Below are positions 1-10,490 of a stretch of 10,490 nucleotides of DNA, in pieces. The stretch comes from a virus. Under the pieces are notes generated by a model. That model did not search any database. It worked only from the letters and a program-made list of their open reading frames with translations, and was not told the origin of the DNA. The position numbers and the translations under genes were made by a program. Within the stretch, counting starts at the first letter, position 1. Every line of letters begins with the position of its first letter. The stretch is from the UHGV virus genome UHGV-1619017, one strand, 5' to 3'.

Positions 1-17
1 CACATAATTAAAGCTAT

Positions 18-725
18 TCAGAATTTGATCACTCCACTCACAGCCCCCTTTAACGCACTTGTAGCCATGCCAGCGGCACCGTTGACCAAAGCAGAAACAC
101 CTGAGCCTGCGGATGTGTATTTCTGGAAAGTGATTGGGTATGACAAGAACTCTGACACCTGATCACGTGAGCGAGTGATTTCCCCAAGTTGAGTAGGAAA
201 TACGCGCATTTCTTCTTCCAGTTCTTTTCCGCCGTCCTGAGTTACCCGGTAGACACGGATTTTCATCAGATATTCCGGAGGAAGGTTTATTGTTCCATCA
301 GGATTTGTTACACGAGAACGACGCTCTTTGAACCAGTCCATGATCTTGCCATCTTCGGTATCCCTCACGGTCATAGTGACCGGTCCGGCGCTAACATAGG
401 TTGGCTTGCTGAATTCTACGCTGCCGATCACCTTGCTTTCTGTCTCGATGTTTCCACTGCTGTACGTGATATCCTTCACGAACATATCGAAGCCGTTCAG
501 GCCATCCACTTCAACTGTCCATTGCCATCCCTGGGCATAACGGATACGCATAGCGGCAGCAACAATATTTTTCCCGTAGGCAATATCGCTACTGTAATTC
601 CCGCTTACCCCGCCGCCTGATATGGCTTTATCAAGAATGTCGCTAATGAGGTTGCTGGTGAATGATTTCGTGTTAAATGACAATGCGGTGGTCAACGTTC
701 TACCAACGCTGCTGAAAATACTCAC
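18..725 (-). CDS. Hypothetical phage virion protein, probably tail-associated (235 aa)
   Basis: Uninterrupted minus-strand ORF, co-directional and tightly packed with the sheath operon. Start is GTG at 725..723, preceded by GGAGG about 6 nt upstream (reverse complement of 729-733). C-terminal segment (RVFPTQLGEITRSRDQVSEFLSYPITFQ) has the alternating beta pattern I associate with tail-tube-family proteins; this is a weak, memory-based resemblance. Confidence 0.4.
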   Translation of the reverse strand: MSIFSSVGRTLTTALSFNTKSFTSNLISDILDKAISGGGVSGNYSSDIAYGKNIVAAAMRIRYAQGWQWTVEVDGLNGFDMFVKDITYSSGNIETESKVIGSVEFSKPTYVSAGPVTMTVRDTEDGKIMDWFKERRSRVTNPDGTINLPPEYLMKIRVYRVTQDGGKELEEEMRVFPTQLGEITRSRDQVSEFLSYPITFQKYTSAGSGVSALVNGAAGMATSALKGAVSGVIKF

Positions 726-740
726 TCTGCGCCTCCAGCG

Positions 741-1292
741 TTAAAAAATGGTAGCCCCCGGAATGATTGCCCGGTTTGAAGACATTTTTTCCTCAATCTC
801 CTGCACGCGGGCATATAGCGTGGCTTCATCGGGTAGATCGGAGTAGTCAAATTTTCCGTCGATGGACGCTCGCCGCTGCCGGGCGACATTTCTGACATTG
901 ATAAGCGCCTCCAGATACTCCTCCAGCATCCCAATGATCGCTGGCGGCACTTGCCATTCATCCAGCTTTCTGTCGCGTAGATTAACCAGATACAGCATCC
1001 GAAAAGGCCAGCGTTCTGCACCTGTTAGCTCTAATTCAATAAAGCCGGATAATTCATCCGAATAGACCAGCAGGCCATTGTTGTCGGTAACATGGACCAG
1101 AGAGAGATAATCTTCTGGCAATGGGATTGCCGTGCCACCCTCTTTTTCAAGTTTTAATGTTTTCACTACCCCTGCCCTGTCCTGATACGTTGTCAGTGCT
1201 TTGATCAGGAAGGCTTTCAGCGTTTCTTCTTCACGCACAAGCAGTGGATTAAATCGTGCTTTAACGCTTTCTAATAATTCGGTTGGTGTCAT
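741..1292 (-). CDS. Hypothetical phage structural protein (183 aa)
   Basis: ATG at 1292..1290; stop lies 15 nt upstream of the next gene's start; same strand and operon as the tail genes. No motif I can assign. Confidence 0.4.
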   Translation of the reverse strand: MTPTELLESVKARFNPLLVREEETLKAFLIKALTTYQDRAGVVKTLKLEKEGGTAIPLPEDYLSLVHVTDNNGLLVYSDELSGFIELELTGAERWPFRMLYLVNLRDRKLDEWQVPPAIIGMLEEYLEALINVRNVARQRRASIDGKFDYSDLPDEATLYARVQEIEEKMSSNRAIIPGATIF

Positions 1293-1318
1293 CGTACCTA
1301 CAACTCAAATACAAGGAA

Positions 1319-1339
1319 TTCCCGCCACAAGGGCGGGAA
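1319..1339 (-). terminator. GC-rich hairpin immediately 3' of the 163-aa gene; possible partial intrinsic terminator or mRNA stabiliser
   Basis: TTCCCGCC-acaag-GGCGGGAA, 8-bp perfect stem with 5-nt loop, beginning 5 nt after the stop codon (1345-1347). On the minus strand it is followed by UUCCUUGUAUUU, an interrupted U-tract. Confidence 0.35.
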
Positions 1340-1344
1340 AGAGA

Positions 1345-1836
1345 TCACTCTACCCAGTTGTAAACAATACGCAGGGAAGGCTTAACGACCGCTGTTACGT
1401 CTTCGGATGAGAAGTCCACGGCGTCGGAATACACTTTGCAATGAGAATATGTGCGGATCAGACCTTTATGGTTACCGCTATTCGATTCAGCCGCCGCCTG
1501 TAAGGTAATTTCCAGATATTCTTTTCCGTATACCATCTGTTTTACAGCGGCGAGAACTGCGCCTTCGATAGTTTCCGCGCATGTGACCTGAAATTCACCA
1601 GAGTTGCGTAATGGTCCGTGCTGGTTGAATTTCATGCCACCAGGGGCGTAATCCTCCACATCTTCGCGTGTCATTTCTGGTAACTGAGCTGTACGAACTA
1701 GTACAGACAGATGTTCGTAACCCTTAATGGTCATCCAATATTCAGAACCAATAAGTTTTTCGCCTGCAGCCAGGTTTTTATTAAACCGGGATTTTAGAAA
1801 GGCCATATCGGCTTTTGTATTTGCAAAACCGGACAT
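1345..1836 (-). CDS. Putative contractile-tail tube protein (gp19-like), tentative (163 aa)
   Basis: Size typical of myovirus tube proteins. Internal LP-containing segment (YWMTIKGYEHLSVLVRTAQLPEMTREDVE) and C-terminal ...RIVYNWVE resemble the T4 gp19-family pattern as I recall it. Followed immediately by a GC-rich hairpin (1319-1339). Confidence 0.3.
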   Translation of the reverse strand: MSGFANTKADMAFLKSRFNKNLAAGEKLIGSEYWMTIKGYEHLSVLVRTAQLPEMTREDVEDYAPGGMKFNQHGPLRNSGEFQVTCAETIEGAVLAAVKQMVYGKEYLEITLQAAAESNSGNHKGLIRTYSHCKVYSDAVDFSSEDVTAVVKPSLRIVYNWVE

Positions 1837-1844
1837 AAATACTC

Positions 1845-2435
1845 CTACACAAAAACAGATGAGATATTGCTACGGTTGATCGATGTGTTACCGCTGCATT
1901 GCAGGGTTACCGTGTTATGAGTGAAATAGCCTTCCGGTGTGCGCGGGGCGTCCAGTTGGTAACTCACGCTTTTGATAACAACGTCGGTAAGGGCTATGTT
2001 CCTACCTATGTTTAACGTTACTGTCTCCGGGCGACGACCGAATGGCGCTACATTGTTCAGTTCCGGCGATTCCATCTTCAGCAATGCTGTAATGGCTGCG
2101 TTCACTTCAAGTTGCGCGTTCGTTGTCGCCATGAAATCAATTACCAGATTAAATTCAGGCGGTTGCTGACCTTCCCAAACAAGCATTGAGTTGAAGAGGG
2201 TTTTTGTTGTTACGCCGGTTGCGGTCTGAAGCGTATCTGCAAGAGAGCCAGCCGCAGCGCTAATACCGCCAAGCAAACCTCCTACTGACTGGTTTTCAAA
2301 TGGTGATTGCCACATTGATGACAGTTCTGCGGTAGATCCTTCACCGATATAACCGACGACCATATCCTCTGAAGAGAGGATATAAACCTTCATTAACGGA
2401 CTTATTCCGTCAGGCATTATCGCGCCGCAAATCAA
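1845..2435 (-). CDS. Hypothetical phage tail-associated protein; start ambiguous (about 182-196 aa)
   Basis: The track start at 2435 is a TTG with GGGAGA about 8 nt upstream. Alternative ATG starts at 2417 (no SD) and 2393 (MKVYILSSEDMVV..., weak SD). Beta-rich protein ending ...VTLQCSGNTSINRSNISSVFV. Function not assignable from sequence. Confidence 0.35.
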   Translation of the reverse strand: MICGAIMPDGISPLMKVYILSSEDMVVGYIGEGSTAELSSMWQSPFENQSVGGLLGGISAAAGSLADTLQTATGVTTKTLFNSMLVWEGQQPPEFNLVIDFMATTNAQLEVNAAITALLKMESPELNNVAPFGRRPETVTLNIGRNIALTDVVIKSVSYQLDAPRTPEGYFTHNTVTLQCSGNTSINRSNISSVFV

Positions 2436-2484
2436 ACGCTATTTCTCCCAGGTAGAGGCCACCTATGCAGGCGGCCTATGTCAC

Positions 2485-3219
2485 TTACAAACCGCGTTTT
2501 TTGCGAATGCGCATTGATTTTTTGCGGTTGATATTCGCTACGGATGTATGTGCTTTGCGGCGTGCTTTTTTCAGCGCCTGTTTTTGCAATGACGTCATGC
2601 GGCGAGGACGCGGGCGTTTACGGATGATGGTAACCTTGCCATCACGAACCACTTTTTTACGTACCGCTTCCAGCATTGCGCTATCACCACCAGCAACGGT
2701 GTAAATGGCAATAGCTGTTTCCATCATGTCGGTGTCGCTTTCGGAAAGAGCGTCATAAACACGTTCGGCAGCTGAGTCATCTTCATCGTCGATCATTTCG
2801 GTTACATCGTCCTGATCAGCGCCAAGCGCAACAGCTGCATCAGCAAGAGCTGCGAGAGCATCGTTATAAGCATCGATTTGCTCATCGGTGAAATCGGTGT
2901 CTTCATCGATATCAGCCAGGCCAGCCATAGTGATTGCTAATGCATCAAATGAGTCAGCCTCCGGATCACCATCTTCAACCCAACCAGCAAGCATGGAAGC
3001 TGCCAGGCTGCGCATATCACCTTGTGCACGGGATTCAACCGCTTCCATCATCGCGGTTTCAATGTCGTCTTTGGGCTTTGGTTGAGTGTCCTTTCCTTTC
3101 TGTCCTGCGCTTTCCAGCATGGCGTTATCATTATTGTCCTGCGTGGATTTATCACCGCTTTCAAAGCAGCCAGAACCGAAAATCGCACGCATAAAAGGAT
3201 CAGCAGTATAATTTTTCAT
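2485..3219 (-). CDS. Bipartite protein with a strongly acidic Asp/Glu-rich body and a highly basic Arg/Lys-rich C-terminal tail (244 aa from the ATG)
   Basis: The track start at 3225 is a TTG; the ATG at 3219..3217 is preceded by GGAGAGAGG with about 7 nt spacing and is the likelier start. Acidic region DIDEDTDFTDEQIDAYNDALAALADAAVALGADQDDVTEMIDDEDDSAAERVYDALSESDTDMMETA; basic tail KRPRPRRMTSLQKQALKKARRKAHTSVANINRKKSMRIRKKRGL. Antisense plus-strand ORFs in this span are short and lack ribosome-binding sites. Confidence 0.5.
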   Translation of the reverse strand: MKNYTADPFMRAIFGSGCFESGDKSTQDNNDNAMLESAGQKGKDTQPKPKDDIETAMMEAVESRAQGDMRSLAASMLAGWVEDGDPEADSFDALAITMAGLADIDEDTDFTDEQIDAYNDALAALADAAVALGADQDDVTEMIDDEDDSAAERVYDALSESDTDMMETAIAIYTVAGGDSAMLEAVRKKVVRDGKVTIIRKRPRPRRMTSLQKQALKKARRKAHTSVANINRKKSMRIRKKRGL

Positions 3220-3233
3220 ATTCAAACCTCTCT

Positions 3234-3255
3234 CCCCCGCATCATTTAGCGGGGG
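3234..3255 (-). other. GC-rich hairpin between the sheath stop and the ribosome-binding site of the acidic/basic protein gene
   Basis: CCCCCGC-atcattta-GCGGGGG, 7-bp stem with 8-nt loop, 7 nt after the sheath stop and directly 5' of the GAGAGG SD. No U-tract on the minus strand, so not a canonical terminator. Confidence 0.3.
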
Positions 3256-3262
3256 TTATAAA

Positions 3263-4921
3263 TCAGCGCATCAGAATTGGCTTACCGACGATTCGGCGAG
3301 CTGTACCGGTCGGACAAACAGACCAGGACACCTCCCACAGATCGATGTCCTTTTGGACAACCTGAACAACATATGGATCTTCACCCTGGGACTTGTCACG
3401 TGGAGTAACCAGCGCACCGGCTGCAACATAACGGTCAAGCAATTCAGTCATTGCTTTCATTAGCGTTTCTTTGGTAATGCCATCCGGTTCGTGCTTAATC
3501 GCCTGAGCTACTTCATAGAAATCTCTGGCGATGGCGTTCATCAAGGAAGACACATGCTGGAATCGCAGATAGTTGTTTTTGCTGTAAGTTGTTAAAGAGT
3601 CGTCAATGTAAACGGACCCGTCAGCAGCAACTGAAACTGGATTAATGCGCGCAAGAACGAACGCTTCACGATCAACTGCACCGATATTTGGAATTCGGGC
3701 AATGTTCTGTCGATCAATAATCGCGCGTGATATACCTGCCGGTGCGTAATGCCAACCACCAACATCCGGTACCAGCGCCACTCCTTTTGCTTTCGCTACG
3801 AATGCATCGCAACTGATGCCGTAAACAACATTCATACCGGTGAAGGTATCTCGGCAGGAGAATGGGAAGTAGTAGCGGCTTGGCTGGTGTGAGCCACCAA
3901 AACTATGGCTTTTAGCTTCTGAAATAGCATTTTCTGGTGTCTGGTTGCCCTTCAGGTCGTAGAACATGTCTACACGAACGTCTTCTGCCAGATTTTTGAG
4001 CGCGGCTAAGGCGGATGCGTCATAGCAGCCCAGTGACAGTAATGCGGTGTAATTAACCTCCGAGGCTTCGAGAACCTTTAATGCTTCCAGATAGTCTTCG
4101 GTGTCAATGGTGGACAAATCGCCATCAGTGCCGCCTTCAAAAGCCACATCCTCAAACATGAGTTGAGCAGCAGATGCTTCCGCATTATCTGCCAGGACGG
4201 CACCAATGCGAGTGGACTGGCTTTCAAGCAGTGTCGGAATCCATGCTGGTTGGCCCATGTCGTTAGTGCCTTCTGGATTGAAGGACACCTGGTGGCTTTC
4301 CAGCACCTCAACAGACCCATCGGTTTGTTTTTCTTTCAGCGTCAGCGTAAAGAGTTCACTTTCTTCATCATCGCGAGTTAGTGATAACGTGCGATTTTGA
4401 GATGCATCACCATCTTTGATGAAGAATAATGCCTTCCCTTCGTCTTTAATCTGGGGAGTTTCTTTTGGTGTGAAAGTTACTGATTGTGTCGTTGCAGTTG
4501 AAGCAACACCCACGCTCAATGTGTCACCTGGATTTACTGTGGTTTCAGCAGGTTCCACGGTAAGTGTTTTGTTGGCCTTTGCCGCTTTTGCTCTGCTCGC
4601 GACGGAAACAGAAATTCCCGGCACCTTCATGTCTTTAGCGCAAACACGAACGACATAACCAGAGCCACCTTTTACGGCACGCTCTACGTGGCGGTATGGT
4701 TCAAATGCCGATCCCAGGCGAGGGTGAATAGGTGAACCTAATACGCTTTGATAAGTCGTATCGTCAACTTTCAGCACTTTACCCGGTGCGCCACGACGCG
4801 ATATTACAAGCCCAGCAAAGACAGATGCGCCACCGCTGGTATTGGTGAGGGTAGCGTCAGCATTTACCGCCATTACAGCAACGCCAGCTGCCTGCCCTAC
4901 CGAAAAACTAATCTTATTCAT
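3263..4921 (-). CDS. Phage tail sheath protein (contractile tail), with an internal Ig-like insertion (552 aa)
   Basis: ATG at 4921..4919, stop TGA at 3265..3263. C-terminal half carries sheath-family landmarks as I recall them: YYFPF, GGWHYAPAGISRA (W-x-APA), ARINPVSVAADGSVYIDDSLT, YLRFQHVSSLMNAI, and a C-terminal beta segment VVQVVQKDIDLWEVSWSVCP. N-terminal AG...G...VLGSP pattern resembles sheath N-termini. Residues about 100-230 are Thr/Ser/Val-rich and Ig-like (LTVEPAETTVNPGDTLSVG). Confidence 0.65.
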   Translation of the reverse strand: MNKISFSVGQAAGVAVMAVNADATLTNTSGGASVFAGLVISRRGAPGKVLKVDDTTYQSVLGSPIHPRLGSAFEPYRHVERAVKGGSGYVVRVCAKDMKVPGISVSVASRAKAAKANKTLTVEPAETTVNPGDTLSVGVASTATTQSVTFTPKETPQIKDEGKALFFIKDGDASQNRTLSLTRDDEESELFTLTLKEKQTDGSVEVLESHQVSFNPEGTNDMGQPAWIPTLLESQSTRIGAVLADNAEASAAQLMFEDVAFEGGTDGDLSTIDTEDYLEALKVLEASEVNYTALLSLGCYDASALAALKNLAEDVRVDMFYDLKGNQTPENAISEAKSHSFGGSHQPSRYYFPFSCRDTFTGMNVVYGISCDAFVAKAKGVALVPDVGGWHYAPAGISRAIIDRQNIARIPNIGAVDREAFVLARINPVSVAADGSVYIDDSLTTYSKNNYLRFQHVSSLMNAIARDFYEVAQAIKHEPDGITKETLMKAMTELLDRYVAAGALVTPRDKSQGEDPYVVQVVQKDIDLWEVSWSVCPTGTARRIVGKPILMR

Positions 4922-4958
4922 GCTGTGTTCTTATCCTCTAAAGCGAGAGAACGAGGCA

Positions 4959-4985
4959 AGGCTACCCACGGTTAATGGGTAGCCT
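4959..4985 (-). other. Hairpin immediately 3' of the Ig-like gene and 5' of the sheath gene
   Basis: AGGCTACCCA-cggttaa-TGGGTAGCCT, 10-bp stem with 7-nt loop, 4 nt after the stop (4990-4992). Followed on the minus strand by a pyrimidine-rich but not U-rich tract. Possible attenuator or processing site. Confidence 0.3.
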
Positions 4986-4989
4986 CTGA

Positions 4990-5268
4990 TCAGGATTCGC
5001 CTACCGTGAAGTTGTCGCCTACGGTTACTTCTTTCGTAGTCGGTTCAACACTGACGGCGCTTACGCTTTTAGGTGCCTCCCTAACAGTGACCGTGCACTG
5101 TGCGGTTTTATTGCCGTCATTAGTTTTGATTGTCAGCACTGCCTGCCCTGCCTTAAGAGCGGTACATGTAGTGCCATCAACCCGGACAATTTCAGGGTGA
5201 TCGGACTCAACAGTGAAAGATTTGTCTGTTGCGTCAGATGGCGTGATAGTTACTTGAATGTTTGCCAT
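4990..5268 (-). CDS. Small Ig-like (Big_2-type) domain protein, possibly a virion decoration or accessory protein (92 aa)
   Basis: ATG at 5268..5266 with AGGAGA 5 nt upstream. Sequence FTVESDHPEIVRVDGTTCTALKAGQAVLTIKTNDGNKTAQCTVTV matches the bacterial Ig-like group 2 pattern (..VATVD..G.VTALKAG.A.ITA...DG.K.A.C.VTV). Ends inside what looks like the start of a second Ig repeat (SVSAVSVEPTTKEVTVGDNFTVGES). Confidence 0.6.
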   Translation of the reverse strand: MANIQVTITPSDATDKSFTVESDHPEIVRVDGTTCTALKAGQAVLTIKTNDGNKTAQCTVTVREAPKSVSAVSVEPTTKEVTVGDNFTVGES

Positions 5269-5280
5269 TTTTTCTCCTGA

Positions 5281-5301
5281 ACGCCCCTTAATCAGGGGCG
5301 T
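5281..5301 (-). other. Hairpin directly 5' of the SD of the Ig-like gene; reads as an intrinsic terminator only on the plus strand
   Basis: ACGCCCCT-taatc-AGGGGCGT, 8-bp stem. On the plus strand it is followed by GTTTTTGCC (terminator-like). On the coding minus strand it is preceded by an A-run and followed 2 nt later by AGGAGA-aaaaa-ATG. Confidence 0.3.
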
Positions 5302-5414
5302 GTTTTTGCCTTACTTCTGCTTTGTTTTTTTCTGTGCCTTTGAAGTGTTCGCGGCGATAGTTTCACCTTCATCTACGTCAAGTGACGTTGGTGATACCGA
5401 CACGTTCGCCACCA

Positions 5415-7112
5415 TCACTTTTTTTCGTTAACCTTGCCTGTCAGCATGTCGATAGCACCTTCTTTGGCACGAGTCAGACGCAGGCGGGCGAAATAATTCT
5501 CACCGTTGCGCGGGTGGACTTCGTTGATAGCACTACCCCAGAGAGTGGTGCGGTTAACGAGAGATGGATTGGTTTCGTGCACATACGGGATTGCTGGGAC
5601 CGCATCACCAGCGATCAGCCCGGCTTTACCGATGCCTTCACCGCGACCATAGAAATAAATGTCATCCAGACCTAAGTCATATCCCTGAGCCTTGAATTGC
5701 TCACACACAGGCTGCGGCACTTCGTAAATACGAATCGTGCCAAACAGGGTGCCGATGTACTGCACATACGGTGACTGAACGTAGCCCGGCGCGATTTGGA
5801 AGTGCTGTGGAGGCAGAGAACGCAGGAAGTTAGCTGCGTCACCACCTGCGAAGCCACCGCGAATACCTGTGGTCAGGGTGCGGTTTGCCATTTCCTGAGA
5901 CAGGGCGTTTACTGCGTGGCGCAGGAGGCCGACCCAGGACTCATAGTTTTGAGCTTCAGGCAGAGCCACATCAAATTCACGACCATAAACGGTATGGAAT
6001 ACCAGGGTGCGCAGACGCATGATGTCGGTTTCATGGGAGATCCAGTTCCGCATTGCGGAGAACTGAAGTGCCGCCAATTCAAGGCCGTGTTCACGGCTTA
6101 AATCGGAAGCGGACATTACGGTGTGTTCGGAAGCAATTACGTACTGAGACGGTCGAACTTCATACTTACGCATAGCCTGGTTGATTACCGGAATCAGGCT
6201 TGGATTGCGCTCGATGTTAATTTCGACCTGAACCGCAATTTCAGTCCCTTCTGCTGGCGCTTGAGTGAAGGTAATGTCGATGACACCAGTGTCATAAGCG
6301 ACTTTTGCGGTAGCTGAGAATGCATTGCCTTTGCAGTCTTTATCATTGAAATAAAGGTTGCCATCGCCGTCGTCAACCTTGGACGGTTTGCGGTTGATAA
6401 GCAGCTTGTTATAACCAGCACGCAGCGGGCAGGACTGCCCCTCAAAATTTTGGATGTCGAACTGGAAAGTTTTGGTGCTGCCGTCCCCTTTCGTGGAAAG
6501 GGTATACAGGCGCTTCATTTGAGAATAAACACCAGCGGATTGCATATTCAGTTCGTCACCTTGCTCGAAGGTGCCGAATTTTGTGCCTGCTACGTTGACC
6601 AGTTCATAAATATTTGACTCATCACGATCACAAGGAACAAAAGTACAGGCATCACTGGTAGCAGCACCCAGAGAGGCAGGCAGAATTAGTGCAGCATATT
6701 GAGCAACTTTCATTACGCCGTCAGAGCTACGCATTGATTGCGCGACAGACTCAAACATTGCCTTGCCAGTGCCTACGTGTGTATCGCTGGCACATTCAGT
6801 CATCAGGCGTTCAAGTGCCATGTGTGCGTTTGCCAGGATATCGCTTGCCGGGTAGTGACCATGCTGGCGCTTGTACTCATGCAGAGACATAGCCCACCCA
6901 CCAGCGATCTGACGTGCAACCTCTGGATTTACGCCTTCAAACATAGCCTCCTTCTGGATAGCTTTATCCAGGTTCTCCATCATCGCTGCCTGATCAGCAA
7001 TCATATTGCCCGCAGCATCGGTGGTCGGATCGACGGTCATAGCCATGACGCTTGCCGCCCGATTCATAATCTCGCGCTCGCGATCACGAGCTGGCTGAAT
7101 GTTTTTATTCAC
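5415..7112 (-). CDS. Putative major capsid (head) protein precursor, tentative (565 aa)
   Basis: Long ORF immediately upstream of the Ig-like and sheath genes in the same operon. Start at 7112 is GTG (the track shows M) with AGGG about 8 nt upstream. Size and position next to the sheath gene are consistent with a P1-type gene 23-like arrangement, but that is from memory. The Met/Ala-rich helical N-terminal 100-150 aa could be a cleaved propeptide. No motif-level proof of capsid fold. Confidence 0.4.
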   Translation of the reverse strand: MNKNIQPARDREREIMNRAASVMAMTVDPTTDAAGNMIADQAAMMENLDKAIQKEAMFEGVNPEVARQIAGGWAMSLHEYKRQHGHYPASDILANAHMALERLMTECASDTHVGTGKAMFESVAQSMRSSDGVMKVAQYAALILPASLGAATSDACTFVPCDRDESNIYELVNVAGTKFGTFEQGDELNMQSAGVYSQMKRLYTLSTKGDGSTKTFQFDIQNFEGQSCPLRAGYNKLLINRKPSKVDDGDGNLYFNDKDCKGNAFSATAKVAYDTGVIDITFTQAPAEGTEIAVQVEINIERNPSLIPVINQAMRKYEVRPSQYVIASEHTVMSASDLSREHGLELAALQFSAMRNWISHETDIMRLRTLVFHTVYGREFDVALPEAQNYESWVGLLRHAVNALSQEMANRTLTTGIRGGFAGGDAANFLRSLPPQHFQIAPGYVQSPYVQYIGTLFGTIRIYEVPQPVCEQFKAQGYDLGLDDIYFYGRGEGIGKAGLIAGDAVPAIPYVHETNPSLVNRTTLWGSAINEVHPRNGENYFARLRLTRAKEGAIDMLTGKVNEKK

Positions 7113-7270
7113 GGTTAAGCCCTAAATTCGGGCGCGGCGTGAAGGTTCTTTTGACGAGCTAACAATACCAACTTTGTTATTTAGTCAATAGCATTAGTAA
7201 AATAAAATCTATTAACACTTATATTGTTATGTGCTTTAATTTTAGTTTTCTAACACAAATTATTAGAGTT
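7113..7270. promoter_or_regulatory. AT-rich divergent intergenic region between the capsid candidate (minus) and the ribbon-helix-helix gene (plus); putative promoters and operators
   Basis: About 160 bp, markedly AT-rich from 7160. Repeated motif ATTGTTA/TAACAAT: TAACAATA at 7160-7167 (inverted), TTGTTAT at 7175-7181, TATTGTTAT at 7222-7230. Minus-strand TTGACT -35-like hexamer (reverse complement of 7183-7188) without a clean -10. Promoter positions not resolved. Confidence 0.35.
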
Positions 7271-7663
7271 ATGGCGTATCGGATCTTTGTTTCGTATAAA
7301 AATGGCGCTAAAAGCCACTCCCTGAACACAACGAGCCGCTTTCTTGTTGAGGCGCAACTGGCATCAATTCTTGCTGAAAGTGAGATACTCTCCCTCGCTG
7401 AACGAATCGTCATCCAGTTTTCTGGTAGAGATATTCTTAATGTCCCCGCCCTCACCCCGTCCTCCGAAGTCATGGAATCAATTAAATGGCCTGTATGTGG
7501 ATGCCCGGCGAGAGTTGAAGAGCCGGTAACCGCTACGCTCTATATGCCGAAAGCAGTAAGAGACTGGCTTGCTGTGATTGGCAACGGGAAAGTCAGTGCT
7601 GGACTGCGAAAGTTAATTGAAATGGCAGATATTCCAGAGTTAAAAAACGCATGGCGACAATGA
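7271..7663 (+). CDS. Putative DNA-binding protein with C-terminal ribbon-helix-helix-like domain (130 aa)
   Basis: ATG at 7271 chosen over the in-frame ATG at 7229, which lies in the AT-rich promoter region and gives an implausible N-terminus. C-terminus TATLYMPKAVRDWLAVIGNGKVSAGLRKLIEMA fits a strand, helix, G-x-x-S turn, helix pattern like Arc/MetJ/CopG. Weak SD. The competing minus-strand ORF 7219..7473 runs into the AT-rich intergenic region and is judged spurious. Confidence 0.4.
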   Translation: MAYRIFVSYKNGAKSHSLNTTSRFLVEAQLASILAESEILSLAERIVIQFSGRDILNVPALTPSSEVMESIKWPVCGCPARVEEPVTATLYMPKAVRDWLAVIGNGKVSAGLRKLIEMADIPELKNAWRQ

Positions 7664-7680
7664 GTAAACAGGGGGGCAAA

Positions 7681-8139
7681 ATGAGTCACGCGAATCCATC
7701 AAAAACACAATATCGCTTAATGCTGGCGATCGCGTCAGCTATACCAACCAGCCTGAATCCCCCTGCTGGCTATCCCGCTGTTGTTGATGATTGTTTTCAG
7801 TATTACGGTGAAGACATTCTGGGACAGTCGAAAGCACTAAAACAGTTGTGCAAAGCCGGGATTCTTCACTGCATAGGCGATCCGGATGATTTTGTTGTCA
7901 TGCTGGCAGATCGTGACTCTTTTCTGCTGTCCTGGAAAGCCGGGGCGCGCGAAGCGCGTTTGGGGAATGGCATTGGCTACATAGACTATAGCGATTGCCC
8001 GCTGGCATTTGCTGGTGGATATATGCATTGGCATGAGCGAAATAGAGGCCGTCAGCGTCAGTATCGCTTGAGTGACTTTAACGTCTGTCACGGTTTCGAA
8101 GAAGCTGACAGCCAGGACATCTGGCTTCAGGAGCCTTGA
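7681..8139 (+). CDS. Hypothetical Cys/His-rich protein, likely co-transcribed with the upstream ribbon-helix-helix gene (152 aa from ATG 7681)
   Basis: Strong SD AGGGGGG 6 nt upstream of ATG 7681. In-frame ATGs at 7651 and 7660 would overlap the stop of the upstream gene (7661-7663), so the two genes are tightly coupled either way. Contains several Cys and His (C..YY, HC, DCP, HWH, CH) that could bind metal. No family recognised. Confidence 0.4.
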   Translation: MSHANPSKTQYRLMLAIASAIPTSLNPPAGYPAVVDDCFQYYGEDILGQSKALKQLCKAGILHCIGDPDDFVVMLADRDSFLLSWKAGAREARLGNGIGYIDYSDCPLAFAGGYMHWHERNRGRQRQYRLSDFNVCHGFEEADSQDIWLQEP

Positions 8140-8459
8140 TCCCCCTTCCCTTCCCAAATCTCCCTGTTTCTTTGGTTATTCAGTGCGTTTCGTTGGTTGC
8201 ATTCGTCGATCGTGCTGAATAACTGTTCAGCGTATGTCGGATACTTGTTTAACAGCACTGGCGTGTCCTCTGGCACTAAACAAGGGGAGTAATCAATCAG
8301 ATTTGCCTGCGGCTTGCTGGTGGCTTCTACGGTAATTTTCACTGGCACGCTGGTTGATGGCTTTTGCCCGTTCCCGCTGCATCCTGATAACGTCATCAGG
8401 CACACGCACATCGTTAATCCCAGCACGGCGCAACGCATTTTCAAGGCGAGTGATTTCAT
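8127..8459 (-). CDS. o-spanin (Rz1-like outer-membrane lipoprotein spanin subunit), start overlapping the i-spanin gene (110 aa precursor)
   Basis: Strong SD GGGAGGAAA upstream of ATG 8459. Signal peptide ending in lipobox LSGC (MKSLALKMRCAVLGLTMCVCLMTLSGC); mature part is Pro-rich and short with an extra Cys (SPCLVPEDTPV). Overlaps the i-spanin ORF by 167 nt out of frame (8293-8459), the classic overlapped spanin arrangement. Confidence 0.65.
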   Translation of the reverse strand: MKSLALKMRCAVLGLTMCVCLMTLSGCSGNGQKPSTSVPVKITVEATSKPQANLIDYSPCLVPEDTPVLLNKYPTYAEQLFSTIDECNQRNALNNQRNREIWEGKGDQGS

Positions 8460-8793
8460 TCTGGCTTTCCTCCCGCTGTTTGATCAGTCTGTTATTAAGT
8501 TCGGTTGTTTTGCGCTGGTAGTCTTTTTCCAGTTCTTTGATTCTTTCGTTTTCGACCTGCATGGCAGAGCGTGCGCCTTCACTTAACTGCAATGCGGTAG
8601 AAAGCGTGTTGTTCTCGCTTTCCAGTTGTGATTTTGAGTCTTCAAGCGACCGGACATACCTGATGTGTTCGATAACTGCCGTCGTTGTTCGGTAAATTCC
8701 AGAAATGGCTAAAAGCGCAATTACAATCAAAATTATCTTTTTCAAAACCACCCTCTTTAGTTTTTTTGGTGTTAAAAGTGTACCGTTTTGCAT
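8293..8793 (-). CDS. i-spanin (Rz-like inner-membrane spanin subunit) (166 aa)
   Basis: Short basic N-terminus (KKLKRVVLKK), a single hydrophobic transmembrane segment (IILIVIALLAISGIY), then a long charged, coiled-coil-like periplasmic region (SLEDSKSQLESENNTLSTALQ...ERIKELEKDYQRKTTELNNRLIKQREESQNEITRLENALRR). Same architecture as lambda Rz. Its 3' end contains the start of the lipoprotein gene in another frame. Confidence 0.65.
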   Translation of the reverse strand: MQNGTLLTPKKLKRVVLKKIILIVIALLAISGIYRTTTAVIEHIRYVRSLEDSKSQLESENNTLSTALQLSEGARSAMQVENERIKELEKDYQRKTTELNNRLIKQREESQNEITRLENALRRAGINDVRVPDDVIRMQRERAKAINQRASENYRRSHQQAAGKSD

Positions 8794-8818
8794 CCTTTTG
8801 TGTGCTTAAATGGTGTTG

Positions 8819-9622
8819 TTATGGTTCCTTTTTGGTGTTCTTTTGGAGCGCATCGATAACGCCTTGTGGCATGATTAAACTGATTGCCGGACTCATTACT
8901 GCATCGTCCAGTAGAGAACCTGTTAACGTGATTGCGACTGCGTTCTCTAAACCTTTGGTTGCCTGAGTTGTTGCCGTTTTAATGCGGTCAGCAAGGGCTA
9001 TGACACTCTCACTTGCTGAATTAATTCCGAAGAGTGAAACTTCAGCTACTGTTACCGCTTCCCGTAAAGCATCAATTTCATCCTGAGTAATGTCCGGAGC
9101 CTGTGCTGCCCCTCCACCAGCCTGTCCACCATCACTATCACCACCAGCACTCCCGGCAGCTTCAATTTTTGCGTTTATGGCGTTCATGGCGGTATTCAGA
9201 TCGTCAAGTTTCAGCGCCGCCAATGCGTCCGTTAATGATTGCGGGATGGAAACATTCCCCATCCCCTCTACCAGGGCGAACGCTGGCGCGGGGATCAGTT
9301 CATTACCTTTTGCGTGGCACTCCCAGCCAATCTTCATCTGTAACAACTCTGATGGCGTGGTGTATGGGGAAAGAGAGTCAGCCAGTGATGAAGAAGACTT
9401 GCTGGCCTCATTGAGCTGTTCGGAAAATCCAAGCAATTGAGTCGTCCAGGCCGACACTGAATCAGGATAGGTTTTATCAGGGTGAACCATTTCCTGTATT
9501 GCGCTCGCGAGTGACGAGGCTTTTGAAGAAGCCGCCAGGCTTATGGTTATTGATTCCGGTGTGGATGCACCAGCACCAGACAGAATTTGGAAGGCTTTAA
9601 CTTCACCTATTGAATCAAGCAT
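8819..9622 (-). CDS. Hypothetical protein, two-part with Ser/Ala-rich N-terminal half and Gly-rich linker (267 aa)
   Basis: ATG at 9622..9620 overlaps the TAA stop of the upstream PAAR-like gene (TAATG, 1-nt overlap), indicating translational coupling. Low-complexity linker AAGSAGGDSDGGQAGGGAAQAP. No transmembrane segment, no catalytic motif I can recognise. Antisense plus-strand ORFs here (9090..9440, 9103..9414) are artefacts. Confidence 0.45.
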   Translation of the reverse strand: MLDSIGEVKAFQILSGAGASTPESITISLAASSKASSLASAIQEMVHPDKTYPDSVSAWTTQLLGFSEQLNEASKSSSSLADSLSPYTTPSELLQMKIGWECHAKGNELIPAPAFALVEGMGNVSIPQSLTDALAALKLDDLNTAMNAINAKIEAAGSAGGDSDGGQAGGGAAQAPDITQDEIDALREAVTVAEVSLFGINSASESVIALADRIKTATTQATKGLENAVAITLTGSLLDDAVMSPAISLIMPQGVIDALQKNTKKEP

Positions 9623-9906
9623 TATGCGACCTGAAAAATATCCTCGCCGTTAGCGATAACAGAACCACAAGAAAGCGGATCGCCTACGCAGACTACTCCC
9701 TTTCCACCTATTGAATACCATGCCCGTGTCGATACAGCCGATCCGGGATGTGCACTGTTGCCATCTGTATGGCTGGGAAACATGGCACCATCCACAACAA
9801 CTGGCTTACCGTTGACGGTGAACCAGGGAACGGTTTCAGCTACCAGTCGCGGCGGAAATCCTCCGTGACCGGAACAAAGTGTGTCGCTGGTGGCTATTGC
9901 GCTCAT
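9622..9906 (-). CDS. PAAR-like small protein, candidate spike-tip protein of a contractile injection apparatus (94 aa)
   Basis: ATG at 9906..9904 with AGGAGA 6 nt upstream. Three repeated beta-turn segments with the spacing of PAAR repeats but degenerate motifs: SDTLCSGHGGFPP, VNGKPVVVDGAMFPSH, GKGVVCVGDPLSCGSVIANG. Compare canonical GD..C..HGG.I, INGKPAAR.GD, VGD...HGG.I. Memory-based, no HMM run. Confidence 0.4.
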   Translation of the reverse strand: MSAIATSDTLCSGHGGFPPRLVAETVPWFTVNGKPVVVDGAMFPSHTDGNSAHPGSAVSTRAWYSIGGKGVVCVGDPLSCGSVIANGEDIFQVA

Positions 9907-9953
9907 TCTTCATCTCCTGGTTATTCGCCTATTGTCATCACTTTGTTATTTCG

Positions 9954-10172
9954 TCACTCAAAGAGAGAGTGAAATCACGGAACATTTAAAATTCCCGTTT
10001 TGTTCTCAAATTGTTCTCACTTCTATCCAAGTGCCCGGCAGGCGATTAAAGATATTCTCAAAACAACCTCAATTATGACTCTTATTTATCTCTAATTATG
10101 TGGATTTTCGATGTCTTCTCTTTTAAAATCATGATTTGATTCTCAAATGTGTCTCAGAAGTGGAGCAAGAAG
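9954..10172 (+). promoter_or_regulatory. parC: parC-like centromere and promoter region upstream of parM, with TTCTCA-core direct repeats
   Basis: TTGTTCTCA at 10000-10008 and again at 10011-10019 (11-bp register), a degenerate third copy in phase (TTCTATCCA from 10022), and further copies TATTCTCAAAA at 10053-10063 and GATTCTCAAA at 10138-10147 just upstream of the parM ribosome-binding site. Imperfect inverted repeat TCACTC-N7-GAGTGA at 9954-9972. Possible sigma70-like -35 TGGATT (10101-10106), 17 bp, -10 TAAAAT (10124-10129). Position upstream of parM matches the parC-parM-parR layout. Region also holds the divergent promoter for the minus-strand operon starting at 9906. Confidence 0.5.
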
Positions 10173-10490
10173 ATGCGCATTTTTATCGACGATGGTTCAA
10201 CAAATATCAAAATGCTGTGGGAACACGACGGGGAAACTCGCACGCACATCAGCCCTAACAGCTTTAAGCGCGGATGGTCAGCAACATTTGGTGCTGGCAA
10301 GCCATTTAACTATGTCATTGACGACGAAAAGTATTCGTATGATTTGATCTCGCCAGATGTTCTGCCGACGAATAACGTGGAATGGCAATACAGCCCGCTT
10401 AACGTCCTGGCTGTTCACCACGCCCTGCTGACAAGTGGCATTGAGCCGCAGGAAGTAGAAATTGTGGTTACGCTGCCACTGGCGGAGTTT
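10173..10490 (+). CDS. parM: ParM/StbA actin-like plasmid segregation ATPase (type II partition), N-terminal 106 codons; gene continues beyond the window
   Basis: ATG at 10173 with GGAG about 8 nt upstream. Translation [106 protein letters not shown] closely parallels plasmid R1 ParM as I recall it ([37 protein letters not shown]). Absent from the ORF track because no stop occurs before the window end; the track ORF 10147..10347 is an out-of-frame artefact. Confidence 0.9.

Follow-up and report, generated by a model that had tools for sequence, protein, structure and literature searches.

P1-type virion genes beside a ParM/ParR partition locus in a probable segment of a D6-like phage-plasmid

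Contractile-tail structural genes and the start of a ParM-type plasmid partition locus lie together on the 10,490-nucleotide stretch of viral DNA analysed here (UHGV-1619017; the whole stretch is called the window), which raises the question of what kind of element carries both. A sequence-only reading had proposed an extrachromosomal phage-plasmid of P1-like organisation with a different partition solution from P1. The window is contained at 100% identity in a 35-kb metagenome scaffold, its source. In a megablast search of a phage collection, the window was co-linear with phage D6 (MF356679) in one piece, at 94.2% identity over 100% of its length, and P1 gave no nucleotide-level match. The best plasmid match was E. 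coli RL465 plasmid II (98.0% identical), and 112 plasmid records from E. coli, Salmonella and Shigella covered at least 80% of the window with identities up to 98%. Most of these relatives are 87-96 kb in size. D6 is a known P1-like phage-plasmid, for which infectious particles and lysogeny as a plasmid have been reported (PMC7969092, PMC6799933). D6 and D6-like plasmids such as pYU39_89 share with the window the same 14 genes, the parC-parM-parR order and the position of the Rep3 replicon, at a nucleotide divergence of ~2-6%; D6 differs in having glnS downstream, which the source scaffold lacks. We are confident that the sequence comes from a D6-like (P1 subgroup 2, P1-g2) phage-plasmid, a temperate, contractile-tailed phage that is maintained as a low-copy plasmid in the prophage state. 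Such an element has been described before, in that it belongs to the phage D6 type of E. coli/Salmonella virus, a cousin of P1. P1 proper (P1-g1, Punavirus) was rejected as an identity for the window because the ParABS-RepA/oriR module is absent between gene 23 and mlp and because D6 records were the only megablast matches.

The window holds 14 genes, all intact ORFs, which comprise P1-type tail, sheath and capsid genes, an Ig-like protein gene, two orphan ORFs, a spanin pair, upfB and a PAAR tip gene. Among their products are homologs of P1 Tub, PmgC, BplB, PmgG, gp21, gp22, gp23, Mlp, UpfB and UpfC, and solved P1 structures contain homologs of seven virion proteins of the window. The virion genes are all on the minus strand. 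The first encodes a Tub homolog (18-725; D6 orf43), a tail-tube-fold protein of the baseplate/tube complex that matched PHROG 1842 tail tube (1.3e-98) and P1 Tub in PDB 9ay5 (2e-48). It is followed by a PmgC homolog (741-1292; PHROG 1851, 1.5e-88; P1 PmgC in PDB 9ums, 1.9e-52), a head-tail adaptor or neck protein whose role is taken from P1 knockouts (PMC9024508), and by a BplB homolog (1345-1836), a tail tube protein 55% identical to P1 BplB (PDB 8jan/9ay5, 4e-59). The PmgG homolog of the baseplate-tube junction (1845-2435) is 43% identical to P1 PmgG (PDB 9ay5, 1e-42); its true start is probably internal, relatives being annotated or called at 182-198 aa. The acidic P1 gene 21 homolog (2485-3225; PHROG 1053) is 42% identical to P1 gp21, which P1 annotation places in the baseplate or tail tube, and had no relative among the solved structures searched. 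The tail sheath protein, encoded by a P1 gene 22 homolog (3263-4921; PHROG tail sheath, 7e-197), is 42% identical to P1 gp22 and matched P1 Gp22 in PDB 8jaj at 6e-123. Its best-matching stretch was residues 160-551, so the conserved part is C-terminal, as the sequence-only reading had noticed. That reading's capsid candidate is the major capsid protein (P1 gene 23 homolog, 5415-7112), which is 44% identical to P1 gp23 and matched the P1 Gp23 structure 9ukm at 2.7e-162. Further along are an UpfB homolog (8819-9622), recognised by similarity to P1 UpfB, and an UpfC homolog (9622-9906), a PAAR spike-tip protein identified by profile matches and similarity to P1 UpfC, which has been likened to T4 gp5.4 (PMC9024508).

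The Ig-like protein (92 aa; 4990-5268, minus strand), also spotted from the sequence, matched Pfam Big_2 (2.6e-8) over profile positions 22-79 only. Some 21 positions are missing from the start of the fold, and an extra copy of those positions lies at the protein's own C-terminus. An AF2 model shows beta strands over residues 1-62 and is of low confidence for the tail (68-92). The protein is 88-95 aa long, mostly 92, in all relatives found, and comparison of its gene with that of locus L009 gave a pN/pS of 0.118/0.674, which indicates purifying selection. A conserved 10-bp hairpin lies between the Ig and sheath genes (4959-4985, minus strand); it shows compensatory changes in L016 and is still formed, from other sequence, in L009 and L010. 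P1 has no Ig gene, and its gene 23 does not end in a slippery site.

The missing positions are encoded in the -1 frame at the end of the capsid gene. The last two sense codons of that gene carry an in-register A_AAA_AAG slippery heptamer of the dnaX-type X_XXY_YYZ form (5418-5424, minus strand; context GA[A AAA AAG] TGA), the sole in-register copy in the window's coding sequence. It is invariant in all D6-like loci examined and in L041 is in register at a shifted position. The -1 frame continues from it (5311-5418, minus strand; D6 'orf50') as VMVANVSVSPTSLDVDEGETIAANTSKAQKKTKQK and a stop. When this peptide was joined to the Ig ORF it added Big_2 profile positions 2-21. The -1 frame encodes the opening strands of an Ig fold, which are absent from the product of the following gene. 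The ATG of 'orf50' is lost in five loci (L036-L039 and L042), where the frame is still open and the changes are conservative, and L041 retains the heptamer together with a -1 peptide that is Ig-like though unrelated in sequence. Conservation of the in-register slippery site and the -1 Ig strands in divergent relatives suggests a programmed frameshift. As a possible stimulatory RNA structure, which at such sites lies 5-9 nt downstream, a helix (GUGGCGA/UCGCCGC) begins 6 nt after the slippery site; z was -2.97 when upstream context was included and ranged over the variants from -0.2 to -2.4 when only the downstream segments were used, with no covariation available for the helix. After 'orf50' an 8-bp GC hairpin (5281-5301), whose stem is kept in L009 and L010, reads as an intrinsic terminator on the plus strand only. 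The slippery site and -1 frame feature at the end of the capsid gene are unannotated.

T7 gene 10A/10B is likewise a major structural gene that ends in a -1 slippery site, and frameshifted capsid and tail proteins with Ig-like domains are reportedly covered in a survey by Fraser et al. from 2006. The D6-like capsid gene has the slippery site and the Ig-like -1 frame in common with this type, but its -1 frame gives only the first ~21 Big_2 positions before the stop, and the remaining positions are encoded by a separate gene that has a ribosome-binding site of its own. We consider the chances about even that a fraction of ribosomes undergo a programmed -1 frameshift at A_AAA_AAG. Such a shift would add ~35 residues to the capsid protein, corresponding to the first two strands of the Big_2 fold. 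These capsid-borne strands could complete the N-terminally truncated fold of the 92-aa protein in trans, much as in donor-strand complementation in pili, and so tether a decoration protein to the capsid; with its spare A-B strands at the C-terminus, the 92-aa protein could in turn recruit another copy. This split-Ig tethering mechanism as a whole is speculative and, in our judgement, rather unlikely.

A spanin pair was also correctly recognised from the sequence. The o-spanin (8127-8459, minus strand), a P1 Mlp homolog, belongs to a PHROG Rz-like spanin family and has the lipobox LSGC in common with P1 Mlp. The i-spanin (8293-8793, minus strand; PHROG 214, 1.6e-15) has an N-terminal transmembrane segment and a coiled coil; it is the positional equivalent of P1 PpfA, to which it is only 22% identical. 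The two genes overlap in different frames. The claim that regulators flank the capsid gene found no support. The ORFs concerned are two plus-strand near-orphans, homologs of orf52 (7229-7663) and orf53 (7651-8139, with a probable start at 7681 behind GGAGG), neither of which matched a Pfam, NCBIfam or PADLOC family. The sole other phage match of the orf53 homolog was Vibrio phage douglas 12A4 (34%). The structural genes had also been placed within 3 kb of parM, which is right for the spanins (1.4 kb) and roughly so for the capsid gene (3.06 kb); the sheath gene, at 5.2 kb, is outside this distance.

Gene order that had looked scattered is the conserved P1 order. P1 and the D6-like elements, both plasmid prophages, have bplB-pmgG-21-22-23 ... 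mlp-ppfA-upfB-upfC in common, with proteins of P1 22-56% identical to those of the window, and differ in the maintenance modules. P1 carries parS-parB-parA-incA-repA-oriR-upfA (type Ia ParABS) between gene 23 and mlp, the slot that orf52/orf53 occupy in the window. In contrast, D6-like elements have ParMRC after upfC and a Rep3 replicon beside tub. On the source scaffold a Rep3-family initiator gene, with about nine ~20-bp iterons, lies ~380 bp left of the window beside tub. The resulting order (the Rep3 gene, 14 ORFs from tub to upfC, then parC-parM) matches the published D6-like spacing, in which the replication and partition systems lie apart with 14 persistent genes between them (PMC7969092).

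Could the plasmid be a defective remnant that keeps D6-type structural genes and no longer forms infectious phage? The assembly of 35 kb is short of the ~90 kb expected, incomplete D6-like prophages have been recognised and told apart from complete ones (PMC6799933), and one 35-kb Salmonella plasmid record also holds the whole window. On the other hand, 14 of 14 window genes are intact ORFs with the Ig gene under purifying selection, the scaffold ends are assembly ends with no visible deletions, and most relatives are 87-96 kb long. We therefore consider a remnant improbable and favour a D6-like phage-plasmid.

For the partition locus, the reading of a parM N-terminus proved sound. The first 106 codons of parM (stbA; 10173-10490, plus strand), the gene of an actin-like ATPase, matched Pfam StbA_N at 5.2e-48, and the 106-residue fragment contains the N-terminal DDGSTNIK motif. 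The window ends here at a 22-N gap in the source scaffold, beyond which parM resumes and is followed by parR. A truncated parM pseudogene was rejected, since the interruption is the 22-N assembly gap only and an intact parR follows; parM is read across that gap on the incomplete 35-kb scaffold. The scaffold's ParR, the small DNA-binding adaptor of type II systems, is an intact 112-aa ORF directly 3' of parM (PF10784, 3e-11), and both the replicon and the parR that a phage-plasmid was expected to have are present. In a relative that shares 99.7% DNA identity with the window over parC-parM, the full ParM matched R1 ParM (PDB 4a62/1mwk) end to end at ~1e-111 and was 54% identical to an IncF ParM. 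A ParR from the window's family, 96% identical to that of the source scaffold, resembles pB171 ParR (par2 StbB, PDB 2jd3; 1.6e-6). This is the only solved structure matched; the match is weak (31.8 bits) and covers N-terminal residues 3-74, the C-terminal part being unaligned.

Upstream of parM, the repeat region noticed from the sequence is a parC-like centromere/operator (9990-10163, plus strand) of eight 11-bp iterons with the core TTCTCA. They form three clusters, at 10005 and 10016, at 10057, 10068, 10079 and 10090, and at 10142 and 10153. The CTC[AT] cores gave five pairs at exact 11-bp spacing; shuffling gave a mean of 0.015 pairs, and none of 20,000 shuffled sequences had as many as five. 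Cores were better conserved than spacers (0.95 vs 0.88, p = 8e-4), and in D6-like relatives the parC spacers are more diverged than parM. Relative to the window's 2-4-2 layout, some relatives have nine iterons, as 3-4-2 or 2-4-3, through two independent exact 11-bp insertions in two different clusters. Read by eye, TGGATT (10101-10106) and TAAAAT (10124-10129) between the iteron clusters are a possible par promoter; a promoter scan found no sigma-70 consensus promoter in parC.

R1/IncF ParMRC (PDB 1mwk, 4a62) has the same parC-parM-parR order with 11-bp iterons upstream, its ParM being 54% identical end to end and its ParR 31%. The R1 parC consists of two blocks of five iterons, from which the 2-4-2 layout of the window differs. 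IncF parC repeats are A/C-rich and unrelated to the TTCTCA cores of the D6-like locus, which sits on a phage replicon. Among the other phages in the collection, close ParM homologs (46-48% identical) were confined to the P88-like (Xuanwuvirus) temperate phages, which have genomes of 31-40 kb and no match to the window DNA or capsid protein. By homology with R1 ParMRC, ParR would bind the 11-bp TTCTCA iterons of parC and repress the par promoter, and ParM-ATP filaments capped by ParR/parC would push sister plasmids apart.

A second candidate partition system lies next to this locus. Directly 3' of parR, on the source scaffold and in every examined relative whose locus reaches there, are a 213-aa ParA/MinD-type ATPase and a 94-aa ORF. 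We found no experiment showing that D6 ParMRC is the active partition system, and this ParA-like pair could share or take over the role. That the pair is the main system, with ParMRC redundant or otherwise used, seems unlikely to us: the whole D6-like family has parM, parR and the iterons in conserved, intact form, D6 ParM and that of one relative are 99.7% identical in protein despite diverged intergenic DNA, and a centromere for the pair was not identified. ParMRC is the partition system that we favour.

Integration into the chromosome, with parM as a relic, is extremely improbable: nothing in this analysis favoured it (chromosomally integrated P-P-like sequences are mentioned for some S. 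Agona genomes; bioRxiv 10.1101/2025.09.12.675607), and a search of 5,426 complete E. coli genomes gave 123 matching places, every one on a plasmid and none chromosomal, a count that concerns relatives, the window's own copy being known from an incomplete metagenome scaffold. Nor does that scaffold hold host genes or an integrase at positions 803-29684, ~29 kb of its 35 kb, which contain only P1/D6-type genes, the Rep3 replicon and partition genes including the intact parR.

Together, these results bear out an extrachromosomal phage-plasmid with a partition solution other than that of P1, ParM/ParR instead of ParA/ParB. Phage-plasmids with ParM are already on record: the D6 annotation names orf58/orf59 StbA/StbB, and the genes reported for the D6-like plasmid pYU39_89 include parM and stbB (PMC6799933). 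The 14 genes from tub to upfC would supply virion parts and help in lysis, and they lie between a plasmid replicon, left of the window, and a type II partition locus that starts within it. The evidence supports a P1-type myovirus kept as a plasmid, in which ParM/ParR replaces the ParA/ParB of P1.

Comparison of the full window with Escherichia phage D6, a P1-like phage-plasmid (MF356679, 46961-57457), gave a single unbroken megablast match of 94.2% identity. The search also recovered 126 plasmid records; coverage of the window is 80% or more in 112, and E. coli RL465 plasmid II is the best plasmid match (98.0%). The window sequence is carried by 106 of 5,426 complete E. coli genomes, and the places at which it occurs are on plasmids in 123/123 cases, with none on the chromosome. 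Exact protein matches traced the window to the ENA metagenome scaffold HEQI17-1_SAMEA4431947_METAG-scaffold_659 (35,189 bp), with part of which it is identical (10490/10490). Between 803 and 29684 this scaffold has P1/D6-type genes only: one flank carries pmgB, sit, pmgA, bplA, gp16 and the tail fibre gene R, and the opposite flank parM, parR, a ParA-like pair, rdgC, higBA, methylase genes and more ORFs that are uncharacterised. Neither host genes nor an integrase were seen in this stretch, and since all E. coli matches are on plasmids, a chromosomal context was rejected. The sequence-only reading had noticed virion genes linked to a ParM locus and interpreted the element as a phage-plasmid. 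Database comparison of its proteins and DNA, which returned P1-type proteins together with D6 and plasmid matches, confirmed the linkage and supports the interpretation.

Fourteen ORFs fill positions 18-9906, upstream of parC-parM, and were identified by PHROG, PDB and P1 comparisons. They encode Tub (PDB 9ay5, 2e-48), PmgC (9ums, 1.9e-52), BplB (8jan, 4e-59; 55% identical to P1), PmgG (9ay5, 1e-42), a gene 21 homolog (42% identical to P1), the sheath gp22 (8jaj, 6e-123; 42%), a Pfam Big_2 Ig protein, the major capsid protein gp23 (9ukm, 2.7e-162; 44%), the two orphans orf52 and orf53, an overlapped o-/i-spanin pair, UpfB (25%) and the PAAR protein UpfC (56%). The spanins are positional equivalents of P1 mlp/ppfA, and the o-spanin is 31% identical to P1 Mlp, with an LSGC lipobox common to both. 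Functional roles were assigned from proteomic and knockout work on P1 (PMC9024508). Scanning the window for Rfam families and tRNAs gave no hits.

The P1 order is bplB-pmgG-21-22-23-[parS parB parA incA repA oriR upfA]-mlp-ppfA-upfB-upfC-Pdmt. The slot after gene 23 thus holds parABS-repA in P1, whereas in the window it holds orf52/orf53. The D6-type partition locus lies after upfC, and the D6-type replicon, a Rep3-family gene with about nine iterons of ~20 bp, lies beside tub. The Rep3 initiator region (11365-12554 in relative locus L014) begins ~70 bp outside the left end of the window. Nine copies of its ~20-bp iteron, TTGAGGGCAAATCTTACACC, flank the initiator gene: five are in tandem on one side at a spacing of 22-32 bp, three more direct copies are on the other side, where there are two inverted copies too, and one copy is inside the gene. 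This layout resembles P1 oriR/incA. In agreement with the published description of D6, in which 14 persistent genes separate the replication and partition systems (PMC7969092), the fourteen ORFs stand between the Rep3 replicon and parC-parM. The organisation that had been described as scattered and reminiscent of P1 is therefore conserved P1 architecture, and the proposal of a partition solution different from that of P1 was correct.

The parM gene begins at 10173(+) behind a GGAG, and its 106 in-window codons match positions 1-106 of Pfam StbA_N (5.2e-48). The window end (10490) abuts a run of 22 Ns inside parM in the source scaffold (9111-9132 of its fetched locus, L006), at which relatives have 15 bases, TACGACGACGACGCG. 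The 118- and 193-aa pieces into which the gene caller divided parM are an assembly artefact of these 22 Ns replacing 15 real bases, and a truncated pseudogene was rejected. Past the gap, no base differs between the scaffold and relatives in the stretch compared, and a 112-aa ParR (PF10784, 3e-11) is encoded downstream of parM. Across parC and the parM start, the DNA of plasmid CP099081 shares 99.7% identity with the window, so its full ParM served as a stand-in for the window ParM. This protein aligned over its whole length with R1 ParM structures (~1e-111) and shares 54% identity with an IncF ParM. ParR shares 31% identity with IncF ParR and gave a match of 1.6e-6 to pB171 ParR (2jd3). In the source scaffold, parMR is followed (6931-7849 of L006) by genes for a ParA/MinD-type ATPase of 213 aa and a 94-aa product, as in every relative examined whose fetched locus reaches there; these could be a second partition system. 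After this pair, D6 (20965-22626 of its fetched locus) and some relatives have a full glutaminyl-tRNA synthetase gene (glnS), which is absent from the source scaffold and several other relatives.

The 266-bp region between upfC and parM contains a parC-like array (9990-10163) of three clusters, with CTC[AT] cores at 10005 and 10016; at 10057, 10068, 10079 and 10090; and at 10142 and 10153. The typical unit is TTCTCAAAT. Five pairs of neighbouring cores are exactly 11 bp apart compared to 0.015 expected, a count reached in 0/20,000 shuffles. A search of the whole window for TTCTCAAAT with 2 mismatches gave 35 matches against 39.8 expected, showing no enrichment at that scale; units are enriched only locally and in phase. 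Comparison of nine distinct versions of the region showed higher conservation in the cores than elsewhere (0.95 compared to 0.88, p = 8e-4). Exact 11-bp unit insertions occur in relatives at two independent places (loci L002, L007, L012, L017, L018 and L021), giving 8 or 9 units: an extra TTGTTCTCAAA is present in the first cluster of L007, L012, L017, L018 and L021, and an extra TCTCAAATGTG in the last cluster of RL465 plasmid II. In D6 and the most divergent versions the spacers have changed with the cores still in phase, and spacers diverge much more than parM among relatives. By eye, the second and third clusters enclose a putative promoter (TGGATT, 10101-10106; 17 bp; TAAAAT, 10124-10129), and a sigma-70 scan of parC returned no site at the tool's threshold. 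By analogy with the R1 system, ParR would bind the iterons and ParM filaments would push plasmids apart. In sequence, the iterons bear no relation to the A/C-rich repeats that precede an IncF parM, suggesting that the D6-type parC has its own specificity, separate from IncF.

Relatives vary in what lies between the capsid and spanin genes (7113-8139). In the window this slot holds the near-orphans orf52 (7229-7663) and orf53 (7651/7681-8139) on the + strand. Relative loci L009 and L016 have instead a 71-aa ORF, an ORF6N-domain protein and a 134-aa ORF, and in CP099081 an IS200/IS605 element with TnpA and TnpB-like transposase genes (2053-3742 of its fetched locus) is inserted between orf52 and orf53. 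The sequence-only reading had placed regulators beside the capsid gene, which was not borne out: orf52 and orf53 gave no Pfam, NCBIfam or PADLOC matches, and their homologs are D6-type only, plus one Vibrio phage for orf53. By eye, the orf52 C-terminus has a ribbon-helix-helix look. A promoter-like site, TTGTTA-18-TAAAAT, lies at 7174-7203(+), and upstream of the capsid gene the sequence AAGTGTTAA-TAGA-TTTTAT at 7202-7220(-) looks by eye like the annotated P1 late promoter LP23, AAGTGACTT-TCAA-TAAAAT. An in-register A_AAA_AAC is found at 7642-7648(+), 5 codons before the orf52 stop, with orf53 open in the -1 frame. This probably reflects nothing more than overlap, given the separate GGAGG-ATG of orf53 at 7681.

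The capsid gene ends ...AAC GAA AAA AAG TGA (minus strand, 5429-5415), placing A_AAA_AAG in the correct register on its last two sense codons (5311-5424 including the -1 frame). This heptamer is the slippery sequence of the E. coli dnaX -1 frameshift site, and no second in-register copy occurs in the window's coding sequence. The -1 frame stays open for 35 codons, VMVANVSVSPTSLDVDEGETIAANTSKAQKKTKQK*, and the expected junction peptide is VMVANVSVSPTSLDVDEGETIAANTSK, preceded by ...VNEKK. A_AAA_AAG is invariant in all D6-like loci examined, and the stop (TGA, TAA or TAG) and upstream codons vary. In relative locus L041 the capsid protein is 81% identical and 16 residues longer and ends again in GA[A AAA AAG] in register, with the -1 frame VGVTGVSVSSDGQELSEGDSFAIE*. 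The slippery site and the Ig gene are both absent in P1 and in a relative with a 57% identical capsid protein. A GUGGCGA/UCGCCGC helix starts 6 nt past the slippery site; folded with upstream context it gave z = -2.97, equalled in 0/200 shuffles, and downstream segments alone gave z = -0.2 to -2.4 across variants, without available covariation. It is plausible, at about even chances, that a -1 frameshift yields a minor, extended capsid protein. Alternatively, orf50 may be translated as a free peptide by termination-reinitiation. The D6 annotation has most of the -1 ORF as a separate 34-aa orf50, with no frameshift annotated. The orf50 ATG is lost in loci L036-L039 and L042, where the -1 ORF is still open and the changes are synonymous and conservative.

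The extension that a frameshift would add resembles part of an Ig domain. The 92-aa product of the neighbouring Ig gene (4990-5268(-)) matches only positions 22-79 of the Big_2 profile (34.1 bits), and the -1 frame encodes the missing first ~21 positions. Joining the -1 peptide to the Ig protein extends the match to positions 2-79 (42.1 bits). The Ig protein's own C-terminal piece, VSAVSVEPTTKEVTVGDNFTV, resembles Big_2 positions 2-21, and joining this tail to its N-terminus gave 39.1 bits. In L041 the same joins gave smaller gains, from 24.1 to 26.9 (-1 peptide) and 25.2 bits (own tail). The Ig gene has its own AGGAG-N7-ATG and is under purifying selection (pN 0.118, pS 0.674). The capsid extension may supply in trans what the small protein's Ig fold lacks, a strand-complementation that is speculative and that we consider improbable. 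The arrangement could alternatively be a conserved relic of out-of-register capture from a tandem-Ig gene. A circularly permuted Ig folding back on itself was unsupported in an AF2 model of moderate confidence (mean pLDDT 65.7), which has residues 1-62 in strands and a disordered tail, residues 68-92 being unpaired with pLDDT <50. Stop-codon readthrough joining orf50 to the Ig ORF was rejected, as their relative frame shifts with a 1-nt spacer indel in D6 and many relatives. A conserved GC hairpin lies on each side of the Ig gene. That at 5281-5301 has a T-run on the + strand only, so that its terminator-like sequence is antisense to the late genes; that at 4959-4985 has compensatory changes among relatives.

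GenBank annotation and several papers already cover D6-like phage-plasmids, their ParM/StbA-StbB genes and the fact that replicon and partition locus lie apart. D6 orf58/orf59 are annotated as StbA-type/StbB-type stability proteins and orf42 as a putative replication initiator; the D6-like plasmid pYU39_89 has repB with iterons, repL, cre/lox and 'cop, parA, stbB and parM' (PMC6799933); and clinical isolates are now surveyed for D6-like elements (bioRxiv 10.1101/2025.09.12.675607). The linked virion-ParM finding is thus correct but already known and, as stated, adds no new biology. Our analysis establishes where the window comes from, adds that the apparent parM truncation is a scaffold gap and describes a concrete parC array with an 11-bp copy-number polymorphism. 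Possible novelty is limited to the candidate recoding site in the capsid gene and the description of the parC iterons, with Gilcrease and Casjens 2018 outside the comparison. The parC array is a candidate incompatibility and specificity determinant of a family that is now being followed among clinical E. coli, Shigella and Salmonella. If real, the recoding site would change the annotation of every D6-like genome, and together with the split Ig domain it would be a new way of decoration-protein attachment.

What the first reader, a model, noticed from the sequence alone, without database searches (positions are those of the whole stretch)
2485..3219. Bipartite protein inside the tail module: DNA-like acidic body fused to a strongly basic C-terminal tail
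About 120 residues are dominated by Asp/Glu in short helical-looking repeats, followed by a roughly 45-residue Arg/Lys-rich tail. Acidic proteins in phages include DNA mimics that block restriction enzymes and scaffold or chaperone proteins; a basic tail suggests nucleic-acid or membrane binding. Its position directly after the sheath gene, preceded by a hairpin and a strong SD, is unusual for a tail operon.
Basis: partly seen in the sequence, partly recalled or inferred. Interest (0 to 1): 0.6.

Follow-up and report, generated by a model that had tools for sequence, protein, structure and literature searches.

The report
Head-core protein mislabelled as tail
This gene is the phage D6 copy of phage P1 gene 21; its sequence suggests an internal head-assembly protein that the head-maturation protease cuts into an acidic body and a very basic tail peptide, rather than a DNA mimic or the tail part it is currently labelled as.

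Summary
The ORF is real: window 2485-3219, minus strand, 244 aa, 100% identical to phage D6 orf47 and about 41% identical to P1 gp21. The charge layout is real and holds across the family (body about -32, tail about +23). The "repeats" are not supported. The position after the sheath gene is the rule in all P1-like loci examined, not an oddity.

New result: three invariant short motifs flank the domains (AMLE36|S, AMME59|A, AMLE184|A). [quoted passage not shown] A matrix built only from capsid sites ranks the target among the D6 proteome's top hits, together with the capsid protein, the prohead protease and DarA. In a second clade the cut-site residue is Asp in both the capsid protein and this protein (64 loci E/E/E, 58 D/D/D, none mixed between capsid site and site 3).

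P1 gp21 is absent from the published virion proteome and cryo-EM models. The basic module and overall layout resemble T4 prohead core protein gp68 (hhalign up to 72%; HMMER finds nothing).

Best reading: a protease-processed prohead core or scaffold-type protein. Rivals: a tail-assembly factor (the legacy label) or an injected DNA mimic. No wet-lab evidence exists yet.

The parts
2485..3219 (-). Gene for the 244-aa bipartite protein (orthologue of phage D6 orf47 and P1 gene 21; PHROG 1053)
   Evidence: ORF list and sequence. 100% aa identity to D6 YP_009914724.1 and about 41% to P1 gp21. PHROG 1053 E 3.4e-85, no Pfam hit.
3227..3232 (-). Shine-Dalgarno GAGAGG, 7 nt upstream of the ATG
   Evidence: Read directly from the sequence.
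3234..3255 (-). GC-rich hairpin (CCCCCGC - 8 nt loop - GCGGGGG) between the sheath stop and the SD; no U-run, so not a canonical terminator
   Evidence: Fold -18.4 kcal/mol, z -2.63. No minus-strand terminator-like site reported. P1 has only a 9-nt gap here.
3112..3219 (-). Residues 1-36: disordered N-terminal leader ending in predicted cleavage site 1; possible capsid-targeting or propeptide segment
   Evidence: pLDDT below 50 for residues 1-7 and 15-48. Only the AMLES motif is conserved in this stretch.
3109..3123 (-). Predicted protease site 1: A-M-L-E36|S37
   Evidence: E36 and S37 are invariant. Same pentapeptide as the P1 capsid cleavage site AMLE120|S. PSSM 19.6 bits, third best in the D6 proteome. 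Kept in 54 of 63 distinct clade-1 sequences.
3040..3054 (-). Predicted protease site 2: A-M-M-E59|A60
   Evidence: E59 is invariant in A2. Motif kept in 59 of 63. PSSM 7.4 bits. Lies in the first helix, so the weakest of the three.
2668..3042 (-). Residues 60-184: acidic helical domain (125 aa, net -32, pI 4.1, 13.1 kDa)
   Evidence: Composition. AlphaFold2 helices 50-175 with pLDDT about 90. Same 125-aa spacing between sites 2 and 3 in P1 gp21.
2665..2679 (-). Predicted protease site 3: A-M-L-E184|A185, in the flexible linker just before the basic module
   Evidence: E184 is invariant. Motif kept in 61 of 63. PSSM 14.0 bits. Linker 176-183 has pLDDT below 50. The cut-site residue switches to Asp together with the capsid site in clade 2.
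2488..2667 (-). Residues 185-244: basic C-terminal module (60 aa, net +24, 7.1 kDa): beta-hairpin 187-200 plus long helix 210-241; the most conserved part of the family
   Evidence: Alignments. Model pLDDT 80-94. Alone it matches PHROG 1053 at E 2.9e-25. Duplicated in some relatives. Aligns end to end with the C-terminal module of T4 gp68.
6744..6764 (-). Reference site: maturation cleavage site of the window's major capsid protein (K-A-M-F-E121|S-V), homologous to P1 gp23 E120|S121
   Evidence: P1 site mapped by Edman sequencing (PMC9024508). Alignment of 64 distinct capsid proteins.
5415..7112 (-). Major capsid protein gene (gp23 homologue), first gene of the same gene string
   Evidence: PHROG 1014. 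PDB 9ukm P1 Gp23, E 2.7e-162. D6 annotation.
3263..4921 (-). Tail sheath gene (gp22 homologue), immediately upstream
   Evidence: PHROG 1036 E 7e-197. D6 annotation.
1845..2417 (-). pmgG homologue (baseplate/tube-linking protein), immediately downstream; with bplB (1345-1836) a possible target of polarity
   Evidence: PHROG 1114. P1 cryo-EM role (PMC12810830). Essentiality (PMC9024508). CRISPRi polarity caveat (PMC10695390).

Best explanation
The protein is an internal prohead (core or scaffold-type) protein of a P1-like phage-plasmid and a substrate of the head-maturation protease Pro. It is not a tail component. Proposed mechanism, all steps inferred: the precursor is built into the procapsid, probably held there by its conserved basic C-terminal module. 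When Pro is activated, it cuts after Glu36, (Glu59) and Glu184, at the same A-M-(L/F)-E|S/A motif it uses to remove the capsid propeptide. This detaches the 13-kDa acidic helical domain (net -32) from the 7-kDa basic module (net +24). The acidic pieces then leave or are expelled as DNA enters. This resembles the degradation of T4 core proteins gp22, gp67 and gp68, and the release of the herpesvirus scaffold by a cut just before its capsid-binding tail. What is shown here: the motifs, their conservation, their proteome-wide specificity, and their co-variation with the capsid site. What is inferred: that cleavage actually happens, that the protein sits in the prohead, and its exact role (size or shape control, scaffold, or charge management).
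For: 1. P1 gp23 is cut at AMLE120|S (Edman sequencing, PMC9024508). The site is conserved as (A)M[LF]E|S[VA] in 64 distinct P1-like capsid proteins.
2. The target has AMLE36|S, AMME59|A and AMLE184|A. E36, S37 and E184 are invariant in A1 and E59 in A2. The sites are kept in 54, 59 and 61 of 63 distinct relatives.
3. Sites 1 and 3 lie in low-confidence linkers that flank the folded domain.
4. A PSSM built only from capsid sites was scanned over all 108 D6 proteins. It gives 7 hits of at least 14 bits against 0.16 expected in shuffles. All 7 fall in gp23, Pro (3), DarA (1) and this protein (2). No tail protein scores above 8 bits.
5. The DarA hit (E65) matches known biology. DarA loses an N-terminal piece of about 9 kDa, and the P1 cryo-EM model lacks density for residues 1-69. 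P1 has DLLE68|AIS at the aligned position (PMC12810830).
6. Co-variation across 125 distinct loci: 64 have E at the capsid site and at sites 1 and 3; 58 have D at all three; none is mixed between the capsid site and site 3. The residues after the cut also track in a few loci, for example LD|GV in both proteins.
7. In Xanthomonas phage Rb1, a D-type PSSM built from other phages ranks the homologue's site second in the proteome, next to an internal head protein, the protease, a DarB-like protein and the capsid protein.
8. P1 gp21 is missing from the virion LC-MS/MS table, from the protein lists of two cryo-EM studies, and from PDB.
9. The basic module aligns with the C-terminal module of T4 prohead core protein gp68: hhalign 72%, E 3.4e-5; score about 35-37 against 15 +/- 3 (max 27.5) for 60 column-shuffled controls. 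T4 gp68 has the same order of parts, with an L-x-E site just before the module.
10. T4 gp68 is a protease-degraded core protein that is not essential for assembly (PMC9958956).
11. In one lineage the gene sits directly after DarA-like, DarB-like and Ulx-like genes for head-internal proteins.
Against: 1. The P1 record labels gene 21 'baseplate or tail tube', a label I recall as coming from amber-mutant electron microscopy. If those mutations lie in this ORF and are not polar, heads form without it and tails do not.
2. In P1 itself the capsid-derived PSSM scores the aligned sites poorly (QLME|S 2.6 bits, MILE|A 4.7 bits) and does not pick out DarA.
3. The E/D switch separates two clades, so it counts as roughly one evolutionary event.
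4. The T4 gp68 link is weak: hhalign is only 10-13% with two other family alignments, and HMMER finds nothing above controls.
5. The gene is not next to the protease or upstream of the capsid gene as classical scaffold genes are. Its tightest linkage is to pmgG, a baseplate gene.
6. Absence from virions is equally expected for a tail chaperone.
7. No biochemical evidence of cleavage or of prohead location exists.
Confidence: 0.6

Rival explanations
1. It is a tail-assembly factor, for example a chaperone for the tube, baseplate or tape measure, that is needed to build tails but is not kept in the virion. The acidic domain would coat a partner. The basic tail would engage the negatively charged tube lumen or the tube protein.
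For: The P1 GenBank note for gene 21 reads 'baseplate or tail tube', and D6, SJ46 and RCS47 records carry tail labels. The gene sits among tail genes and stays linked to pmgG even where the sheath and capsid genes are elsewhere. It is absent from the P1 virion proteome and structures, as chaperones are. The P1 tube lumen is reported to be negatively charged (PMC10304247).
Against: This does not explain three invariant copies of the capsid cleavage motif at the domain borders, their ranking with Pro, DarA and the capsid protein, or the joint E-to-D switch with the capsid site. There is no match to any tail-chaperone family in Pfam, PHROGs or NCBIfam. No overlapping minus-strand ORF exists that a G/GT-type frameshift could use. 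The usual chaperone slot before the tape-measure gene is held by pmgB. The tail phenotype could reflect polarity on pmgG and bplB, or amber mutations that actually lie in those genes; CRISPRi data for gene 21 are explicitly uninformative because of polarity.
Confidence: 0.2
2. It is an internal head protein delivered with the DNA, whose acidic domain acts as a DNA mimic or other anti-restriction factor. This is the first reader's idea, recast in the style of T4 IPI: an N-terminal targeting peptide is removed by the protease and the mature protein is injected.
For: Strongly acidic body. Predicted N-terminal processing like T4 internal proteins. Adjacency to DarA-, DarB- and Ulx-like anti-restriction genes in one lineage. 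The acidic fragment gives tryptic peptides of 83 and 34 residues, so it would be nearly invisible to trypsin LC-MS/MS.
Against: No structural similarity to any known DNA mimic. The gene is a strictly conserved core gene in fixed synteny, down to 28% capsid and sheath identity within clade 1 and in a second clade, unlike typical anti-defence genes. The most conserved part is the basic module, not the acidic surface.
Confidence: 0.06
3. The charge pattern is incidental. The protein is simply a poorly characterised structural virion component, in the baseplate or neck, that proteomics and cryo-EM missed.
For: Only 6 tryptic peptides of usable size, 5 of them in the first 64 residues. Some predicted P1 virion proteins (PmgA, UpfC, gp5, gp26) were also missed by mass spectrometry.
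Against: The 2026 P1 cryo-EM study assigns proteins from head to baseplate, found the four that mass spectrometry had missed, and does not mention gp21. The charge layout is held within narrow limits in 115 distinct sequences. The motif evidence is left unexplained.
Confidence: 0.05

Closest known systems
Phage P1 gp21 (gene 21; PHROG 1053), also P7 upf54.2 and D6 orf47
   Same: Orthologue: 100% identical to D6 orf47 and about 41% to P1 gp21. Same place in the gene string 23-22-21-pmgG-bplB. Same acidic body of 125 residues between sites 2 and 3, and same basic tail.
   Different: Nothing essential differs. The D6-type protein has cleaner AM(L/M)E motifs than P1 (QLME, MILE, MLTE) and a shorter N-terminal linker. 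The family's function is unknown in PHROGs, and records label it inconsistently as tail tube, baseplate or hypothetical.
T4 prohead core protein gp68 (with gp67 and gp22), degraded by the T4 gp21 protease
   Same: Acidic helical N-part, a hydrophobic-x-Glu site just before a beta-hairpin-like 'K-x-V-x-x-G', then a long basic helix ending ...RK..GL at the C-terminus. Profile-profile match of 56 columns running to both C-termini. Same order of predicted secondary-structure elements. Occurs in phages with T4-type capsid protein, portal and protease. T4 gp68 is a core protein cut to small peptides and absent from mature heads.
   Different: The target's acidic domain is twice as long. It has an N-terminal leader with its own site. 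It is encoded after the sheath gene rather than between portal and protease. Homology is not established: HMMER finds nothing and hhalign gives 10-72% depending on the alignment.
Classical scaffolding proteins with a basic C-terminal coat-binding element (P22 gp8 type), and the herpesvirus scaffold released by a protease cut before its capsid-binding tail
   Same: Acidic, helical, absent from virions, with the most conserved element a small basic C-terminal module. A predicted protease site lies directly upstream of that module. (The comparison rests on my knowledge of those systems; the features of the target come.)
   Different: No sequence or fold match. The tail is far more basic (+24 in 60 residues). 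The gene is not adjacent to and upstream of the capsid gene. P1-type capsid proteins already carry a 120-residue propeptide thought to act as the scaffold.
Tail assembly chaperones (lambda gpG/gpGT type)
   Same: Small, acidic, encoded in a tail gene neighbourhood, not found in virions.
   Different: No family match, no frameshift partner ORF, and not placed between the tube and tape-measure genes. It carries head-protease motifs.
DNA-mimic anti-restriction proteins (Ocr, ArdA)
   Same: High density of Asp/Glu on a helical protein.
   Different: No fold similarity. Fused to a polybasic module. A core syntenic gene rather than an accessory early gene.

Membership tests
P1 gp21 / PHROG 1053 family | Significant full-length sequence similarity | tested here: met
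   PHROG 1053 E 3.4e-85 over residues 1-244. tblastn to P1, P7 and D6. 488 representative clusters at E <= 1e-3.
P1 gp21 / PHROG 1053 family | Conserved position after the sheath gene and before pmgG | tested here: met
   All 84 loci of the first set. The second clade of 80 loci also keeps capsid - sheath - this gene, except 3 loci with neither upstream.
Prohead-protease substrates (prohead core / internal proteins) | Carries the protease's recognition motif as defined on the capsid protein of the same phage group | tested here: met
   AMLE|S is identical to the P1 gp23 site. PSSM hits of 19.6, 14.0 and 7.4 bits. 7 hits of at least 14 bits in the proteome against 0.16 expected, all in gp23, Pro, DarA and this protein.
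Prohead-protease substrates (prohead core / internal proteins) | Motif changes together with the capsid site when protease specificity changes | tested here: met
   64 loci E/E/E, 58 loci D/D/D, none mixed between the capsid site and site 3. Caveat: essentially one clade split.
Prohead-protease substrates (prohead core / internal proteins) | Physically present in proheads and cleaved during maturation | not testable with these tools
   Needs proheads from a protease mutant and N-terminal or top-down mass spectrometry. Only indirect support here: absence from P1 virions.
T4 gp68 prohead core protein family | Detectable sequence homology | tested here: inconclusive
   hhalign A3 vs A6: 72%, E 3.4e-5; re-run score 34.8 against 15.0 +/- 3.2 for shuffled controls. 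But A2 vs A6 gives 10-13%, and HMMER scores only 2 bits, no better than controls. Homologues of the target show no precomputed Pfam domain, whereas gp68 homologues carry PF26830.
T4 gp68 prohead core protein family | Same domain order: acidic helices, protease site, hairpin plus basic helix to the C-terminus | tested here: met
   Sequences and AlphaFold2 secondary structure of both proteins.
Classical scaffolding proteins | Required for correct procapsid assembly | not testable with these tools
   No non-polar knockout exists. CRISPRi knock-down is confounded by polarity.
Classical scaffolding proteins | Gene immediately upstream of the major capsid gene or next to the protease | tested here: not met
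   It lies two to three genes downstream of the capsid gene, and the protease is about 27 kb away in D6.
Tail assembly chaperone (gpG/GT type) | Placed between the tube and tape-measure genes, with a frameshift extension ORF | tested here: not met
   pmgB occupies the slot before sit. No overlapping minus-strand ORF of at least 50 aa at the 3' end.
Tail assembly chaperone (gpG/GT type) | Match to a known chaperone family | tested here: not met
   No such hit in Pfam, PHROGs or NCBIfam.
DNA-mimic anti-restriction proteins | Fold or sequence related to a known mimic (Ocr, ArdA and others) | tested here: not met
DNA-mimic anti-restriction proteins | Inhibits restriction enzymes | not testable with these tools
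   Requires experiment.

The most novel reading that the evidence does not exclude
The protein is a charge-masked precursor of a polycationic internal peptide. The acidic domain neutralises the +24 tail until the prohead protease separates them inside the capsid. The 60-residue basic peptide then stays with the packaged DNA as a protamine-like counter-ion, or as a peptide injected with the DNA. It has escaped notice because trypsin reduces it to peptides too small for LC-MS/MS (in P1 the largest are 6-7 residues) and because it would be disordered in cryo-EM maps. This would add a hidden component to the classic P1 virion.
Probability: 0.15. Interest if true: 0.75.

Novelty: new member of a known kind. 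Interest (0 to 1): 0.55.

Why it matters
P1 is a classic model phage and the prototype of the widespread phage-plasmids. Two recent studies state that no separate scaffolding protein has been identified in P1, and they do not discuss gene 21. If the reading here is right, three things follow:
- A gene labelled 'tail tube' or 'baseplate' in many database records belongs to the head.
- P1-like phages have a T4-style processed core protein in addition to the capsid propeptide and DarA/Hdf.
- The protease motif A-M-(L/F)-E|S (or L-D|S in the second clade) becomes a usable predictor of head-internal proteins in this group. That is relevant to P1 head-size control and to using the P1 capsid for protein delivery.

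The hypothesis can be tested directly with a few standard experiments.

Tried and rejected
- Pfam, NCBIfam and a PDB sequence-profile search on the target gave nothing meaningful.
- The internal-repeat test and Tandem Repeats Finder were negative.
- The hairpin upstream is not a canonical terminator. The second hairpin, downstream of the gene, is not significant against shuffles.
- Replicating the PSSM census in P1 itself was only partly successful: gp23 and Pro rank high, but gp21 and DarA score low because P1 uses looser variants such as LME, ILE, LTE and LLE.
- An HMMER profile of the family against T4 gp68 homologues found no signal above reversed or shuffled controls. hhalign against T4 gp22 found no relation.
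- The two key older papers, Walker & Walker 1983 and Lobocka et al. 2004, are not held in the library. The amber-mutant phenotype and the basis for assigning 'gene 21' to this ORF could therefore not be checked.
- A search for relatives of the 412-aa two-module protein P0254 in viral contigs found none. Alignment A4 was too divergent for locus searching.
- Complex prediction with the capsid or tube protein was not attempted, because the structure tool returns no contact information.
Full report
WHAT THE WINDOW IS

The 10.5-kb window is 94% identical at the DNA level to Escherichia phage D6, a P1-like plasmid prophage. All morphogenesis genes lie on the minus strand. Their order is:
- major capsid protein gp23 (5415-7112)
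- a small Ig-like protein (4990-5268)
- tail sheath gp22 (3263-4921)
- the target (2485-3219)
- pmgG (1845-2417)
- tube protein BplB (1345-1836)
- pmgC and tub

The target is 244 aa, starting at the ATG at 3219 with GAGAGG 7 nt upstream. It is 100% identical to D6 orf47, which is annotated 'putative baseplate protein; similar to P1 gene 21'. It is about 41% identical to P1 gp21. It belongs to PHROG 1053 (unknown function) and has no Pfam or NCBIfam family.

CHECKING THE OBSERVATION

The charge pattern is real.
- Residues 51-186 are 28.7% Asp/Glu with only 3 Lys/Arg (net -36).
- Residues 187-244 are 43% Lys/Arg (net +24).
- Across 115 distinct relatives, the body carries -25 to -38 and the tail +14 to +28.

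AlphaFold2, run with 39 homologues, gives these elements:
- a disordered N-terminus (low confidence for residues 1-7 and 15-48)
- a confident helical domain (50-175)
- a flexible linker (176-183)
- a beta-hairpin (187-200)
- a long basic helix (210-241)

The hairpin and Shine-Dalgarno sequence upstream are there. The 'repeats' are not: the internal alignment is no better than shuffles, and no tandem repeat is found.

The position after the sheath gene is not unusual for this phage group. It is the same in P1, in all 84 loci of a first set and in a second, distant clade of 80 loci, apart from three noted below.

WHAT IS KNOWN ABOUT THE P1 ORTHOLOGUE

- The P1 GenBank record labels gene 21 'baseplate or tail tube'.
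- gp21 (ORF 56) is missing from the P1 virion LC-MS/MS table, although its neighbours ORF 54, 55, 57 and 58 are all listed (PMC9024508).
- It is not mentioned in two cryo-EM studies that assign proteins from head to baseplate (PMC10304247 and PMC12810830).
- A family profile hits nothing in PDB, although P1 Gp23 is there as 9ukm.
- A CRISPRi knock-down of gene 21 abolishes plating. But the gene lies upstream of the essential pmgG and bplB, and the authors state that polarity makes such results uninformative (PMC10695390).
- Both recent P1 papers say that no separate scaffolding protein has been identified.

THE KEY FINDING: PROTEASE MOTIFS

P1 gp23 is cut between E120 and S121, in the sequence NKAMLE|SVAAEM (Edman sequencing). 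The window's gp23 has KAMFE121|SV at the same place. The site is conserved as (A)M[LF]E|S[VA] in 64 distinct capsid proteins.

The target carries three such motifs: NAMLE36|SA, TAMME59|AV and SAMLE184|AV. E36, S37 and E184 are invariant in alignment A1, and E59 in A2, even though the N-terminal region is otherwise variable. The three sites are kept in 54, 59 and 61 of 63 distinct relatives. Sites 1 and 3 lie in the low-confidence linkers on either side of the folded acidic domain. Relatives with longer N-termini carry extra copies of the motif, such as MFES and LFES.

I built a scoring matrix only from 22 distinct capsid sites and scanned all 108 annotated D6 proteins (26,676 residues).

| Protein and site | Score (bits) |
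|---|---|
| gp23 E121 | 23.1 |
| Pro E212 | 20.6 |
| target E36 | 19.6 |
| Pro E171 | 16.7 |
| DarA E65 | 14.8 |
| Pro E294 | 14.3 |
| target E184 | 14.0 |

No tail protein exceeds 8 bits. Seven hits of at least 14 bits compare with 0.16 expected in shuffled proteomes. All seven fall in four proteins that hold 6.7% of the residues.

The DarA hit fits independent data. DarA is known to lose an N-terminal fragment of about 9 kDa, and the P1 cryo-EM model lacks density for residues 1-69. The aligned P1 sequence is DLLE68|AIS. Multiple motif copies in the C-terminal half of the protease match the auto-processing described for related prohead proteases (PMC5694885).

CO-VARIATION

A second clade, related to Xanthomonas phage Rb1, has Asp instead of Glu at the capsid site (LD|SA). 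Its gp21-like proteins have Asp at both site 1 and site 3 (LD|S, LD|AVYK).

| Capsid site | Site 1 | Site 3 | Distinct loci |
|---|---|---|---|
| E | E | E | 64 |
| D | D | D | 58 |
| E | other | E | 3 (apparent site-1 misalignments) |

Among the 125 distinct loci, none is mixed between the capsid site and site 3. In some loci the residues after the cut also track, for example LD|GV in both proteins.

In Rb1, a D-type matrix built from other phages' capsid sites puts the gp21-like site second in the whole proteome. The other high-ranking hits are an annotated internal head protein, the protease, a DarB-like protein and the capsid protein. Twelve hits of at least 10 bits compare with 2.25 expected. 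The split is essentially one evolutionary event, but it involves three sites in two proteins.

LINK TO T4

P1-type heads use a T4-like capsid fold and a T4-like portal (weak Pfam hit). The Rb1 protease is annotated 'prohead core protein protease'.

T4 gp68 is a 141-aa prohead core protein with a similar layout. It has acidic helices, a conserved L-x-E67 just before 'IVKHVSARGEITR...', and a basic helix that ends '...RKRKKALKRRKALGLS'. The target ends '...RKKSMRIRKKRGL'.

| Comparison with the gp68 alignment | hhalign probability | Other figures |
|---|---|---|
| Diverse family alignment A3 | 72% | E 3.4e-5, 56 columns running to both C-termini |
| A3, re-run | 67% | score 34.8; 60 column-shuffled controls 15.0 +/- 3.2, max 27.5 |
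| Alignment A2 and the large family alignment | 10-13% | |
| HMMER family profile | no signal | 2 bits, no better than controls |

I treat homology as unproven and the resemblance in layout as real. AlphaFold2 of gp68 gives the same order of elements.

In T4, gp68 is present at about 240 copies per prohead and is not essential for assembly. The protease degrades it to small peptides (PMC9958956).

INTERPRETATION

The best-supported reading is that this protein is a substrate of the head-maturation protease. It would therefore be an internal prohead core or scaffold-type protein, not a tail part.

Cleavage would give these fragments:
- 1-36
- 37-59
- 60-184 (13.1 kDa, net -32)
- 185-244 (7.1 kDa, net +24)

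The basic module is the most conserved part and is duplicated in some relatives. That suggests a specific partner, such as the capsid interior, the propeptide or DNA, rather than a generic polycation.

The main counter-evidence is the legacy tail label. Three things could reconcile it: polarity of amber mutations on pmgG and bplB, amber mutations that actually lie in those genes, or a core protein that is dispensable for head formation, like T4 gp68. I could not check the original papers.

The tail-chaperone rival explains the absence from virions and the linkage to pmgG, but not the motif data. The DNA-mimic idea has no structural or distributional support.

One caveat applies to all 'absent from virion' arguments. 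Trypsin gives only six peptides of usable size for this protein, five of them in the first 64 residues, which would be cleaved off. The acidic and basic fragments would be almost invisible to LC-MS/MS. A retained fragment therefore cannot be excluded.

VERDICT

The DNA-mimic interpretation is not supported. The gene is the known P1 gene 21 family, but its current tail annotation is probably wrong.

It is most likely a new member of a known kind, the protease-processed prohead core or scaffold proteins. All mechanistic steps remain inferences from sequence until cleavage and prohead location are shown experimentally.

Noticed in passing
window 8293-8793 (-) and 8127-8459 (-): Two overlapping ORFs in different frames look like an Rz/Rz1-type spanin pair. 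One is 166 aa with an N-terminal membrane helix and coiled coil (PHROG 214, E 1.6e-15). The other is 110 aa with a lipoprotein signal ending LSGC (PHROG 456, E 2.8e-5). The D6 record calls them hypothetical and starts both later.
   Followed up: partly
window 4990-5268 (-): A 92-aa Big_2 Ig-like protein is encoded between the capsid and sheath genes. It is absent from P1 and was detected only in the D6-near loci and a few others. It may be a capsid or tail decoration.
   Followed up: partly
L085:22494-23492 (D6 genome, outside the window): The homologue of the P1 prohead protease Pro is labelled 'tail fiber protein' in D6 RefSeq and in PHROG 1801. It has four capsid-type cleavage motifs in its C-terminal half, which suggests auto-processing.
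   Followed up: partly
window 6744-6764, plus residues 46 and 59 of gp23 (about 6975 and 6936): The capsid propeptide carries two further protease-type motifs (AAMME46|N, EAMFE59|G) besides the main KAMFE121|S site. The propeptide may therefore be cut into pieces.
   Followed up: no
window 3234-3255 and 2456-2477 (-): GC-rich hairpins without U-runs sit in both intergenic gaps flanking the target, each just upstream of the next gene's ribosome-binding site. They may be mRNA stability or processing elements that set expression ratios within the capsid-sheath-tube transcript. P1 lacks the first gap.
   Followed up: partly
L131:55-10592 (also L129, L142): In one lineage the gp21-like gene is not preceded by the capsid and sheath genes. 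Instead it follows DarA-like, DarB-like (2046 aa) and Ulx-like genes, and it is still followed by pmgG.
   Followed up: partly
proteins P0195 (408 aa) and P0254 (412 aa): Distant family members carry two copies of the basic hairpin-helix module. P0254 also has an N-terminal zinc-ribbon-like CxxC...CxxC segment. Their genomic contexts could not be retrieved.
   Followed up: partly
window 8819-9622 (-) and 9622-9906 (-): Homologues of UpfB (the baseplate 'tripod' in the P1 cryo-EM study) and the PAAR-type spike tip UpfC lie at the right end of the window, separated from the other baseplate genes by the spanin-like pair and two plus-strand ORFs of unknown function.
   Followed up: no

What the first reader, a model, noticed from the sequence alone, without database searches (positions are those of the whole stretch)
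4959..5301. Ig-like gene bracketed by two GC-rich stem-loops between the capsid and sheath genes
The 92-aa Ig-like gene has a hairpin 2 nt upstream of its SD (5281-5301) and another 4 nt after its stop (4959-4985). The arrangement looks like a self-contained cassette or a set of mRNA processing and stability elements that could uncouple its expression from the flanking structural genes. The upstream hairpin reads as a terminator only on the plus strand.
Basis: seen in the sequence. Interest (0 to 1): 0.4.

Follow-up and report, generated by a model that had tools for sequence, protein, structure and literature searches.

The report
Split Ig domain shared by capsid tail
The two stem-loops are real but ordinary spacers found between most genes of this phage's late operon; the unexpected part is that the small Ig-like gene lacks its first strands, which are encoded at the end of the capsid gene and reached by a ribosomal frameshift, so the capsid probably holds the Ig protein by completing its fold.

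Summary
The window is a D6-like, P1-family phage-plasmid. Its genes lie on the minus strand.

- **Hairpins:** both are real (dG -15.9 and -21.7, z -3.8 and -4.6) and conserved with compensatory changes. G.U intermediates fit only the sense-strand RNA.
- **Not specific to the Ig gene:** every intergenic spacer of 37 nt or more in this operon holds a similar GC-rich hairpin. P1-type relatives without an Ig gene keep the hairpin after the capsid gene.
- **Plus-strand terminator:** the plus-strand T-run of hairpin 1 is not conserved.
- **Split domain:** the 92-aa ORF matches only Big_2 profile positions 22-79. Positions 2-21 (strands A/A') lie upstream of hairpin 1, in the -1 frame of the capsid gene's 3' end.
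- **Frameshift:** this frame is entered at an A_AAA_AAG heptamer (5418-5424) followed by a stop. The heptamer is unchanged in all 32 loci of the D6 and Enterobacter types that passed the pattern filter; L023 has a 6-A run and L005 no match.
- **In-frame relative:** in L046/L047 the same strands are fused in frame to the capsid, yet the stop, hairpin, SD and ATG split persists.
- **Spare strands:** the Ig protein ends with a second, conserved A/A' segment.

Best reading (inferred): the capsid tail donates strands to the Ig protein in trans. The hairpins are generic intercistronic RNA elements.

The parts
5415..7112 (-). Major capsid protein gene (P1 gp23-like, 565 aa in frame 0), ending GAA AAA AAG TGA
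   Evidence: 97% aa identity to the phage D6 major capsid protein and 44% to P1 gp23
5418..5424 (-). A_AAA_AAG slippery heptamer, phased for -1 frameshifting, directly followed by the frame-0 stop TGA (5415-5417)
   Evidence: Read from the sequence. GAAAAAAAGT is unchanged in all 32 D6-type and Enterobacter-type loci that passed the pattern filter, although the flanks diverge; L023 (6 A) and L005 do not match. It is one of the three most efficient -1 motifs in E. coli (PMC4066793)
5311..5418 (-). -1 frame extension of the capsid protein, 35 aa: VMVANVSVSPTSLDVDEGETIAANTSKAQKKTKQK*. About 5347-5412 encodes Big_2 strands A, A' and the start of B (the donor segment); the rest is a variable Lys-rich tail. 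D6 annotates it as hypothetical orf50
   Evidence: Splicing it onto the Ig ORF extends the Pfam Big_2 match from profile 22-79 to 2-79 (35.8 to 42.8 bits); a shuffled control does not. pN/pS is 0.3-0.6 in this frame against about 1-4 in the other two. No start codon is possible in the Enterobacter type, and the segment is in frame 0 in L046/L047
5281..5301 (-). Hairpin 1: the post-capsid intercistronic stem-loop, 9 nt after the TAA of the extension and 2 nt before the SD
   Evidence: dG -15.9, z -3.8. C-G to A-U and U-A to U.G changes keep the stem. A comparable GC hairpin follows the capsid gene in all P1-supergroup loci, with or without an Ig gene
5266..5278 (-). SD AGGAG (5274-5278) and the ATG (5266-5268) of the Ig ORF
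   Evidence: GGAG and ATG are invariant in alignment A2. The spacing from the extension stop to this ATG is 0, 1 or 2 mod 3 in different haplotypes
4990..5268 (-). 92-aa Ig-like ORF (p92). Residues 1-63 (5080-5268) are Big_2 strands B-G only (the acceptor core). Residues 64-92 (4993-5079) are a linker plus a second A/A'/half-B segment, SVSAVSVEPTTKEVTVGDNFTVGES (a spare donor)
   Evidence: Pfam Big_2 profile 22-79 of 79 only. The same holds in the Enterobacter and L046 lineages. The C-terminal segment is under purifying selection, pN/pS about 0.1-0.4, and is conserved at 45% overall identity. Placed in front of the core it also restores profile 2-79
4958..4986 (-). Hairpin 2: the stem-loop after the Ig ORF, 31 nt upstream of the sheath ATG
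   Evidence: dG -21.7, z -4.6. Covariation as given in the observation check. Stepwise A-U, G.U, G-C and U-A, U.G, C-G series occur among haplotypes
3263..4921 (-). Tail sheath gene (P1 gp22-like)
   Evidence: D6 annotation and identity
3234..3255 (-). Intercistronic hairpin between the sheath and gp21 genes (CCCCCGC-uaaaugau-GCGGGGG)
   Evidence: dG -17.9 for the spacer
2456..2477 (-). Intercistronic hairpin between the gp21 and pmgG genes (AGGCCGCCU-gcau-AGGUGGCCU)
   Evidence: dG -16.2 for the spacer
1319..1339 (-). Intercistronic hairpin between the bplB and pmgC genes (UUCCCGCC-cuugu-GGCGGGAA)
   Evidence: dG -21.8 for the spacer, which includes a second small hairpin
7200..7220 (-). Only P1-late-promoter-like motif in the window (AAGTGTTAA-N4-TTTTAT), upstream of the capsid gene
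   Evidence: Resembles the annotated P1 LP23, AAGTGACTT-N4-TAAAAT. A regex scan finds no other copy

Best explanation
The capsid, Ig, sheath and downstream tail genes form one late operon. GC-rich stem-loops without U-tracts sit in every sizeable intergenic spacer. Hairpins 1 and 2 are two of these five. They most likely act at the RNA level, as 3'/5' stability barriers or weak attenuators that grade expression along the operon. This function is inferred, not shown.

The Ig gene is the larger piece of a split Big_2 domain. At the last two capsid codons, a fraction of ribosomes slips -1 on A_AAA_AAG. Those ribosomes add a 35-aa tail that carries Big_2 strands A, A' and the start of B. The tail stops before hairpin 1. 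The 92-aa protein is then translated from its own SD and ATG. It supplies strands B-G plus a second A/A' segment at its C-terminus.

The proposed mechanism is strand complementation. The capsid tail completes the Ig fold of p92 in trans, tethering it to the minority of capsid subunits that carry the tail. The spare donor of p92 could then recruit a further p92 head to tail, or pair in a swapped dimer.

Shown: the hairpins and their covariation; the split at profile level in three lineages; the conservation and coding signature of the tail; and its physical linkage to the capsid ORF. Inferred: the occurrence and efficiency of frameshifting, trans-complementation, chain formation, and what the hairpins do.
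For: - **Hairpins:** stability and z-scores; covariation of hairpin 2; G.U intermediates that would be C.A mismatches on the other strand; similar hairpins in three further spacers; a post-capsid hairpin in all P1-supergroup loci; a single late-promoter-like motif, upstream of the capsid gene.
- **Split domain:** p92 alone matches Big_2 22-79. With the capsid tail it matches 2-79 at 42.8 bits, with its own C-terminal segment 2-79 at 38.0 bits, and with a shuffled tail only 22-79. The Enterobacter and L046 lineages behave the same way. The spliced sequence aligns in one piece with contiguous tandem Big_2 in other phages and in PDB 7quz.
- **Structure model:** AF2 with a 100-row Big_2 alignment places tail residues 5-9, 12-16 and 20-25 as strands at pLDDT 95-97, on the p92 core. 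The 25-residue linker scores about 60. The model matches Big_2/Ig domains of lambda gpV and of capsid decoration and minor capsid proteins.
- **Frameshift:** the heptamer is invariant and correctly phased in the 32 matching loci. The -1 frame shows purifying selection. The Enterobacter type has no possible start codon. Rosenbergiella L012 has G_GGA_AAG TGA at the same place, followed 4 nt after the TGA by an 11-bp hairpin of about -21 kcal/mol. Both motifs are in the E. coli top three.
- **Linkage to the capsid:** in L046/L047 the donor segment is in frame 0 of the capsid gene, yet the stop, hairpin, SD and ATG split remains.
- **Module behaviour:** the tail and p92 diverge together (about 36-41% and 45-49% identity), while the capsid C-terminus stays 89-90% identical.
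Against: - No protein or RNA data exist for this element. The D6 record annotates the tail as a separate hypothetical ORF, and no frameshift is annotated anywhere.
- No significant stimulatory structure follows the heptamer in the window (z -0.65). Without stimulators such motifs shift at only about 0.3%, which is a few of the 775 capsid subunits reported for P1.
- pN/pS of the tail (0.3-0.6) shows weaker constraint than on p92.
- The AF2 result is steered by an alignment of contiguous Big_2 domains and models a single chain. It shows compatibility, not binding. The single-sequence run failed (pLDDT 36).
- Tail and p92 overlap by about 2 residues at the B strand, so the exact geometry is unknown.
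- The hairpins lack U-tracts, and their effect on transcripts is untested.
Confidence: 0.6

Rival explanations
1. One reading: the Ig gene with its two flanking stem-loops is a self-contained mobile or regulatory cassette (moron-like), and the hairpins specifically uncouple its expression from the capsid and sheath genes.
For: The Ig gene is present in D6-type elements and absent in P1-type and several D6-clade relatives. It is far more divergent (45-49%) than the flanking capsid and sheath ends (76-90%), which suggests module exchange. Both stems are conserved.
Against: Hairpin 1 is present at the capsid-sheath junction of relatives that lack the Ig gene, so it belongs to the capsid gene rather than the cassette. 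Comparable hairpins follow three other genes of the operon. The variable module extends upstream of hairpin 1 into the capsid tail, which carries the missing strands of the Ig domain. No promoter-like motif lies within the cassette.
Confidence: 0.2
2. Decayed remnant: an ancestral frameshift-added, continuous Big_2 extension of the capsid was broken by a stop and an acquired start. p92 now works alone as a soluble or capsid-binding Ig protein, and the capsid tail and the C-terminal segment are functionless leftovers.
For: Ig-like domains added to phage structural proteins by programmed frameshifts are well known (own knowledge: Fraser et al. 2006). The Lys-rich end of the tail is variable and tolerates a frameshift in L033. 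The tail is less constrained than p92.
Against: The same split point is kept in three lineages whose Ig modules are only 45-49% identical, including one where the tail is in frame 0. The C-terminal donor segment has pN/pS about 0.1-0.4. The heptamer is invariant in the 32 matching loci. The tail shows a coding signature only in the Big_2 frame.
Confidence: 0.15
3. Circular permutation in cis: the C-terminal A/A' segment of p92 folds back and completes its own domain, so p92 is a self-sufficient permuted Ig domain. The capsid tail is then a competitor or irrelevant.
For: The C-terminal segment placed before the core restores the full Big_2 profile match (38 bits) and is conserved.
Against: The G-to-A linker (REAPKSVSA) has the length of an ordinary inter-domain linker in tandem Big_2 arrays. 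In those arrays the next A strand starts at the far end of the domain, so reaching back within one chain is sterically unlikely (inference from the Ig topology; p92 aligns in register with tandem arrays). This view does not explain why a second donor is kept on the capsid protein in all three lineages.
Confidence: 0.15
4. The 34-35-aa extension is made as a separate small peptide by termination-reinitiation at the overlapping TGATG, not as a capsid fusion.
For: In the window and D6 an ATG overlaps the capsid stop (AAG TGA TGG), and D6 annotates it as orf50.
Against: The E. fergusonii, EC361 and S. dysenteriae clades read GTA GCA GTG with no ATG. The Enterobacter type has no ATG, GTG or TTG at all. 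L046/L047 fuse the segment in frame. The invariant A_AAA_AAG would be left unexplained.
Confidence: 0.07
5. Stop-codon readthrough or translational bypass joins the extension and p92 into one polypeptide. In this window they are in the same frame, separated by one TAA and 14 codons.
For: In the window the two ORFs are in frame, 42 nt apart, and AAN/MAN flank the gap.
Against: The spacing is 37, 38, 39, 42, 43 or 52 nt, i.e. 0, 1 or 2 mod 3, in other haplotypes, D6 itself included. The flanking codons do not match in other clades. The strong SD and ATG are invariant.
Confidence: 0.03
6. Hairpin 1 is an intrinsic terminator for plus-strand (antisense) transcription.
For: It scores as a terminator only on the plus strand, with tail GTTTTTGCC.
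Against: The T-run is absent in the E. fergusonii, EC361, Enterobacter and L046 variants. U.G variants of the stem would be A.C mismatches on the plus strand. No plus-strand gene or promoter-like site faces it.
Confidence: 0.05

Closest known systems
T7 gene 10A/10B and Listeria phage A118/PSA capsid frameshift products (own knowledge: Condron et al. 1991; Zimmer et al. 2003)
   Same: A programmed frameshift close to the end of the major capsid gene makes a minority of subunits with a C-terminal extension exposed on the head. T7-like 'minor capsid proteins' with Big_2 domains are among the fold matches.
   Different: Here the extension is only the first 2-3 strands of an Ig domain, and the rest is a separate gene product. 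Frameshifting has not been demonstrated for this phage.
Ig-like (Big_2, I-set, FN3) domains added to phage structural proteins, often by programmed frameshifts (own knowledge: Fraser et al. 2006), e.g. the lambda gpV C-terminal domain
   Same: A Big_2 fold on a virion surface protein. The model matches lambda gpV (7t4f, 2l04) and phage decoration and major tail proteins.
   Different: Known cases carry whole domains on one polypeptide. Here the domain is divided between two polypeptides at a conserved point.
E. coli dnaX and lambda G/GT -1 frameshift sites
   Same: The same heptamers: A_AAA_AAG as in dnaX, and G_GGA_AAG as in lambda G/GT in the Rosenbergiella relative. Both rank in the E. coli top three.
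   Different: No clear upstream SD or downstream stimulator in the window. The shift site is the last two sense codons, with the frame-0 stop adjacent.
Donor-strand complementation in chaperone-usher pili, and the engineered split Ig-like domains SpyTag/SpyCatcher (own knowledge)
   Same: An Ig-like fold lacking an edge strand is completed by a strand from another polypeptide. A subunit that carries both an acceptor site and a spare donor can polymerise head to tail.
   Different: The missing strands here are N-terminal (A/A'), not the C-terminal G strand. There is no chaperone, usher or isopeptide chemistry, and no sequence relationship. Complementation is inferred only.
Intercistronic stem-loops that grade expression in polycistronic mRNAs (REP/malEFG, puf operon, phage late operons; own knowledge)
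   Same: GC-rich hairpins without U-tracts between genes of unequal required abundance, conserved in structure rather than sequence.
   Different: They are not a repeated sequence family. There is no Rfam match and no transcript data.
Phage P1 capsid (T=13, 775 gp23, no cement or decoration protein; PMC12810830)
   Same: A homologous capsid protein (44% identity), the same gene order, and the same post-capsid hairpin.
   Different: P1 has no slippery site in phase, no tail and no Ig gene.

Membership tests
Pfam Big_2 (PF02368) Ig-like domain | Profile match above the gathering score | tested here: met
   p92 scores 34.1 bits against a cutoff of 22.8. L046 p97 scores 29.4 and Enterobacter p92 25.5.
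Pfam Big_2 (PF02368) Ig-like domain | A complete domain (profile about 1-79, strands A-G) on one polypeptide | tested here: not met
   Only profile 22/23-79 is present in p92 in all three lineages. Positions 2-21 appear only when the capsid tail or the C-terminal segment is spliced on.
Programmed -1 ribosomal frameshift site | An X_XXY_YYZ heptamer in the correct phase of the upstream ORF | tested here: met
   A_AAA_AAG at 5418-5424 with frame-0 codons AAA AAG.
Programmed -1 ribosomal frameshift site | Conservation of the heptamer, and a -1 ORF with a coding signature | tested here: met
   The heptamer is identical in the 32 matching loci in 25 haplotypes. pN/pS is 0.3-0.6 in the -1 frame against about 1-4 in the other frames. 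The -1 product is homologous to Big_2 strands.
Programmed -1 ribosomal frameshift site | A stimulatory element (downstream hairpin or pseudoknot, or an upstream SD-like sequence) | tested here: inconclusive
   In the window the downstream fold has z -0.65, and the consensus fold has little covariation. Only an adjacent stop codon is present. The relative L012 has a clear 11-bp hairpin 4 nt after the stop.
Programmed -1 ribosomal frameshift site | A trans-frame protein is detected | not testable with these tools
   This needs virion mass spectrometry or a reporter assay.
Rho-independent (intrinsic) terminator | A GC-rich stem-loop | tested here: met
   Hairpins 1 and 2.
Rho-independent (intrinsic) terminator | A U-tract directly 3' of the stem on the transcribed (minus) strand | tested here: not met
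   The tails are UUCAGGAG (hairpin 1) and UUGCCUCG (hairpin 2). The scan calls no minus-strand terminator. Only the L046, L006 and L016 variants have U-richer tails.
Donor-strand complementation / split Ig domain | An acceptor subunit with an incomplete Ig fold | tested here: met
   At profile level only: p92 lacks Big_2 positions 1-21.
Donor-strand complementation / split Ig domain | A partner polypeptide that carries the missing strand(s) | tested here: met
   The capsid tail matches profile 2-21. AF2 places it as strands on the core at pLDDT 95-97, in a single-chain model steered by its alignment.
Donor-strand complementation / split Ig domain | A physical complex in which the donor strand completes the fold | not testable with these tools
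   No multimer prediction or experiment was available.
Moron / self-contained cassette | Own promoter and terminator, and function independent of its neighbours | tested here: not met
   There is no promoter-like site. Hairpin 1 predates the insert. The coding content depends on the capsid tail.

The most novel reading that the evidence does not exclude
D6-like phage-plasmids decorate their heads with a natural split Ig domain. A capsid C-terminal tail, added by -1 frameshifting in two lineages and fused in frame in a third, inserts its A/A' strands into an incomplete Big_2 protein. Because that protein carries its own spare A/A' donor, it polymerises head to tail into Ig fibres whose anchor number is set by the frameshift rate.
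Probability: 0.35. Interest if true: 0.8.

Novelty: new variant of a known kind. Interest (0 to 1): 0.62.

Why it matters
On their own the hairpins are routine. The split domain is not.

If the capsid tail really completes the Ig fold of a separately made protein, this would be a previously undescribed way of attaching decoration proteins to a phage head. It would be a natural counterpart of donor-strand exchange and of engineered split-Ig tags. Copy number would be tunable through frameshift efficiency.

It would also give an unannotated recoding event in a widespread family of E. coli, Salmonella and Shigella phage-plasmids (122 plasmid records in PLSDB). Annotation pipelines currently call only 'capsid protein' and 'Ig-like domain-containing protein' there.

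The idea is directly testable by virion mass spectrometry, a frameshift reporter, peptide-p92 binding and cryo-EM. A short capsid tag that captures an Ig module could be useful for phage display on P1-type particles.

Tried and rejected
- **Readthrough or bypass across hairpin 1:** rejected, because the gap length is 0, 1 or 2 mod 3 among haplotypes and the flanking codons differ.
- **Plus-strand terminator:** the T-run is not conserved.
- **Known RNA family:** no Rfam match at E up to 1.
- **Separate small peptide starting at TGATG:** other lineages have no start codon there.
- **Hairpin 1 as the frameshift stimulator:** it lies about 115 nt downstream of the heptamer, which is too far. The local downstream fold is not significant in the window.
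- **AF2 on the single sequence:** failed (pLDDT 36).
- **Profile search of 1.84 billion representatives with the p92 family:** returned only giant tandem Big_2 proteins. These confirmed the repeat register but found no other small split proteins.
- **Word-indexed protein search:** gave only close D6-type homologues.
- **D6 genome paper (PMC5800970):** not held in the library, so I could not check whether its authors discuss orf49/orf50.
- **P1 RNA-seq paper:** gave no usable information on ends at the 23-22 junction.
- **L023:** its 6-A run and 577-aa 'capsid' shift into the other frame, in an IS91-disrupted element. I treated it as a defect or sequencing error, not as a natural fusion.
Full report
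**Identity of the window.** Bases 3200-7200 are 94% identical to Escherichia phage D6, a P1-like plasmid prophage. The genes lie on the minus strand. In order they are:
- the capsid gene (P1 gp23-like, 5415-7112);
- a 105-nt 'hypothetical orf50';
- the 92-aa 'structural protein with Ig domain' (4990-5268);
- the sheath gene (gp22-like, 3263-4921);
- gp21, pmgG, bplB, pmgC and tub.

The 601-nt region around the finding occurs in 122 PLSDB plasmids of E. coli, Salmonella and Shigella.

- As sense-strand RNA, 5281-5301 folds into an 8-bp GC stem (dG -15.9, z -3.84).
- 4958-4986 folds into a 12-bp stem (dG -21.7, z -4.56).
- Neither value was reached by any of 200 dinucleotide shuffles.
- Only on the plus strand does hairpin 1 score as a terminator.

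**The stems are conserved RNA structures.**
- Eight distinct D6-type versions of hairpin 2 keep 99% of cells paired. Five of 12 pairs carry changes on both sides. The covariation score is 0.48 against 0.23 in shuffles (0 of 500) and 0.15 or less when the partner is slid.
- Haplotypes form stepwise series: A-U (window), G.U (D6), G-C (L040); and U-A, U.G, C-G (L021, L003, L044).
- Hairpin 1 shows a C-G to A-U change (EC361) and a U-A to U.G change (L021 group).
- The G.U intermediates would be C.A mismatches on the other strand, so the selected structure is in the mRNA.
- The plus-strand T-run exists only in the window/D6 subclade.

**The hairpins are not specific to the Ig gene.**
- Every intergenic spacer of 37 nt or more in this operon holds a GC-rich hairpin without a U-tract. 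Besides the two under study, these are sheath-gp21 (3234-3255), gp21-pmgG (2456-2477) and bplB-pmgC (1319-1339).
- P1, JK004 and eleven genome-derived relatives lack the Ig gene. They still have a GC hairpin between the capsid stop and the sheath SD, for example GCGCCCC-cgtgc-GGGGCGC in P1. Stem sequences vary among them.
- Only one motif in the window resembles the annotated P1 late promoter LP23, and it lies upstream of the capsid gene.
- I therefore read hairpin 1 as the ancestral post-capsid stem-loop and hairpin 2 as one more intercistronic stem-loop.
- Their likely role is to grade mRNA stability or read-through along one late transcript. This is inference. There is no U-tract, no Rfam family and no transcript data.

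**The Ig gene is incomplete.**
- Pfam matches p92 only to Big_2 profile positions 22-79 of 79.
- The capsid ORF ends GAA AAA AAG TGA. This is A_AAA_AAG in the phase required for -1 slippage.
- The -1 frame then reads VMVANVSVSPTSLDVDEGETIAANTSKAQKKTKQK*, stopping 9 nt before hairpin 1.
- The table shows how the Pfam match changes when different segments are joined to the p92 core.

| Construct | Big_2 profile matched | Score (bits) |
|---|---|---|
| p92 core alone | 22-79 | 35.8 |
| Capsid tail + core | 2-79 | 42.8 |
| p92's own C-terminal segment + core | 2-79 | 38.0 |
| Shuffled tail + core | 22-79 | 34.5 |

- The spliced sequence aligns in one piece with contiguous tandem Big_2 in other phages and with PDB 7quz, leaving a 2-residue excess at the junction.
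- So p92 consists of strands B-G, a linker and a spare A/A'/half-B segment. The capsid tail is another A/A'/half-B segment.

**The tail belongs to the capsid protein.**
- GAAAAAAAGT is identical in all 32 D6-type and Enterobacter-type loci that passed the pattern filter, across 25 haplotypes, although the flanks diverge. L023 has a 6-A run and L005 has no match.
- Between clades the tail has pN/pS 0.3-0.6 in the Big_2 frame, against about 1-4 in the other two frames.
- The E. fergusonii and EC361 clades have no ATG at the tail start. The Enterobacter lineage has no possible start codon at all.
- In two IMG/VR contigs from different samples (L046, L047) the capsid C-terminus is 90% identical to the window's. 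There the donor segment lies in frame 0: ...TGQVNGTSGTVVEGVTLSPASITVSAGDEITAGNTKKDS*.
- In those contigs it is still followed by a stop, a hairpin, an SD, an ATG and a Big_2 23-79 protein that ends in another donor-like segment.
- A Rosenbergiella relative has G_GGA_AAG TGA at the same place. An 11-bp hairpin follows 4 nt after the stop, and an 80-aa Ala/Lys-rich -1 ORF follows. Recoding at the capsid terminus therefore recurs in this clade.
- A_AAA_AAG and G_GGA_AAG are two of the three best -1 motifs in E. coli. Without stimulators they shift at about 0.3% (PMC4066793).
- The window has no significant downstream structure. The tail is therefore expected on a small minority of the roughly 775 subunits of a P1-type T=13 head (PMC12810830). 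P1 itself has no cement proteins.

**The split is maintained, not accidental.**
- Three lineages with Ig modules only 45-49% identical share the same break point.
- The SD and ATG of p92 are invariant.
- The C-terminal donor segment of p92 has pN/pS about 0.1-0.4, similar to the core at 0.11-0.25.
- The distance from the tail stop to the p92 ATG is 0, 1 or 2 mod 3 in different haplotypes. That excludes readthrough or bypass.
- The tail diverges in step with p92 (about 36-41% and 45-49% identity) rather than with the capsid body (89-90%). This is as expected if the two interact.

**Structure prediction.**
- The natural readthrough sequence (tail, 25-residue linker, p92) gave nothing as a single sequence.
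- With 100 trimmed Big_2 repeat units as the alignment it gave pLDDT 89.
- In that model, tail residues 5-9, 12-16 and 20-25 form strands at pLDDT 95-97 on the p92 sandwich. The linker scores about 60.
- The model matches Big_2/Ig domains of 7quz, lambda gpV, N4 and mycobacteriophage capsid proteins, and predicted decoration and minor capsid proteins.
- The alignment consists of contiguous domains, so this result shows compatibility only.

**Proposed mechanism (inferred).**
- The capsid tail completes the p92 fold in trans and tethers it to the head.
- The spare donor of p92 can engage another p92, either as a chain or as a swapped dimer.
- The frameshift rate, or in-frame fusion in L046, sets the number of anchors.
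- Rivals are a decayed remnant, cis circular permutation, an independent peptide, readthrough, and a plus-strand terminator. Each is weighed in its own section of this report.

**Novelty.** Frameshift-extended capsid proteins and frameshift-added Ig domains are known. A conserved two-polypeptide Ig domain on a capsid is, as far as I could find, not described. I could not read the D6 genome paper.

Noticed in passing
L012 4690-4975 (Rosenbergiella metrosideri contig NZ_JALBCV010000011.1): A P1-like capsid gene ends GCG GGA AAG TGA (G_GGA_AAG, the lambda G/GT heptamer). An 11-bp hairpin (fold about -21 kcal/mol) follows 4 nt after the stop, and the -1 frame encodes an 80-aa Ala/Lys/Asp/Gln-rich extension. 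This looks like an unannotated capsid frameshift with a different payload.
   Followed up: partly
window 1319-1339, 2456-2477, 3234-3255: Three further GC-rich intercistronic hairpins without U-tracts lie in the same late operon, after bplB, gp21 and the sheath gene. Every spacer of 37 nt or more has one.
   Followed up: partly
L046/L047 (IMG/VR UViG_3300025735_000294 and 3300013827_000023), about 2330-2830: A third lineage in which the Big_2 donor strands are fused in frame to the capsid protein, with no slippery site. Here hairpin 2 has a U-rich tail (UUUUCUGA).
   Followed up: partly
L023 2573-4500 (E. coli plasmid NZ_CP122828.1): The A-run has 6 A instead of 7, giving a 577-aa annotated 'capsid protein' in the wrong frame. 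An IS91-family element truncates the Ig gene and replaces the sheath region. This is probably a defective prophage or a homopolymer sequencing error.
   Followed up: partly
window about 7200-7220 (minus strand): AAGTGTTAA-N4-TTTTAT resembles the annotated P1 late promoter LP23 (AAGTGACTT-N4-TAAAAT). It is the only such motif in the window, which suggests one late transcript from the capsid gene to tub.
   Followed up: partly
window 5311-5346; L033: The Lys-rich end of the capsid tail (TSKAQKKTKQK) contains a second A7 run. L033 carries a frameshift there that changes the tail end to ...KKQSRSKAKTRP*. The tail end therefore seems unconstrained, and it is absent in the Enterobacter lineage.
   Followed up: no
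window 4990-5420 compared with its flanks: Synonymous divergence between clades is much lower in the capsid tail (pS 0.2-0.36) than in p92 (pS 0.5-0.7). This points to a recombination boundary or extra RNA-level constraint near the frameshift site.
   Followed up: no
L009, L010, L015, L011, L016, L018: Relatives without the Ig gene carry frame-0 low-complexity C-terminal capsid tails of 14-70 aa (for example ...PETATTGTAS and ...KATKPQK). The capsid C-terminus therefore appears to be a general site for appendages in this supergroup.
   Followed up: no

What the first reader, a model, noticed from the sequence alone, without database searches (positions are those of the whole stretch)
4990..5268. 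Ig-like protein ends inside a second, partial Ig repeat that resembles a segment of the sheath insertion domain
After one complete Big_2-like domain the ORF continues with SVSAVSVEPTTKEVTVGDNFTVGES and then stops. This resembles the opening strand of another Big_2 domain and resembles LTVEPAETTVNPGDTLSVGVA inside the sheath (residues about 120-140, nt about 4502-4564). This suggests domain shuffling between a surface Ig module and the sheath, or a 3'-truncated gene remnant. No in-frame continuation exists in the other two frames before the sheath start, so a programmed frameshift is not supported.
Basis: seen in the sequence. Interest (0 to 1): 0.4.

Follow-up and report, generated by a model that had tools for sequence, protein, structure and literature searches.

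The report
Split Ig domain on D6-like phages
The small Ig-like gene between the capsid and tail-sheath genes of this D6-like phage-plasmid encodes an Ig domain that lacks its first strands, and copies of those strands sit on the protein's own tail, in a sheath loop and on a frameshift extension of the capsid protein, which suggests that the Ig protein clips onto head and tail by strand complementation.

Summary
The window is a D6-like, P1-related phage-plasmid; all genes discussed are on the minus strand. The 92-aa ORF (5268..4990) and its C-terminal 'partial repeat' are real.

The tail (residues 66-92) is a Big_2 A-A'-half-B fragment. The same kind of fragment occurs in two more places:
- In the -1 frame after the capsid gene (5418..5314). 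It is reached through a conserved, in-phase A_AAA_AAG heptamer (5424..5418). It is fused in frame in two diverged lineages, and some lineages have no start codon for it.
- As a roughly 28-aa insertion in a sheath loop (residues 113-141). AlphaFold models this stretch as low-confidence coil.

Across 109 sources, the free Ig gene, the capsid fragment and (where detectable) the sheath insertion co-occur. P1-like relatives have none of them. More distant relatives carry an unsplit capsid-Big_2 fusion and a short sheath.

The tail is under purifying selection (dN/dS 0.10-0.27), so it is not a gene remnant. There is no recent DNA shuffling with the sheath (49% nt identity, third codon positions random).

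Best reading, inferred and not demonstrated: a split Ig domain that docks by beta-strand complementation. This is a new variant of phage Ig decoration.

The parts
5415..7112 (-). Major capsid protein gene (P1 gp23 homologue, 565 aa), 0 frame
   Evidence: phrog_1014 E 4e-218. 97% identical to the phage D6 major capsid protein and 44% to P1 gp23.
5418..5424 (-). Slippery heptamer A_AAA_AAG, in phase (0-frame codons GAA AAA AAG), immediately before the capsid stop codon TGA (5417..5415)
   Evidence: Read directly from the sequence. Conserved in phase in every lineage of the frameshift type, while the stop codon (TGA/TAA/TAG, or two codons further on) and neighbouring synonymous sites vary. A_AAA_AAG is the dnaX shift site and is among the most shift-prone sequences in E. 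coli (PMC5009743).
5311..5418 (-). -1-frame extension ORF ('orf50' of D6): (KK)VMVANVSVSPTSLDVDEGETIAANTSKAQKKTKQK*. It is a Big_2 strand A-A'-half-B fragment followed by a Lys-rich end.
   Evidence: L021 has no ATG/GTG/TTG start for it. It is fused in frame to the capsid protein in L046 and L103. Spliced in silico to the Ig body, it raises the Pfam Big_2 score from 36.0 to 46.0 bits and extends coverage to profile 2-79.
5340..5413 (-). Candidate frameshift-stimulating stem-loop, with the stem GUGGCGA/UCGCCGC starting 5 nt 3' of the heptamer
   Evidence: MFE -31.1 kcal/mol, z -4.09. The consensus structure is kept in 5 sequences, but the stem is invariant, so there is no covariation. dS is low in this stretch (0.3-0.4, against about 1 in the flanks). 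Coordinates are approximate.
5281..5301 (.). G+C-rich hairpin between the extension ORF and the Ig gene
   Evidence: An equivalent hairpin is present in most related lineages examined; none was seen at this position in L101. On the + strand it scans as terminator-like.
5077..5268 (-). Ig protein body (residues 1-64): Big_2 strands B to G, lacking A/A'
   Evidence: Pfam PF02368, 34.1 bits, profile 22-79/79. dN/dS 0.02-0.07. AF2 core residues 18-63 have pLDDT 70-83, while N-terminal residues 1-13 are below 50. Foldseek top hits are Big_2 domains and the lambda gpV Ig domain.
4990..5076 (-). Ig protein linker and C-terminal tail (residues 65-92, plus stop): a second Big_2 strand A-A'-half-B fragment. 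This is the feature the finding points to.
   Evidence: In PDB 7quz the tail aligns to the segment immediately N-terminal to the part matched by the body. dN/dS 0.10-0.27. The tail is conserved in all homologues. Tail plus body gives Big_2 profile 2-79 at 39.4 bits.
4960..4984 (-). Hairpin (9-bp stem) after the Ig gene, before the sheath RBS
   Evidence: Read from the sequence. Not tested further.
3263..4921 (-). Tail sheath gene (P1 gp22 homologue, 552 aa)
   Evidence: phrog_1036 E 7e-197. AF2 mean pLDDT 83.1, pTM 0.82.
4499..4585 (-). Sheath loop insertion (residues about 113-141, ...AKANKTLTVEPAETTVNPGDTLSVGVAS): a third Big_2 A-A'-B-like fragment
   Evidence: It is an insertion relative to P1-type and other short sheaths. 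Hit by the donor-fragment HMM. Fragment plus Ig body gives Big_2 profile 4-79 at 43.8 bits, against 33.8-35.1 for shuffled or reversed controls. AF2 models residues 108-142 as coil with pLDDT 42-66, between confident strands 99-107 and 143-150.

Best explanation
The locus encodes an Ig (Big_2) domain that has been split into parts.

Shown from sequence and comparison:
1. The 92-aa protein is a Big_2 domain without strands A/A'. It carries at its C-terminus one extra A-A'-half-B fragment.
2. The upstream capsid gene ends in the dnaX-type slippery heptamer A_AAA_AAG. A -1 shift there adds 35 residues, and these are the same kind of A-A'-half-B fragment. A fraction of capsid subunits should therefore carry it. 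In two diverged lineages the fragment is fused in frame. In more distant relatives the capsid protein carries a whole C-terminal Big_2 domain.
3. The tail sheath of exactly those lineages that have the free Ig gene carries a third copy of the fragment. It is inserted in a surface loop that AlphaFold leaves unstructured.

Inferred:
The strand-A-less Ig protein is a diffusible decoration module. It completes its fold by taking the missing strands in trans (beta-strand or 'donor-strand' complementation). The donor can be the capsid extension (head attachment), the sheath loop (tail attachment), or the tail of another Ig subunit. The last option would give head-to-tail non-covalent chains that mimic a tandem Ig array. 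The linker between strand G and the tail is only about 4-7 residues, as between domains of tandem arrays. That favours complementation in trans over folding back in cis. The frameshift would set the number of attachment points on the head.
For: Identity of the locus
- 94.5% identical to phage D6; 121 related plasmids.

Incomplete domain
- Pfam Big_2 covers profile 22-79 only.
- PDB 7quz and many tandem Big_2 proteins align to residues 2-89 as an out-of-register slice across a domain boundary.

Capsid extension
- The heptamer is in phase and conserved across lineages with capsid identity 69-100%. The -1 peptide keeps the Big_2 pattern although its sequence diverges.
- L021 has no start codon for it.
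- It is fused in frame in L046/P0174 and L103/P0175.
- Unsplit capsid-Big_2 fusions exist: P0208, P0209, P0221, P0222, P0224.

Co-occurrence
- Of 109 sources, 53 have an Ig body. Of these, 30 have three donor-fragment hits and 22 have two. The one unsplit case (L104) has a single hit, its own contiguous strand A. The other 56 sources have neither body nor fragment.
- L105, L106 and L108 were not used to train the HMM and still show the pattern.
- L104 (unsplit fusion) has no free Ig gene and a 526-aa sheath without the insertion.
- L107 and the P1-type loci have none of the parts.

Sheath
- The insertion equals just the A-A'-B unit.
- HMM hits fall at the same site in several lineages.
- AF2 gives coil with pLDDT 42-66 inside a confident model.

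All three fragments fit the missing part of the profile
- +10.0, +3.4 and +7.8 bits with full-length coverage; controls change the score by -0.9 to -2.2 bits.

Selection
- Body dN/dS 0.02-0.07; tail 0.10-0.27.

Other
- L101 encodes a second, tail-less Ig body of 68 aa, which would fit a chain-capping subunit.
- Precedents for Ig extensions on coat proteins by frameshift or in frame, and for the shiftiness of A_AAA_AAG: PMC5009743.
- P1 itself lacks decoration proteins: PMC9024508.
Against: - No protein-level or structural evidence was available.
- The monomer AF2 model of the Ig protein is poor (pLDDT 61.7). It places tail residues 78-82 and 86-88 in strands, so some cis packing cannot be excluded.
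- The donor fragments overlap the acceptor by a few residues of strand B, so the split is not clean.
- dN/dS of the capsid extension is only 0.3-0.5, on about 13 substitutions, and is not significantly below 1 on its own.
- The lineages with all parts probably form one clade, so the co-occurrence is not many independent events.
- Sheath HMM hits are weak in several lineages (E 0.04-0.09) and absent in L103.
- The low pLDDT of the sheath insertion may partly reflect that only about 20 of the 64 aligned sequences have it.
- The frameshift-stimulating RNA structure has no covariation support.
- In lineages where every capsid subunit carries the fragment (L046, L103), the purpose of the Ig protein's own tail is less obvious.
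Confidence: 0.55

Rival explanations
1. Self-contained circular permutant. The C-terminal tail folds back and supplies strands A/A' to its own domain in cis, giving an ordinary monomeric Ig decoration or adhesion protein. The fragments on the capsid extension and in the sheath would then bind it some other way, displace the tail on assembly (strand exchange), or be unrelated to it.
For: - The tail aligns to the segment that precedes the domain in 7quz, which is the relationship expected of a circular permutation.
- The AF2 monomer puts residues 78-82 and 86-88 in beta-strands while the linker 65-78 is loose.
- Tail plus body scores as a full Big_2 domain.
- In L046 and L103 every capsid subunit already has a fragment, so a self-capping role for the tail would make sense.
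Against: - In an Ig fold the end of strand G and the start of strand A lie at opposite poles. This is general structural knowledge and was not measured here.
- The linker is as short as between domains of tandem arrays.
- AF2 confidence for the tail is low (40-59).
- This reading does not by itself explain why the same fragment is kept on the capsid protein and in the sheath only where the free Ig gene exists.
- L101 has a tail-less paralogue.
Confidence: 0.17
2. Evolutionary debris. Recombination within or between tandem Big_2 repeats left out-of-register pieces on the capsid gene, the Ig gene and the sheath gene. The Ig protein works (or not) without strand A, and the fragments have no docking role.
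For: - Ig-like modules move promiscuously among phage structural genes and land in or out of frame (PMC5009743).
- The ORF is an out-of-register slice of a tandem array.
- dN/dS of the capsid extension is only moderately below 1.
Against: - The same register of all three fragments is kept across lineages whose Ig proteins have diverged to well under 60% identity.
- All 53 Ig-bearing sources keep intact ORFs.
- The tail has dN/dS of 0.10-0.27 at saturating dS.
- The heptamer is retained in phase in a very highly expressed gene, a setting in which A_AAA_AAG is normally avoided.
- An in-frame version exists.
Confidence: 0.12
3. The tail is the stump of a lost second domain (3'-truncated gene), or the product of recent domain shuffling between this gene and the sheath insertion domain.
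For: Local similarity between tail and sheath of 10/27 identical residues, E 0.02. 0 of 500 shuffles reach the score.
Against: - No longer two-domain version was found among close or distant relatives. All are 88-96 aa, plus one 68-aa paralogue.
- The tail is under purifying selection.
- Nucleotide identity is 49%, with third positions at chance level.
- The similarity equals that to an unrelated Big_2 domain.
- hhalign probability is 1.6%.
Confidence: 0.04
4. Mechanistic sub-rival for the capsid extension. The fragment is made by transcriptional slippage on the run of seven A's (one extra A in the mRNA), or by independent initiation at the GTG/ATG that overlaps the capsid stop. It is not made by ribosomal -1 frameshifting.
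For: - The run A7 precedes G, and an inserted A would give the identical protein.
- D6-type sequences have GTG ATG at the start of the -1 ORF.
- D6 is annotated with a separate 'orf50'.
Against: - L021 has no start codon in the -1 ORF, and other lineages lack an ATG or a Shine-Dalgarno sequence there.
- The conserved feature is the exact in-phase heptamer A_AAA_AAG rather than a longer A run.
- Seven A's is short for efficient slippage by E. coli RNA polymerase. This is general knowledge and was not tested here.
Confidence: 0.12

Closest known systems
Capsid proteins with a C-terminal Big_2/Ig-like domain (phi29 gp8 from my own knowledge; here the relatives P0208, P0209, P0221, P0222, P0224)
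   Same: A Big_2 module follows the C-terminus of an HK97-type major capsid protein and is expected to be displayed on the head surface. The relatives belong to the same capsid family at 46-53% identity.
   Different: In the window the capsid protein can carry only the first about 24 residues of the domain. The rest is a separate gene product.
Ig-like C-terminal extensions made by programmed frameshifting (T3 coat protein, Lactobacillus phage A2, Listeria phages A118/A500; PMC5009743)
   Same: A -1 shift near the 3' end of the coat gene gives a minority, extended capsid subunit carrying Ig-like sequence. In related phages the extension may be in frame or out of frame (compare L046/L103 with D6).
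   Different: Those extensions are whole domains. Here the extension is a fragment that cannot fold as an Ig domain on its own.
E. coli dnaX -1 frameshift cassette
   Same: Identical heptamer A_AAA_AAG in the same phase, with a possible stem-loop 5 nt downstream.
   Different: There is no consistent upstream Shine-Dalgarno-like stimulator. The 0-frame stop follows immediately in D6-type sequences. Efficiency is unknown.
Donor-strand complementation/exchange of chaperone-usher pilins (from my own knowledge)
   Same: An Ig-like subunit lacks one edge strand and carries a terminal extension that could fill the groove of the next subunit. This predicts non-covalent head-to-tail polymers and a possible capping subunit (the tail-less paralogue in L101).
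   Different: The topology is reversed: pilins lack the C-terminal strand G and donate an N-terminal extension. No chaperone or usher is present. There is no homology. The mechanism here is inferred only.
Separate Ig-like decoration proteins (T4 Hoc, T5 pb10, N4 gp17; PMC10385173, PMC5292684, PMC11768535)
   Same: A small, separately encoded Ig-domain protein expected on the virion surface.
   Different: Those proteins use a dedicated capsid-binding domain and have complete Ig folds. None is reported to share a split domain with the capsid protein or the sheath.

Membership tests
Pfam Big_2 (PF02368) | Score above the gathering threshold (22.8 bits) | tested here: met
   34.1 bits, E 2.6e-8.
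Pfam Big_2 (PF02368) | Complete domain (profile positions 1-79, including strands A/A') | tested here: not met
   Only profile 22-79 is matched at the N-terminus. Positions about 2-24 reappear after the domain as the tail.
Programmed -1 ribosomal frameshift (dnaX type) | X_XXY_YYZ heptamer in the correct phase | tested here: met
   A_AAA_AAG with 0-frame codons AAA AAG at 5424..5418. Conserved in 9 lineages.
Programmed -1 ribosomal frameshift (dnaX type) | Open, conserved -1 ORF that depends on the shift (no initiation codon of its own) | tested here: met
   The ORF is intact in all relatives. L021 has no ATG/GTG/TTG. It is in frame in L046 and L103.
Programmed -1 ribosomal frameshift (dnaX type) | Stimulatory elements (3' structure, 5' Shine-Dalgarno-like sequence) | tested here: inconclusive
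   A stable stem-loop lies 5 nt downstream (z -4.09). The stem is invariant, so there is no covariation. Upstream SD-like motifs are inconsistent between lineages.
Programmed -1 ribosomal frameshift (dnaX type) | Trans-frame protein observed | not testable with these tools
   Needs virion mass spectrometry or a reporter assay.
Donor-strand complementation systems (pilin-like) | Ig-like subunit with a missing strand, plus a donor extension | tested here: met
   By sequence and profile only: the body lacks A/A' and the tail is an A-A' fragment.
Donor-strand complementation systems (pilin-like) | Missing strand is the C-terminal G, the donor is an N-terminal extension, and assembly uses a chaperone/usher | tested here: not met
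   Reversed topology. No chaperone or usher genes in the window. It is therefore an analogue at most, not a member.
Donor-strand complementation systems (pilin-like) | Physical insertion of the donor strand into the neighbouring subunit | not testable with these tools
Myophage tail sheath (P1 gp22 family, phrog_1036) | Full-length match to the family | tested here: met
   E 7e-197, residues 1-552. 44% identical to P1 gp22. AF2 pTM 0.82.
Capsid protein with fused C-terminal Big_2 domain | Whole Big_2 domain on the capsid polypeptide | tested here: not met
   The window's capsid protein, with or without the shift, carries at most the A-A'-half-B fragment. Relatives P0208 and others carry the whole domain.

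The most novel reading that the evidence does not exclude
D6-like phages build their Ig decoration by non-covalent donor-strand complementation. Chains of the 92-aa subunit, each completing the next one's fold, are nucleated on frameshift-extended capsid subunits and on a sheath loop. In some lineages the chains are capped by a tail-less paralogue. This would be a phage counterpart of chaperone-usher pilus assembly with reversed strand topology, and a natural split-domain 'tag/catcher' pair.
Probability: 0.3. Interest if true: 0.85.

Novelty: new variant of a known kind. Interest (0 to 1): 0.7.

Why it matters
Ig-like domains on phage virions are common, and some are known to be added by frameshifting. 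They have been seen as whole domains, either fused to a structural protein or borne on proteins with their own binding domain. Here one domain appears to be divided between genes, with the 'key' strands placed on the capsid protein (dosed by a frameshift), on the sheath and on the module itself.

If the parts reassemble, this has four consequences:
- It is a new way for a virus to attach one accessory module to several structural lattices, and possibly to polymerise it.
- It explains an unannotated recoding event in a widespread family of E. coli and Salmonella phage-plasmids. The D6 record lists the extension as a separate hypothetical 'orf50'.
- It offers a natural, small peptide/domain pair for display on phage particles.
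- It corrects the annotation of the capsid gene in more than 100 plasmid records.

Tried and rejected
- Stop-codon readthrough joining the -1 ORF to the Ig ORF. In the window they share a frame and are separated by one TAA and 14 sense codons. In D6 and most relatives the frames differ, so this is coincidental.
- Frameshift or continuation at the 3' end of the Ig ORF. There are only 68 nt before the sheath start.
- Translational bypass from the extension to the Ig ORF. Considered, but every lineage has its own strong RBS and ATG, and L101 has two such genes.
- Recent DNA exchange between the tail and the sheath. Nucleotide identity is 49% and third positions are random.
- Profile-profile homology between tail and sheath. 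hhalign is not significant.
- Structure prediction of a fused extension-Ig construct.
- Exhaustive HMMER search with the 92-aa protein. The top 150 hits were swamped by giant tandem Big_2 proteins. It confirmed only that residues 2-89 align as an out-of-register slice.
- Rfam: no family in the window.
- Genome-contig scan: one redundant hit.
- The D6 genome paper (PMC5800970) is not held in the library. I could not check whether its authors discuss orf49/orf50. Literature searches for strand complementation in phage decoration found nothing relevant.
- My first fold of the '87% group' used a sequence I had back-translated wrongly (second sequence). It should be ignored; the real sequences were used.
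Full report
**Context.**
The window is 94.5% identical over the tested 4.2 kb to Escherichia phage D6, a P1-related phage-plasmid. It matches 121 plasmid records from Escherichia, Salmonella and Shigella. All genes discussed lie on the minus strand. In order they are:
- major capsid protein (P1 gp23 homologue), 7112..5415
- a 35-codon ORF, 5418..5311, annotated in D6 as hypothetical 'orf50'
- the 92-aa Ig ORF, 5268..4990 ('orf49', 'structural protein with Ig domain')
- tail sheath (gp22 homologue), 4921..3263
- homologues of gp21, PmgG, BplB, PmgC and Tub

**Checking the observation.**
The tail does resemble sheath residues 112-138. There are 10/27 identities with BLASTP E 0.02. The ungapped score is 41, against 16.7 +/- 5.1 for shuffled sheath, and no shuffle out of 500 reaches it.

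Several tests limit what that resemblance means. It is no stronger than the resemblance to an unrelated Big_2 domain (PDB 7quz, 10/24). A profile-profile comparison is not significant. At the DNA level identity is 49%, with third codon positions at chance (7/27).

The statement 'one complete Big_2-like domain' is wrong. The Pfam match covers ORF residues 4-60, which correspond to profile positions 22-79 of 79. The protein therefore starts at strand B. In 7quz the tail aligns to the 20 residues immediately before the stretch matched by the body. In many tandem Big_2 proteins, residues 2-89 align as one contiguous out-of-register slice. The ORF is thus strands B to G followed by an A-A'-half-B fragment.

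**The missing strands are upstream.**
The capsid gene ends ...AAC GAA AAA AAG TGA. The heptamer A_AAA_AAG (5424..5418) is in the phase needed for a -1 shift. The -1 frame then reads (KK)VMVANVSVSPTSLDVDEGETIAANTSKAQKKTKQK*. Its first 24 or so residues are again a Big_2 A-A'-half-B fragment. Joining that fragment in silico to the Ig body raises the Pfam score from 36.0 to 46.0 bits, and the match becomes full length at profile 2-79.

A_AAA_AAG is the dnaX shift site. It is one of the most shift-prone sequences in E. coli and is absent from that organism's most highly expressed genes (PMC5009743).

**Comparative evidence for the capsid extension.**
I collected related loci from IMG/VR, metagenomes and assemblies. 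The capsid 3' ends fall into four types:

1. Frameshift type. This covers the D6 group, L016, L017/18, L021, L101, L102, L105, L106 and L108, with capsid identity 69-100%.
   - The in-phase heptamer is always present.
   - The 0-frame stop codon varies (TGA, TAA, TAG, or two codons later), and so do neighbouring synonymous sites.
   - The -1 peptide keeps the Big_2 pattern while its sequence diverges. Examples are VGVTGVSVSSDGQELSEGDSFAIE*, VSVTGISVSQATLECSPGDNVLFVD* and VGVTGVSVSSSDVVVTVGDTIQA*.
   - In L021 the -1 ORF has no ATG, GTG or TTG at all.
2. In-frame type. In L046/P0174 and L103/P0175 the same fragment is fused in frame to the capsid protein (...GTVVEGVTLSPASITVSAGDEITAGNTKKDS*), with no heptamer.
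3. Unsplit type. More distant members of the capsid family (46-53% identity: P0208, P0209, P0221, P0222, P0224) carry a complete C-terminal Big_2 domain.
4. No Ig. P1, JK004, L026/L048, L049, L089/L093 and L107 have no heptamer, no fragment and no Ig gene.

Types 1 and 2 are always followed by a free Ig gene of the same architecture. It starts at strand B and ends in an A-A'-half-B fragment, at 91-96 aa. L101 also has a 68-aa paralogue without the tail.

**The sheath piece.**
It sits between two strands conserved in all sheaths, and it is present only in one clade.

An HMM built from 17 capsid-extension and Ig-tail fragments, with no sheath sequence in it, hits this site in several lineages. 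E-values in a database of 78 sequences are L101 5.6e-6, L016 4e-5, window 2.4e-4, L102 3e-3, and 0.04-0.09 for three more. It does not hit the sheaths of P1, JK004, L026 or the unsplit L104, nor any of 66 background ORFs.

The sheath fragment joined to the Ig body also gives a near full-length Big_2 match (profile 4-79, 43.8 bits). The tail gives 39.4 bits at profile 2-79. Shuffled or reversed controls give 33.8-35.1 bits.

AlphaFold2 with a 64-sequence alignment models the sheath well (pLDDT 83.1, pTM 0.82). It leaves residues 108-142 as coil with pLDDT 42-66, between confident strands 99-107 and 143-150.

L104, where the Ig domain is covalently fused to the capsid protein, has no free Ig gene and a 526-aa sheath without the insertion. 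The sheath insertion therefore tracks the free Ig protein rather than Ig on the head as such.

**Tally.**
Six-frame HMM scans covered all 108 loci plus the window:

| Sources | Ig body | Donor-fragment hits |
|---|---|---|
| 30 | yes | 3 |
| 22 | yes | 2 (sheath hit below threshold, or locus cut) |
| 1 (unsplit L104) | yes | 1 (its own contiguous strand A) |
| 56 | no | 0 |

L105, L106 and L108 were not in the training set and still show the pattern.

**Selection.**
Between D6-type, L016 and L017/18 sequences, dN/dS values are as follows:

| Region | dN/dS | Note |
|---|---|---|
| Capsid 3' part | 0.04-0.06 | |
| Ig body | 0.02-0.07 | |
| Ig tail | 0.10-0.27 | dS about 1-1.8 |
| Capsid extension | 0.3-0.5 | unusually low dS (0.3-0.4) |

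The tail is therefore not a decaying remnant. The extension is less clearly constrained at the protein level. Its low dS would fit an overlapping RNA signal. A stem-loop starting 5 nt after the heptamer is stable (z -4.09) and conserved, but it shows no covariation.

**What it most likely is.**
The following are shown from sequence and comparison:
- an Ig domain lacking A/A'
- three copies of the A-A'-half-B unit, on the capsid extension, on the Ig tail and in a sheath loop
- a conserved recoding signal
- co-occurrence of all these parts
- an evolutionary series from unsplit fusion to split arrangement

The following is inferred. The free Ig protein completes its fold with a fragment supplied in trans, and this attaches it to head and tail. 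Through its own tail it may also bind further copies of itself.

The short linker between strand G and the tail equals that between domains in tandem arrays. It argues for trans rather than cis complementation, because in Ig folds the end of G and the start of A lie at opposite poles. That last point is general structural knowledge and was not measured here. The AF2 monomer model is too weak to decide between cis and trans (pLDDT 61.7; N-terminus and linker below 50). I could not run complex predictions. I put 0.55 on the strand-complementation reading as a whole. I hold the sequence-level facts behind it with considerably more confidence.

**Comparison with the known.**
- Ig-like extensions of coat proteins by frameshift or in frame are established for T3, A2 and A118/A500 (PMC5009743).
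- A capsid protein with a fused Big_2 domain is known from phi29 (my own knowledge). Relatives of this capsid family have one too.
- Separate Ig decoration proteins such as Hoc, pb10 and N4 gp17 have complete Ig folds and dedicated anchors (one search list).
- P1 itself is reported to lack decoration proteins (PMC9024508).
- Donor-strand complementation is known from chaperone-usher pili (my own knowledge), but with the opposite strand topology and with dedicated assembly machinery. This locus would be an analogue, not a member.

I found no report of a split Ig domain shared between a capsid protein, a sheath and a free subunit. I could not read the D6 genome paper.

**Verdict.**
I rate it a new variant of a known kind, with interest 0.7. 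The most novel reading not excluded is a self-polymerising, pilus-like donor-strand assembly of Ig subunits on the virion, at probability about 0.3.

Noticed in passing
window 5311-5424 (minus strand): The capsid gene carries an unannotated recoding signal (A_AAA_AAG) and a -1 extension. Public records list it as a separate hypothetical 'orf50' (D6) or do not annotate it at all (RefSeq plasmids). More than 100 records would need the capsid CDS re-annotated.
   Followed up: yes
L101:4830-5036 (Logan SRR11077323 contig): One lineage has two Ig genes in tandem. One is a 68-aa body without the C-terminal fragment. The other is a 91-aa body with it. The tail-less one could act as a chain cap or have a separate target.
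   Followed up: partly
L105:2501-4270 (JGI Ga0397306_00023): This sheath is 589 aa. Its loop insertion is much longer: about 45 extra residues rich in Pro, Glu and Lys come before a very clear Big_2 A-A'-B unit (VTSVTATPDSLEVAVGDEIQVIG). It looks like a longer tether.
   Followed up: no
window 5314-5340 and the equivalent in L102, L105, L108: Several -1 extensions end in a Lys/Arg-rich stretch after the Big_2 fragment (KAQKKTKQK, TKTKSRKKP, KPKKRKKNQPR). Others stop right after the fragment (L021, L101, L106). The role of the basic end is unknown.
   Followed up: no
window 5269-5313: In this window (and in L003 and L027) the extension ORF and the Ig ORF are in the same frame, separated by a single TAA and 14 sense codons. 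A 1-nt difference in the A run before the ATG puts them in different frames in D6 and most relatives.
   Followed up: yes
window 5281-5301 and 4960-4984: G+C-rich hairpins flank the Ig gene. The first scans as an intrinsic terminator only on the + strand, antisense to the genes. They may tune the relative expression of capsid, Ig and sheath genes, or block antisense transcription.
   Followed up: partly
window 8127-8793 (minus strand): A 166-aa ORF has an N-terminal hydrophobic segment. An overlapping, out-of-frame 110-aa ORF has a lipoprotein-like signal (LSGCSG). Together they look like an overlapped i-spanin/o-spanin pair. Both are annotated as hypothetical in D6.
   Followed up: no
window 9622-9906 (minus strand): A 94-aa PAAR-like protein (P1 UpfC homologue), followed by a 267-aa Ala/Ser-rich protein (UpfB homologue).
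   Followed up: no
L027 (CALWLV010000256.1, labelled 'uncultured Roseburia sp.' MAG): A contig binned as Roseburia carries a D6-type capsid-Ig region whose capsid match is 100% identical (residues 356-565) to the window. This is probably a binning artefact in a gut metagenome.
   Followed up: no

What the first reader, a model, noticed from the sequence alone, without database searches (positions are those of the whole stretch)
7271..8139. Opposite-strand two-gene cassette (ribbon-helix-helix-like protein plus Cys/His-rich protein) inserted between the capsid gene and the lysis/PAAR operon
Two tightly coupled plus-strand genes sit alone in opposite orientation inside an otherwise minus-strand late region, bounded by an AT-rich divergent promoter on one side and a convergent overlap with the o-spanin gene on the other. 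The first has a C-terminal ribbon-helix-helix-like DNA-binding pattern; the second is rich in Cys and His and matches nothing I recognise. This fits either a late-gene regulator pair or an accessory moron such as a toxin-antitoxin, defence or anti-defence module.
Basis: inference. Interest (0 to 1): 0.7.

Follow-up and report, generated by a model that had tools for sequence, protein, structure and literature searches.

The report
Repressor-controlled early genes beside capsid gene
Two real but uncharacterised genes of a D6-like phage-plasmid sit behind what looks like a prophage-repressor operator, so they are probably switched on early in lytic growth, and they are not an obligate pair because the second gene is swapped for another module in some plasmids.

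Summary
The window comes from an E. coli D6-like phage-plasmid. The finding corresponds to phage D6 orf52 (7271-7663, 130 aa) and orf53 (7681-8139, 152 aa; it starts at 7681, not 7651, so the two genes do not overlap).

- **Coding:** both plus-strand ORFs are coding. Substitutions fall mainly on third codon positions, and protein homologues go down to 33-45% identity. The minus-strand ORF 7837..8157 is not coding, and 7219..7473 probably is not either.
- **Homology:** neither protein matches Pfam, NCBIfam, PADLOC or PDB. Their PHROG families have no known function.
- **Regulation (new here):** an 18-bp motif (7243-7260) lies directly after a conserved sigma-70-like promoter. In D6 it recurs before c1, lpa, repL, ref, hrdC-dmt and the cre-adjacent operon, the same operons that carry C1 operators in P1. 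The unit is therefore most likely a C1-repressed early operon. It does not look like a late regulator pair or a module expressed in the lysogen.
- **Not an obligate pair:** orf52 is in all 101 E. coli D6-like plasmids, orf53 in 91. In about ten plasmids an icd-antirepressor module with its own operator pair replaces orf53 exactly.
- **orf53 elsewhere:** homologues lacking orf52 occur in other phage-plasmids, next to dUTPase, Ref and Tad2-like genes.

The biochemical function remains unknown. The ribbon-helix-helix reading of orf52 is unproven.

The parts
7212..7240 (+). Predicted sigma-70 promoter of the orf52 unit. It has -35 TTAACA (7212-7217), a 17-nt spacer, an extended -10 TG (7232-7233) and -10 TTTAAT (7235-7240).
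   Evidence: Read from the sequence. Equivalent hexamers at the same spacing are kept in D6, Salmonella L005, L016/L032 and L031, although the rest of the spacer is only 69-79% identical in L016 and L005. The tool's scan missed it because its rule requires A at position 2 of the -10 hexamer. This is inferred, not shown.
7243..7260 (+). C1-type operator-like motif TAGTTTTCTAACACAAAT, with core TTTCTAACA at 7247-7255. It lies directly after the -10 hexamer, 10 nt before the orf52 ATG.
   Evidence: The core occurs 12 times in phage D6, against a mean of 0.8 and a maximum of 5 in shuffles, and 11 of the 12 copies are intergenic. D6 sites lie before c1, lpa (one core mismatch), repL, hrdC-dmt (an inverted pair), ref/orf88, pdcB and the cre-adjacent operon. 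In the P1 record these same operons carry annotated C1 operators: Oref, Omat, Odmt, Oban, Olpa and Oc1a-e. The motif matches the P1 consensus at 10 of 17 positions, including TCTAA. It is conserved in all five D6-like lineages examined.
7271..7663 (+). orf52 homologue, 130 aa. It has an N-terminal alpha/beta domain (about residues 1-70) and a strongly conserved C-terminal strand-helix-turn-helix segment (about residues 82-120) that may bind DNA.
   Evidence: It matches phrog_7830 at E 1.7e-77. The AF2 model has mean pLDDT 81.6. Invariant residues cluster in the C-terminal part. It is present in all 101 E. coli D6-like plasmids and was found only in D6-like elements of Enterobacteriaceae. The RefSeq start at 7229 falls inside the predicted promoter.
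7670..7676 (+). Shine-Dalgarno sequence AGGGGGG for orf53.
   Evidence: Read from the sequence. It supports the ATG at 7681 as the start.
7681..8139 (+). orf53 homologue, 152 aa. It belongs to a rare family, phrog_8101, with invariant Y41, F81, G88, G95, Y100, F110, G113, H116, C136, H137 and G138.
   Evidence: It matches phrog_8101 at E 1.8e-96. An exhaustive profile search found only 23 clusters at E <= 0.001 among 1.84 billion representatives. The family alignment is A3. There is no Pfam, NCBIfam, PADLOC or PDB match. The AF2 model is unusable, with pLDDT 47.7.
7660..8141 (.). Swappable segment. It is exactly orf53, running from the orf52 stop to the o-spanin stop.
   Evidence: In NZ_CP021537.1 (L035) this stretch is replaced by 1.64 kb carrying icd and an ORF6N antirepressor on the minus strand, with its own inverted operator pair. 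orf53 was found in 91 of the 101 E. coli plasmids that carry the capsid gene and orf52.
8127..8139 (.). Convergent 13-nt overlap between the end of orf53 and the end of the o-spanin gene.
   Evidence: ORF coordinates. No terminator-like site was found in 6900-8500.
7171..7180 (-). Late-promoter-like box ATAACAAAGT, facing the capsid gene.
   Evidence: The same 10-mer lies upstream of the PAAR/UpfC operon (9949->9940). In D6, one-mismatch variants lie before the lydA holin and orf80. It resembles the left half of the P1 -22 late-promoter box. No copy faces orf52.

Best explanation
The locus is an early lytic transcription unit of a D6-like phage-plasmid, held off in the lysogen by the prophage repressor.

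**How it is controlled (inferred).** A sigma-70 promoter (7212-7240) is followed directly by a C1-type operator (7243-7260). C1 bound there would block transcription in the plasmid-prophage state. After induction or infection the unit would be transcribed towards the spanin genes.

**First product, orf52.** It is a small two-domain protein present in every D6-like element examined. Its conserved C-terminal strand-helix-turn-helix segment probably binds DNA. I take it to be a lineage-specific early regulator or adaptor.

**Second product, orf53.** It is separable cargo from a rare family with an invariant His...Cys-His signature. The family circulates among P1/D6-sized phage-plasmids of Enterobacteriaceae, Vibrio, Aeromonas and Pantoea. 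It usually sits in repressor-controlled early operons beside dUTPase, Ref and Tad2-like genes. The most likely role is an early host-takeover, counter-defence or nucleotide/DNA-metabolism function.

**Shown versus inferred.** Coding status, family distribution, motif distribution, the cassette swap and the conservation of promoter and operator are shown. C1 binding, timing of expression, DNA binding by orf52 and any activity of orf53 are inferred.
For: - **Operator motif.** The core occurs 12 times in D6, against 0.8 expected, and 11 of the 12 copies are intergenic. The sites lie before c1, lpa, repL, ref, hrdC-dmt and the cre-adjacent operon. These are the operons with annotated C1 operators in P1.
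- **Conserved island.** The motif and the adjoining -35/-10 elements are kept in five D6-like lineages in which the orf52 protein drops to 45-50% identity.
- **Same logic in the replacement module.** The icd-antirepressor module that replaces orf53 brings its own inverted operator pair.
- **Homologues elsewhere.** orf53 homologues lie in operons headed by D6-type (L003/L004), variant (L024) or P1-type (L017) operator motifs, next to Cre, dUTPase, Ref, PadR and Tad2-like genes.
- **Purifying selection.** orf53 shows 4/3/51 changes at codon positions 1/2/3 against Salmonella.
- **Distribution.** The orf53 family is in 138 PLSDB plasmids, 137 of them non-mobilizable. Those listed are about 76-97 kb.
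- **No late signal.** No late-promoter-like box faces orf52.
Against: - No experiment or transcriptome was available, so C1 binding and timing rest on analogy with P1.
- The predicted -10 hexamer (TTTAAT) lacks the usual A at position 2.
- No homology or fold match gives a function for either protein.
- The orf53 structure model was unusable.
- The DNA-binding assignment for orf52 is pattern-level only. hhalign against Arc/Mnt/CopG gave the expected register but a probability of 5%.
- The neighbourhood argument for counter-defence is weak, because phage early regions mix many functions.
Confidence: 0.55

Rival explanations
1. The pair is a toxin-antitoxin, addiction or anti-phage defence module expressed from the plasmid prophage. 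orf52 would be a DNA-binding antitoxin and orf53 the toxin or effector.
For: - The layout fits: a small upstream gene with a possible DNA-binding tail is followed closely by a conserved gene with invariant His/Cys residues.
- orf52 evolves much faster than orf53.
Against: - There are no PADLOC, Pfam or NCBIfam hits.
- orf53 homologues occur without orf52 in many phage-plasmids and in a Vibrio phage.
- orf52 occurs without orf53 in about 10 E. coli plasmids.
- orf52 alleles at 65% identity pair with orf53 alleles at 97% identity, so the two do not co-vary.
- The operator predicts repression in the lysogen, where an addiction or defence module has to be expressed.
- D6 already carries phd-doc and relE/higA modules.
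Confidence: 0.1
2. The pair regulates late or morphogenetic genes. For example, orf52 could bind the divergent spacer to tune the capsid late promoter, with orf53 as a co-factor.
For: - orf52 lies next to the capsid promoter region in every D6-like element examined.
- Its conserved C-terminal segment looks DNA-binding.
- In P1 the late activator Lpa is itself a C1-controlled early gene, so early expression is compatible with a regulatory role.
- The spacer contains blocks conserved beyond the operator.
Against: - A tblastn search of the phage collection hit no Lpa gene of P1 or D6, and D6 has its own lpa homologue.
- orf53 is dispensable, and elsewhere it lies far from structural genes.
- No repeated candidate binding site for orf52 was found other than the motif attributed to C1.
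Confidence: 0.15
3. The real genes are the minus-strand ORFs 7219..7473 and 7837..8157, and the plus-strand ORFs are chance.
For: Both minus-strand ORFs are open in the window, at 84 and 106 aa.
Against: - In 7837..8157 all 22 differences from D6 fall on that ORF's own first codon position (22/0/0), which is the pattern of the antisense of a real gene.
- 7219..7473 runs across the promoter and operator.
- Neither minus ORF matches any Pfam family.
- The plus-strand ORFs have full-length homologues down to 33-45% identity and match PHROG profiles end to end.
Confidence: 0.02

Closest known systems
Phage D6 orf52 (ASR76389) and orf53 (ASR76420)
   Same: They are the same genes at the same position, 96.9% and 98.7% identical at the protein level.
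   Different: None in kind. The D6 record calls both hypothetical and notes only a similarity of orf53 to Vibrio phage douglas 12A4 PAG_00037. I could not read the D6 genome paper, so I do not know whether it describes the operator.
C1-controlled early operons of phage P1 (ref, mat, uhr-hrdC-dmt, ban, lpa, c1/coi)
   Same: A sigma-70 promoter is paired with an asymmetric operator of about 17 bp that recurs across the genome. The D6 motif matches the P1 consensus ATTGCTCTAATAAATTT at 10 of 17 positions, including TCTAA. It marks the homologous operons.
   Different: P1 has no orf52 or orf53 homologue. In P1 the slot between gene 23 and the spanin-like genes holds parS-parBA-repA-upfA on the minus strand. 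Binding by D6 C1 is untested.
Ribbon-helix-helix repressors (Arc, Mnt, CopG)
   Same: The orf52 segment TATLYMPKAVRDWLAVIGNGKVSAGLRKLIE aligns in the expected strand/helix/G-x-S turn/helix register with Arc, Mnt and CopG. The model shows two helices at 94-103 and 108-119.
   Different: There is no significant profile, PDB or fold match. hhalign gave a probability of 5% and needed two gaps. The segment could equally be a helix-turn-helix.
Vibrio phage douglas 12A4 VPAG_00037 and orf53-like genes of P1-like phage-plasmids
   Same: They belong to the same family, at 33-60% identity, with the same length and invariant residues.
   Different: They lack orf52. They lie among early and accessory genes (RdgC, oligoribonuclease, Cre, dUTPase, Ref, PadR, Tad2-like), not next to the capsid gene.

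Membership tests
P1-type C1 repressor regulon (early operon) | An operator motif is shared with the repressor gene's own promoter and with other early operons of the same genome. | tested here: met
   The core TTTCTAACA occurs 12 times in D6, against 0.8 expected. Sites lie before c1, lpa, repL, ref, hrdC-dmt, the cre-adjacent operon and orf52. The homologous P1 operons carry annotated C1 operators.
P1-type C1 repressor regulon (early operon) | The operator overlaps or abuts a sigma-70 promoter. | tested here: met
   The motif at 7243-7260 starts 3 nt after the predicted -10 hexamer (7235-7240). The arrangement is conserved in five lineages. The promoter is predicted only.
P1-type C1 repressor regulon (early operon) | The repressor binds the site, and the unit is derepressed on induction. 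| not testable with these tools
   This needs a gel-shift or footprint with D6 C1, and transcript measurements.
Ribbon-helix-helix DNA-binding proteins (orf52 C-terminus) | A significant sequence-profile match to a ribbon-helix-helix family. | tested here: not met
   Pfam gave no ribbon-helix-helix family for the full protein or for the C-terminal segments of 7 homologues at E <= 10. The PDB profile search gave nothing relevant.
Ribbon-helix-helix DNA-binding proteins (orf52 C-terminus) | A strand-helix-helix fold with a G-x-S/T/N turn, forming an intertwined dimer. | tested here: inconclusive
Type II toxin-antitoxin module | The two genes co-occur as an obligate pair and co-vary. | tested here: not met
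   Each gene occurs without the other. orf52 at 65% identity pairs with orf53 at 97% identity.
Type II toxin-antitoxin module | Homology to a known toxin or antitoxin family. | tested here: not met
   There are no Pfam, NCBIfam or PADLOC hits. The only fold similarities to antitoxins are sub-threshold.
Known anti-phage defence systems (PADLOC) | A match to a defence-system protein model. | tested here: not met
   Neither protein matched any family at E <= 1.
P1 Lpa-type late activation | Homology to Lpa, or a late-promoter box upstream in the sense orientation. | tested here: not met
   tblastn of both proteins against the phage collection hit no Lpa gene of P1 or D6. The late-like box ATAACAAAGT occurs only on the minus strand here.
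Known counter-defence proteins (Tad2, Dar and others) | Homology to a characterised anti-defence family. | tested here: inconclusive
   Pfam, which includes the Tad2-like family, gave no match. No dedicated anti-defence library was available. The only support is the neighbourhood with Tad2-like genes in other elements.

The most novel reading that the evidence does not exclude
orf53 (phrog_8101) founds a new class of early phage-plasmid effector. It would be an enzyme or metal-binding inhibitor built around the invariant His116...Cys136-His137 signature, acting against a host defence or on nucleotide or DNA metabolism. It would move as interchangeable, repressor-controlled cargo between P1-like and D6-like elements. 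orf52 would be a D6-specific early DNA-binding switch protein, for example a functional stand-in for the C1 inactivator Coi, which is not among the annotated D6 genes.
Probability: 0.2. Interest if true: 0.6.

Novelty: new member of a known kind. Interest (0 to 1): 0.35.

Why it matters
D6-like phage-plasmids are widespread in E. coli, Shigella and Salmonella, including clinical lineages (bioRxiv 10.1101/2025.09.12.675607). Most of their early genes have no known function.

Placing this unit in the repressor regulon gives a testable timing and narrows its role. It is unlikely to be an addiction or defence module, or a late regulator. The clean swap between orf53 and an icd-antirepressor module marks the slot after orf52 as an exchange point for early cargo.

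The orf53 family is small, almost confined to phage-plasmids, and has a sharp invariant signature. That makes it a tractable candidate for a counter-defence or host-takeover screen. The gain is modest, because these are two of many uncharacterised phage genes and no mechanism has been demonstrated.

Tried and rejected
- **Family libraries.** Pfam, NCBIfam, PADLOC and PHROGs gave only unknown-function PHROGs for both proteins, the orf53 family alignment and the orf52 C-terminal segments.
- **PDB sequence and profile searches.** Nothing relevant was found.
- **Structure of orf53.** The model, built from the shallow first alignment, had pLDDT 47.7, so I did not search with it.
- **Paralogue and look-alike checks.**
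  - D6 orf116, which sits upstream of dut, is not related to orf53.
  - P1 UpfA, also 130 aa and in the same slot, is unrelated to anything in the window.
- **P1 operator consensus in D6.** There was no match at 3 or fewer mismatches, so the D6 motif was found de novo.
- **Literature.** The D6 genome paper and the P1 genome paper are not held. No paper mentions the protein accessions.
- **Genome-collection scans.** The single protein found no relatives among species-representative genomes.
- **RNA genes.** Rfam and tRNA scans of the window found nothing.
Full report
**Identity of the window**

The 1.1 kb around the finding is 92.7% identical to Escherichia phage D6. It is up to 98.8% identical to plasmids of about 90 kb in 101 of 5,426 complete E. 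coli genomes, and it never matches a chromosome. The D6 and RefSeq annotations give this order:

- on the minus strand: tail tube, baseplate, sheath, an Ig-like protein and the capsid;
- on the plus strand: two hypothetical genes, D6 orf52 and orf53;
- on the minus strand: two lysis genes, UpfB-like and PAAR/UpfC-like;
- then the plasmid stability genes stbA and stbB.

The window is therefore part of a D6-like phage-plasmid, and the finding corresponds to D6 orf52 and orf53.

**Checking the observation**

Both plus-strand ORFs are real genes.

| Comparison | orf52 changes at codon positions 1/2/3 | orf53 changes at codon positions 1/2/3 |
|---|---|---|
| D6 | 4/1/29 | 1/1/31 |
| Salmonella relative (L005) | 39/33/68 | 4/3/51 |
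| Divergent relative (L016) | 57/37/84 | 27/13/82 |

Both proteins match PHROG profiles from end to end, at E 1.7e-77 and 1.8e-96. Full-length homologues reach 45% identity for orf52 and 33% for orf53.

The minus-strand ORF 7837..8157 takes all 22 of its differences from D6 on its own first codon position, which is the signature of the antisense of a gene. The other minus ORF, 7219..7473, shares third positions with orf52, so that test cannot separate them. It runs through the promoter and operator described below.

The spacer 7113-7270 is AT-rich, with GC 0.29-0.31. The 13-nt convergent overlap with the o-spanin stop (8127-8139) is real.

Two details need correcting:

- orf53 starts at ATG 7681, behind AGGGGGG at 7670-7676. 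D6 and RefSeq annotate the equivalent start, and the homologues begin there. The genes are 17 nt apart and do not overlap.
- 'Cys/His-rich' means 5 Cys and 5 His, of which only H116, C136 and H137 are invariant in the family.

**What the proteins are**

Neither protein matches Pfam, NCBIfam, PADLOC or any PDB sequence. Their PHROG families have no assigned function.

*orf52*

- It gave a usable model, with mean pLDDT 81.6. The model shows an N-terminal beta-beta-alpha-alpha-beta-beta-alpha domain (about residues 1-70), a linker, and two C-terminal helices at 94-103 and 108-119.
- Invariant residues cluster in the C-terminal part (P85, Y91, P93, D98, W99, L100, G104, G106, S109, G111, R113).
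- That segment aligns with Arc, Mnt and CopG in the expected strand, helix, turn, helix register. It could equally be a helix-turn-helix. DNA binding is therefore a reasonable guess, not a result.

*orf53*

- Its model was unusable, with pLDDT 47.7 from a shallow alignment.
- An exhaustive profile search of 1.84 billion representative proteins found only 23 clusters at E <= 0.001. Apart from a few fragments and one spurious repetitive protein, they are single-domain proteins of about 135-152 aa.
- The invariant residues are Y41, F81, G88, G95, Y100, F110, G113, H116, C136, H137 and G138.
- The invariant His...Cys-His trio suggests a catalytic or metal site. That is inference.

**Regulation**

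Comparing the spacer with the whole D6 genome showed that the 18-mer just before orf52 is a dispersed motif. Its core, TTTCTAACA, occurs 12 times in D6, against a mean of 0.8 and a maximum of 5 in shuffles. Eleven of the twelve copies are intergenic. With flanks included, D6 sites lie at these places:

- 16 bp before c1;
- 74 bp before lpa (one core mismatch);
- before repL;
- as an inverted pair before hrdC-dmt;
- between ref and orf88;
- before pdcB;
- just downstream of cre, at the head of the orf117-orf116-dut-orf114-isaA operon;
- 11 bp before orf52.

The P1 GenBank record annotates C1 operators at the homologous places:

| P1 operators |
|---|
| Oref, Omat |
| Odmt, Oban |
| Olpa, Oc1a-e |

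The D6 motif matches the P1 consensus at 10 of 17 positions, including the TCTAA centre. I therefore read it as the operator of the D6 C1 repressor.

In the window it lies at 7243-7260. Immediately upstream is a promoter-like arrangement: -35 TTAACA (7212-7217), a 17-nt spacer, TG (7232-7233) and -10 TTTAAT (7235-7240). Both the promoter elements and the operator are kept in D6, a Salmonella lineage, L016/L032 and L031. This holds even though the rest of the spacer falls to 69% identity and L016 has a 13-bp insertion. The RefSeq start codon for orf52 at 7229 falls inside this promoter, so 7271 is the better start.

The spacer also carries a late-promoter-like box, ATAACAAAGT, on the minus strand facing the capsid gene. 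The same box precedes the PAAR operon and, in D6 with one mismatch, the holin gene. No copy faces orf52.

Taken together, this predicts an early, repressor-controlled unit rather than a late unit or one expressed in the lysogen.

**The two genes are not an obligate pair**

- Among complete E. coli genomes, the capsid gene and orf52 are each present in 101 plasmids, but orf53 in only 91.
- In NZ_CP021537.1 the stretch 7660-8141 is replaced by 1.64 kb carrying icd and an ORF6N antirepressor on the minus strand. That stretch is exactly orf53, from the orf52 stop to the o-spanin stop. The replacement carries its own inverted pair of the operator motif.
- Conversely, orf53 homologues occur without orf52 in other phage-plasmid-sized contigs and in Vibrio phage douglas 12A4. 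There they sit among early and accessory genes: Cre, dUTPase, Ref, PadR-like, Tad2-like, RdgC and oligoribonuclease. In several cases the operon is headed by D6-type, variant or P1-type operator motifs.
- In PLSDB the orf53 family is found in 138 plasmids: Escherichia 88, Salmonella 15, Vibrio 13, Citrobacter 7, Shigella 6, Pantoea 5, Enterobacter 2, Photobacterium 1 and Aeromonas 1. Of these, 137 are non-mobilizable.
- orf52 was found only in D6-like elements of Enterobacteriaceae.
- orf52 diverges far faster than orf53. Identity is 65% against 97% in Salmonella, 50% against 89% in L031, and 45% against 83% in L016.

**Interpretation**

The best-supported reading is a C1-repressed early operon. 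Its first gene is a lineage-universal protein that probably binds DNA. Its second gene is swappable accessory cargo.

For orf53 I favour an early host-takeover, counter-defence or nucleotide/DNA-metabolism role. The reasons are its neighbours in other elements, its strong purifying selection and its invariant His/Cys signature. This part is weakly supported.

The rivals fare as follows:

- **Toxin-antitoxin or defence module:** disfavoured by separability, lack of co-variation, lack of any model match and predicted repression in the lysogen.
- **Late-regulator pair:** disfavoured by the absence of any Lpa similarity and by the orientation of the late-like box. An early regulatory role for orf52 alone cannot be excluded.
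- **Coding on the minus strand:** refuted for 7837..8157 and unlikely for 7219..7473.

**Comparison with P1**

In P1 the slot between gene 23 and the spanin-like genes mlp and ppfA holds parS, parBA, incA, repA, oriR and upfA, all on the minus strand. UpfA has the same length as orf52 but is unrelated. The D6 lineage therefore has a different block at this position, rather than a simple insertion.

**Novelty and limits**

The genes are already deposited as hypothetical proteins. This analysis adds four things:

- their likely place in the repressor regulon;
- corrected starts for both genes;
- the fact that the second gene can be swapped;
- the distribution of the orf53 family.

I could not read the D6 genome paper, so the operator may already be described there. 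No function has been demonstrated.

Noticed in passing
window 7660-8141; L035 5561-7201 (NZ_CP021537.1): In about 10 of 101 E. coli D6-like plasmids, orf53 is replaced exactly by a minus-strand icd plus ORF6N antirepressor module. The module carries an inverted pair of the operator motif. Part of it is about 95% identical to D6 73992-74656, in the orf82 antirepressor region.
   Followed up: partly
window 7171-7180 (-) and 9940-9949 (-): The same 10-mer, ATAACAAAGT, lies upstream of the capsid gene and of the PAAR/UpfC operon. In D6, one-mismatch variants also precede the lydA holin and orf80. It resembles the left half of the P1 -22 late-promoter box, so it is a candidate D6 late-promoter element.
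   Followed up: partly
window 7140-7156; D6 72061-72077: The 17-mer TGAAGGTTCTTTTGACG lies in the very conserved capsid leader region and recurs exactly in the D6 mat|simB intergenic region. Its role is unknown. The surrounding block 7116-7157 stays nearly unchanged even in the most divergent relatives.
   Followed up: no
D6 89943-89960 (L028); L017 4992-7654: A copy of the operator motif just downstream of cre heads the D6 operon orf117-orf116-dut-orf114-isaA. orf114 is Tad2-like (PF11195, E 7.7e-23). In P1-like contigs the orf53 homologue sits downstream of the cre-like integrase gene, next to dUTPase, Ref and a Tad2-like gene.
   Followed up: partly
window 8127-8459 (-) and 8293-8793 (-): These are an overlapping pair: an o-spanin (a lipoprotein with an LSGC lipobox) and an i-spanin. 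Their position and order match P1 mlp and ppfA. Only mlp shows sequence similarity (tblastn E 1e-6), and both match Rz-like spanin PHROGs.
   Followed up: partly
window 9622-9906 (-): The PAAR-domain protein is the P1 UpfC homologue, at 56% identity. The P1 record compares UpfC with T4 gp5.4, so it may be a tail-tip piece rather than part of a lysis function.
   Followed up: no
window 10173-10490 (+): The ParM/StbA plasmid segregation gene starts at 10173 and runs off the end of the window, so it is missing from the ORF list.
   Followed up: yes
window 7229-7270: RefSeq annotates orf52 from ATG 7229 (144 aa). That codon lies inside the predicted promoter spacer and has no Shine-Dalgarno sequence. 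All homologues align from the ATG at 7271.
   Followed up: yes
window 7271-7663 compared with L005, L016 and L031: orf52 and its promoter region are far more divergent between D6-like lineages than the flanking capsid gene and orf53. DNA identity to Salmonella is 54-72% across orf52, against 82-92% across orf53. This suggests allele replacement by recombination or much weaker constraint. The cause is unexplained.
   Followed up: partly

What the first reader, a model, noticed from the sequence alone, without database searches (positions are those of the whole stretch)
8127..8793. Overlapped spanin pair detached from any holin or endolysin and co-transcribed with the PAAR-like operon
The i-spanin (transmembrane segment plus coiled coil) and o-spanin (lipobox LSGC, Pro-rich mature part) are clear. 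The o-spanin start with a strong SD lies 167 nt inside the i-spanin gene in another frame. No holin-like (small, 1-3 transmembrane segments) or endolysin-like ORF is adjacent; the upstream genes are the PAAR-like protein and the 267-aa unknown. Lysis genes are therefore split across the genome, or the 267-aa protein has an unrecognised lysis role.
Basis: partly seen in the sequence, partly recalled or inferred. Interest (0 to 1): 0.5.

Follow-up and report, generated by a model that had tools for sequence, protein, structure and literature searches.

The report
Spanin gene pair of D6-like phage-plasmid
This is a genuine pair of overlapping phage genes for the proteins that break the bacterial outer membrane at the end of infection; sitting far from the other lysis genes is the arrangement already known from phage P1, so the finding is correct but ordinary.

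Summary
The window comes from a D6-like phage-plasmid of E. coli, a distant relative of P1. A type-II membrane protein with a long helical periplasmic domain (i-spanin) and a lipoprotein with lipobox LSGC (o-spanin) are encoded on the minus strand. They overlap by 167 nt in different frames, and GGGAGG lies 9 nt before the o-spanin ATG.

Two corrections:
- The conserved i-spanin start is TTG 8745 (150 aa), not ATG 8793.
- The o-spanin is only modestly proline-enriched.

Both frames are intact in nine relatives and show dual-coding constraint. Both proteins hit PHROG Rz-like spanin profiles. The o-spanin is 31% identical to P1/P7 Mlp.

The gene order upfC–upfB–i-spanin–o-spanin is the same in P1, P7, JK004 and D6. 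The P1 pair (ppfA/mlp) is already catalogued as an overlapped spanin in an operon unlinked to holin and endolysin.

In D6, the holin/antiholin pair (lydA/lydB), a CHAP-domain hydrolase and the spanins lie at three separate loci. Each is preceded by the same late-promoter-like motif.

By homology to P1 UpfB, the 267-aa protein is a virion "tripod" protein on the tail spike tip, not a lysis protein.

Verdict: a new member of a known kind, of low interest. Its main value is correcting annotation.

The parts
9931..9951 (-). Late-promoter-like motif AAATAACA-N7-GACAAT, upstream of the PAAR/upfC-like gene. It is the inferred promoter of the whole upfC-upfB-spanin operon.
   Evidence: The pattern AAAT[CA]ACA-N7-NANNNT occurs 11 times in D6, against 0.63 in shuffles. 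Every copy lies upstream of a structural or lysis operon in the right orientation. In the window it occurs only here and before the capsid gene. It is also present before the PAAR gene of the distant relative L015.
9622..9906 (-). PAAR-like / UpfC homologue (94 aa), the tail spike tip protein and first gene of the operon.
   Evidence: Pfam PAAR_motif 6.4e-6 and phrog_281 2.6e-29. D6 orf57 is annotated as similar to P1 upfC. P1 UpfC is the monomeric spike tip, like T4 gp5.4.
8819..9622 (-). UpfB homologue (267 aa), by homology a virion 'tripod' protein attached to the spike tip. It is not a lysis protein.
   Evidence: phrog_1559 3.2e-98 over its full length; the same family matches P7 Upf63.6/UpfB at 2.3e-132. 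tblastn to P7 gives 26% identity. P1 UpfB is placed in the baseplate by cryo-EM. There is no Pfam hit. The AF2 model was unusable.
8752..8757 (-). Shine-Dalgarno AAGAGG, 6 nt before the conserved i-spanin start.
   Evidence: Conserved in all nine aligned relatives.
8293..8745 (-). i-spanin (150 aa from the conserved TTG). It has an N-terminal transmembrane segment (about 8692-8736), then helix, linker and helix in the periplasm, and no cysteine. In this window the open frame extends to ATG 8793, but that start is not conserved.
   Evidence: phrog_214 7e-15 and phrog_89 1e-6, both 'Rz-like spanin'.
8469..8474 (-). Shine-Dalgarno GGGAGG for the o-spanin, inside the i-spanin gene.
   Evidence: Lies 9 nt upstream of ATG 8459. 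GGGAGG in most relatives, GAGAGG in the D6-type copies.
8127..8459 (-). o-spanin (110 aa precursor). The lipobox LSGC is encoded at 8379-8390. The mature protein is 84 aa, with Ser at +2 and two further conserved cysteines.
   Evidence: phrog_456 2.8e-5 and phrog_30284 7e-4. 31% identity to P7 Mlp, E 9e-9.
8293..8459 (-). 167-nt dual-coding overlap. It encodes the i-spanin C terminus in one frame, and the o-spanin signal peptide plus the start of the mature protein in the other.
   Evidence: Diversity is about half that of the flanks, with no third-position bias in either frame. The P7 ppfA/mlp overlap is also 167 nt.

Best explanation
The locus is the two-component spanin pair of a D6-like phage-plasmid. 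It is the counterpart of P1 ppfA (i-spanin) and mlp (o-spanin).

Mechanism, by analogy with lambda Rz/Rz1 (inferred, not shown here):
- The i-spanin is anchored in the inner membrane by its N-terminal helix and extends a helical, coiled-coil-prone domain into the periplasm.
- The o-spanin is lipidated at Cys27 and sorted to the outer membrane.
- The two bind through their C-terminal regions and span the periplasm.
- Once the holin (LydA type) has triggered and the CHAP-type hydrolase has removed the peptidoglycan meshwork, the complex fuses or disrupts the outer membrane. This completes lysis.

The two genes are the last genes of a late operon. Its first two genes encode virion proteins of the tail spike tip, UpfC (PAAR-like) and UpfB ('tripod').

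The lysis genes of this phage lineage sit at three unlinked loci, as in P1. Timing is probably coordinated because each locus carries the same late-promoter-like motif, not because the genes are adjacent.
For: Shown directly:
- Gene anatomy, overlap and SD.
- Conserved start.
- Both frames intact in nine relatives, with a dual-coding substitution pattern.
- AF2 helix-linker-helix model, pLDDT 87, and heptad periodicity.

Homology:
- PHROG 'Rz-like spanin' profiles match both proteins.
- P7/P1 PpfA and Mlp hit the same profiles reciprocally.
- The o-spanin is 31% identical to Mlp, E 9e-9, with the same LSGCSG lipobox context.

Synteny:
- The order upfC-upfB-i-spanin-o-spanin is found in P7, JK004, D6 and the distant contig L015.

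Literature:
- The P1 pair is listed as an overlapped spanin in SpaninDB.
- It is described as lying in an operon unlinked to lyz and lydAB (PMC9025707).
- Zero cysteines in the i-spanin with two in the o-spanin is the commonest spanin class (PMC6139136).

Dispersed lysis loci:
- D6. NZ_CP032875.

Shared late motif:
- It precedes the CHAP hydrolase gene, lydA and upfC in D6, and the PAAR and capsid genes in the window.

Co-transcription:
- No further copy of the late motif lies inside the operon. No sigma-70-like site was found on the minus strand, and only weak terminator-like hairpins, fewer than chance.
Against: - No spanin of the P1/D6 type has been tested experimentally. PMC9025707 says so for P1.
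- CRISPRi knock-down of P1 ppfA and mlp did not reduce plating (PMC10695390), so necessity is unproven.
- Pfam and NCBIfam spanin models are not reached: O_Spanin_T7 E 0.012 and LysC E 0.27, both below cut-off.
- The i-spanin is not significantly similar to PpfA by BLASTP (E 1.2).
- The promoter assignment rests on a motif I derived here, not on transcript data.
- The P7 region upstream of upfC does not carry a clear copy of the annotated P1 late-promoter box.
Confidence: 0.82

Rival explanations
1. The 267-aa protein upstream is an unrecognised muralytic or holin-like lysis protein. On this reading the operon is a cryptic lysis cassette.
For: It lies immediately upstream of the spanins, and no Pfam domain has been assigned to it.
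Against: - It is the UpfB homologue: phrog_1559 matches at 3e-98 over the full length, and the same family matches P7 UpfB.
- Cryo-EM of P1 places UpfB as three trimers on the spike tip.
- The AF2 secondary structure is all helical, but at pLDDT 40 the model is too poor to compare folds.
- D6-like genomes already carry a CHAP hydrolase and LydA/LydB elsewhere.
- P1 upfB is non-essential for plating.
Confidence: 0.03
2. The pair consists of envelope proteins that are not, or no longer, used for lysis. They could instead act in superinfection exclusion, or help the spike-tip proteins of the same operon during entry or assembly.
For: - The linkage to spike-tip genes is conserved across P1, P7, JK004, D6 and L015 despite strong sequence divergence.
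- P1 ppfA and mlp are dispensable for plating by CRISPRi.
- Function has never been verified.
Against: - Every sequence-level criterion for a spanin is met.
- The profile matches are to Rz-like families.
- P1 virion proteomics (PMC9024508) makes no mention of PpfA or Mlp (0 occurrences in the main text), and the cryo-EM baseplate and virion protein lists do not include them.
- PMC9025707 states that spanins are not essential for lysis in shaken laboratory cultures, so non-essentiality for plating is weak evidence.
- From general knowledge, dispersed spanin genes also occur in T4 (pseT.3/pseT.2; their function is shown in PMC6139136).
Confidence: 0.1
3. The downstream ORF (o-spanin) is a chance open frame, and only the i-spanin-like protein is made. 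This is how PGAP treats it in the PLSDB gene table.
For: - The PLSDB/PGAP gene tables list no gene there.
- GenBank D6 annotates only a 73-aa fragment that lacks the signal peptide.
Against: - The ATG, the SD, the lipobox and both mature cysteines are conserved in all nine relatives and in a lineage with 48% i-spanin identity.
- The o-only part shows third-position bias (29/50), and the overlap shows dual constraint.
- It is 31% identical to P1 Mlp.
- Missed o-spanin genes are a documented gene-caller artefact (PMC6139136).
Confidence: 0.02

Closest known systems
Phage P1/P7 PpfA (gp064, i-spanin) and Mlp (gp063, o-spanin), listed as the overlapped 'P1' family in SpaninDB (Summer 2007; Kongari 2018)
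   Same: - Same gene order, upfC-upfB-i-spanin-o-spanin.
- Same overlapped architecture, with an identical 167-nt overlap.
- Same lipobox context, LSGCSG.
- The o-spanins are 31% identical.
- Both i-spanins hit phrog_214 and phrog_89.
- Both pairs are unlinked to the holin and endolysin genes.
   Different: - The i-spanin sequences have diverged beyond BLASTP detection (E 1.2).
- P1 has upfA and the plasmid replicon downstream, whereas D6-like elements have two convergent unknown genes and then the capsid gene.
- The partner endolysin is a CHAP-domain hydrolase in D6, not the SAR-lysozyme Lyz of P1.
- The D6-type late motif upstream is not evident in P7.
Lambda Rz/Rz1, the prototype two-component spanin
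   Same: - A type-II inner-membrane protein with two periplasmic helices, paired with an outer-membrane lipoprotein.
- The o-spanin gene starts inside the i-spanin gene in the +1 frame.
- The presumed mechanism is the same.
   Different: - Lambda Rz1 is fully embedded in Rz, lies directly after S and R in the lysis cassette, and its mature form is short (40 aa, general knowledge).
- Lambda uses cysteines in both subunits.
- Here the architecture is overlapped, the mature o-spanin is 84 aa with 8% Pro, the i-spanin has no cysteine, and the pair lies in a virion-gene operon.
T4 PseT.3/PseT.2 spanins
   Same: - Zero cysteines in the i-spanin and two periplasmic cysteines in the o-spanin.
- An o-spanin with a structured C-terminal part.
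- Spanin genes not adjacent to holin t or endolysin e (general knowledge).
   Different: There is no detectable sequence similarity, and the genomic context is different.
P2 LysB/LysC family (for example Fels-2)
   Same: - Overlapped architecture.
- The i-spanin C-terminal motif of the type (V/L/I)P-xD-x-IR-x-xRE is visible in Fels-2 LysB, P1 PpfA and this protein.
- A weak Pfam LysC hit (E 0.27).
   Different: - P2 lysB/lysC lie in the lysis cassette (general knowledge).
- Similarity is limited to a short motif and falls below the family cut-offs.

Membership tests
Two-component spanin (Rz/Rz1 type) | The i-spanin has a single N-terminal transmembrane domain with type-II (N-in, C-out) topology. 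| tested here: met
   One hydrophobic segment, KKIILIVIALLAISGIY, with KD19 maximum 2.6 and Lys-Lys on the N-terminal side. It is helical in the AF2 model.
Two-component spanin (Rz/Rz1 type) | The i-spanin periplasmic domain is highly charged and made of two helices separated by a linker, with coiled-coil propensity. | tested here: met
   Helix 2-107, break 108-116, helix 117-146, pLDDT 87. 36% charged residues. The heptad signal in helix 1 is reached by 30 of 2000 shuffles; helix 2 is not significant.
Two-component spanin (Rz/Rz1 type) | The o-spanin has a signal-peptidase-II signal with a lipobox, and no Asp at +2, which gives outer-membrane sorting. | tested here: met
   MKSLALKMR-CAVLGLTMCVCLMT-LSGC-S. 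The lipobox is at residues 24-27 and residue +2 is Ser. It is conserved in all relatives. Actual processing cannot be tested here.
Two-component spanin (Rz/Rz1 type) | The o-spanin gene is embedded in, overlapping with, or immediately following the i-spanin gene. | tested here: met
   Overlapped class: 167 nt are shared, in the +1 frame, and the o-spanin extends 166 nt beyond the i-spanin stop.
Two-component spanin (Rz/Rz1 type) | At least one periplasmic cysteine in the pair, allowing intermolecular disulfides. | tested here: met
   The i-spanin has none. The mature o-spanin has two, at C34 and C61, both invariant. This is the commonest class in SpaninDB.
Two-component spanin (Rz/Rz1 type) | Significant match to a curated spanin profile. 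| tested here: inconclusive
   PHROG Rz-like spanin families are matched: phrog_214 7e-15, phrog_89 1e-6, phrog_456 2.8e-5 and phrog_30284 7e-4. Pfam and NCBIfam models fall below cut-off: O_Spanin_T7 0.012 and LysC 0.27.
Two-component spanin (Rz/Rz1 type) | Location in a lysis cassette next to holin and endolysin. This is typical but not defining. | tested here: not met
   The neighbours are spike-tip genes and unknown genes. In D6 and NZ_CP032875, holin and hydrolase lie tens of kb away. P1 shows the same exception.
Two-component spanin (Rz/Rz1 type) | Required for outer-membrane disruption, shown by complementing a lambda Rz/Rz1 defect. | not testable with these tools
   This needs an experiment. 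The P1 homologues have not been verified either.
P1 PpfA/Mlp spanin family | Sequence homology of the o-spanin to Mlp. | tested here: met
   31% identity over 98 aa, E 9e-9. Reciprocal hits to phrog_30284 and phrog_456.
P1 PpfA/Mlp spanin family | Sequence homology of the i-spanin to PpfA. | tested here: inconclusive
   BLASTP gives E 1.2. Both proteins match phrog_214 and phrog_89, with the rank order swapped, and they share the C-terminal motif VP-DD-IR..RE.
P1 PpfA/Mlp spanin family | Position downstream of upfC-upfB. | tested here: met
   Same order in P7, JK004, D6, L015 and the window.

The most novel reading that the evidence does not exclude
The linkage of the spanin pair to the spike-tip genes (PAAR-like UpfC plus the UpfB tripod) persists across P1, P7, JK004, D6 and a D6-like contig whose i-spanin is only 48% identical. 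This could reflect a functional connection rather than history. For example, the two envelope-spanning proteins might also act at entry or in baseplate-tip assembly. Alternatively, co-expression from one late transcript might set the spanin dose relative to virion completion.
Probability: 0.05. Interest if true: 0.6.

Novelty: new member of a known kind. Interest (0 to 1): 0.15.

Why it matters
The main value is for annotation.

- GenBank D6 labels the two genes 'hypothetical' and truncates the o-spanin to 73 aa, which removes its signal peptide.
- The gene tables of the seven D6-like plasmid records I opened (of 122 PLSDB hits) list no o-spanin at all, and in that hit list no feature under the match carries a spanin or lysis name.
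- Recognising the pair completes the lysis gene set of a phage-plasmid lineage widespread in E. coli, Salmonella and Shigella.

There is also a modest regulatory point. In D6, the hydrolase, holin and spanin loci each carry the same late-promoter-like motif. That explains how dispersed lysis genes can still be expressed together.

None of this changes the understanding of spanins. The P1 precedent for the same arrangement has been in the literature since 2007.

Tried and rejected
- **tblastn of both spanins against the phage collection.** Only D6 was found. The link to P1 had to be made through UpfB, synteny and profiles.
- **AF2 model of the 267-aa UpfB-like protein from a single sequence.** It came out at pLDDT 40.5, so no fold search was run. 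A muralytic fold could therefore not be tested structurally. Rejection of that idea rests on homology to P1 UpfB and the published cryo-EM.
- **P1 late-promoter box (AAGTNACTT-N4-TANNNT).** It gives no more hits in the window than chance.
- **P1 C1 operator consensus.** It gives no hit.
- **My first motif guess, ATAACAAAG.** It was too noisy. It was replaced by AAAT[CA]ACA-N7-NANNNT after lining up the D6 upstream regions.
- **The generic sigma-70 and terminator scan.** It found nothing informative on the minus strand.
- **Two key papers are not held in the library**: the D6 genome paper (Gilcrease and Casjens 2018) and the P1 genome paper (Lobocka 2004). I therefore cannot say whether the D6 late motif or the D6 spanins were already described there.
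- **A wide homologue search with the i-spanin.** It returned only 19 proteins, nearly all D6-like. One cluster is named 'Lysis protein' by UniRef.

Full report
**What the window is.** Bases 7100-10490 are 90.8% identical over their full length to Escherichia phage D6. D6 is a P1-related myovirus that is maintained as a plasmid. The same stretch is 91-98% identical to many of 122 matching plasmid records from E. coli, Salmonella and Shigella. The D6 annotation and PHROG searches identify the window's genes as follows:
- tail tube and baseplate genes;
- sheath (3263-4921);
- major capsid protein (5415-7112);
- two convergent unknown genes on the plus strand;
- the minus-strand block 9906-8127, which holds the finding;
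- the start of a parM/stbA partition gene.

**The observation.** They share 167 nt and are one frame apart.
- The upstream product has one strongly hydrophobic N-terminal segment preceded by lysines, no cysteine, and a periplasmic part with 36% charged residues.
- A single-sequence AlphaFold2 model (pLDDT 87) gives a continuous helix at 2-107, a break at AGINDVRVP, and a second helix at 117-146.
- Helix 1 has a heptad pattern that only 30 of 2000 shuffles reach.
- The downstream product has a lipoprotein signal ending in L-S-G-C, with Ser at +2. Its mature part is 84 residues with two more cysteines.
- GGGAGG lies 9 nt before its ATG.

Two details need correcting:
- **The i-spanin start.** ATG 8793 is peculiar to this sequence. 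D6 and most relatives read ATG-TAA there, and others have no ATG. All nine aligned sequences share a TTG/GTG at 8745, with AAGAGG 6 nt upstream. The protein is therefore most likely 150 aa, as the D6 authors annotated it.
- **Proline content.** It is 8% of the mature o-spanin and is confined to its first half. That is modest next to lambda Rz1.

**Are both genes real?** Yes.
- Across eight D6-like relatives there are no indels. Both frames stay open, apart from one stop two codons early in one o-spanin.
- A contig whose i-spanin is only 48% identical has the same pair, with a 161-nt overlap, the same LSGC lipobox and the same two cysteines.
- Where only one frame codes, variable sites concentrate at third positions (42/74 and 29/50).
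- In the overlap, diversity halves (pi 0.057 against 0.099 and 0.114) and the codon-position bias disappears in both frames. This is what dual coding predicts.

**What the pair is.**
- Both proteins match PHROG families annotated as Rz-like spanins: the i-spanin matches phrog_214 at 7e-15 and phrog_89 at 1e-6, and the o-spanin matches phrog_456 at 2.8e-5 and phrog_30284 at 7e-4.
- Pfam and NCBIfam spanin models are not reached.
- The decisive comparison is with P1/P7. The UpfB-like protein led to the P7 locus. There the order is upf63.8 (UpfC), upf63.6 (UpfB), upf62.7 (PpfA) and upf62.4 (Mlp), and the last two overlap by exactly 167 nt.
- P7 Mlp carries the same LSGCSG lipobox context. It is 31% identical to the window's o-spanin, with E 9e-9.
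- PpfA is not significantly similar by BLASTP. It does hit the same two PHROG families as the window's i-spanin.
- Cronobacter phage JK004 has the same four-gene order. Its annotation keeps only a truncated 135-nt fragment of the o-spanin.
- P1 gp064/gp063 are listed in SpaninDB as an overlapped i-spanin/o-spanin pair.
[quoted passage not shown] That paper swaps the i- and o- labels; Mlp is the lipoprotein.

**Where the other lysis genes are.** The window holds none. In D6 the layout is:
- holin lydA and antiholin lydB (Pfam LydB 1e-24) at 30.7-31.5 kb, at the head of the dar operon;
- a lone CHAP-domain hydrolase at 19.3 kb;
- the spanins at 55.1-55.7 kb.

The complete plasmid NZ_CP032875 is 97.5% identical to the window here and has the same three-locus layout. 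It is a lineage trait shared with P1.

**The 267-aa protein.** It is the UpfB homologue (phrog_1559, 3e-98 over the full length). The 94-aa PAAR-like protein is the UpfC homologue.
- A 2026 cryo-EM study of P1 places monomeric UpfC on the gp5 spike as the counterpart of T4 gp5.4. It places UpfB as three trimers, a 'tripod', anchored to that tip (PMC12810830).
- Earlier work predicted the UpfC role and found that a upfC deletion plaques normally (PMC9024508).
- My own structure model of this protein was too poor to use.

**Transcription (inferred).** I lined up the regions upstream of D6 operons and found the motif AAAT[CA]ACA-N7-NANNNT.
- It occurs 11 times in D6, against 0.63 in shuffles.
- Every copy is intergenic and correctly oriented, before darB, the CHAP hydrolase gene, prt, ddrB, lydA, R, pmgB, capsid gene 23, upfC, gene 7 and mat.
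- In the window it occurs exactly twice: before the capsid gene (7182-7162) and before the PAAR gene (9951-9931).
- It also precedes the PAAR gene of the distant relative L015.
- The geometry (box, spacer, -10-like hexamer) and the set of operons suggest the D6 equivalent of P1 Lpa-dependent late promoters.
- Within the operon the genes abut or nearly abut. No further copy of the motif lies inside it, and no sigma-70-like site or convincing terminator was found.
- The spanins are therefore most likely made from the same late transcript as the spike-tip proteins. The three lysis loci are probably co-timed by a shared promoter type.

**Comparison and novelty.** The pair meets every sequence-level criterion for an overlapped two-component spanin. 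Its cysteine pattern (0 + 2) is the commonest in SpaninDB.
- What it lacks is the typical lysis-cassette position, and P1 already lacks that too.
- It is a new, unannotated member of a known kind, not a new arrangement.
- Database records call these genes hypothetical, truncate the o-spanin (D6 orf54, 73 aa) or omit it. This is exactly the gene-caller bias described by Kongari et al..

**Caveats.**
- No P1- or D6-type spanin has been tested.
- CRISPRi knock-down of P1 ppfA and mlp did not affect plating.
- The promoter assignment is computational.
- The D6 and P1 genome papers could not be read here.

Noticed in passing
window 9931-9951 (-) and 7162-7182 (-); D6 genome (L001, L004, L005): The motif AAAT[CA]ACA-N7-NANNNT looks like the D6-lineage late promoter. 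D6 has 11 copies against 0.63 expected, and all lie upstream of structural or lysis operons. I could not check whether this has been published.
   Followed up: partly
window 8451-8650: There is a mosaic patch inside the i-spanin gene. About 200 nt encoding periplasmic helix 1 are essentially identical to an E. fergusonii plasmid (L012) but only 82-94% identical to D6. Both flanks are 100% D6-like. The patch ends at the o-spanin start, which suggests recombination within the gene.
   Followed up: partly
window 8127-8139: The 3' end of the o-spanin overlaps the 3' end of the convergent plus-strand gene 7681-8139 (D6 orf53, unknown function) by 13 nt. A 6-bp hairpin (AGCCAG-N5-CTGGCT) follows the o-spanin stop and might act as a weak bidirectional terminator.
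   Followed up: no
window 9985-10156: Repeated TTCTCAAA-type units lie between the PAAR gene and the divergent parM/stbA gene. They include a 35-nt direct repeat at 71% identity. They are probably the parC-like centromere of the ParMR partition system.
   Followed up: no
window 7229-8139 (+): Two conserved genes of unknown function (D6 orf52 and orf53; phrog_7830 and phrog_8101) occupy the position that upfA and the repA/parAB replicon hold in P1. The plasmid module has therefore been relocated in the D6 lineage.
   Followed up: no
window 4990-5268 (-): A 92-aa Ig-like (Big_2) protein gene lies between the capsid and sheath genes. It could encode a decoration or tail-surface protein. PGAP and the Pfam hit on the L015 homologue call it Ig-like.
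   Followed up: no
L002 (P7) about 6683-6699: A second sequence resembling the P1 C1 operator (aaaattagagcaaatca) lies just upstream of P7 upfC and is not annotated in the record. If it is functional, the P1 upfC-spanin operon might be repressor-controlled rather than, or as well as, late. The window has no such site.
   Followed up: no
D6 record MF356679 orf54; JK004 gene_24; PGAP plasmid records: The o-spanin genes are truncated or missing in the relatives' annotations I inspected. D6 has 73 aa and JK004 has 135 nt. The gene tables of the seven PLSDB plasmid records I opened show no o-spanin gene.
   Followed up: yes

What the first reader, a model, noticed from the sequence alone, without database searches (positions are those of the whole stretch)
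8819..9906. PAAR-like spike-tip candidate translationally coupled to a 267-aa unknown protein, away from the tail gene cluster
The 94-aa protein shows three degenerate PAAR-like repeats. Its stop overlaps the start of a 267-aa two-part protein (TAATG), implying stoichiometric co-expression. PAAR proteins cap the spike of contractile injection machines and often carry or recruit cargo proteins. Here the pair is separated from the sheath and tube genes by the capsid gene and a regulatory cassette, and shares an operon with spanins. The 267-aa protein could be a spike-associated or injected protein of unknown function, which is the most likely place in this window for a new function.
Basis: inference. 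Interest (0 to 1): 0.7.

Follow-up and report, generated by a model that had tools for sequence, protein, structure and literature searches.

The report
Phage spike tip and its tripod partner
These two overlapping genes of a D6-like phage-plasmid encode the sharp tip of the phage's membrane-piercing tail spike and a helical partner protein.

Summary
A 94-aa ORF (9622..9906, minus strand) and a 267-aa ORF (8819..9622, minus strand) share one base in a TAATG junction, and overlapping spanin genes follow 25 nt downstream.

The window is a D6-like phage-plasmid, 90.8% identical to phage D6.

**The 94-aa protein** is a PAAR spike tip.
- It matches the solved P1 UpfC chain 9vyi_A at E 8e-36.
- Its AlphaFold model (pLDDT 94.7) superposes on UpfC at TM 0.96 and on T4 gp5.4 at TM 0.94.

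**The 267-aa protein** is the D6-lineage orthologue of P1 UpfB.
- It matches phrog_1559 at 3e-98 and P7 UpfB over its full length (26% identity, E 4e-19).
- A January 2026 cryo-EM paper assigns UpfB to three trimers, a "tripod", on the P1 spike tip. That assignment rests on an AlphaFold3 model fitted into medium-resolution density.
- UpfB is absent from the published P1 virion mass-spectrometry list, and deleting upfB or upfC leaves P1 viable.

**What this work adds:**
- The family is small: 74 clusters among 1.84 billion representatives.
- It has no Pfam family or solved relative.
- Its gene follows the PAAR gene in 35 of 36 loci.
- By dN/dS it evolves about four times faster than PAAR.

Interest is low to moderate.

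The parts
9622..9906 (-). 94-aa PAAR spike-tip protein, orthologue of P1 UpfC and T4 gp5.4
   Evidence: PDB 9vyi_A UpfC matches at E 8.1e-36 and T4 gp5.4 (5iv5) at 1e-5. phrog_281 matches at 2.6e-29. The AF2 model has pLDDT 94.7. Foldseek gives TM 0.96 / 0.8 A to P1 UpfC, 0.94 to T4 gp5.4 and 0.87-0.88 to T6SS PAARs. Invariant residues are G13, H14, H46, H53, D76, C80, G81 and G87. dN/dS against D6 is 0.044.
9914..9918 (-). AGGAG ribosome-binding site, 7 nt before the PAAR start codon
   Evidence: Read directly from the sequence.
9620..9624 (-). TAATG junction: the PAAR stop codon TAA (9624-9622) shares base 9622 with the UpfB start codon ATG (9622-9620)
   Evidence: Read directly from the sequence. 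The one-base overlap is kept in all D6-type loci, as TAATG or TGATG.
8819..9622 (-). 267-aa all-helical protein, D6-lineage orthologue of P1 UpfB (the 'tripod' on the spike tip)
   Evidence: phrog_1559 matches at 3.2e-98 over 1-264. BLASTP against P7 Upf63.6 gives 26% identity over the full length, E 4e-19. D6 orf56 is annotated 'similar to P1 gene upfB'. The 52-member family alignment includes P1 UpfB. The AF2 model has pLDDT 80.9 and pTM 0.73 and is all-alpha. There is no transmembrane segment. No Pfam, NCBIfam or PADLOC family matches. dN/dS is 0.17.
9095..9148 (-). Gly/Ala/Ser-rich flexible linker of the 267-aa protein (residues about 159-176)
   Evidence: Residues 160-172 have pLDDT below 50. 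This stretch varies in length and is low in complexity in all family members.
8293..8793 (-). i-spanin (Rz-like; P1 ppfA position), starting 25 nt after the 267-aa stop codon
   Evidence: phrog_214 'Rz-like spanin' matches at 1.6e-15. It has an N-terminal hydrophobic segment VLKKIILIVIALLAISGIY followed by a coiled-coil-like sequence. The position matches the P1/P7 ppfA-mlp pair. PMC9025707 names ppfA and mlp as the P1 spanins.
8127..8459 (-). o-spanin lipoprotein (Rz1-like; P1 mlp position), overlapping the 3' part of the i-spanin gene
   Evidence: phrog_456 matches at 2.8e-5 and Pfam O_Spanin_T7 weakly at 0.012. It has an LSGC lipobox.
9907..10163 (.). Intergenic region between the PAAR gene and the divergent parM/stbA gene. 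The operon's promoter must lie here but was not identified.
   Evidence: No sigma-70 consensus site was found. There is no P1-type late box AAGTNACTT and no C1 operator. Repeated TTCTCAAAT-type motifs are probably partition sites.

Best explanation
The pair are the D6-lineage orthologues of phage P1 UpfC and UpfB.

The 94-aa protein folds into a PAAR cone. It probably holds a metal ion through H14, H46, H53 and C80. One copy caps the blunt end of the trimeric gp5-type beta-helical tail spike and sharpens it for puncturing the outer membrane when the sheath contracts.

The 267-aa protein is a soluble all-helical protein: an N-terminal bundle, a flexible Gly/Ala linker and a long C-terminal helix. 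By homology with P1 it trimerises, and three trimers dock on the three pseudo-equivalent faces of the PAAR cone. This forms a 'tripod' at the very tip of the tail.

Both genes are read from one message together with the spanin pair. The one-base stop/start overlap ensures UpfB is made whenever the tip is made.

The tripod is an accessory. It is dispensable for plaque formation in the laboratory. It evolves faster than the tip and is therefore likely to tune envelope contact or penetration on particular hosts.

What is shown: gene structure, PAAR identity and fold, orthology to UpfB, and synteny. What is taken from the literature: the tip position of UpfC (atomic model) and the tripod assignment of UpfB (AlphaFold3 model fitted into medium-resolution density). 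What is inferred: the trimer, docking on PAAR faces in D6-type phages, the role in penetration, and co-transcription with the spanins.
For: The window is a D6-like phage-plasmid.

**PAAR identity**
- PDB UpfC matches at 8e-36 and T4 gp5.4 at 1e-5.
- The model superposes on 9vyi at TM 0.96 / 0.8 A, and on 4ku0, 4jiv and 4jiw.
- His/Cys residues are invariant.

**UpfB orthology**
- phrog_1559 matches at 3e-98.
- The alignment to P7 and P1 UpfB is collinear over the full length, with the linker in the same place.
- The gene order upfC-upfB-i-spanin-o-spanin is the same in P1, P7 and JK004.

**Linkage and selection**
- PAAR lies immediately upstream of UpfB in 35 of 36 loci, and the one-base overlap is conserved.
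- Both genes are under purifying selection, with omega 0.04 and 0.17.

**Literature**
- P1 cryo-EM shows a UpfC monomer on the gp5 trimer and UpfB as three trimers on the tip (PMC12810830).
- UpfC is equated with T4 gp5.4 (PMC9024508; PMC12407873).

The spike gene itself (the P1 gene 5 homologue) exists in D6, 7.3 kb from the PAAR gene.
Against: - UpfB was not among the proteins found by LC-MS/MS in purified P1 virions, although gp6, at only 3 copies per virion, was found (PMC9024508 Table S4 list).
- The cryo-EM paper gives no biochemical identification. It fitted an AlphaFold3 model into a medium-resolution map.
- A second P1 baseplate study does not mention UpfB.
- Deletion or knock-down of upfB and upfC has no plaque phenotype, so no function has been demonstrated.
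- In one distant lineage (L035) the UpfB homologue lies 3 kb from the PAAR gene.
- No complex prediction could be run here.
- Identity to P1 UpfB is only 26%, so docking geometry may differ.
Confidence: 0.7

Rival explanations
1. The 267-aa protein is not a stable virion part. Instead it is a cytoplasmic helper made alongside the tip, for example an assembly chaperone or adaptor for the PAAR-spike complex that is released before or during tail completion.
For: UpfB is absent from the P1 virion LC-MS/MS list, while lower-copy proteins were detected. It is tightly coupled to the PAAR gene. It is soluble and all-helical with no enzymatic signature. It is dispensable.
Against: There is extra density at the P1 spike tip into which a UpfB trimer model fits. 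T4 gp5.4 and other phage PAARs fold and assemble without such a partner. UpfB shows no similarity to T6SS PAAR chaperones or adaptors.
Confidence: 0.15
2. The 267-aa protein is cargo. It rides on the PAAR tip and is delivered into the host envelope or cytoplasm, where it acts on the host, for example against a defence system or to aid membrane passage. This would be analogous to T6SS PAAR-linked effectors.
For: Its position at the tip means it enters the periplasm first (PMC12407873 shows spike translocation into the periplasm for P2). It evolves about 4-fold faster than PAAR by dN/dS and diverges much further in identity.
Against: P1 delta-upfB shows 'normal restriction' on EcoA, EcoB and EcoK hosts. 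No toxin, enzyme or defence-related family matches. There is no transmembrane segment. Foldseek finds only generic helical bundles in the PDB.
Confidence: 0.1
3. The 267-aa protein belongs functionally to the lysis or spanin module with which it is co-transcribed, for example as a spanin regulator, and its adjacency to PAAR is incidental.
For: It shares a strand with the i-spanin and is separated from it by only a 25-nt gap. The block is conserved in P1, P7 and JK004.
Against: It has no signal peptide or membrane segment, so it cannot reach the periplasm where spanins act. In L035 it sits next to the capsid and sheath genes with no spanin nearby. The stop/start overlap is with PAAR, not with the spanin gene.
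Confidence: 0.04

Closest known systems
Phage P1 UpfC (PDB 9vyi chain A) and T4 gp5.4 (PDB 4ku0, 5iv5): phage PAAR spike-tip proteins
   Same: Both are 94 aa long. Identity to UpfC is 56-57%, and the predicted fold superposes at TM 0.96 / 0.8 A (0.94 on gp5.4). The conserved His/His/His/Cys positions are the same. The protein is a single small domain with no extension.
   Different: In T4 and many other myoviruses the gene lies beside the spike gene. Here, as in P1, it is detached from the baseplate genes and heads an operon with UpfB and the spanins. The Pfam PAAR_motif score is 0.3 bits under the curated cut-off.
Phage P1 UpfB (P7 Upf63.6), the 'tripod' of the P1 baseplate (PMC12810830)
   Same: It belongs to the same PHROG family (phrog_1559), has about the same length and aligns collinearly over the full length. 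The N-terminal ML(D/E), YP, IGW(D/E) and IN motifs are conserved, and the Gly/Ala/Pro-rich linker is in the same place. The gene follows the PAAR gene and precedes the spanins.
   Different: Identity is only 26-28%. D6-type genes overlap the PAAR stop codon by one base, while P1-type genes start 8-9 nt after it. Nothing experimental exists for the D6-type protein.
T6SS PAAR proteins with effector domains or adaptor/chaperone partners (VCA0105 4jiv, c1882 4jiw)
   Same: The PAAR cone fold is the same, at TM 0.87-0.88. The general idea of a partner protein carried on the PAAR tip is shared.
   Different: This PAAR has no N- or C-terminal extension. The partner has no similarity to known effectors, Eag/DUF1795, DUF4123 or DUF2169 adaptors. 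The partner is proposed to bind as three trimers rather than as a single cargo.
DUF7217 (PF23854) proteins of Ackermannviridae, e.g. CBA120 orf171
   Same: These are the best Foldseek matches among predicted viral structures (E 3.5e-3 to 0.05, prob about 1, TM 0.43-0.58) and are of similar size and all-helical. CBA120 orf171 is also the top, though weak, hit of the UpfB profile among CBA120 ORFs (E 0.017) and is itself DUF7217 at 3e-102.
   Different: Profile-profile comparison gives only 4.6% probability. None of the 52 UpfB members hits DUF7217 in Pfam. In CBA120 the gene is not next to a PAAR gene. Homology is not established.

Membership tests
PAAR spike-tip proteins (Pfam PF05488; T4 gp5.4 / P1 UpfC type) | Significant sequence match to PAAR profiles or to solved PAAR proteins | tested here: met
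   PDB UpfC matches at 8.1e-36, T4 gp5.4 at 1e-5 and VCA0105 at 0.011. phrog_281 matches at 2.6e-29. NCBIfam T6SS_PAAR_dom matches at 1e-8, below its equivalog cut-off. Pfam scores 26.7 bits against a 27-bit cut-off, while close homologues carry PF05488 in precomputed annotation.
PAAR spike-tip proteins (Pfam PF05488; T4 gp5.4 / P1 UpfC type) | Compact conical beta structure built from three PAAR-like repeats | tested here: met
   The AF2 model has pLDDT 94.7 and is all-beta. Foldseek gives TM 0.96 to 9vyi, 0.94 to 4ku0_D and 0.87-0.88 to 4jiw_D and 4jiv_D.
PAAR spike-tip proteins (Pfam PF05488; T4 gp5.4 / P1 UpfC type) | Conserved His/Cys metal site near the apex | tested here: inconclusive
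   H14, H46, H53 and C80 are invariant in 30 homologues and align with His/Cys of T4 gp5.4. Metal binding itself cannot be tested here. That these residues are the ligands is from my memory of the PAAR crystal structures.
PAAR spike-tip proteins (Pfam PF05488; T4 gp5.4 / P1 UpfC type) | Sits on the blunt end of a trimeric gp5/VgrG beta-helix in the particle | not testable with these tools
   This is shown for P1 UpfC in the literature. D6 has a P1 gene-5 homologue 7.3 kb away, outside this window.
UpfB family (phrog_1559; P1 'tripod') | Full-length homology to P1/P7 UpfB | tested here: met
   phrog_1559 matches at 3.2e-98 over 1-264 of 263 profile positions. BLASTP against P7 gives E 4e-19 at 98% coverage. 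An exhaustive profile search recovers a single coherent family of 240-265-aa proteins.
UpfB family (phrog_1559; P1 'tripod') | Gene directly downstream of, and coupled to, the PAAR gene | tested here: met
   This holds in 35 of 36 loci, with a gap of -1, 0, 8 or 9 nt. The exception is L035.
UpfB family (phrog_1559; P1 'tripod') | Forms trimers, three of which attach to the PAAR tip | not testable with these tools
The profile gives weak, non-significant matches to trimeric coiled coils such as coronavirus HR1 and Lpp.
UpfB family (phrog_1559; P1 'tripod') | Present in the virion | not testable with these tools
   The literature is mixed: there is a cryo-EM density fit, but UpfB is not in the P1 LC-MS/MS list.
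T6SS-type PAAR effector/adaptor pairs | PAAR carries a toxin extension, or the neighbouring gene is a known adaptor, chaperone or effector family | tested here: not met
   The PAAR is 94 aa with no extension. The neighbour has no Pfam, NCBIfam or PADLOC match.
DUF7217 (PF23854) | Match to the Pfam model or a significant profile-profile match | tested here: not met
   None of the 52 members hits the model. hhalign gives 4.6% probability. There is only a Foldseek resemblance.
Two-component spanins (Rz/Rz1 type), for the downstream genes | Type II inner-membrane protein plus an outer-membrane lipoprotein encoded by overlapping genes | tested here: met
   PHROG spanin families match. An N-terminal transmembrane segment and an LSGC lipobox are present, and the genes overlap over 8293-8459. 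The P1 counterparts ppfA and mlp are named as spanins in PMC9025707.

The most novel reading that the evidence does not exclude
UpfB-type proteins may be a lineage-specific, fast-evolving attachment on the PAAR tip, found only in P1/D6-type phage-plasmids. In this reading they decide whether the spike can cross the envelope of particular hosts, for example hosts with truncated or altered LPS, much as T4 gp5.4 matters only on rough strains. They may also be released into the periplasm as the first phage protein to enter the cell. A possible distant structural relative in Ackermannviridae (DUF7217) would make this a wider, unrecognised class of tail-tip accessory.
Probability: 0.2. Interest if true: 0.55.

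Novelty: new member of a known kind. Interest (0 to 1): 0.3.

Why it matters
D6- and P1-type phage-plasmids are common in E. coli and Salmonella. This region is present in 122 PLSDB plasmids, and these elements move resistance genes.

The spike tip is the first part of the particle to meet the cell envelope. A protein hanging on it is a plausible determinant of host range or entry efficiency.

The practical value of this work is modest:
- It ties an unnamed, Pfam-less 267-aa 'hypothetical protein' in hundreds of plasmid records to the P1 tripod protein.
- It corrects a widespread 'alanine racemase' label on the PAAR gene.
- It shows that the tripod assignment in P1 still lacks biochemical confirmation.

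Tried and rejected
- **Solved-structure relatives of the 267-aa protein.** Foldseek against the PDB gave nothing at E <= 1e-3, only BAR/PilJ-type helical bundles at TM below 0.35. phmmer and a profile search against PDB sequences also found nothing.
- **Pfam, NCBIfam and PADLOC.** No family matched the 267-aa protein or any of its 52 relatives.
- **DUF7217 lead.** It looked promising in BFVD and in a small hmmsearch, but failed profile-profile comparison. I rejected it as established homology.
- **Membrane protein or pore-former idea.** There is no hydrophobic stretch; the maximum 19-residue Kyte-Doolittle mean is 1.39.
- **Promoter search upstream of PAAR.** I found no sigma-70 consensus, no P1 late box and no C1 operator. 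The terminator-like hairpins inside the PAAR gene are no more frequent than in shuffled sequence.
- **Complex prediction.** Co-folding PAAR with UpfB could not be done with the tools and caps.
Full report
**What the window is.** All structural genes in the window lie on the minus strand. The 3.4 kb around the finding is 90.8% identical to Escherichia phage D6. It is 91-98.5% identical to 122 non-mobilisable E. coli, Salmonella and Shigella plasmids of about 90 kb. The window is therefore part of a D6-like phage-plasmid, a relative of P1. The D6 record names the window's genes by their P1 counterparts: tub, pmgC, bplB, pmgG, 21, 22 (sheath) and 23 (capsid). After two plus-strand ORFs and two small minus-strand ORFs come orf56 'similar to P1 gene upfB' and orf57 'similar to P1 gene upfC', followed by a divergent StbA/ParM partition gene.

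**Checking the observation.** The 94-aa ORF (9622..9906) and the 267-aa ORF (8819..9622) are as described. The sequence reads GCA TAA for the end of the first and ATG CTT for the start of the second, sharing base 9622, which gives TAATG. An AGGAG sits 7 nt before the first ATG, while only a weak AGG precedes the second. This fits termination-reinitiation coupling.

- I collected 36 loci that encode a relative of the 267-aa protein. In 35 of them a PAAR gene lies immediately upstream.
- All D6-type loci keep the one-base overlap, down to about 40% identity of the second protein, even where the stop changes from TAA to TGA. P1, P7 and Cronobacter phage JK004 have an 8-9 nt gap instead.
- Both genes are under purifying selection. 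Against D6, dN/dS is 0.044 for PAAR and 0.171 for the second gene.

The feature is real and not a chance arrangement.

**The 94-aa protein.**
- It matches PHROG 281 at 2.6e-29.
- It matches the solved P1 UpfC chain 9vyi_A at 8.1e-36, T4 gp5.4 at 1e-5 and the Vibrio T6SS PAAR 4jiv_D at 0.011.
- Pfam PAAR_motif scores 26.7 bits against a cut-off of 27. Close homologues do carry PF05488 in precomputed annotation.
- An AlphaFold2 model built on 30 homologues has pLDDT 94.7.
- That model superposes on UpfC in the P1 baseplate at TM 0.96 and 0.8 A. It superposes on T4 gp5.4 at 0.94 and on T6SS PAARs at 0.87-0.88.
- H14, H46, H53 and C80 are invariant and align with the corresponding residues of gp5.4. 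From memory of the PAAR crystal structures, these are the apex metal ligands.

**The 267-aa protein: homology.**
- It matches PHROG 1559, a family of unknown function, at 3.2e-98 over its whole length.
- tblastn against phages finds only D6, JK004 and P7.
- BLASTP against P7 Upf63.6 (UpfB) gives 26% identity over 98% of the length at E 4e-19. The Gly-rich linker falls at the same position.
- An exhaustive profile search of 1.84 billion representatives finds only 74 clusters at E <= 1e-3, mostly full-length proteins of 240-265 aa plus some shorter fragments.
- A 52-member alignment that includes P1 UpfB shows conserved ML(D/E) at the N-terminus, Y52-P53, I98-G99-W100, N150, a variable Gly/Ala/Pro linker and a conserved C-terminal A...I.P..V segment.

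**The 267-aa protein: structure and family searches.**
- The AlphaFold2 monomer (pLDDT 80.9, pTM 0.73) is all-helical. It has a disordered linker at 160-172 and a long helix at 180-238.
- There is no hydrophobic segment.
- No Pfam, NCBIfam or PADLOC family matches any member.
- No solved structure is related by sequence or by fold.

**What the literature says about the P1 orthologues.**
- Gonzales et al. 2022 (PMC9024508) identified UpfC by HHpred as the T4 gp5.4-like spike tip. Its deletion had no plaque phenotype, and it was not detected by LC-MS/MS.
- Their Table S3 lists delta-upfB and delta-upfC as viable with 'normal restriction' on EcoA, EcoB and EcoK hosts. Their list of LC-MS/MS virion proteins does not include UpfB.
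- CRISPRi knock-down also scores upfB and upfC as non-essential (PMC10695390).
- A January 2026 cryo-EM study (PMC12810830) built UpfC as a monomer on the gp5 trimer. [quoted passage not shown] The tripod was seen only at medium resolution and fitted with an AlphaFold3 trimer, and its role as a 'membrane-piercing apparatus' is explicitly speculative.
- That paper reports no mass spectrometry.
- A second P1 baseplate preprint models UpfC but does not mention UpfB.
- For T4, gp5.4 is dispensable for assembly but needed for fitness and for infecting hosts with truncated LPS (PMC12407873).

**Surroundings.**
- Twenty-five nucleotides after the 267-aa stop begins a 166-aa Rz-like i-spanin with an N-terminal membrane segment. 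A 110-aa lipoprotein o-spanin with an LSGC lipobox overlaps it.
- P1 and P7 have the same block: upfC, upfB, ppfA, mlp, upfA. ppfA and mlp are regarded as the P1 spanins (PMC9025707).
- No terminator-like site separates the genes. The hairpins found lie inside the PAAR gene and are no more frequent than in shuffled sequence.
- I could not find the promoter in the 257-bp region between PAAR and parM. There is no sigma-70 consensus, no P1-type late box and no C1 operator. The repeats there look like partition sites.
- The spike gene itself (the P1 gene 5 homologue) lies 7.3 kb away in D6.
- In more distant relatives the PAAR gene sits in the canonical place after the spike gene. In L035 the UpfB homologue lies 3 kb further on, next to capsid and sheath. 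In L038 there is no UpfB, and a DarA_N-domain protein follows PAAR.

**Most likely mechanism.**
- One PAAR cone caps the gp5-type spike.
- UpfB trimers dock on the three pseudo-equivalent faces of the cone and form a flexible tripod at the tail tip.
- The two proteins are made together from overlapping genes, with the spanins on the same message.
- The tripod is an accessory that evolves about four times faster than the tip. This would fit a part exposed to the host surface.
- Coupling guarantees co-expression, not equal amounts: the P1 model needs 1 PAAR to 9 UpfB.

I put 0.7 on this overall. The PAAR identity and the UpfB orthology are near certain. The weak step is UpfB's physical place on the virion.

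**Rivals.**
- A non-virion assembly helper (0.15). This is favoured by the missing mass-spectrometry signal.
- A delivered cargo protein (0.10). This is disfavoured by the normal restriction phenotype and the lack of any effector signature.
- A lysis-module protein (0.04). This is disfavoured by the lack of any export signal and by the L035 arrangement.

**A lead that did not hold.** The best matches among predicted viral structures are DUF7217 proteins of Ackermannviridae (E 3.5e-3 to 0.05, TM 0.43-0.58). The top, weak hit of the UpfB profile among CBA120 ORFs is exactly its DUF7217 protein orf171. However, profile-profile comparison gives 4.6% probability, and orf171 is not next to a PAAR gene. 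I record this as a resemblance, not homology.

**Verdict.** The pair is a divergent member of a kind already described in P1 and already cross-referenced in the D6 GenBank record. What remains open is what the tripod does and whether UpfB really is the tripod. Interest is 0.3.

Noticed in passing
window 9622-9906, and homologues in public records: PAAR proteins of this clade are widely labelled 'alanine racemase' in NCBI, UniRef and PLSDB records. This is a propagated misannotation.
   Followed up: partly
window 9985-10156: Four copies of a TTCTCAAAT-type motif, within two 35-nt imperfect direct repeats, lie between the PAAR gene and the divergent parM/stbA gene. They are probably the partition centromere or ParR operator. 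The PAAR-operon promoter must share this region.
   Followed up: no
window 7229-7663 and 7651-8139 (+ strand): Two overlapping plus-strand ORFs (144 and 162 aa; phrog_7830 and phrog_8101) have no Pfam, NCBIfam or PADLOC match. The second converges on the o-spanin gene and overlaps its 3' end by 13 nt (8127-8139).
   Followed up: partly
L038 4001-4765 (99-kb contig JBEANV010000543.1): In a distant relative the PAAR gene sits directly after a Phage_base_V spike gene and a 191-aa ORF. It is followed by a 152-aa protein with a DarA_N domain instead of UpfB. DarA is an internal head anti-restriction protein in P1, so a DarA_N protein beside a spike tip is odd.
   Followed up: no
L035 662-947 and 4001-4765 (IMG/VR UViG_2609460227_000001, 87 kb): In a distant P1-like contig the PAAR reading frame appears broken near position 840 (frameshift or sequencing error). 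Its UpfB homologue is 3 kb away, directly upstream of the capsid and sheath genes.
   Followed up: partly
L004 3483-4328 (P1 upfB) and L002 4944-5786 (P7 upf63.6): The GenBank start codons of P1 and P7 upfB overlap upfC by 49 nt. The family alignment puts the real start at the conserved MLEKD, 8 nt after the upfC stop and behind a GGAG. P1 UpfB is then probably 262 aa rather than 281.
   Followed up: partly
L037 45169-45897 (CBA120 orf171, DUF7217): Ackermannviridae DUF7217 proteins are the nearest predicted-structure neighbours of the 267-aa protein. Profile-profile comparison does not support homology.
   Followed up: yes
window 2478-2486 and 5380-5388: One-mismatch copies of the P1 late-promoter -22 box (AAGTNACTT) lie in or at the edge of intergenic gaps upstream of the pmgG-like gene and the Ig-domain gene. 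The total count in the window (7) is not above chance, since 24 of 200 shuffles reach it.
   Followed up: no
window 4990-5268 (-): A 92-aa ORF between the sheath and capsid genes consists of little more than a Big_2 Ig-like domain (Pfam 2.6e-8; phrog_215 'structural protein with Ig domain'). It may be a capsid or tail decoration protein.
   Followed up: no

Follow-up and report, generated by a model that had tools for sequence, protein, structure and literature searches.

The 10,490-nucleotide stretch of DNA analysed here (the window) carries a set of 11-bp direct repeats just upstream of the partition gene parM. On sequence grounds, the repeat region at 9989-10158 very probably serves as centromere and operator (parC) for a partition cassette of type II (ParMRC, R1 family) in a D6-like phage-plasmid, with the iterons arranged around the par promoter and the divergent phage operon served by a late promoter of its own. 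This assignment draws on the anatomy of the repeats, their statistical excess, their conservation and co-travel with parMR, and the families to which ParM and ParR belong. An earlier note on this DNA had proposed a parC-like centromere shared between parM and the divergent operon; its first half, an R1-like parC upstream of parM, is supported by the presence of parR in relatives and by conserved, phased repeat cores, and the shared-promoter half is not.

Source of the DNA and gene neighbourhood

The sequence identifies the window as part of an E. coli phage-plasmid of the D6-like type, related to P1. Over the segment from 9600 to 10490, identity is 89% with phage D6 and 99.4-99.8% with two plasmids of ~90 kb from E. 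coli, pPSS-10_3 (L001) being at 99.4%. The same 891-bp segment is matched by 121 PLSDB plasmid records, and 112 records match the full window over at least 80% of its length, the top identity being 98%.

Homologues of the tail sheath and major capsid proteins of P1 are encoded on the minus strand, as is a four-gene operon with its end at 9906 that codes for a PAAR-like protein, a UpfB homologue, and overlapping Rz-like and Rz1-like spanins (Table 1). The PAAR-like spike tip and the spanin pair that had been attributed to this operon are thus indeed encoded there. In the cryo-EM structure of P1, UpfC is the monomeric spike tip and UpfB is the 'tripod' protein at the spike tip (PMC12810830). The two spanin ORFs, of 166 and 110 aa, are equivalent in position to the overlapping P1 genes ppfA and mlp, whose annotations read merely 'periplasmic function' and 'membrane lipoprotein precursor'. 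The repeat array lies in the ~266 bp that separate the tail-spike/spanin operon from parM, scanned here as 9907-10173.

ParM and ParR

All 106 residues of ParM encoded in the window are identical to those of pPSS-10_3 ParM, which contains the Pfam StbA_N domain (1.7e-69) and the ParM C-terminal domain and matches the R1 ParM structures 1mwk and 4a62 with an E-value of ~1e-111. By these sequence matches it is an R1-family ParM. The window ends inside parM, before parR, whose presence is predicted from relatives that are 96-99.8% identical. The earlier note had expected parR downstream of parM, and it was found in every relative in which that region was read. A 112-aa StbB/ParR is encoded 12 bp after parM in pPSS-10_3 and D6, in six IMG/VR relatives parM is directly followed by a comparable ORF (the PF10784 proteins span 112-126 aa), and StbB/ParR also follows parM in four plasmids of other parM lineages. 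The D6-type ParR matches Pfam Plasmid_stab_B (PF10784; 3e-11) and, over residues 3-74, the ribbon-helix-helix ParR/StbB of pB171 par1 (PDB 2jd3; E 2e-6), the only solved structure that it matches.

ParR proteins encoded beside arrays with a CTCA core have in common an N-terminal strand, (R/K)K(V/I)(M/L/I)(I/F/L)YLR, and a C-terminal NLxxSLPD tail. The beta-strand reads RKKVMIYLRP in the D6 type and RRTIAFKLNP in an R1-type plasmid, where the iterons are A-rich with an ACCC core; this correlation agrees with iteron specificity tracking the ParR strand.

A second par-like module lies 3' of parR, outside the window, and occupies 7882-9078 in pPSS-10_3. It consists of a terminator hairpin (7900-7920) followed by GGTGC-type repeats 11 bp apart (7986/7997), with GTGGTGC recurring near 8103-8114, and then genes for a 213-aa ParA-like ATPase and a 94-aa protein. 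This gene pair begins 280 bp after parR in the relatives.

Anatomy of the iteron array

Some ten 11-bp units, direct repeats that all read along the plus strand, lie in the gap between the upf operon and parM; they have the core (T)TCTC(A/T), the consensus wtnTTCTCAaw, and the layout 3 + 4 (+1) + 2 (Table 1). Positions 6 and 8 of the unit are C in all ten copies, and position 7 is T in nine of the ten. The three groups do not keep a continuous 11-bp register, the core-to-core gaps between them being 41 and 52 bp, and the solitary unit I8 is out of phase with both group B and group C. Units I1, I5, and I6 are degenerate within the window; in I1 (9989-9999) the core has decayed to TTCCCG, and its D6 counterpart reads TTCTCA. 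In group B the CTC trinucleotides begin at 10057, 10068, 10079, and 10090, in columns that are invariant or nearly so among the relatives, and group C is invariant in all of the relatives, even that with 76% ParM identity. The parM ATG (10173) comes 15 bp after the end of the array.

Table 1. Coordinates of the parMR region and the divergent operon in the window
Feature	Coordinates	Strand	Remarks
Overlapping Rz-like and Rz1-like spanin genes	8127-8793	-	ORFs 8293-8793 and 8127-8459; PHROG Rz-like spanin 1.6e-15, 2.8e-5
P1 upfB homologue	8819-9622	-	tripod protein at spike tip
PAAR-like spike-tip gene, P1 upfC homologue	9622-9906	-	first gene of the operon
Candidate Lpa-type late promoter	9931-9951	-	12-mer AAATAACAAAGT (9951-9940), 3 nt, -10-like GACAAT (9936-9931)
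Iteron group A	9989-10021	+	three 11-bp units: I1 AAATTCCCGTT, I2 TTGTTCTCAAA, I3 TTGTTCTCACT
Iteron group B	10052-10095	+	four units in exact 11-bp phase: I4 ATATTCTCAAA, I5 ACAACCTCAAT, I6 TATGACTCTTA, I7 TTTATCTCTAA
Predicted sigma-70 parMR promoter	10101-10129	+	-35 TGGATT (10101-10106), 17-bp spacer, -10 TAAAAT (10124-10129); weight-matrix scan
Solitary iteron-like unit I8	10113-10123	+	GTCTTCTCTTT, in promoter spacer; CTTCTCT conserved
Iteron group C	10137-10158	+	I9 TGATTCTCAAA, I10 TGTGTCTCAGA; ~+1 to +22 of predicted transcript
parM Shine-Dalgarno sequence	10162-10165	+	GGAG, read from sequence; invariant in alignment A1
parM, first 106 codons	10173-10490	+	extends past the end of the window

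The two perfect tandem copies recognized previously are exact matches to TTGTTCTCA at 10000-10008 and 10011-10019, 11 bp apart, and the two 'dispersed copies' at 10052-10060 and 10137-10145 are both present and conserved. A degenerate in-phase third copy had been placed after the tandem pair (10022-10032), but this is not conserved in relatives, and the conserved third unit instead precedes the pair, at 9989-9999. Five further units, at 10063-10073, 10074-10084, 10085-10095, 10113-10123, and 10148-10158, were absent from the earlier note.

The 9-mer TTGTTCTCA itself, allowing up to two mismatches, is not enriched across the window (35 matches versus 36.8 expected), and the repeat signal lies in the 5-mer core and its phase. 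Five of the seven plus-strand copies of TCTCA in the 10,490 bp fall inside 9907-10173 (at 10004, 10015, 10056, 10141, and 10152), and the minus strand of that interval has none. Autocorrelation of 4-mers across 9986-10160 peaks at lag 11, with 11 matches against a mean of 1.2 in shuffled sequences; this count was reached by one of 5000 dinucleotide shuffles, and when the maximum over lags 5-40 is taken, 3 of 1000 shuffles reach the observed lag-11 value. Period 11 is dominant in the window, in D6, in L016, L020, and L024, and in the R1-type plasmid used as a control, which has a 5+5 array of 11-bp units with the core ACCC.

Two other features of the region were considered and set aside. A 35-nt block at 9985-10019 resembles that at 10122-10156, suggesting a duplicated module of TTTAAAAT plus two iterons with a second promoter at 9987-9992. 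In D6 this similarity is conserved at the iterons alone, and the second promoter was rejected for want of a -35 and because D6 lacks the upstream TTTAAAAT, which is also changed in pPSS-10_3. Between the late-promoter motif and the first iteron there is also a palindrome, TCACTC-AAAGAGA-GAGTGA (9955-9973), which is disrupted in D6 (TCATTC...GAGTTA); as a candidate operator, TCACTC-N7-GAGTGA was rejected since it is restricted to the sublineage to which the window belongs.

The candidate parMR promoter and a proposed mechanism

The only conserved sigma-70 candidate upstream of parM is TGGATT-17-TAAAAT, predicted by weight matrix. Of the plus-strand candidates it scores highest in the window, in D6, and in L015; in L016 it ranks second. 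Its -35 lies at -70 to -72 and its -10 at -47 to -49 relative to the ATG. Its two hexamers are fully conserved in the D6 clade, and GTGGAT and TTTTAAAAT are so in all 16 sequences. The candidate is weak by consensus (8 of 12 positions match), and a stricter consensus scan for promoters and terminators, whose threshold it does not reach, found nothing in 9800-10300. The predicted promoter would place the parM start site near 10136. Groups B and C flank it, with group B just upstream, I8 inside the spacer, and I9-I10 at about +1 to +22.

From this arrangement, and by analogy with related systems, we infer ParR binding, the position of the promoter, autoregulation, and centromere activity. On the model of the homologous R1, pB171, and pSK41 systems, ParR, a ribbon-helix-helix protein, would bind cooperatively as dimers, one to each iteron, and the ParR-bound DNA would wrap into a ring or helical segrosome. 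The segrosome would capture the ends of ParM filaments, capping and stabilising them as they grow, and the filaments would push sister prophage plasmids apart. Because iterons lie upstream of the predicted promoter, within its spacer, and at +1 to +22, ParR binding would also be expected to repress parMR transcription.

Conservation of the array among relatives

We compared the regions upstream of parM in D6, pPSS-10_3, and 20 IMG/VR contigs. In 16 distinct sequences of the D6 clade, conservation is 98% at the CTC cores and 83% at the other positions in 9989-10136 (Mann-Whitney p = 1e-6, a figure inflated by the relatedness of the sequences). When distant relatives are added (alignment A1), the invariant columns are those of the cores, part of the predicted promoter, and the leader. 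Some near-identical elements differ from each other by exactly one 11-bp unit: in L014, a third perfect TTGTTCTCA is present as an 11-bp insertion (L014:2300-2345, equivalent to 10000-10021 of the window), and five of the plasmid matches (H8-H12) align over 902 bp rather than 891 bp, with one extra 11-bp unit in group A.

More distant relatives retain the same pattern in otherwise dissimilar DNA. In L016-L019, with ParM 94% identical, and in L020, with ParM 76% identical, the spacers are largely unalignable, yet there are groups of three to five units that keep both the TCTC(A/T) core and an exact 11-bp phase. In a Providencia NDM-1 plasmid whose ParM is 70% identical, CCTCA/TCTCA units recur every 11 bp upstream of parM, and the neighbours upstream of that array are not phage tail genes. 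Within the 91-kb D6 genome, 11-bp-phased pairs of plus-strand TCTC[AT] occur at the parM upstream region only, which also has the highest TCTCA density, six per 300 bp, the next best being three. Conservation of the repeats in related elements, on which the parC proposal had been made to depend, is therefore found in both core and phase, and the repeats are co-inherited with parMR. Since the array is conserved upstream of parM across these relatives, including one in a non-phage context, it is part of the parMR cassette rather than of the phage late operon.

The segment at 10147-10172 (ATGTGTCTCAGAAGTGGAGCAA), comprising the last iteron, the leader, and the Shine-Dalgarno sequence, is invariant even in L020, which is otherwise unalignable upstream of parM. 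This invariance could reflect either strong constraint or a recombination boundary.

A separate candidate late promoter for the divergent operon

The spike-tip/spanin operon is preceded by a sequence resembling a phage late promoter. The 12-mer and -10-like hexamer at 9931-9951 (Table 1) are fully conserved in all 16 sequences, and an identical 12-mer, the second of two copies in the window, lies upstream of the major capsid gene (7171-7182, minus strand), followed by TATTGT; from its sequence and position this second element is likely a D6-type late promoter. In D6, variants of the 12-mer with a -10-like hexamer 3 nt later are found upstream of the homologues of lydA, R, 23, upfC, and mat, and an lpa homologue is also present in that genome. 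LP23, a late promoter annotated in P1 (AAGTGACTT-N4-TAAAAT), has a box similar but not identical to that of the D6 type. Applying the LP23 spacing (box, N4, -10) to the D6-type motif yields no -10, and N3 after the 12-mer gives one. We assign 9931-9951 as an Lpa-type late promoter with moderate confidence, and the divergent operon is most likely driven by this element, which is its own and lies outside the array. The predicted minus-strand start site would be near 9924. The suggestion in the earlier note that the array 'has to host' the promoter of the minus-strand operon is not supported, as the late-promoter-like element is outside the region which that note had delimited, ~40 bp past the last iteron.

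The ParR-parC complex might nonetheless control the divergent operon as well, acting as an upstream barrier or architectural element for the late promoter or by occluding a weak sigma-70 promoter. The array does start only ~40 bp from the late-promoter motif, and the reverse complement of an iteron contains TTGAGA (10009-10004), which matches TTGACA at five of six positions and would provide the -35 of the best minus-strand sigma-70 candidate, TTGAGA-17-AATGTT (10009 to 9981). However, this candidate has a poor -10 that L015, L016, and L020 do not share, the operon has its fully conserved late-promoter-like element outside the array, and the same arrays are found upstream of parM where there is no adjacent phage operon. 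P1 parS similarly adjoins LP23 with no coupling annotated there, and we know of none. Such a dual role for the centromere is therefore unlikely. That formation of a partition complex influences phage gene expression, as had been supposed, is likewise unsupported, because the minus-strand operon has its own conserved motif outside the array, and we saw no sign of a ParR effect on the minus-strand promoter.

A more specific form of such coupling, in which occupancy of the leftmost iterons sets the basal or induced level of the spike-tip/spanin operon, for instance through the iteron-embedded -35 (TTGAGA) or through changed DNA architecture upstream of the Lpa-type promoter, we regard as quite unlikely. 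If true, expression of lytic genes would be tied to the state of plasmid maintenance.

Other explanations of the repeats

There is very little likelihood that the repeats bind a protein other than ParR, such as the 94-aa partner of the ParA-like ATPase, a replication initiator, or a phage regulator (C1 or Lpa). The proximity of the second par-like gene pair to parR makes the 94-aa protein a conceivable ligand, but the repeats upstream of the ParA-like pair are distinct, with GGTGC as their core. Replication origins, too, typically contain iterons, but there 17-22-bp units beside a rep gene, a DnaA box, and Dam sites would be expected; the units here are of 11 bp, compared to 19 bp for the P1 RepA iterons, and the D6 rep gene is ~11 kb away, with no other TCTCA array there or elsewhere in D6. 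Moreover, the arrays accompany parMR into a plasmid of different context. The view that the repeats are functionless, pyrimidine-rich, low-complexity DNA generated by slippage would account for the slippage-like 11-bp steps in copy number and for the single perfect tandem pair that yields most of the lag-11 signal in the window, but it is hardly credible given that cores are selectively conserved while spacers diverge and that the same core and period recur in arrays with unalignable flanks (L016, L020, and L024).

Relationship to known partition systems

The preferred reading, a parC site serving parMR, places the array closest to parC of R1 and R100 (stbA-stbB of NR1). In R1, two sets of five 11-bp iterons surround a 39-bp promoter region that is repressed by ParR (PMC2241845, PMC5016525). 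The sites are alike in lying immediately upstream of parM-parR and in having about ten direct, one-strand 11-bp iterons grouped around the operon promoter (predicted here); the ParM proteins are 54% identical, and ParR is in each case a small ribbon-helix-helix protein with a conserved C-terminal tail. They differ in the iteron core, which is TTCTCA here rather than of the A-rich AAACCC type, in the layout, which is 3 + 4 (+1) + 2 with gaps of 30-41 bp rather than 5 + 39 bp + 5, and in the residues of the ParR beta-strand. The replicon here, unlike R1 and R100, is a tailed-phage prophage, and the site abuts a phage late operon.

The D6-like elements resemble plasmid pB171, with its double par locus, in having type II and ParA-type loci side by side. 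The two pB171 loci are divergent and have a common central region, whereas those of the D6-like elements are in tandem, each with its own repeats.

As in P1 parABS, a plasmid-prophage centromere is found near the promoter of late structural genes. In P1 (AF234172, L025:6826-6995), parS is ~70 bp upstream of LP23, and a centromere beside a late promoter is thus not unusual in this phage group. The P1 system is nonetheless of an unrelated partition type (type Ia; ParA/ParB/IHF, with heptamer and hexamer boxes) at another genome position. In the D6 lineage, which lacks P1 parABS, the interval between the upfC and hrdC/dmt homologues holds ParMRC, and the region upstream of P1 upfC contains the C1 operator Op68 and Pdmt in place of a par array.

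Discussion

The site described here is probably a parC of the R1 family, carried by a phage-plasmid and set apart by its iteron core and its 3 + 4 (+1) + 2 arrangement. The GenBank record of D6 and the PLSDB gene tables of the related plasmids show no feature at this site, and our literature searches found no description of a D6-like parC and no measurements of binding, stability, or incompatibility for this element, although the D6 genome paper, which these searches did not cover, may mention the repeats. In mechanism, the site would go no further than the R1 paradigm unless its link to the late operon turned out to be real. Its significance lies in its role as the likely cis-acting partition site, and so a probable determinant of partition incompatibility, of phage-plasmids that are widespread in E. 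coli, Salmonella, and Shigella. From the sequence comparisons, the TTCTCA-core iterons appear to define a ParR specificity class distinct from that of R1, and such a class would bear on predicting which phage-plasmids and plasmids can coexist and on the engineering of D6-like vectors.
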